This document shows, piece after piece, positions 1-25,957 of a stretch of DNA of 25,957 nucleotides (position 1 is the first letter of the stretch; each line of letters opens with the position of its first letter). Made by a program: the position numbers and the translations under genes. The notes beneath the pieces were generated by a model that was given only the letters and a program-made list of their open reading frames with translations, ran no database searches and was not told where the DNA came from. Source of the stretch: Candidatus Heimdallarchaeota archaeon. GTDB taxonomy: Archaea > Asgardarchaeota > Heimdallarchaeia > Heimdallarchaeales > Heimdallarchaeaceae. The DNA lies in assembly GCA_030668875.1 (NCBI GenBank), contig DAOVER010000041.1, forward strand, positions 1 through 25,957, read 5' to 3'.

Positions 1-1
1 A

Positions 2-142
2 ATATCTATCATTTTATTTATACTAATGCCTCCTCATTGGTCTATGATAGTTGGTTTTGTTGTTTTACTAATTATGGCTAGTTTCTCATATTACATGGGG
101 ATAAAAGGGGTCTTAAAAGAACAAGATACCGAAACAAAATAG
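2..142 (+). CDS. C-terminal fragment of a membrane protein (gene starts left of the window)
   Basis: Manual translation from nt 2 gives ISIILFILMPPHWSMIVGFVVLLIMASFSYYMGIKGVLKEQDTETK*, two hydrophobic stretches ending at TAG 140-142. Confidence 0.6.
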   Translation: MSIILFILMPPHWSMIVGFVVLLIMASFSYYMGIKGVLKEQDTETK

Positions 143-270
143 AGTGAATATTTTACTTCAGATAAGTTATTGAAACATTGGTTTTTTCCTTTTTTCAACA
201 TTAAAGAGGTCGATAGCTATTTTCTAGAAACATTTTTTACTGTCTGTACACAAAGAATGCTGTATTAATA

Positions 271-1125
271 ATGAAAATAGGTTATACTTTAGAGAATTTC
301 GATTCTAACTTAGAAAGAGATTATTTAATTAAATCAGCTAAAATAGCTGAGGAAGCGGGTTTTGAATCTCTTTGGACAGTTGATCATCTCATGCAAGCTA
401 ATGAGGAAGGCTTAACAATTTTTGGTGATACAACTACAGCACTCTATAATACTATTACTGAGCCCTTAACAACTATAACTTTTCTAGCTGGACATACAAC
501 TAAGATAAAATTTGGTGTTTCTACTCTCGTTCTACCGATCAGAAATCCAATCATAGTCGCTAAACAATTAGCAACTCTTGATTATTTAACTAATGGAAGA
601 ATAGTGATGACTTTTGGTGCAGGATGGAATGAAAAGGAGTTTGATTTTCTTGGTGAAAATTTCAAGAAACGTGGTAGTAAACTTCGTGAAGGTTTACAAA
701 TCATTAGATCTTTGTGGAATGGTGAGACATCTTTTGAAGGGAAATACTATCAATTCCATGATGTCTGTTTCACACCGCTACGACCAGAACTTTCCAAATT
801 ACCTCTGATTGTTGCTGGCAGCTCAGACTATATGCTAGAAACTGCAATACAATATGGAGATGGGTTACATCCAGCAGGTGTAACAGGAAAAGAGATTCAA
901 GAGATAATTGCGCCTTACAAAGATAAATTAGAAAATAGAGAGTTCTTTTTGTCTGTTCATGTTGATATCTACAAAGATACAGATGTAGAATCAGTGCTAA
1001 ATGAGTATGAAGAAAATGGGATAAATAGAATAATTTTAGATCTATCTAGAGGAGATATTAAACCTGAAGAGAGAATGAAATATCTAGAACAATTATGTGA
1101 TTATGTAAAAAATATTAAGCGATAA
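271..1125 (+). CDS. LLM-class (luciferase-like) oxidoreductase, probably F420-dependent (Rv2161c-like)
   Basis: Motifs GFESLWTVDH, EPLTTITFLAGHT, LVLPIRNPIIVAKQLATLDYLTNGR and GAGWNEKEF are typical of the LLM family. Confidence 0.88.
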   Translation: MKIGYTLENFDSNLERDYLIKSAKIAEEAGFESLWTVDHLMQANEEGLTIFGDTTTALYNTITEPLTTITFLAGHTTKIKFGVSTLVLPIRNPIIVAKQLATLDYLTNGRIVMTFGAGWNEKEFDFLGENFKKRGSKLREGLQIIRSLWNGETSFEGKYYQFHDVCFTPLRPELSKLPLIVAGSSDYMLETAIQYGDGLHPAGVTGKEIQEIIAPYKDKLENREFFLSVHVDIYKDTDVESVLNEYEENGINRIILDLSRGDIKPEERMKYLEQLCDYVKNIKR

Positions 1126-1146
1126 AAAAGTGTTTAGTTAATCAAA

Positions 1147-1560
1147 TCATAGAAGTTTGACATATTTTTTGTATTCTTTTGGAGCGTTTTTCAGCATTTT
1201 CTCATCTGCTGTAATTATTTTCCCTTTTTTTAAATTCGCAAGTGCCACATAGGTAGAATCATATATCGTCAGCTTATTAGTCATTGCGATTTCTATTGTT
1301 TTGTTAGCTAATTCTGCATCTAAAAAACAAAACTCTATTCCATAGTTTGTTATTGTTTCAAATATTCTTTCAACTTCATTTTGATTGTGAAGATTAATAT
1401 ATTTCAAAGCGTTCAATAACTCATACAAAATCAGATTAGGTGCAAGTAAACTCAGTTCCCCTTTGATATATCTGTCTCTTATTGCTATCGCAGAATCTGA
1501 TTTTATTTCATCTACGAACCATTTGATCAATACACTTGTATCAATTACCACTATTTCCAT
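1147..1560 (-). CDS. vapC: PIN-domain toxin VapC
   Basis: N-terminal VVIDTSVLIKW, then YELLNAL, IYDSTYVALA and ITADEK acidic PIN motifs; overlaps the upstream small RHH gene. Confidence 0.92.
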   Translation of the reverse strand: MEIVVIDTSVLIKWFVDEIKSDSAIAIRDRYIKGELSLLAPNLILYELLNALKYINLHNQNEVERIFETITNYGIEFCFLDAELANKTIEIAMTNKLTIYDSTYVALANLKKGKIITADEKMLKNAPKEYKKYVKLL

Positions 1561-1786
1561 AGCGATTATCTCTCCAATATCTTATTAAATCCGTAGAATC
1601 CCATTTTGAAGGAGCTTCTTTTCTTAATTCTTCATTTGAGAGTAAAGCTTTTGCAATGTTTATATTTTCTTCTCGATCAATAATCCTTAAAATTACTGCT
1701 CTTAGCTCGTCACTCCAGTTTATGTGGTTTAGCTTCTTCATTTTCTTCTTTAGATCATCAGGTACACGAACACTAATTGAGGTCAT
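1541..1786 (-). CDS. vapB: RHH-type antitoxin VapB
   Basis: 81 aa; N-terminal ISVRVPDDLKKKM...INWSDELR ribbon-helix-helix pattern; directly upstream of and overlapping vapC. Confidence 0.85.
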   Translation of the reverse strand: MTSISVRVPDDLKKKMKKLNHINWSDELRAVILRIIDREENINIAKALLSNEELRKEAPSKWDSTDLIRYWRDNRYGNSGN

Positions 1787-1812
1787 TGTATATACAGTAT
1801 GACAAGCAGTAC
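1787..1812 (-). promoter_or_regulatory. Candidate vapBC operator: TGTATATACA palindrome plus CAGTA(T/C) direct repeats
   Basis: 10-bp palindrome at 1787-1796 abuts the start codon; AGTAT at 1796 and AGTAC at 1808 are 12 bp apart, between a TATA-like element and the ATG. Confidence 0.45.
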
Positions 1813-1917
1813 ATATATCTTTCTCTTAATATTTAAAGAGATAAATAATTATGTAATTTAATACGAAAGTACAAACAGTAAACAAAATTTTTCATTAGTG
1901 ATATTGGCTTCAGTTAT

Positions 1918-2622
1918 TTATTTTCTTCTTCTGAACACTATGAAAATAATCGAAAGGAGACATATTATTGGAACTGTGGATGAAACTATGGTAACATTAG
2001 GGTTTTCGATTTCCGCAGCATTATCTGTATAAATCACCAAATCGTCAACCCAGATGTTTTGATCCCAGAAAGCAACAGTAGCATCGACATAGAAGAAGAA
2101 AAGTAGGACCTCAACGTAACCAGATGTGCTAAAAGTGTAATTAAATATTTGATAACCAGTATCATGTGAATATGAAATCCCTGTATCTTGATAGTCATAA
2201 GGTCTTTTCACGTCAAGGTATTCCATGGTAAGAGGATCTATAATAGCTACGCCCATAATCACCTGATCATATCTGTCTGAAGAAGCTCTTCCTTCAAAGG
2301 ATATATTCAAGGAATTTTCAAATGTGGGAACTAATGTATAGACTCCTGCATACAAGTGATAATAGGAAGAAGAAGTTTCATAAACATTAATTTCTGAGGT
2401 AGTAACGGAACTGGAAAAATCTTCAGTTGTTGATTCTGCGTAACCTGTTGAATAGTGAGGAATAAAAGCTGCTTCCGTCCAATTATGATCACTAACTGAG
2501 TCATAAGAAGATGTCAAGGTTTTGTTTGGTGAACCCTCTGCAGAGACAATAGAATTGACACTGAGAACGTTGAAAGAAAGAAGTAAAATTAGAAGTGCAA
2601 TAATTGGACCTTTACTCTTCAC
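1918..2622 (-). CDS. Secreted, C-terminally anchored surface protein with one copy of an uncharacterised beta-rich domain
   Basis: Signal peptide MKSKGPIIALLILLLSF; C-terminal TM plus RRRK; visibly homologous to two repeats in 24268-25761. Confidence 0.8.
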   Translation of the reverse strand: MKSKGPIIALLILLLSFNVLSVNSIVSAEGSPNKTLTSSYDSVSDHNWTEAAFIPHYSTGYAESTTEDFSSSVTTSEINVYETSSSYYHLYAGVYTLVPTFENSLNISFEGRASSDRYDQVIMGVAIIDPLTMEYLDVKRPYDYQDTGISYSHDTGYQIFNYTFSTSGYVEVLLFFFYVDATVAFWDQNIWVDDLVIYTDNAAEIENPNVTIVSSTVPIICLLSIIFIVFRRRK

Positions 2623-2775
2623 AATAACTAGCTGAATAAGTAAAAATATTTAAGTTTTACCAAAAGAAGTTTGGCAGAGGAGTCTAGAACCTGTAATGCA
2701 ATTCTGATTTTTGTCGCACTTTTTTACCACATATATATACTAATTTACTGAGATATAGGTTGGAGTTGATAAGAC

Positions 2776-3930
2776 GTGGCTTCGTCTACATCCACAAAAA
2801 ATTCAATAATAAACAAAACTGATCAGACAGATTTCTTGATGGAATGTGTCGATATTGCAATAGGGGAAGAAACAGGTTCTCCCTACATGATTAAGTTAGC
2901 AAAGGAAAGGGGAATAAAGAAAGGAGACGTCAACAATTGGTTTGACTTAGCTGAACACTTTGGTTCCACTGACCCGAACATTTTCCGAGAACACTCGGTA
3001 AACTATACTACCACCAAATGGGCTCATCAATGGTATGCTCGTACACCCGGTGCAGAACTGCAAGTAGCGGAAACCGGAGGCACAACTGGAGCGCCGAAAA
3101 AAAATATTTTGGCGGCTAATACCACTAGAATAGATTTTGACGCTATGGATTATTTTGACTTAGAAACGGATACTTTTAATATTCTTACTAAGCTCGCTAT
3201 GACCCAATTCGAAGATTTTGGTATACCTCTACATCTTAACTATCTCGCAACTGTTCCTACAGGACCTCATACCATAGGTAAATGGACTATCAAATCGTTC
3301 GAACGTGATATAGCAAAATCCATCTTCATGATCGACATGGATCCTCGTTTCGTTAAGAAAGCAGCAATGATTGATCCCAAAATTATGGGTATGTATTTGC
3401 AACACATGCAAGACCAGACTCAAGCACTTGTTAAGCAAGAATTCCCATTCATACAGGGCCTCTTTACTACCGGTGTCTTGATTGAGAAATCCTTCCCAAT
3501 GATTCAAGCTTTGAAAGAAAAAGGTAATCTTCAAGCAATTGTTCATGGTGGAACTCCTTTATCAAATGAGACGCTTAAGATTCTCACTGAAGATATGGGC
3601 TTACCAGTAATTGGTTTCTACGGACAAAGCTTGTTCGGTACTGCTTTCCAGAGTCCTGATTTTGATGGTCATCACATAGATTATTACAGTCATCCTAGAA
3701 TGAACATGTTTCTAGTCTCCGATGAAAGTGACATTAAGAGTAGAATCAATTATGGTGAGATGGGTACCGTTGTTTCCCAACGTATCAGCCCTGAAACTGT
3801 TATTCCTGCCTTAGTTCAAAATGGTGACTTAGCTACTTTAATCAAACCTAAAGGTAAGTTCGACTACGCTGATGGTGCTCGTGATCCTCACAGAGATCTT
3901 TCTCAGGGCCAACAGATGGGAGTCTACTAA
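2776..3930 (+). CDS. ANL-superfamily adenylate-forming enzyme, EhpF/PaaK-like
   Basis: P-loop ETGGTTGAPK (variant of TSGTTGxPK); GFYGQSLFG resembles the YGxxE-type motif; short (384 aa); SD-like GGAGTTGA before the GTG. Confidence 0.7.
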   Translation: MASSTSTKNSIINKTDQTDFLMECVDIAIGEETGSPYMIKLAKERGIKKGDVNNWFDLAEHFGSTDPNIFREHSVNYTTTKWAHQWYARTPGAELQVAETGGTTGAPKKNILAANTTRIDFDAMDYFDLETDTFNILTKLAMTQFEDFGIPLHLNYLATVPTGPHTIGKWTIKSFERDIAKSIFMIDMDPRFVKKAAMIDPKIMGMYLQHMQDQTQALVKQEFPFIQGLFTTGVLIEKSFPMIQALKEKGNLQAIVHGGTPLSNETLKILTEDMGLPVIGFYGQSLFGTAFQSPDFDGHHIDYYSHPRMNMFLVSDESDIKSRINYGEMGTVVSQRISPETVIPALVQNGDLATLIKPKGKFDYADGARDPHRDLSQGQQMGVY

Positions 3931-3942
3931 ATTATACATTTT

Positions 3943-3971
3943 TTTCAACCATGGGAGGTTGATTTTTCTTT
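3943..3971 (+). repeat. Hairpin repeat copy 1 (native, 14 nt after the ANL stop): TCAACC-ATGGGA-GGTTGA flanked by T tracts; possible terminator
   Basis: Stem arms at 3945-3950 and 3957-3962; the 29-mer differs by 1 nt from 8455-8483. Confidence 0.9.
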
Positions 3972-4046
3972 TCCTACATTTCTTCTTTGATATCGATTAA
4001 TAATCTTTAATATGATTAAGACCTACACTTAATTAGTGAGATTGTC

Positions 4047-4235
4047 ATGACATCTTCATTAGAACAAGAAATTCAAAAAATAAAAGACAGATTAGAAGAG
4101 CTTTTTACTATCTCAAATACTATTCTTCATTTGCTTATCTCTGAAGAGGAAGCTTTTTCTGATGAAATATCAGCAATTAGAAACAAAGAAGACGCTGTTA
4201 ACGAGGAAATCTTATTTAAGGAGCTAACAAGTTGA
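4047..4235 (+). CDS. Archaeal RelB-like antitoxin
   Basis: 62 aa, acidic, N-terminal coiled-coil pattern; its TGA overlaps the TTG start of a RelE-like frame (4-nt overlap). Confidence 0.65.
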   Translation: MTSSLEQEIQKIKDRLEELFTISNTILHLLISEEEAFSDEISAIRNKEDAVNEEILFKELTS

Positions 4236-4498
4236 CTTTTGAAATTTCAATAAAAAAGTCTGCTTTAAAATTCATTTAAGGTTTAGATAAATCTCAGAAA
4301 GCATTAATCCACGATTTTATTCTAGTCATCAAGGAACATGCCGTTCCAAGCAAGAAATATGACATCGTTAAACTTAAATCCTTCACAAATACTTTTCGGG
4401 TTCATTTTGAAAATATCAGAGTTGTTTATACCGTTTCATGGAACAACAGTAAGATTCTTATTCAGTTCATTGGATGGAGGAAAGACGCTTACAAATAA
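4232..4498 (+). pseudogene. relE: RelE/ParE-family toxin interrupted by an in-frame TAA at 4277-4279
   Basis: Manual translation MTFEISIKKSALKFI*GLDKSQKALIHDFILVIKEHAVPSKKYDIVKLKSFTNTFRVHFENIRVVYTVSWNNSKILIQFIGWRKDAYK* follows the Pyrococcus-type RelE pattern (VP..K.D..KL, R.....R..Y.V.W, R..AYK). Confidence 0.82.
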
Positions 4499-4527
4499 CC
4501 ATGATCTTGATTGTCTATCATTTATAA

Positions 4528-4944
4528 TCATTCAATGAAGGTTAATTCTATTTTTTTATCTTTTCCTTTAAGTAACACATCAAATGATTCCAGAAACTTC
4601 CTTCCAATTAGAGTTTCAGTTAAAGATCGATGAGTATCAATTGTTGTCACGATTGAAACATCTATACCCTTTACAGTTACAGAACCACTTGCTGTTCTTA
4701 AAACAAATTTCTCTCCTGTAATTGTTTCAGCTTTAGCAAATAGATTTTCACTATATTCAAAAGCGGATAAATTTAGGTCATCATATAGCTTTACTGGAAC
4801 AACAATTTCCCCATCATATCCAGTATCTATCATTGCACTACATTCTATTGACTTTGAACCAAGAGGATCGCTTATTAATAAATCAACATATGGAGCTAGT
4901 TCACTTGAACTTGATGACGGTTTGTAATCAAAGATATTCTTCAA
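4528..4944 (-). CDS. Clan AA (retropepsin-like) aspartic protease, AF_0612-like
   Basis: Catalytic AMIDTGYDG motif and C-terminal LIGRKFL motif; single lobe, 138 aa. Confidence 0.85.
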   Translation of the reverse strand: MKNIFDYKPSSSSSELAPYVDLLISDPLGSKSIECSAMIDTGYDGEIVVPVKLYDDLNLSAFEYSENLFAKAETITGEKFVLRTASGSVTVKGIDVSIVTTIDTHRSLTETLIGRKFLESFDVLLKGKDKKIELTFIE

Positions 4945-5324
4945 GATTCTTTCCTCCTGAAACCAAATTCTGTTCTTCGACCTTCTTTAAGAATTGGTGA
5001 TACTATATTATACTTATTTTCAAGCTTGTTGAGTTTAACAGCTTTTATCGCTTCGTCTCGGTTTTCAAAAATTCCAATTATTAAACCTTCAGAAATAACT
5101 ATCCATTTGTTTTCATATTCTTTAATTAAATTTGGTAGCGTTCGTCTATACGTTGCATTATTCTGTTGTCTCATCAAATCCTTCTCACCTTTCTCTTGCT
5201 CTTCAGCTAACCATTTAATCATTGCTTCAGCAAAAGCTTCATTTATGCGCAAACCCTTTAGAGCTGCTTTTGACTTGAATTTTGCATAAAGCTCTTTGTC
5301 AACTCCTTTTATGAGTACAGACAT
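4941..5324 (-). CDS. RHH-like N-terminus fused to a DUF5678-like domain; antitoxin-like partner of the protease
   Basis: N-terminal VLIKGVDKELYAKFKSKA (RHH-like); C-terminal YENKWIVISEGLIIGIFENRDEAIKA; 4-nt overlap with the protease gene. Confidence 0.6.
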   Translation of the reverse strand: MSVLIKGVDKELYAKFKSKAALKGLRINEAFAEAMIKWLAEEQEKGEKDLMRQQNNATYRRTLPNLIKEYENKWIVISEGLIIGIFENRDEAIKAVKLNKLENKYNIVSPILKEGRRTEFGFRRKES

Positions 5325-5335
5325 ATTTTTTCACT

Positions 5336-5347
5336 TAAGTATACTTA
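5336..5347. promoter_or_regulatory. Palindromic candidate operator TAAGTATACTTA
   Basis: Perfect 12-bp palindrome 12 nt upstream of the RHH-DUF5678 start, adjacent to a TATA-like element. Confidence 0.45.
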
Positions 5348-5407
5348 TATAACTGAGTTAATAAAGTTAACCTAATATAGGATTAAAAATTGTAACAGTC
5401 TCCAATA

Positions 5408-5440
5408 TCTATTAATTTTTTTCAACTTGGGAGGTTGATT
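5408..5440 (+). repeat. Hairpin repeat copy 2 with a short stop-codon remnant (TCTATTAA-T-tract-TCAACTTGGGAGGTTGATT)
   Basis: TCAAC at 5422-5426 and GTTGA at 5434-5438; TCTATTAA resembles the gene end TCTACTAA. Confidence 0.75.
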
Positions 5441-5512
5441 ATTTCGGTCCTATTGATTTTAAAACTAATAGAAACTATTATGTATGATTATATATATATT
5501 CTCTTGAGAAAC

Positions 5513-5953
5513 ATGACTATATCTAACCGAAAGGAGGTTCTCTCAAAGTTAGTTGAATCTTTAAAGAATAACTTATCTCCACTATTAAAAGAATATAATG
5601 CATCCTTTGCATATTTTAGTGGTTCCTGGGTTAGAGGTCAACAAAGTGCTCTAAGCGACATAGATATTTTTGTTTCTTTACCTTCTCTTAGTACAATATC
5701 CCCTAAAGAAACACTAATTCTGTTGAGTGATTTCTCCAGAAAAGCGAGTGAGGTTACAAAGCAAGATAAACTCGAAATCACAATTCTAGAAAGAGTACCA
5801 CTCCACGTACAATTTCAGGCAATTAAGGATGGTATATTGCTTTATGAGAAAACTAAGGATGTTCGAACAAACTTCTTAGAAAATCTCTTAAAATACTATT
5901 ATGATCATAAAATTTGGCTTCAAAACTATCTTAGTCAAACAGTAGAAGGGTGA
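5513..5953 (+). CDS. mntA: Minimal nucleotidyltransferase antitoxin (MNT)
   Basis: GS...DxD motif (FSGSWVRGQQSALSDIDIFV). Start moved to ATG 5513 because the track's TTG at 5435 lies inside the hairpin repeat. Confidence 0.88.
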   Translation: MTISNRKEVLSKLVESLKNNLSPLLKEYNASFAYFSGSWVRGQQSALSDIDIFVSLPSLSTISPKETLILLSDFSRKASEVTKQDKLEITILERVPLHVQFQAIKDGILLYEKTKDVRTNFLENLLKYYYDHKIWLQNYLSQTVEG

Positions 5954-6382
5954 ATGCATATGGCTATTAATTCGGATTTCCTTAAAGAAAAATTTGCTTA
6001 TAGCAAAAAATACATTGAAAGACTAAGAAGTATTATTGTAATCTCTGAAAAAATATTTCTAGATGATTTTTCTCTTCAACTAGAGTCTGAAAGAATTTTT
6101 GAAGTTCTTTCCCAATTAATGCTTGATATCTGCACGCATATTATTGCTCATTCAAGCGAAACTCCTCCTTCAACATATTCCGATTGCATGAGGAAACTAG
6201 TAGATGTTGGGGTTATTAATGAAGAAGAGTCAATAAACTTCATAAAGATAGTCAAAATGAGAAACTTATTGATCCATCAATATGGAACTATAGATCAAGG
6301 AATGCTTTTTACTGCTTTAAAGATGTTAGAAACTGATTTCTTACAGTTCAAAAACAGTGTATTATCTTGGATTGAAAAATAA
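5954..6382 (+). CDS. hepT: HEPN (DUF86/HepT) RNase toxin
   Basis: RX4HXY motif RNLLIHQY; immediately downstream of the MNT gene. The start may be ATG 5960. Confidence 0.9.
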   Translation: MHMAINSDFLKEKFAYSKKYIERLRSIIVISEKIFLDDFSLQLESERIFEVLSQLMLDICTHIIAHSSETPPSTYSDCMRKLVDVGVINEEESINFIKIVKMRNLLIHQYGTIDQGMLFTALKMLETDFLQFKNSVLSWIEK

Positions 6383-6435
6383 TCTTAATTTTTATATTGG
6401 GAAATAGTTATTATTGAAATAGAAGTTGCTATTTC

Positions 6436-6550
6436 AAAAGTATACTCTACTGTGCTAAAGGTGCTTGTGATCCTCATAGAGATCTATCACAGGGTCAGCA
6501 AATGGGAGTCTACTAAACTATTCATTTTTTCAACCTAAGGGAGGTTGATT
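6436..6550 (+). repeat. Displaced copy of the ANL gene 3' end plus hairpin (copy 3, longest)
   Basis: 6436-6516 aligns without gaps to 3850-3930 and reads KSILYCAKGACDPHRDLSQGQQMGVY*; hairpin TCAACC at 6530-6535 and GGTTGA at 6543-6548. Confidence 0.95.
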
Positions 6551-6597
6551 TCACTTTATTCTCTTTCATAGATTGTCGATAGTTTTATTTACTTTCG

Positions 6598-6615
6598 TGT
6601 ATACTATAGTATACA
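6598..6615. promoter_or_regulatory. Perfect 18-bp palindrome TGTATACTATAGTATACA, candidate antitoxin operator
   Basis: Self-complementary; its last base is the A of the vapB ATG at 6615. Confidence 0.6.
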
Positions 6616-6827
6616 TGAAAACTATTACTATTTCGGATGAGATTTACGAGAAGCTTATTCAGATCAAAGGAAATAGAAGTTTTAACCAATTATTAGATGA
6701 TTTGTTATCTAAGGATGTTGAGAAACGGATAGATTTACTCATTGAAGCTGCAAGTAAAACTGGTTATGAAAAGGAACTTGAAGAGATTTCTAAACAAATC
6801 AGGACAAATTTTAAGGTGCGAACATGA
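6615..6827 (+). CDS. vapB: Archaeal VapB antitoxin (MKTITIS..Y..L...K...SF type)
   Basis: MKTITISDEIYEKLIQIKGNRSFNQLLDDLL pattern; start moved to ATG 6615; ATGA overlap with vapC. Confidence 0.85.
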   Translation: MKTITISDEIYEKLIQIKGNRSFNQLLDDLLSKDVEKRIDLLIEAASKTGYEKELEEISKQIRTNFKVRT

Positions 6828-7231
6828 AAATACTCTTAGACACATCTTTTTTAATTGAGCTTAAAAAGGGCAATAAAAATGCACTAAAAATCTTAATAGA
6901 TAGAAAGTCAAAAACTCAAGATATACTTGTAAGTTCTTTGACTATCTATGAATTACTTGCTGGAGCTCACTACATCTTAAAGAAGCATGATGATATCAAA
7001 GAACTTAAGCAAATTCAAAAAATGCTACAGAATCTTACAGAAGCTATAATTGACATTAAAGTGATCTGGAAAGCAGCTGAATTAAAAGCGGATTTGCTTG
7101 TTTCTGGTGTTTCTGTTCCTGACATAGATATCATAATTGCTTGTTCAGAAGAAGCAGAAATCTTAACATATGACAAAGATTTCAAACCTCTGAACAATTT
7201 TGGATTCAAAATTACGGTTTTAAATAAGTAA
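6824..7231 (+). CDS. vapC: PIN-domain toxin VapC
   Basis: ILLDTSFLIE, TIYELLAG, PDIDIIIA and LTYDKDF motifs. Confidence 0.92.
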   Translation: MKILLDTSFLIELKKGNKNALKILIDRKSKTQDILVSSLTIYELLAGAHYILKKHDDIKELKQIQKMLQNLTEAIIDIKVIWKAAELKADLLVSGVSVPDIDIIIACSEEAEILTYDKDFKPLNNFGFKITVLNK

Positions 7232-7239
7232 AAACAAAT

Positions 7240-7313
7240 AGAGATCTTTCCCAAGGACAACAAATGGTATTCTATTAGTTCTTTCATTTTTTTCAACCTA
7301 AGGGGTGTTGATT
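7240..7313 (+). repeat. Displaced copy of the ANL gene 3' end plus hairpin (copy 4)
   Basis: 7240-7278 reads RDLSQGQQMVFY* against the gene's RDLSQGQQMGVY*; the 14-nt stop-to-hairpin spacer matches the native copy; TCAAC at 7293-7297 and GTTGA at 7307-7311. Confidence 0.9.
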
Positions 7314-7359
7314 TTCCTTTTCTTTGTGAAATCTTCAAAACATCAATCACCAGTAGAAA

Positions 7360-15318: not shown

Positions 15319-16614
15319 TTATTTTGGTAATCCTTGCAAGGGGGAGAAGTAAACTATTTTTCCGTTTTCAACCATAACCTTACCATCCTTGATAACATGA
15401 CTGAAATTCTTGTAGTCTGTAATTCGATTGATATCTTCAATTGGGTTCTGATTGCAGATTAATAAATCAGCAAATTTTCCTTTTTCGATAGAACCTATCT
15501 TCTCGTCCATCCAGATAGCTTTAGCTCCTTCTATAGTAGCAGCTTGTAACGCTTGTGTTGGAGTCATTCCAACATCCTCAACCATCAATTTGACTTCATT
15601 TCCTGTATTTCCGTGATAATTTCCAGGAGTTCCAGCGTCAGTTCCAATGGCTATTTTTACACCTTTCTCAAAAGCTAATTTATGACTAATTTTCATCTGC
15701 TTATCTACTTCAATAGTTTTCTTCTGTACTTCTGGTGGCATGATCTTAATCAATGATGGGCTGACTAAGCTCATAGCAGCTGTTTGAGTAGGGATAAGAT
15801 ATGTTCCATGTTTAATCATAAGATTAACAGCTTCTTCATCCAAGAAACTACCGTGTTCAATAGTATCGATGCCAGCTTTGGTAGCTTTGATTATTCCTGC
15901 GTTCCCGTGAGCGTGACATGCTACATGCATATCATTTCTATGTGCTTCCTCTACAATAGCTTCTAATTCTTCTTTTGTCCACAAAGTGAAACTGACTTTA
16001 GATTCAATTCCATGCAAAACCCCTCCAGTTGTAGCTGTTTTAACGAATTGAGCTCCACGATATTTCAAATCCCTTACAGCATGTTTTACAGCATCGACTC
16101 CAGCTAAAACTTGTTCATTTTCTCTTTCAAAATTAATTATAGGATCTGGTGAAACAGCTTCTCCGCTACCCCACTGCCAAATACCTTTATCAGATGTCAC
16201 CAATCTGGGACCTGCTAGTACTCCTTGATTAAGAATCCTGCGCAAAGCTGGAGCTACTCCTGGATAGCAACCTGCGTCTCTTACGCACGTAAAACCAGTT
16301 TGTAGATGTTTTTGAACATTGTTTATTGCATGGTAGTGATACATGTCTGTTTTTGTTCTCAGAAGCTCTCTTTCATATTGAGGACTACCTGTTGCGTAAA
16401 TATGCACGTGACATTCAACCATTCCAGGCATGACCAACTTACCTGAAGCATCAATAATTTGATCGTCTTCCTCCTTCTCATAATCGTCAGATGACCCTAC
16501 CCAGTGAATCGTTCTATCTTTAATGACAATACTTGTATTAGGATGAACGGTTCCAGAAATAGAATCGAAAATATCACCTGACTTGATAACCAATCTATTT
16601 TCTTGTGCATTCAT
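15319..16614 (-). CDS. Metal-dependent amidohydrolase (prolidase/dipeptidase-like subgroup)
   Basis: PGMVECHVH, FVKTATTGG, ACHAHG, IEHG and GTDAG motifs; ATG 16614 lies about 25 nt after a TATA-like element. Confidence 0.92.
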   Translation of the reverse strand: MNAQENRLVIKSGDIFDSISGTVHPNTSIVIKDRTIHWVGSSDDYEKEEDDQIIDASGKLVMPGMVECHVHIYATGSPQYERELLRTKTDMYHYHAINNVQKHLQTGFTCVRDAGCYPGVAPALRRILNQGVLAGPRLVTSDKGIWQWGSGEAVSPDPIINFERENEQVLAGVDAVKHAVRDLKYRGAQFVKTATTGGVLHGIESKVSFTLWTKEELEAIVEEAHRNDMHVACHAHGNAGIIKATKAGIDTIEHGSFLDEEAVNLMIKHGTYLIPTQTAAMSLVSPSLIKIMPPEVQKKTIEVDKQMKISHKLAFEKGVKIAIGTDAGTPGNYHGNTGNEVKLMVEDVGMTPTQALQAATIEGAKAIWMDEKIGSIEKGKFADLLICNQNPIEDINRITDYKNFSHVIKDGKVMVENGKIVYFSPLQGLPK

Positions 16615-16646
16615 AATGAAGCGATGAATATACAATTTAAAAACTT

Positions 16647-16669
16647 TAGTGGGATGAAGTATCCCACTA
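16647..16669. promoter_or_regulatory. Inverted repeat TAGTGGGAT-N5-ATCCCACTA (operator or terminator hairpin)
   Basis: Perfect 9-bp arms, intergenic, just upstream of the amidohydrolase BRE/TATA. Confidence 0.5.
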
Positions 16670-16692
16670 TTGATGTTAAACGCCCAGATATT

Positions 16693-17364
16693 TCAAGGAG
16701 AAGAGGTAATATCTATCGAAGAGCTTTCTTTTCGCTTTTTAACCAAGTACCAAACCCATATAGCTAAGGAAGTTAATCCCATAAAGAGCATTATACTATC
16801 TTCATAAACACCAAATACAGGTATTTGAATAGCAATAGGAAATGGTATTGCCCAAACAAGCAATAGAATCATGCTTTTCCAATCTACTTCAGGTATGCAA
16901 GCTGTTGCATAAACTAGTGCTAAAGCTGTTGTAGGACACGGAAATGTTCCATAAAGGATCATCCTTGGGTAAACATGTCCTGCTATCAGCCCAAAAGCTG
17001 GATATAAAAATACAAGAAGCAAAGATACACACATGAAAATCAATCTGAACTTCCCCTCAGGAACCTTAAATTTCATTTTATTGAATTTTATGTCTAAAGC
17101 AAATAGTATTGCTAAACCTCCAAAGCATATTGCTTGAGCTATGTATGCTGGTAGCTCTCGACCTTTTATTATAAAAAACAATACAGCTATCAATGCGAAA
17201 CTAATACTAAAGTATAATTTCATTAAGATGTTCACTTTTTTGCCTGGCTTAATCAGAAACCAGAATGTCAATAGTGTTCCAACTGCCGCCCAAATAAATT
17301 GGAAAGGCATAATAGATTCATTATAACTTACTAATATATTCCACCAATCTTCAGTAGGTATCAT
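16693..17364 (-). CDS. DUF6064-like multi-pass membrane protein
   Basis: About 7 TM segments and the GTFPCPTTAL motif (PCPTT). Confidence 0.7.
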   Translation of the reverse strand: MIPTEDWWNILVSYNESIMPFQFIWAAVGTLLTFWFLIKPGKKVNILMKLYFSISFALIAVLFFIIKGRELPAYIAQAICFGGLAILFALDIKFNKMKFKVPEGKFRLIFMCVSLLLVFLYPAFGLIAGHVYPRMILYGTFPCPTTALALVYATACIPEVDWKSMILLLVWAIPFPIAIQIPVFGVYEDSIMLFMGLTSLAIWVWYLVKKRKESSSIDITSSP

Positions 17365-17440
17365 AATTTAACACCAAATTTAATAGGAACATCATCTTTG
17401 TTAAGGCAAGCAGTTTCTGCTTATGAAGTAAGTTTCCAGA

Positions 17441-17947
17441 TTGAAACCTACAAGGTTATGTGACGATGATATGATAGATGATTTCATTAATCCTGAACGC
17501 TTTCAAGAAATTTGGAAAGATATTCTAGAACTACTCAACAAAATACAATTTGCAGCAGAAAAAGGAATAGCTAACCATTGCGCGATTTTCAACGATTTAC
17601 CTGAACACGAGAAGATTGAACGTGAGCTAATGAAAAACATCTTTCAATTTCTTCAAAAGAAATGGGTTATTGAAATTGTTAATGTTTTAGCTTTTCATGA
17701 ACACTTGTATTTTAATGAAGTAAAGAATCATCTCGAAACTATAACTTCAAAGACACTTTCAGAGAGGCTGAAAGAACTTGTGGATAACAAGATAGCTAAC
17801 CGACAAGTGGAATCTTCTTCGGCTCCTGTAAGAGTTAGATATAGCCTTACCACTTATGGAAAAGGTTTACATCACACTCTTCTACCTTTTGCAATATATT
17901 TTTTTACTAACTCTCAGAAATTAGGGAACAAAAGTAAAAGAGAATAA
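17441..17947 (+). CDS. HxlR-family winged-helix transcription regulator
   Basis: KKWVIEI...YFNEVK...ITSKTLSERLKEL...PVRVRYSLTTYGKGL; divergent from the DUF6064 gene. Confidence 0.88.
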   Translation: MKPTRLCDDDMIDDFINPERFQEIWKDILELLNKIQFAAEKGIANHCAIFNDLPEHEKIERELMKNIFQFLQKKWVIEIVNVLAFHEHLYFNEVKNHLETITSKTLSERLKELVDNKIANRQVESSSAPVRVRYSLTTYGKGLHHTLLPFAIYFFTNSQKLGNKSKRE

Positions 17948-18060
17948 TTAGATCCTCCAAGATTGAATCATTTTTTTCTTTTTCTAAAAGTGAAAACACT
18001 GGTTAGCTTTACTTTAGATTTTTCAGAAATATTTTTAGCAGTTTGAACAAATGATTGTAT

Positions 18061-18513
18061 ATGGAAGATAAGGATAAAATACTTAGTAGTATAGAAAATC
18101 TAGAGAAAACAACTAAAATGTTTCTAGACTTACCTAATGACATGAAACTACCTAATGGGTGGGGAAAGAGAGAACTCGCAATTCATCTCTTTTCTTGGGA
18201 TAGTGAAATGGTTGAATATGCAGACCATTTAAGACGAGGGAATACTTTCGTTTGGGAGGAAATTCTTCCAGAAGAAGAAGATATCAATGAAGTGAATAAA
18301 GGATACTTTGTTGAGAACGAGGATCTTACTTTAGCAGAAGCTATTGAGGTTTTCACTGATACAAGACTGGAGTTAATTGCCACTTATGTAGATATAGTTA
18401 ATAATCACTTCCAAGATGAAAAGTCTTTCATGGATTATTTTGTCTTATGGATGCATGACGTACACCATTTAAAACAAGCTGGAGTTAATACAAAAGAACT
18501 TGAAGAGAAATAA
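18061..18513 (+). CDS. DinB/ClbS-DfsB-like four-helix-bundle protein
   Basis: W..RELAIHLFSWD and C-terminal HDVHHLKQ histidine motifs. Confidence 0.7.
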   Translation: MEDKDKILSSIENLEKTTKMFLDLPNDMKLPNGWGKRELAIHLFSWDSEMVEYADHLRRGNTFVWEEILPEEEDINEVNKGYFVENEDLTLAEAIEVFTDTRLELIATYVDIVNNHFQDEKSFMDYFVLWMHDVHHLKQAGVNTKELEEK

Positions 18514-18525
18514 GCTCTTCATTTT

Positions 18526-18912
18526 TCATACAGTTTGTGTTTTTGTCTGTCCTACAAGATATAAGATCCCACCAACTAGAACGAATATGCCTCCGGTACC
18601 ACCTGTTATGAAACCTATTACAATAAGAACAATAGCTAACCATACAATGTCCTTAATCCAAGGACCGGTTTTTACTTGTTTTTGTAACCAATCCCAAACT
18701 AAGAAAAGCACCAAAACCCCAAGGATTAGCATAATCAATCCATTAAGCCAGAAAATATCTGAAAATGCAAGAAAAGATACGCTTCCAACAACTCTTAACT
18801 CTCTTACACCTTGGCCAATCATCGTCAATATACCTTGAATAACAAGGATAAATCCTCCGATCAAGGTGTTGATATATCCGCAAGTAGAACCACAGATTTT
18901 AATATTTGACAT
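18526..18912 (-). CDS. Small 4-TM membrane protein
   Basis: Four Gly-rich hydrophobic segments. Confidence 0.65.
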   Translation of the reverse strand: MSNIKICGSTCGYINTLIGGFILVIQGILTMIGQGVRELRVVGSVSFLAFSDIFWLNGLIMLILGVLVLFLVWDWLQKQVKTGPWIKDIVWLAIVLIVIGFITGGTGGIFVLVGGILYLVGQTKTQTV

Positions 18913-19015
18913 AACAAACGAGATGAAATCTCAGTATATAAATGTAAAGTTCTCACATTTTAAATTCTCAGATGGTTTTTCTACTTGACTATTCTAATAA
19001 AAAATTATTGAATCA

Positions 19016-19888
19016 CTATGAAAGAACATATTCGTTGAATGGTTCAAAATTAAGATTAAATTTCTTATAATGGTCAATGAAACTTGTATCTGGAACTTGA
19101 TGCCAAAGTAATTCTAATCCTGCTTCATCAGCTTTCTGAACTAAAAATTCAAAATTATCAACAATCAGATTCTTCTTTTTGTTTTTAGAAAGACAAGAGA
19201 TTCTCAAAAAACCTTTCTCTGGTTGGTATGCCTTGTACAATAATCCACCAGCAACATCATCACCATCTTGCATCAAAGAACCAGCTACAACGAGGTCTTT
19301 AACTATTAAATCATCAACAATTTTCTCAACCTCATTTCTTGGGATACCTCTTGTTTTATGAATCATTTCTATAACTAGTTCTCTGTCTCTTTTGATATCA
19401 ACATTTTTTAGATTCTCAGATACATTGATATCTTTATCAGCAAAATCCTTTACAAGAATTAAAGCTCGATAAGCTAACAACTTTTTCTTACTGAATCCCC
19501 TTTTAGTTATTATCTCTTCCGCGTCTCCCCAAGCAGGCATAATATAAGCAAAGATAGTTTTTACTCCTTTTGTTTTAAGTGTCTCAATTGTTTTTTTCAT
19601 TAAAACTTCTTCTACTTCTTTATATCCTTCCTTAACAAATGGAATATGAATTGATCCAGTTTGTTCTCCATCGACAATACCTTCTACAGCACTACTCAGA
19701 AATGCCACAAGTTCATTTCCATCATAAACATAATGTCTAGTATCTGCAGTAAAGTTTTCTCTGGAGTAGATTTCTGTTAGGTCTTCTTTACTTGGGTACC
19801 AAGGTTTCCATTTCCATGAGTCAGTAACTTCATCGATGAACTTAACCTGATCATCAAGTCTAGATTTATCATAGATTTCGAATCTCAT
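19016..19888 (-). CDS. Probable tandem GNAT-fold N-acetyltransferase
   Basis: HYVYDGNELVAFL and EVEEVLMKKTIETLKTKGVKTI...RGF patterns; 290 aa suggests two GNAT lobes. Confidence 0.55.
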   Translation of the reverse strand: MRFEIYDKSRLDDQVKFIDEVTDSWKWKPWYPSKEDLTEIYSRENFTADTRHYVYDGNELVAFLSSAVEGIVDGEQTGSIHIPFVKEGYKEVEEVLMKKTIETLKTKGVKTIFAYIMPAWGDAEEIITKRGFSKKKLLAYRALILVKDFADKDINVSENLKNVDIKRDRELVIEMIHKTRGIPRNEVEKIVDDLIVKDLVVAGSLMQDGDDVAGGLLYKAYQPEKGFLRISCLSKNKKKNLIVDNFEFLVQKADEAGLELLWHQVPDTSFIDHYKKFNLNFEPFNEYVLS

Positions 19889-20057
19889 AGTAATATGTAC
19901 TTTTGTGAATTTCTTTATATTATTTTTGCTAATTGAATTCTAGTCTACTCTAGTATGTAACAAAGAAGGAAAAATTGAGTTTAGATCTGTCCTGAAGAAT
20001 TTCGTAAACAAAAATACTAGTAAGAAAAATAAATCAGCTTCAATCTTCAATTCTGTT

Positions 20058-20279
20058 CTACACCAATTTTTTTCGACAATTAAAACAGAATTCATCTTTG
20101 CTAGTATTTGTCGTACTACAGAAAGAGCAAACAACAGCTTCAGTTTGAATGACATTGGAAGGCTTGAAGCCAGACTTGATCTCATCTTCCGTGATATAGG
20201 AATAGTCAATTTTTTCAGTAAGTTTATCTAATTCTTTTTCCTTTTTCTTCTTATTTTTCTTGGAAGATTTCTTAGGCAT
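20058..20279 (-). CDS. Small basic protein with a C-terminal zinc ribbon
   Basis: Lys-rich N-terminus; CSFC-x10-CFNC motif. Confidence 0.65.
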   Translation of the reverse strand: MPKKSSKKNKKKKEKELDKLTEKIDYSYITEDEIKSGFKPSNVIQTEAVVCSFCSTTNTSKDEFCFNCRKKLV

Positions 20280-20355
20280 ACTAAATTAAAAATAGCATTA
20301 AACAATATAAACATCCCGAAATGAAAAAAAACAACAGCGCGATTATAATTGTATT

Positions 20356-20390
20356 ATCTTACCACACAAAAATATTTTACGTGGTAAGAT
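20356..20390. terminator. 35-bp imperfect palindrome (ATCTTACCAC...GTGGTAAGAT), candidate terminator or operator
   Basis: Perfect 10-bp arms with an inner AAAATATTTT palindrome; 65 nt downstream of the aminotransferase stop. Confidence 0.4.
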
Positions 20391-20454
20391 TTTCATCTAC
20401 TATTCGTTAACTGAGGAAAATCACAGTTAAGTTATTGAACTGTTTATTTAGAAT

Positions 20455-21624
20455 TTATCTAAAATAATCTTCCATTCGATCAAAACCCTTGTTGATTTCT
20501 TCTTTAGGAACACAAAATGACACTCTTAGATGACTTTCACCTGTAGGACCAAAAGCTATTCCGGGAGTTGTTGATACTTTTGCCTGTCGTAGCAATTTTT
20601 TACAGAAAGATGCTGAATCTCTTCCTTCTTCAATTATGATTCTAGGAAACATCAGATAAGATCCATTAGGTTTCACATACTGGAAAACAGAATCCAATCC
20701 ATCAAGCCTTTCACATAGGAGATCTCTTGCTGAAAGATAATGGTTTTTAAATTCTGTAACACAATTTTGAGGGCCCCTTAGAGCAGCTAGTGCAGCATAT
20801 TGTGAAACAACAGGAGCACAAATTGATAAGGGAATATGAGCTTTAGTGATACTAGGAAGTATCTCTTCATCAGCATGTAAATATCCTATTCTCCAACCAG
20901 TCATTGCATAGGTTTTTGTAAAAGTATATGTACTAACAACATTCTTAGACATCTCTGGTATTGAAGCTATACTGAAGTGCTTACTATTATCATAAACAAA
21001 ATACTCGTAAGCTTCATCAGTTATAACCATTAAATCATTGTTTAAAGCTACATCAGCTAATTGTTTGAGTTCTTTCTCTGTAAATGTCGTTCCAGTTGGA
21101 TTATTAGGAGAACAGAACATTATTGCTTTTGTTCGAGGAGTTATAGCTTTTTCAATTGCTTCAATATCTAATGCAAATCCTTCTTCTTCAATTAATGGAA
21201 CAAGAACAGGTTTTCCAGAAGAAATTATAACTTGTCTAATATGAGTGGAATATGTTGGTGTAGGTAATATTACTTCATCACCGGGATCAATCAAAGCTAA
21301 AACAGAACTAGCTAATCCCTCAATAGCACCAACAGTAACGATGATTTGGGAAGCATTTGCTTGGATATTATTGTCGCGTTTAAGCTTATTAGCGATTTCT
21401 TTCTTCAATTCTGGCAAACCAGAACTGGTAGAGTATCCACCAACAAGTCCTTCTTCAATTGCTTTAATTGCTCCTTCTTTAATATGATTTGGTGTGTCTG
21501 ATGTTGGTTTTGCCCAAGATAAAAAAGCCACATCTTCAATCTCTTTAGATAATCTAGTCATTTCATGAATAGCTGATTTTGGTATTTGTCGAACCCTTTT
21601 AGAAACATTAGTGTTTTCTTTCAT
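20455..21624 (-). CDS. Class I/II PLP-dependent aminotransferase (AspC-like)
   Basis: CSPNNPTG, ITDEAY, TFTKTYAMTGWRIGY (PLP lysine) and HLRVSF motifs. Confidence 0.93.
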   Translation of the reverse strand: MKENTNVSKRVRQIPKSAIHEMTRLSKEIEDVAFLSWAKPTSDTPNHIKEGAIKAIEEGLVGGYSTSSGLPELKKEIANKLKRDNNIQANASQIIVTVGAIEGLASSVLALIDPGDEVILPTPTYSTHIRQVIISSGKPVLVPLIEEEGFALDIEAIEKAITPRTKAIMFCSPNNPTGTTFTEKELKQLADVALNNDLMVITDEAYEYFVYDNSKHFSIASIPEMSKNVVSTYTFTKTYAMTGWRIGYLHADEEILPSITKAHIPLSICAPVVSQYAALAALRGPQNCVTEFKNHYLSARDLLCERLDGLDSVFQYVKPNGSYLMFPRIIIEEGRDSASFCKKLLRQAKVSTTPGIAFGPTGESHLRVSFCVPKEEINKGFDRMEDYFR

Positions 21625-21819
21625 TTTCTACTCTAACAACCAAGATAAATATGTCAAACTTAAAGATTTTGCAATCGCATCAAGTTTTATTAATTATATT
21701 CCAACATTATTTATAACAAATTTCATAGAAATTCAATTTGGAAAAATGAAGAAAGAAAATGACATTAATTAATAAGAAGTAGCTATTAATACATTAGAAA
21801 ATCACATTTTGATTTAGAT

Positions 21820-23442
21820 TCATTTTCTAAGAATTTTTCCTTCTAGAACTTCTTGTTGTTTTCCTTTCTTCACAGCAATACTTCCATTTACGATTACATA
21901 ATCTATTCCAGTCGATAATCTATGAGGTTCTTCATATGTTGCTTCATCCTTAACTGTCTCTGGATTGAATATTACTATATCTGCCCAGTAATTTTCTTTT
22001 ATTAGTCCTCGGTCATATAATTCCAGTTTCTTCGCTGGGAATCCAGTCATCTTCCAAATAGCTTCTTCCAGAGTCAACCATTTTTCATCTCTCACATATT
22101 TCCCTAACACTCTTGGAAATGTTCCATAAAACCTAGGATGTGGTTTACCAAAACTTAACGGTCCTTCAGGAGAAACACCCGAACCATCAGTACAGATCAT
22201 AGTGTATTCACTAGTCATGATCCTTTTGATGTCCTCTTCTCCCATACTTTCGATGGTGATCCAAACCTCACCCTTCTCATCAAGAATTAGACTAAAGAGA
22301 GTTTCATAATCATCCTTTAGATTACGGATTTTTGTTATTTCAGCAATGTTTTTTCCTTCAATATCTAACCATTTTTCTGTTTTTACTGAGGAGATGAAGA
22401 TATTTTCAAACCCTTGATGTTTTGCAAAGTTCTCGTGATCGGTTAATCCTTCTTCCAGCTCGTTTTTGATTTTTTCTCTAACCTTCTCATCACTCAATCT
22501 TTCAAGTATTGAATCTATCCCTCCCACGTGAACCCAAGGAGGGAGAATGGTGATAAGAGAGGTCATTCCTCTATTGTATGGATACTGATCACAAGTTATG
22601 TCTAATCCTCTTTGATTAGCTTCATGAATGATCTGTAATGTTTTCTTACTTAATCCCCAATTGGGTGTTCCAGAAGCTTTATGATGGGCAATTTGTCCAC
22701 TTTTACAACCTGATTCTTCAACAATTCGAATAAATTCTTCTACAGCTTCAACAACTTTCGCTCCCTCATCACGAATATGGGAGAAATATATTCTATCATA
22801 TTTTGCAACTATCTTAGCGAGTTCAATCACTTCAGCTGTTTTGGCATAAACTTGAGGGGAATAGATTAAACCTGTACTCATACCAAAAGCTCCAGCTTTT
22901 AGAGCTTCTTCAACGTAAGATTGCATATTGACTAACTCTTTATGGGTTGGTGGTCGGTCTTCATAACCTGATCCACCAGCAAGACGAATAGCACCAAAAC
23001 CTACAACAGGAACAATATTCATGGAACATTTTCCTTTCTCCAGTTCTTTCAAATAATCTTCAAAGCTCCTCCACGACAAATCCACTTCAACACCTGGAGG
23101 ACTCCACATGTCAACTTCTTTTTTGAAAAGGTCAAAAGTTTCGTCACTGATAGGTGCAAGGGAAGAGCCGCATTGTCCCACAGCAGCTGTTGTTATACCT
23201 TGTGTGATCATTGATTCTAGTTTGTTACTAACAGGAATGTTGCTGTCAGAATGACTGTGGATGTCAATAAATCCTGGAGCAATAACTAATCCTTTTGCGT
23301 CAATTACTAAGGTTGCATTATCAGAGATTTCTTTTTCAATTTTAGTTATTTTTCCTTCTTTAATCGCTAAATCTGATAAAAAGGCAGAATCACCTGTACC
23401 ATCAACTATCTTTCCATTGGTAATAACAATATCATAAACCAT
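21820..23442 (-). CDS. N-acyl-D-amino-acid deacylase (D-aminoacylase family amidohydrolase)
   Basis: PGFIDIHSHSD, SHIRDE, HHKASG, CTDG and PHPRFYGTFPRVLGKYVRD motifs. Confidence 0.92.
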   Translation of the reverse strand: MVYDIVITNGKIVDGTGDSAFLSDLAIKEGKITKIEKEISDNATLVIDAKGLVIAPGFIDIHSHSDSNIPVSNKLESMITQGITTAAVGQCGSSLAPISDETFDLFKKEVDMWSPPGVEVDLSWRSFEDYLKELEKGKCSMNIVPVVGFGAIRLAGGSGYEDRPPTHKELVNMQSYVEEALKAGAFGMSTGLIYSPQVYAKTAEVIELAKIVAKYDRIYFSHIRDEGAKVVEAVEEFIRIVEESGCKSGQIAHHKASGTPNWGLSKKTLQIIHEANQRGLDITCDQYPYNRGMTSLITILPPWVHVGGIDSILERLSDEKVREKIKNELEEGLTDHENFAKHQGFENIFISSVKTEKWLDIEGKNIAEITKIRNLKDDYETLFSLILDEKGEVWITIESMGEEDIKRIMTSEYTMICTDGSGVSPEGPLSFGKPHPRFYGTFPRVLGKYVRDEKWLTLEEAIWKMTGFPAKKLELYDRGLIKENYWADIVIFNPETVKDEATYEEPHRLSTGIDYVIVNGSIAVKKGKQQEVLEGKILRK

Positions 23443-23457
23443 TTCACTCGAATGAAT

Positions 23458-24195
23458 TCAAGTAACCTTGTTTATAACTGTTACTTCTTCCTTCGAGCGA
23501 CTTAATAATCGATAACCAAGAATTAACAGCCCTACATAAGGAGTTAGTAATATGATAATAATTAGAAATGGATTCTGGTTAAACAATGTTTTCAAACTAC
23601 TATCTCTTAATGTTCTATTATCATATTCAACATAAAGATCTTTAACAACAACAGCTTTGTAAGTGAGATTGGAGAATAGATAAAAGAGGATAAAGAAGAC
23701 AAGAATCAACATTAGTTGTGTAATTGGAATAAAAATAAGTCCAAAATACAGTGGAAAATAGAAAGGTATGAAAAAGACAAAGAAAATATATCCGATTATG
23801 AATCCTAATTCAATTATAATGAGCTCACATAATATGTATGAGAATACAAAGAAAGATCGGTTGAAAACACTATACCCCCTATAGAGGACCTTAATTAAGG
23901 CTGTTAGGAAGAATGTTAATCCCATGAGTAGAAAGAGAACACTAAGAAAGACGCACCATTTTGTTGAAGAGTAATGGGAAGGTAGAAATATTGCTGGGAA
24001 GAAAAGAAGTACTGATAGAGAAAGAAAGATCAAACTACCTATAAAAGCAGCAGCTACTATATTAGTTCTGTTTGTTTTGAAAAGGTCACCGTATTTTTCT
24101 CTGTTTTGTATATATTTTCTTTTAACATTTTCAAACATTATTTCAAAATCGCTTGGTATTGATACACAATAGAAATAATATCTTTGAAAAAGCAT
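23458..24195 (-). CDS. Hypothetical multi-pass membrane protein
   Basis: Five or more Phe/Leu-rich hydrophobic segments. Confidence 0.6.
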   Translation of the reverse strand: MLFQRYYFYCVSIPSDFEIMFENVKRKYIQNREKYGDLFKTNRTNIVAAAFIGSLIFLSLSVLLFFPAIFLPSHYSSTKWCVFLSVLFLLMGLTFFLTALIKVLYRGYSVFNRSFFVFSYILCELIIIELGFIIGYIFFVFFIPFYFPLYFGLIFIPITQLMLILVFFILFYLFSNLTYKAVVVKDLYVEYDNRTLRDSSLKTLFNQNPFLIIIILLTPYVGLLILGYRLLSRSKEEVTVINKVT

Positions 24196-24267
24196 GTAAA
24201 TTCAAATATTCAGTAGGAAAATCAGTTATTTATAGTTTTGTAAAAGATGAGAGAGAAAGGAGAAGGG

Positions 24268-25761
24268 TTATCTTCTTCTTCTCTTCTGTTGGTAAATTAT
24301 TGAGATGGATAATATGGTAGTAAGTACTAATACTGTTCTAGAGAAGGAAACTATTTCAGTTAATTTCGTCACAATCACAGATATTGTTCGCAGATTAAAA
24401 TTACCAAGTTGATTGTAAGCTTTTAGAGTAAAGTTGTGCGTTCCAATAGCCAAAAAATCAACATTATAGCTAATTGTTTCGTTATTTGTCCACTTATCGT
24501 ACCTCTGAAGAATATTTTCTTCATATATATAGTACATATCTGGATTATCATCAATCAGTCTCCAACTGATGTAATTGCCTGTACTACCTTCTTCATAAAA
24601 TAGTTCATTTTCGCATAGAATTGAAGGATAGTCGTAATCAATGGTGAAAACGTTTAGTTCACTAATCCATAATTTGTGATTATCATTTCCACTCGAACCC
24701 CAATGACTACCATCTTCATAAAAGAAGAAAACAATAACTTCGTCCAAACCTGGAATTGTTACATTGAACTCTATATACTGATTTTCGATAGTATTGTTAA
24801 TCTTGTTAGAATGAATGATTTCAAGTGTTCGTAGAATTCTATCCTTAGTTTCAGGGTTGAAAAACCTTATCTGCATTGAAGTCAAATAATTTGCATCACA
24901 AGTTGCGTAAGCATTGAATGAAATAGCTAATTGTTCATCAATTACAGGAACAGTAATGTAAGCACCTACAAAAGCTTCATTGGTACCAGAGCCCAATTCA
25001 CCTACATAGGCATGAGTGGAGTTAACAGAATGTTCAAAATCACCACCAATAATAGGTGTTAAGGGGGGACTTGGAGAGCTGAAAGAATCACGTGTAAAGG
25101 TCCCAAACGACCAATCATATATTGTAAGATCTGGAATGATAGAGACTTGAGACCGTAATGGTAACTCACCATCTGTATGAACCTGAAAATTTTTCACCCA
25201 GAGTGTTTGATCATAATCTACACTCCACCCATCATCTAAACGAAATTCAAGAAGGGCTTCAGTATATCCTGGGAGATAATAATCTACTCCAAAGTACTGA
25301 AAACCACTATCAAGAGAGTCATCTTTAAAATAGAGAATAACGGGAATGTTCATATTTTCTCTTGTGAAAGTAATAGGATCAGAAACAACGACAGCAGCGT
25401 TTTTGGCATCACTATAATCTGCCTTAGCTCTAAGTTCACCTGAAATAACAAGATGGTCGTTCGTAACTGGTACTATAGTGTAGACTGTTGAAACACAATC
25501 GAATGTATCCAATTCATGAAGATATATCATTGTTTCATCTACAGAATATTCAATAGAATCATCGTAAGTTGGTGAAGTAAAGTCGTATCTTTCATAAATA
25601 AAAGCATTCCAAGAAAAATCAGCAGGACCCAAAGAACCAAGGTGTGGTTGATTTTTAATTGGAACTGCAGAAGATACTCTATAAATATTAAATGATGAGG
25701 AATGACCTACCATAATCATTAAGAAAACTGTAATGATTAAGAGACAGCCTTTCCTTTTCAT
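24268..25761 (-). CDS. Secreted, C-terminally anchored surface protein: two beta-rich repeats plus one Ig-like domain
   Basis: Signal peptide from ATG 25761 (MKRKGCLLIITVFL); two internal repeats; YEEGSTGNYISW...D.NP...GTHNFTL Ig-like repeat; TM plus KRRRR tail. Confidence 0.82.
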   Translation of the reverse strand: MKRKGCLLIITVFLMIMVGHSSSFNIYRVSSAVPIKNQPHLGSLGPADFSWNAFIYERYDFTSPTYDDSIEYSVDETMIYLHELDTFDCVSTVYTIVPVTNDHLVISGELRAKADYSDAKNAAVVVSDPITFTRENMNIPVILYFKDDSLDSGFQYFGVDYYLPGYTEALLEFRLDDGWSVDYDQTLWVKNFQVHTDGELPLRSQVSIIPDLTIYDWSFGTFTRDSFSSPSPPLTPIIGGDFEHSVNSTHAYVGELGSGTNEAFVGAYITVPVIDEQLAISFNAYATCDANYLTSMQIRFFNPETKDRILRTLEIIHSNKINNTIENQYIEFNVTIPGLDEVIVFFFYEDGSHWGSSGNDNHKLWISELNVFTIDYDYPSILCENELFYEEGSTGNYISWRLIDDNPDMYYIYEENILQRYDKWTNNETISYNVDFLAIGTHNFTLKAYNQLGNFNLRTISVIVTKLTEIVSFSRTVLVLTTILSISIIYQQKRRRR

Positions 25762-25881
25762 AACAGCTTCCAAACAGATTTGGAAGTATTTAAGCATTAT
25801 CGCACAGAAAAATTTAGTGTTAACTAAACCCACCTTGGTAACAGTTTAAAAGAATGGGTTACGGAGGGTATGTGATTAAAC

Positions 25882-25957
25882 ATGAAACCCCAACGTAACC
25901 TGGTAAAACTTAGAAAAATTGTAGTTAAAAAGGCTTTGAATGGCGAAAACATTACCC
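25882..25957 (+). CDS. N-terminus of a gene truncated by the window end; possibly a transposase-type HTH
   Basis: SD-like GGAGGG at 25863-25868; reads MKPQRNLVKLRKIVVKKALNGENIT... Only 25 codons are visible. Confidence 0.3.
   Translation, partial: MKPQRNLVKLRKIVVKKALNGENIT

Follow-up and report, generated by a model that had tools for sequence, protein, structure and literature searches.

Orphan copies of a gene end between toxin-antitoxin cassettes in a Heimdallarchaeota genome as likely relics of displaced alleles

Introduction

Displacement of a gene end by incoming DNA has been described for e14 and phage 21 in the icd gene of E. coli with its icdC pseudogene (Hill, Gray and Brody 1989, PMC210168, via PMC13626634). 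There, the element occupies the 3' end of a housekeeping-type gene and brings an alternative end that leaves the protein nearly unchanged, the original end persists past the insert as a dead fragment of the C-terminus, and differences between the two ends are mainly synonymous. The 15-kb prophage e14 encodes its own integrase and uses a single fixed att core. Archaeal integrative elements (2019, PMC6563490) target gene 3' ends, leave direct repeats and re-use their sites, which gives rise to arrays; they encode integrases or casposases, and their att/TSD sequences are short (13 bp in one example). Insertion with long target duplication is known for restriction-modification gene complexes (Nobusato et al. 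2000; Furuta et al. 2010, PMC2853133), selfish addictive gene pairs without a mobility gene that are flanked by long, variable and locus-unique repeats, often over a gene 3' end; these repeats are near-identical (e.g. 44/46, 417/423) and read as target duplication, and no archaeal case passed the screen (PMC2853133). In the C-terminal displacement of Rhs and CDI genes (e.g. Poole et al. 2011, PMC3150448) a new end with linked cargo enters via homology in the gene body and earlier ends accumulate downstream as orphans that share homology with the conserved part of the gene, the displaced ends being different toxin tips, the diversity of which is the point. Integrons and CALINs, including archaeal integrons (Ghaly et al. 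2022, PMC9668308), combine small, mostly toxin-antitoxin cassettes with a conserved folded repeat; cassettes appear to enter beside a fixed anchor and their order is shuffled between relatives. Aloposons (PMC8813620), tRNA-targeting elements with giant genes, were considered and are unrelated.

The locus described here shares features with each of these systems other than the aloposons. The window, a stretch of 25,957 nucleotides of a Candidatus Heimdallarchaeota genome (contig DAOVER010000041.1), holds a gene, here called gene X, that is followed by direct repeats of its own 3' end, of which the proximal copy completes the gene. Unlike e14, the inserts are recombinase-free cassettes of 0.7-1.5 kb, four deep in this genome, shuffled between species and accompanied by tails of variable length; no integrase is found among the open reading frames (ORFs) between the repeats. 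The left ends of the displaced tails lie 12/13, 17, 23 or 27 codons ahead of the stop; many copies do start near AGAGATCT, as a shared crossover core would have it, but may descend from one event. In contrast to archaeal integrative elements, no enzyme gene of that kind is present and the repeats, 35-113 nt long, are diverged and allele-like. With long target duplication the locus shares a mobility-gene-free insert between repeats of >30 bp that are single-copy at an empty site (seen at a second site in the window in two relatives, below), but the repeats are 79-83% identical with a synonymous bias, differ like orthologous alleles, group with live tails of other species, and monophyly of the copies is rejected. 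Unlike in Rhs and CDI genes, where the ends are alternative functional domains paired with cognate immunity genes, all ends give the same peptide and the cargo consists of toxin-antitoxin pairs that have no relation to the anchor gene. As in integrons, repeat-separated cassettes are reshuffled between relatives; however, IntI is absent, the repeat is a simple hairpin of 19-21 nt as opposed to an attC of 57-141 nt with R''/L''/L'/R' boxes, cassettes lie in both orientations, the coding end of the anchor is duplicated, and no integron-type tyrosine recombinase gene was found beside the array, PF00589 having no match in the whole genome or on the gene-X contigs of 24 genomes. The tails of gene X are a variant of the gene-end displacement known from e14/icd and Rhs tips.

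Results

Anchor gene, genomes and array

The genome, labelled G000, is a metagenome-assembled genome (MAG) of 3.23 Mb and 92% completeness from a mixed sediment community; other G numbers denote related genomes. The live tail of gene X is called T0, the two displaced tails downstream T1 and T2, and the hairpin copies hp0-hp4 (Table 1). Array junctions are not an assembly artefact, since independent Logan contigs span them, covering 6064-7490 and 3657-5512 with 0-2 differences. Minor alternative joints were observed in runs X3 and X4 (3926>6521, 6512>3939), with short sides of 27-31 nt; they probably come from live tails of related strains and were not used as evidence of excision.

The gene X protein matched EhpF in the PDB (phmmer, E=1.7e-14) and has AMP-binding/LuxE-like neighbours in the Atlas, with no match in Pfam or NCBIfam. 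Orthologues occur in 16/23 genus genomes and in 0/16 genomes from other families of the same order. Along the gene, G000, G002 and G016 display a mosaic phylogenetic signal (chi-square p=0.0075), which shows interlineage homologous recombination inside the anchor gene itself. A breakpoint of T0 within gene X could not be placed, the three nearest genomes being about equidistant and the final 30 nt holding 7 informative sites.

Table 1. Positions of gene X, its tails, the hairpin copies and the cassettes in the window
Feature	Positions	Strand	Description	Basis or remark
Gene X	2776..3930	+	EhpF-like ANL-superfamily adenylating enzyme, 384 aa	phmmer, Atlas neighbours
T0	3883..3930	+	live tail, last 15 codons + TAA	sequence comparison
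hp0	3939..3975	+	T-run, 6-bp hairpin TCAACC/GGTTGA, T-rich tract, right after gene X stop	
Cassette A	3964..5415		two units, A1 and A2	units listed separately
A1	reaching ~4509	+	small ORFs	
A2	4528-5324	-	RHH-like/aspartic-protease pair	Pfam/NCBIfam clan AA protease
hp1	5416..5447	+	hairpin copy without recognisable tail	
Cassette B	5513..6382	+	MNT nucleotidyltransferase + HepT (HEPN) toxin-antitoxin pair	Pfam PF18765, PF01934
Decayed hairpin	6409..6432	+	hairpin copy ending cassette B	aligns with degenerate hairpin after HepT in G002, G009
T1 zone 2	6436..6468	+	homologous to gene X codons -27 to -17; 11 codons, 7 non-synonymous	
T1 zone 1	6469..6516	+	displaced tail, identical peptide, 6 synonymous differences	codon comparison
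hp2	6525..6557	+	hairpin copy; 3' UTR type that of displaced tail d2 of G002	
Cassette C	6615..7231	+	VapB/VapC (PIN)	Pfam PF02697, PF01850
T2	7240..7278	+	displaced tail, G>V, V>F, TAG stop; vertically inherited tail type, common to G002	
hp3	7287..7320	+	hairpin copy, stem weakened (GGGGTGTTGA)	
Cassette D	7392..8398	+	antitoxin + MazF/PemK-like toxin (7392-7926); 140-aa membrane ORF (7976-8398)	Pfam
hp4	8452..8483	+	final hairpin copy, 94% identical to hp0, array end	
ABC exporter tail	10269..10349	-	second case in window, displaced tail of ABC exporter gene	live tail 11051-11131

Codon bias of the displaced tails

The tail repeats are far beyond chance, 3860-3971 matching 6446-6557 with E=7e-25 and 3892-3973 matching 7240-7322 with E=2e-12 in BLASTN. 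A preliminary description had reported that zone 1 of T1 differs from T0 at 6/48 nt, always synonymously, and this was reproduced codon by codon: all differences are at third positions (CAC/CAT, CTT/CTA, TCT/TCA, GGC/GGT, CAA/CAG, CAG/CAA) and both tails encode DPHRDLSQGQQMGVY*. As equally described, T2 keeps RDLSQGQQM and the stop position, followed by V F Y * with two decayed codons and TAA>TAG; it begins 8 nt past the VapC stop. That neither copy has a start likewise stood: a TGA at 6415 closes the frame of T1, whose sole in-frame ATG/GTG/TTG is the M four codons ahead of the stop, and T2 has no start codon.

The third-position bias, for which a test had been proposed, is significant, with P about 6e-5 to 1e-3 under neutral change: only 20% of the single changes possible in the 15 tail codons are synonymous, the probability that 6/6 are synonymous is 6e-5 (3e-4 with kappa=4), and that of 6/6 differences falling on third positions is 0.0014. 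Between T0 and T1, 6/16 third positions (0.375) and 0/32 first and second positions differ, as compared to p3=0.30-0.34 and p12=0.03-0.04 for the whole of gene X between G000 and the nearest species; the third-position divergence of the two tails thus equals the between-species divergence of the gene. The share of non-synonymous codons differs between zones 2 and 1 (Fisher p=0.0004), T1 therefore consisting of two zones of different history. Many tails of relatives are decayed or frameshifted, like the decayed T2. A decay gradient with distance from the gene was considered and fails in some relatives, as in G023, where the displaced tail nearest the gene is badly decayed. Mosaic tails such as d2 of G002 suggest conversion between copies.

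Ancestry of the tails

A tree was built of 27 tails, live and displaced, taken from 16 genomes, and forced clades were evaluated by AU tests; T0, T1 and T2 are not each other's closest relatives in it. A clade of the three is rejected (p=0.0007), as is T0 with T2 (p=0.0012), and T2 joins the live tail of the sister genome G002, the kind of grouping that the preliminary description had proposed to look for. T0 and T1 as sisters are not rejected (p=0.19), and hence no donor lineage is named for T1. T2 differs from the G002 live tail at 3/39 positions, all within the two decayed codons, and from T0 of its own genome at 8/39; with the G002 tail it has the TAG stop and the 3' UTR in common. Along its whole length, the stretch T2-hairpin-D of the window matches live tail-hairpin-D of G002 with 84% identity, the gene itself being 85% identical. 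The same tail class accompanies cassette D in G002, G023 and G007, a co-occurrence suggesting that a tail can also ride as passenger on the 3' side of a cassette; as tails may travel in this manner, a displaced tail would once have worked in some lineage, not necessarily that of G000. In G001 and G007, displaced tails group most closely with the live tail of their own genome, which fits conspecific donors and also local duplication.

Cassette shuffling

All ORFs between the repeats encode toxin-antitoxin or small unknown proteins. Other orders of the same cassettes occur on independent metagenome contigs and in at least nine further genomes of the genus. Cassette A2 is the first cassette in G007 and is separate from A1 in X6 contigs, which read C-T2-hairpin-A2 and A1-tail-hairpin; cassette B takes other array positions in G002 and G009; cassette C comes first after gene X in G001 and G023, where it is followed by the host's own tail type; cassette D is first in G002 and present in G023 and G007; and record 20 of contig X5 has the order tail-hairpin, D, B, A. 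Cassettes have thus been shuffled at hairpins.

The hairpin

Each tail of the array precedes a hairpin copy and hairpin copies bound the toxin-antitoxin cassettes. The palindrome has arms of 6-7 bp and a loop of 5-7 nt, inside which cassette homology starts and ends. Folds of 100-111 nt around each repeat gave a stem of 6-7 bp and a loop of 5-6 nt with Z-scores of -2.0 to +1.2, and no larger attC-like fold with paired R/L boxes and extrahelical bases was found around the repeats; Rfam yielded no family over the window. The right half (GGGAGGTTGA) has a conservation of 0.82, the level of first and second codon positions (third positions 0.52), and could, as it is strongly conserved and persists in tail-less copies, be a site recognised by a protein and not mere shared homology. 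The left arm is absent in G019 and degenerate in several copies. Judged from its T-runs, the hairpin would terminate archaeal transcription of the preceding cassette.

The genome has five copies at the gene X locus and none elsewhere, and of 24 exact matches across the 24 genus genomes, 21 are on gene-X contigs. A metagenome scan gave 13 matches, three of them of the gene X locus type (L041, L044, L049), and on metagenome contigs with the array-type loop the hairpin adjoins gene X or array cassettes only. The other metagenome matches were discarded as GC-rich chance matches or as soil sequence with a different loop, without gene X.

Similar scars elsewhere in the genome

About 13 other genes of the genome have orphan downstream copies of their tails with third-position bias (e.g. 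1, 1, 13; 3, 0, 11; or 0, 0, 2 differences at the three codon positions); among the repeats of the 13 loci, no k-mer was shared beyond shuffled controls. In the ABC exporter gene of the window, a surface-protein gene of 189 aa (10400-10969) is inserted between the tails, which differ by 7 synonymous and 6 non-synonymous codons. The displaced tail keeps the ancestral final Asp, as in G016, G002 and G004, and the site is without insert in G016 and G002.

Discussion

Codon bias, tree and divergence support the proposal of the preliminary description that the two orphan fragments once served as working 3' ends, either of gene X or of orthologous alleles, and survive as fossils displaced by allelic insertion, a reading to which we give a probability of roughly 0.6. 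The favoured process would be homology-driven insertion of allelic DNA, apparently without an integrase, with recombination of the RadA type or homology-facilitated illegitimate joining in place of a dedicated recombinase. The last 12-27 codons with stop, 3' UTR and locus-specific hairpin are the only sequence common to genomes with differing downstream content and would therefore act as the recombination substrate. DNA of a foreign lineage, comprising gene end, hairpin and a new cassette, would recombine in, the incoming end becoming the live tail and the resident tail and hairpin being left whole but untranslated beyond the insert. Repeated insertion would stack cassettes and tails, and recombination between hairpin copies would reshuffle, delete and export cassettes, at times with a passenger tail; toxin-antitoxin cassettes may accumulate because they are hard to lose. 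Differences between tails would have accrued while each was translated in its own lineage, hence their synonymous nature, with non-synonymous decay starting only after displacement, so that T2 would be older than T1. The order would then have been an ancestor common to G000 and G002 with X-T2-hairpin-D, the arrival of cassette C with T1, and that of cassettes A and B with T0. Against homology-driven insertion count the short homology of about 35-85 nt, little for efficient homologous recombination, the cassette boundaries inside the hairpin loop, which resemble a core-type recombination site, and the lack of a recombination intermediate among the assembled contigs; moreover, the two-zone T1 needs an extra event, a hybrid tail.

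The strongest contender, unlikely on balance, holds that an att-like core, formed by the hairpin alone or together with part of the tail, serves a recombinase encoded elsewhere that moves cassette circles in trans, in an integron- or CIME-like manner. The tails would be attL/attR arms, the element arm providing the gene with its new end at the expense of the host arm, which is displaced. The palindromic arms around the loop in which cassette homology begins and ends, the conservation of the right arm across species and in tail-less copies, and the two zones of T1, as expected of a never-translated element arm joined to a formerly translated host arm, fit such a site, and archaeal integrative elements do target 3'-distal parts of protein genes and form tandem arrays (PMC6563490). 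Since G000 has five small serine recombinase genes elsewhere and the MAG reaches 92% completeness, an enzyme acting in trans is conceivable. However, no tyrosine recombinase (PF00589) was found in the whole 3.23-Mb genome or in the multi-cassette genomes G002, G007, G009 and G012, matches across the 24 genus genomes are sporadic with none on gene-X contigs, and a Y1 (IS200/IS605) transposase is equally absent from the G000 genome. In IMG/VR the hairpin motif had 0 matches: it is absent from viral and plasmid-like contigs, and no free attP-bearing element was found. Variable loop length, missing or degenerate left arms, tail left boundaries that are not fixed, and the same scar at other loci with unrelated repeats and no common motif argue further against an att-like core.

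A speculative proposal, which we consider improbable, is that the GGGAGGTTGA hairpin is the dedicated recombination site of an integrase-free, integron-like platform of cassette capture in Heimdallarchaeia. The recombinogenic end would be made by a host factor, for instance a structure-specific nuclease or the processing of replication forks at the hairpin, and cassettes would enter at the gene tail and pass between species; in that case the orphan tails would document successive captures in datable form.

The idea that the gene end was tandemly duplicated within G000 and then decayed, the synonymous look being due to chance or to conversion by the live copy, has very little left in its favour. 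The own-genome affinity of the displaced tails in G001 and G007 and the mosaic tails are in line with it, but, as anticipated in the preliminary description, neutral decay of a duplicate would not give such a bias (6/6 synonymous, P<=1e-3), monophyly of the three tails is rejected, T2 has its stop codon and UTR in common with the live tail of another species, and conversion would remove differences, not turn them synonymous. Present selection on the orphan tails, as small peptides, parts of a cassette's 3' UTR or terminator, or regulatory RNA, would be a similarly remote explanation: the intact T1 peptide and the putative terminator function of the hairpin with its T-runs speak for it, whereas neither frame has a start codon, T2 and many tails of relatives are decayed or frameshifted, Rfam has no match, and selection on RNA or DNA would not spare third codon positions alone. 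A chimera in which metagenome assembly joined strain variants, differing in their first cassette, by way of the common hairpin is scarcely credible, as, despite the mixed community and the minor joints with short sides in X3 and X4, T1 and T2 are left-truncated and abut cassette ends, not gene X, independent Logan contigs run through B-T1-C-T2-D and X-T0-A-B, and the same architecture occurs in independently assembled genomes of other studies.

If the orphan tails are fossils of displaced alleles, short in-frame copies of gene ends are relics to be kept apart from genes in annotation and, with each displaced tail being a frozen allele, stacks of tails would record the sequence in which inserts arrived and offer clues to donors. 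The recurrence of the scar in about 13 other genes of the genome suggests a general route of archaeal gene acquisition, which would escape island-finding tools built on integrases and identical att repeats. In the Asgard archaea, which are close to the origin of eukaryotes and in which gene flow has been poorly explored, orphan tails would be direct sequence-level evidence that accessory genes such as toxin-antitoxin pairs enter and move among genomes without integrases or transposases.

The anchor gene and its cassette array

The MAG, designated G000 (3.23 Mb, 34% G+C, 92% completeness), contributes one entire contig of 25,957 bp to the window, and the runs containing the locus are marine-sediment metagenomes. 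Gene X (Table) had no match in Pfam and NCBIfam searches, is related to EhpF, a small adenylating enzyme of the ANL superfamily (PDB phmmer E=1.7e-14), and has AMP-binding/LuxE-like neighbours in the Atlas; judged by its sequence, it is an ordinary enzyme gene and no recombinase. Orthologues occur in 16 of 23 same-genus genomes and in none of 16 genomes of other families in the order. The phylogenetic signal of gene X is mosaic among G000 and its near relatives G002 and G016 (chi-square p=0.0075), with nt 241-480 being G002-like and nt 601-960 G016-like, which demonstrates that homologous exchange between species does occur inside the anchor gene.

Every tail of gene X, whether live (T0) or displaced (T1, T2), immediately precedes a short element in which a 6-7 bp hairpin, TCAACC(N5-7)GGTTGA, lies between a T-run and a T-rich tract; the element was found nowhere else in the 3.2-Mb genome. 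Folding around the hairpins gave no structure larger than the small hairpin itself, and an Rfam search of the window gave no match. The decayed sixth hairpin aligns with the degenerate hairpin closing the MNT/HepT cassette in G002 and G009, and T1 starts immediately behind it. A loop variant, CCATGGGAGG / CCATTGGAGG, is common to the two outermost hairpins of the array and was seen neither in the inner copies nor in relatives, as would be expected if a single crossover at one resident hairpin had brought in the whole intervening block.

Features of the gene X locus in the window and tail-copy loci on other contigs of G000
Feature	Position	Strand	Remark
Weak hairpin-like motif	193-213		precedes oxidoreductase gene
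Luciferase-like oxidoreductase gene	271-1125		F420-type
VapBC pair	1147-1786	-	outside array
Gene X	2776-3930	+	384 aa, anchor gene
T0, live tail	3883-3930	+	final 16 codons
Hairpin copies (n=5)	3940, 5416, 6526, 7289, 8452		delimit four intervals of complete modules
Outermost hairpins	3944-3962, 8457-8474		shared loop variant
Cassette A	3964-5415		small ORFs, RHH-like/aspartic-protease pair
Cassette B			MNT/HepT
MNT/HepT stretch	5499-6043		second version in metagenomes
Decayed sixth hairpin	6409-6432		directly past HepT stop, closes cassette B
T1 left zone	6436-6468	+	11 codons homologous to gene X, 7 non-synonymous
T1, displaced tail	6469-6516	+	codon comparison with T0
Cassette C			VapBC
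T2, displaced tail	7240-7278	+	starts 8 nt past VapC stop
Cassette D			antitoxin/MazF-like, membrane ORF
VapBC pair	9568-10183	-	outside array
ABC exporter gene end, insert and displaced tail	10269-11131	-	
ABC exporter displaced tail	10269-10349	-	beyond insert
Tail copies, C10	12158>14619, 15850>14496		
Tail copies, C15	12375>13099		
Tail copies, C47	19455>13894, 12202		
Tail copies, C61	11648>9921, 6513		
Tail copies, C92	4103>6139		
Tail copies, C95	84971>82742		others besides

Displaced tails as probable former working ends

The preliminary description had proposed that T1 and T2 are former working ends of the gene or of orthologous alleles, marked by synonymous-biased divergence, and not a fresh tandem duplication in decay, a claim that is supported by the synonymous bias, the interspecies level of divergence, the match of T2 to G002 and the tree topology tests. 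Its sequence details proved correct throughout. Over 16 codons T0 and T1 show 6 differences, all synonymous and at third positions, so that both encode the peptide DPHRDLSQGQQMGVY followed by the stop. This outcome is improbable by chance for synonymous changes (P=6e-5, or 3e-4 if a transition bias of 4 is assumed), which make up only 20% of the possible single-nucleotide changes in these codons, and for third positions (P=0.0014). T1 has no usable start, its frame being shut upstream by TGA at 6415, and T2 retains RDLSQGQQM, then V-F-Y-stop, with two codons decayed and TAG at the position of TAA. The repeat alignments are highly significant (E=7e-25 and E=2e-12 for the T0/T1 and T0/T2 regions, respectively), and independent Logan contigs span X-T0-A-B and B-T1-C-T2-D with 0-2 differences, thus the arrangement is no product of MAG assembly.

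Across the whole of gene X, divergence between G000 and the two nearest species amounts to 30-34% at third and 3-4% at first/second positions; between T0 and T1 the values are 37.5% and 0%, a correspondence by which T1 resembles the end of an orthologue and not a decaying local copy. Against the live tail of G000, T2 shows differences at 8/39 nt, but against that of G002 at only 3/39, all three within the two decayed codons, and with the G002 tail it shares the TAG stop and the 3' UTR. Moreover, the block T2-hairpin-D can be aligned over its full length with the live tail, hairpin and D of G002 at 84% identity, a value equal to that for the gene body, and the 3' UTR type of T1 is also found on one displaced tail of G002. 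In a short, partly unresolved maximum-likelihood tree built from 27 tails, live as well as displaced, a single clade of the three G000 tails, the group implied by fresh tandem duplication, was rejected (AU p=0.0007; the AU tests were run after the free tree had been seen), as was a T0+T2 grouping (p=0.0012), whereas T0+T1 was not rejected (p=0.19).

The left zone of T1 carries a non-synonymous load significantly different from that of the 16 codons behind it (Fisher p=0.0004), and T1 would most simply be a hybrid of an older, long-untranslated left part and a recently live right part.

Rearrangement of cassettes in relatives and metagenomes

In 15 genomes of the genus compared at the orthologous locus, a hairpin nearly always lies directly 3' of gene X; many of these relatives have several copies and arrange the same families of cassettes in other orders. 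Exact hairpin matches on the gene X contig amounted to 21/24 in the 24 genus genomes. Cassette C stands first behind gene X in G001 and G023, cassette D first in G002, third in G023 and G007 and fourth in G000, and MNT/HepT occupies other positions in G002 and G009. The two VapBC pairs outside the array lack recognisable hairpins in the window; their counterparts are hairpin-bounded cassettes in G007, G009, G012, G017 and G023. Displaced tails occur in G001, G002 (two), G004, G007 (two), G012, G016 and G023 (two). In unrelated sediment studies, a 4.8-kb contig (X5) runs tail-hairpin, D, B, A, and contigs of X6 read C-T2-hairpin-A2 and A1-tail-hairpin. Cassettes are, therefore, discrete units swapped at the hairpin. 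Cassette A falls into two units in X6, A1 (to 4509), followed by tail and hairpin, and A2 (from 4524), and G000 has lost the hairpin between them.

A weak hairpin-like motif precedes the F420-type oxidoreductase gene of the window, and in G004 the orthologous gene lies between two hairpins within the gene X array, so that metabolic genes can be cassettes too. Runs X3 and X4 hold a second MNT/HepT version, approximately 89.5% identical and deeper than the window's own, hence this cassette circulates in another co-occurring genome or locus.

In G001 and G023 cassette C is followed by a tail of the host genome's own type, as expected if insertion displaces the resident tail. Behind cassette D, G002, G023 and G007 all have the 'SQG' tail class, yet the live tails of G023 and G007 are 'TGN'; a cassette can thus also take a tail along with it at its 3' end. 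Any orphan tail would therefore once have served as the functional gene end of some lineage, which need not be the one that now carries it. In the simplest history, the common ancestor with G002 would have possessed X-T2-hairpin-D with T2 live, and cassette C with T1, then A+B with T0, would have entered the G000 lineage later.

Similar scars at other genes

The last 27 codons of the ABC exporter gene are repeated beyond an inserted gene for a 189-aa surface protein with signal peptide and C-terminal anchor, at a site uninterrupted in G016 and G002 and devoid of the hairpin motif. The displaced copy ends in Asp as in G016, G002 and G004 (the ancestral state), the live copy in Asn. A whole-genome scan of G000 recovered approximately 13 genes whose last 14-40 codons recur as an orphan copy at a distance of 0.6-7.5 kb downstream, with differences concentrated at third positions (by codon position, for example, 1,1,13; 3,0,11; 1,2,11). 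Several repeats stop exactly at the stop codon, no common motif above shuffled controls was detected in them, and the cargo consists mainly of surface or unknown proteins, not toxin-antitoxin pairs.

Mode of insertion

In G000 neither a tyrosine recombinase domain nor a Y1 transposase was detected, and its five small serine recombinases are all on other contigs. Tyrosine recombinase genes are sporadic in the genus and absent from its gene X contigs, with several multi-cassette genomes having no detected gene. A search of 2.9 million viral contigs gave no copy of the hairpin; among metagenome contigs with the array-type loop it occurs only beside gene X or array cassettes, and no free element with attP was found in the viral and metagenome contigs. 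Five low-GC soil contigs (L043, L046, L047, L048, L052) contain an identical TTTCAACCATCGGAGGTTGG hairpin with neither gene X nor an array cassette. The left ends of gene X tails range from -12 to -27 codons. Taken together, the recombinase and attP negatives, the motif-less scars elsewhere, the variable left ends and the mosaicism of gene X favour homology-driven insertion of allelic DNA. The strong conservation of the right half of the hairpin (pairwise identity 0.82 vs 0.52 at third codon positions), its retention where tails are absent and the position of cassette boundaries within its loop speak for the other side, as they would equally suit a core site recognised by a protein; a trans-acting recombinase is thus a serious, if less likely, alternative. 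The hybrid structure of T1 might arise under either model. Homology-driven insertion might proceed by a Campbell-type single crossover that takes in a circularised fragment, or by a homologous crossover within the gene plus an illegitimate join, the array being reshuffled afterwards, presumably through recombination between hairpin copies.

Relation to known systems

Among textbook cases, e14/phage 21 in Escherichia coli icd comes closest: as a passage in PMC13626634 (citing Hill et al. 1989) relates, the element brings the gene an alternative end, and the one it had before is left as the icdC fragment; e14/phage 21, however, is an integrase-bearing prophage. Archaeal integrated elements equally target 3'-distal parts of protein genes and build tandem arrays, but with integrases or casposases (PMC6563490). 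Restriction-modification complexes with long target duplications likewise lack mobility genes and carry selfish cargo, yet their repeats are near-identical and that screen yielded no archaeal case (PMC2853133). In Rhs/CDI C-terminal displacement old ends are stacked likewise but differ functionally (PMC3150448), and integrons, archaeal ones included (PMC9668308), share the array logic but are defined by an integrase and attC structure, which the gene X array lacks. No paper describing such an arrangement in Asgard archaea was found in the literature searched. The locus shows in good resolution a pattern that recurs in archaea and has been too little described, the displacement of gene ends by integrase-free cassette insertion, and its significance would be greater if the hairpin is truly a dedicated recombination site.
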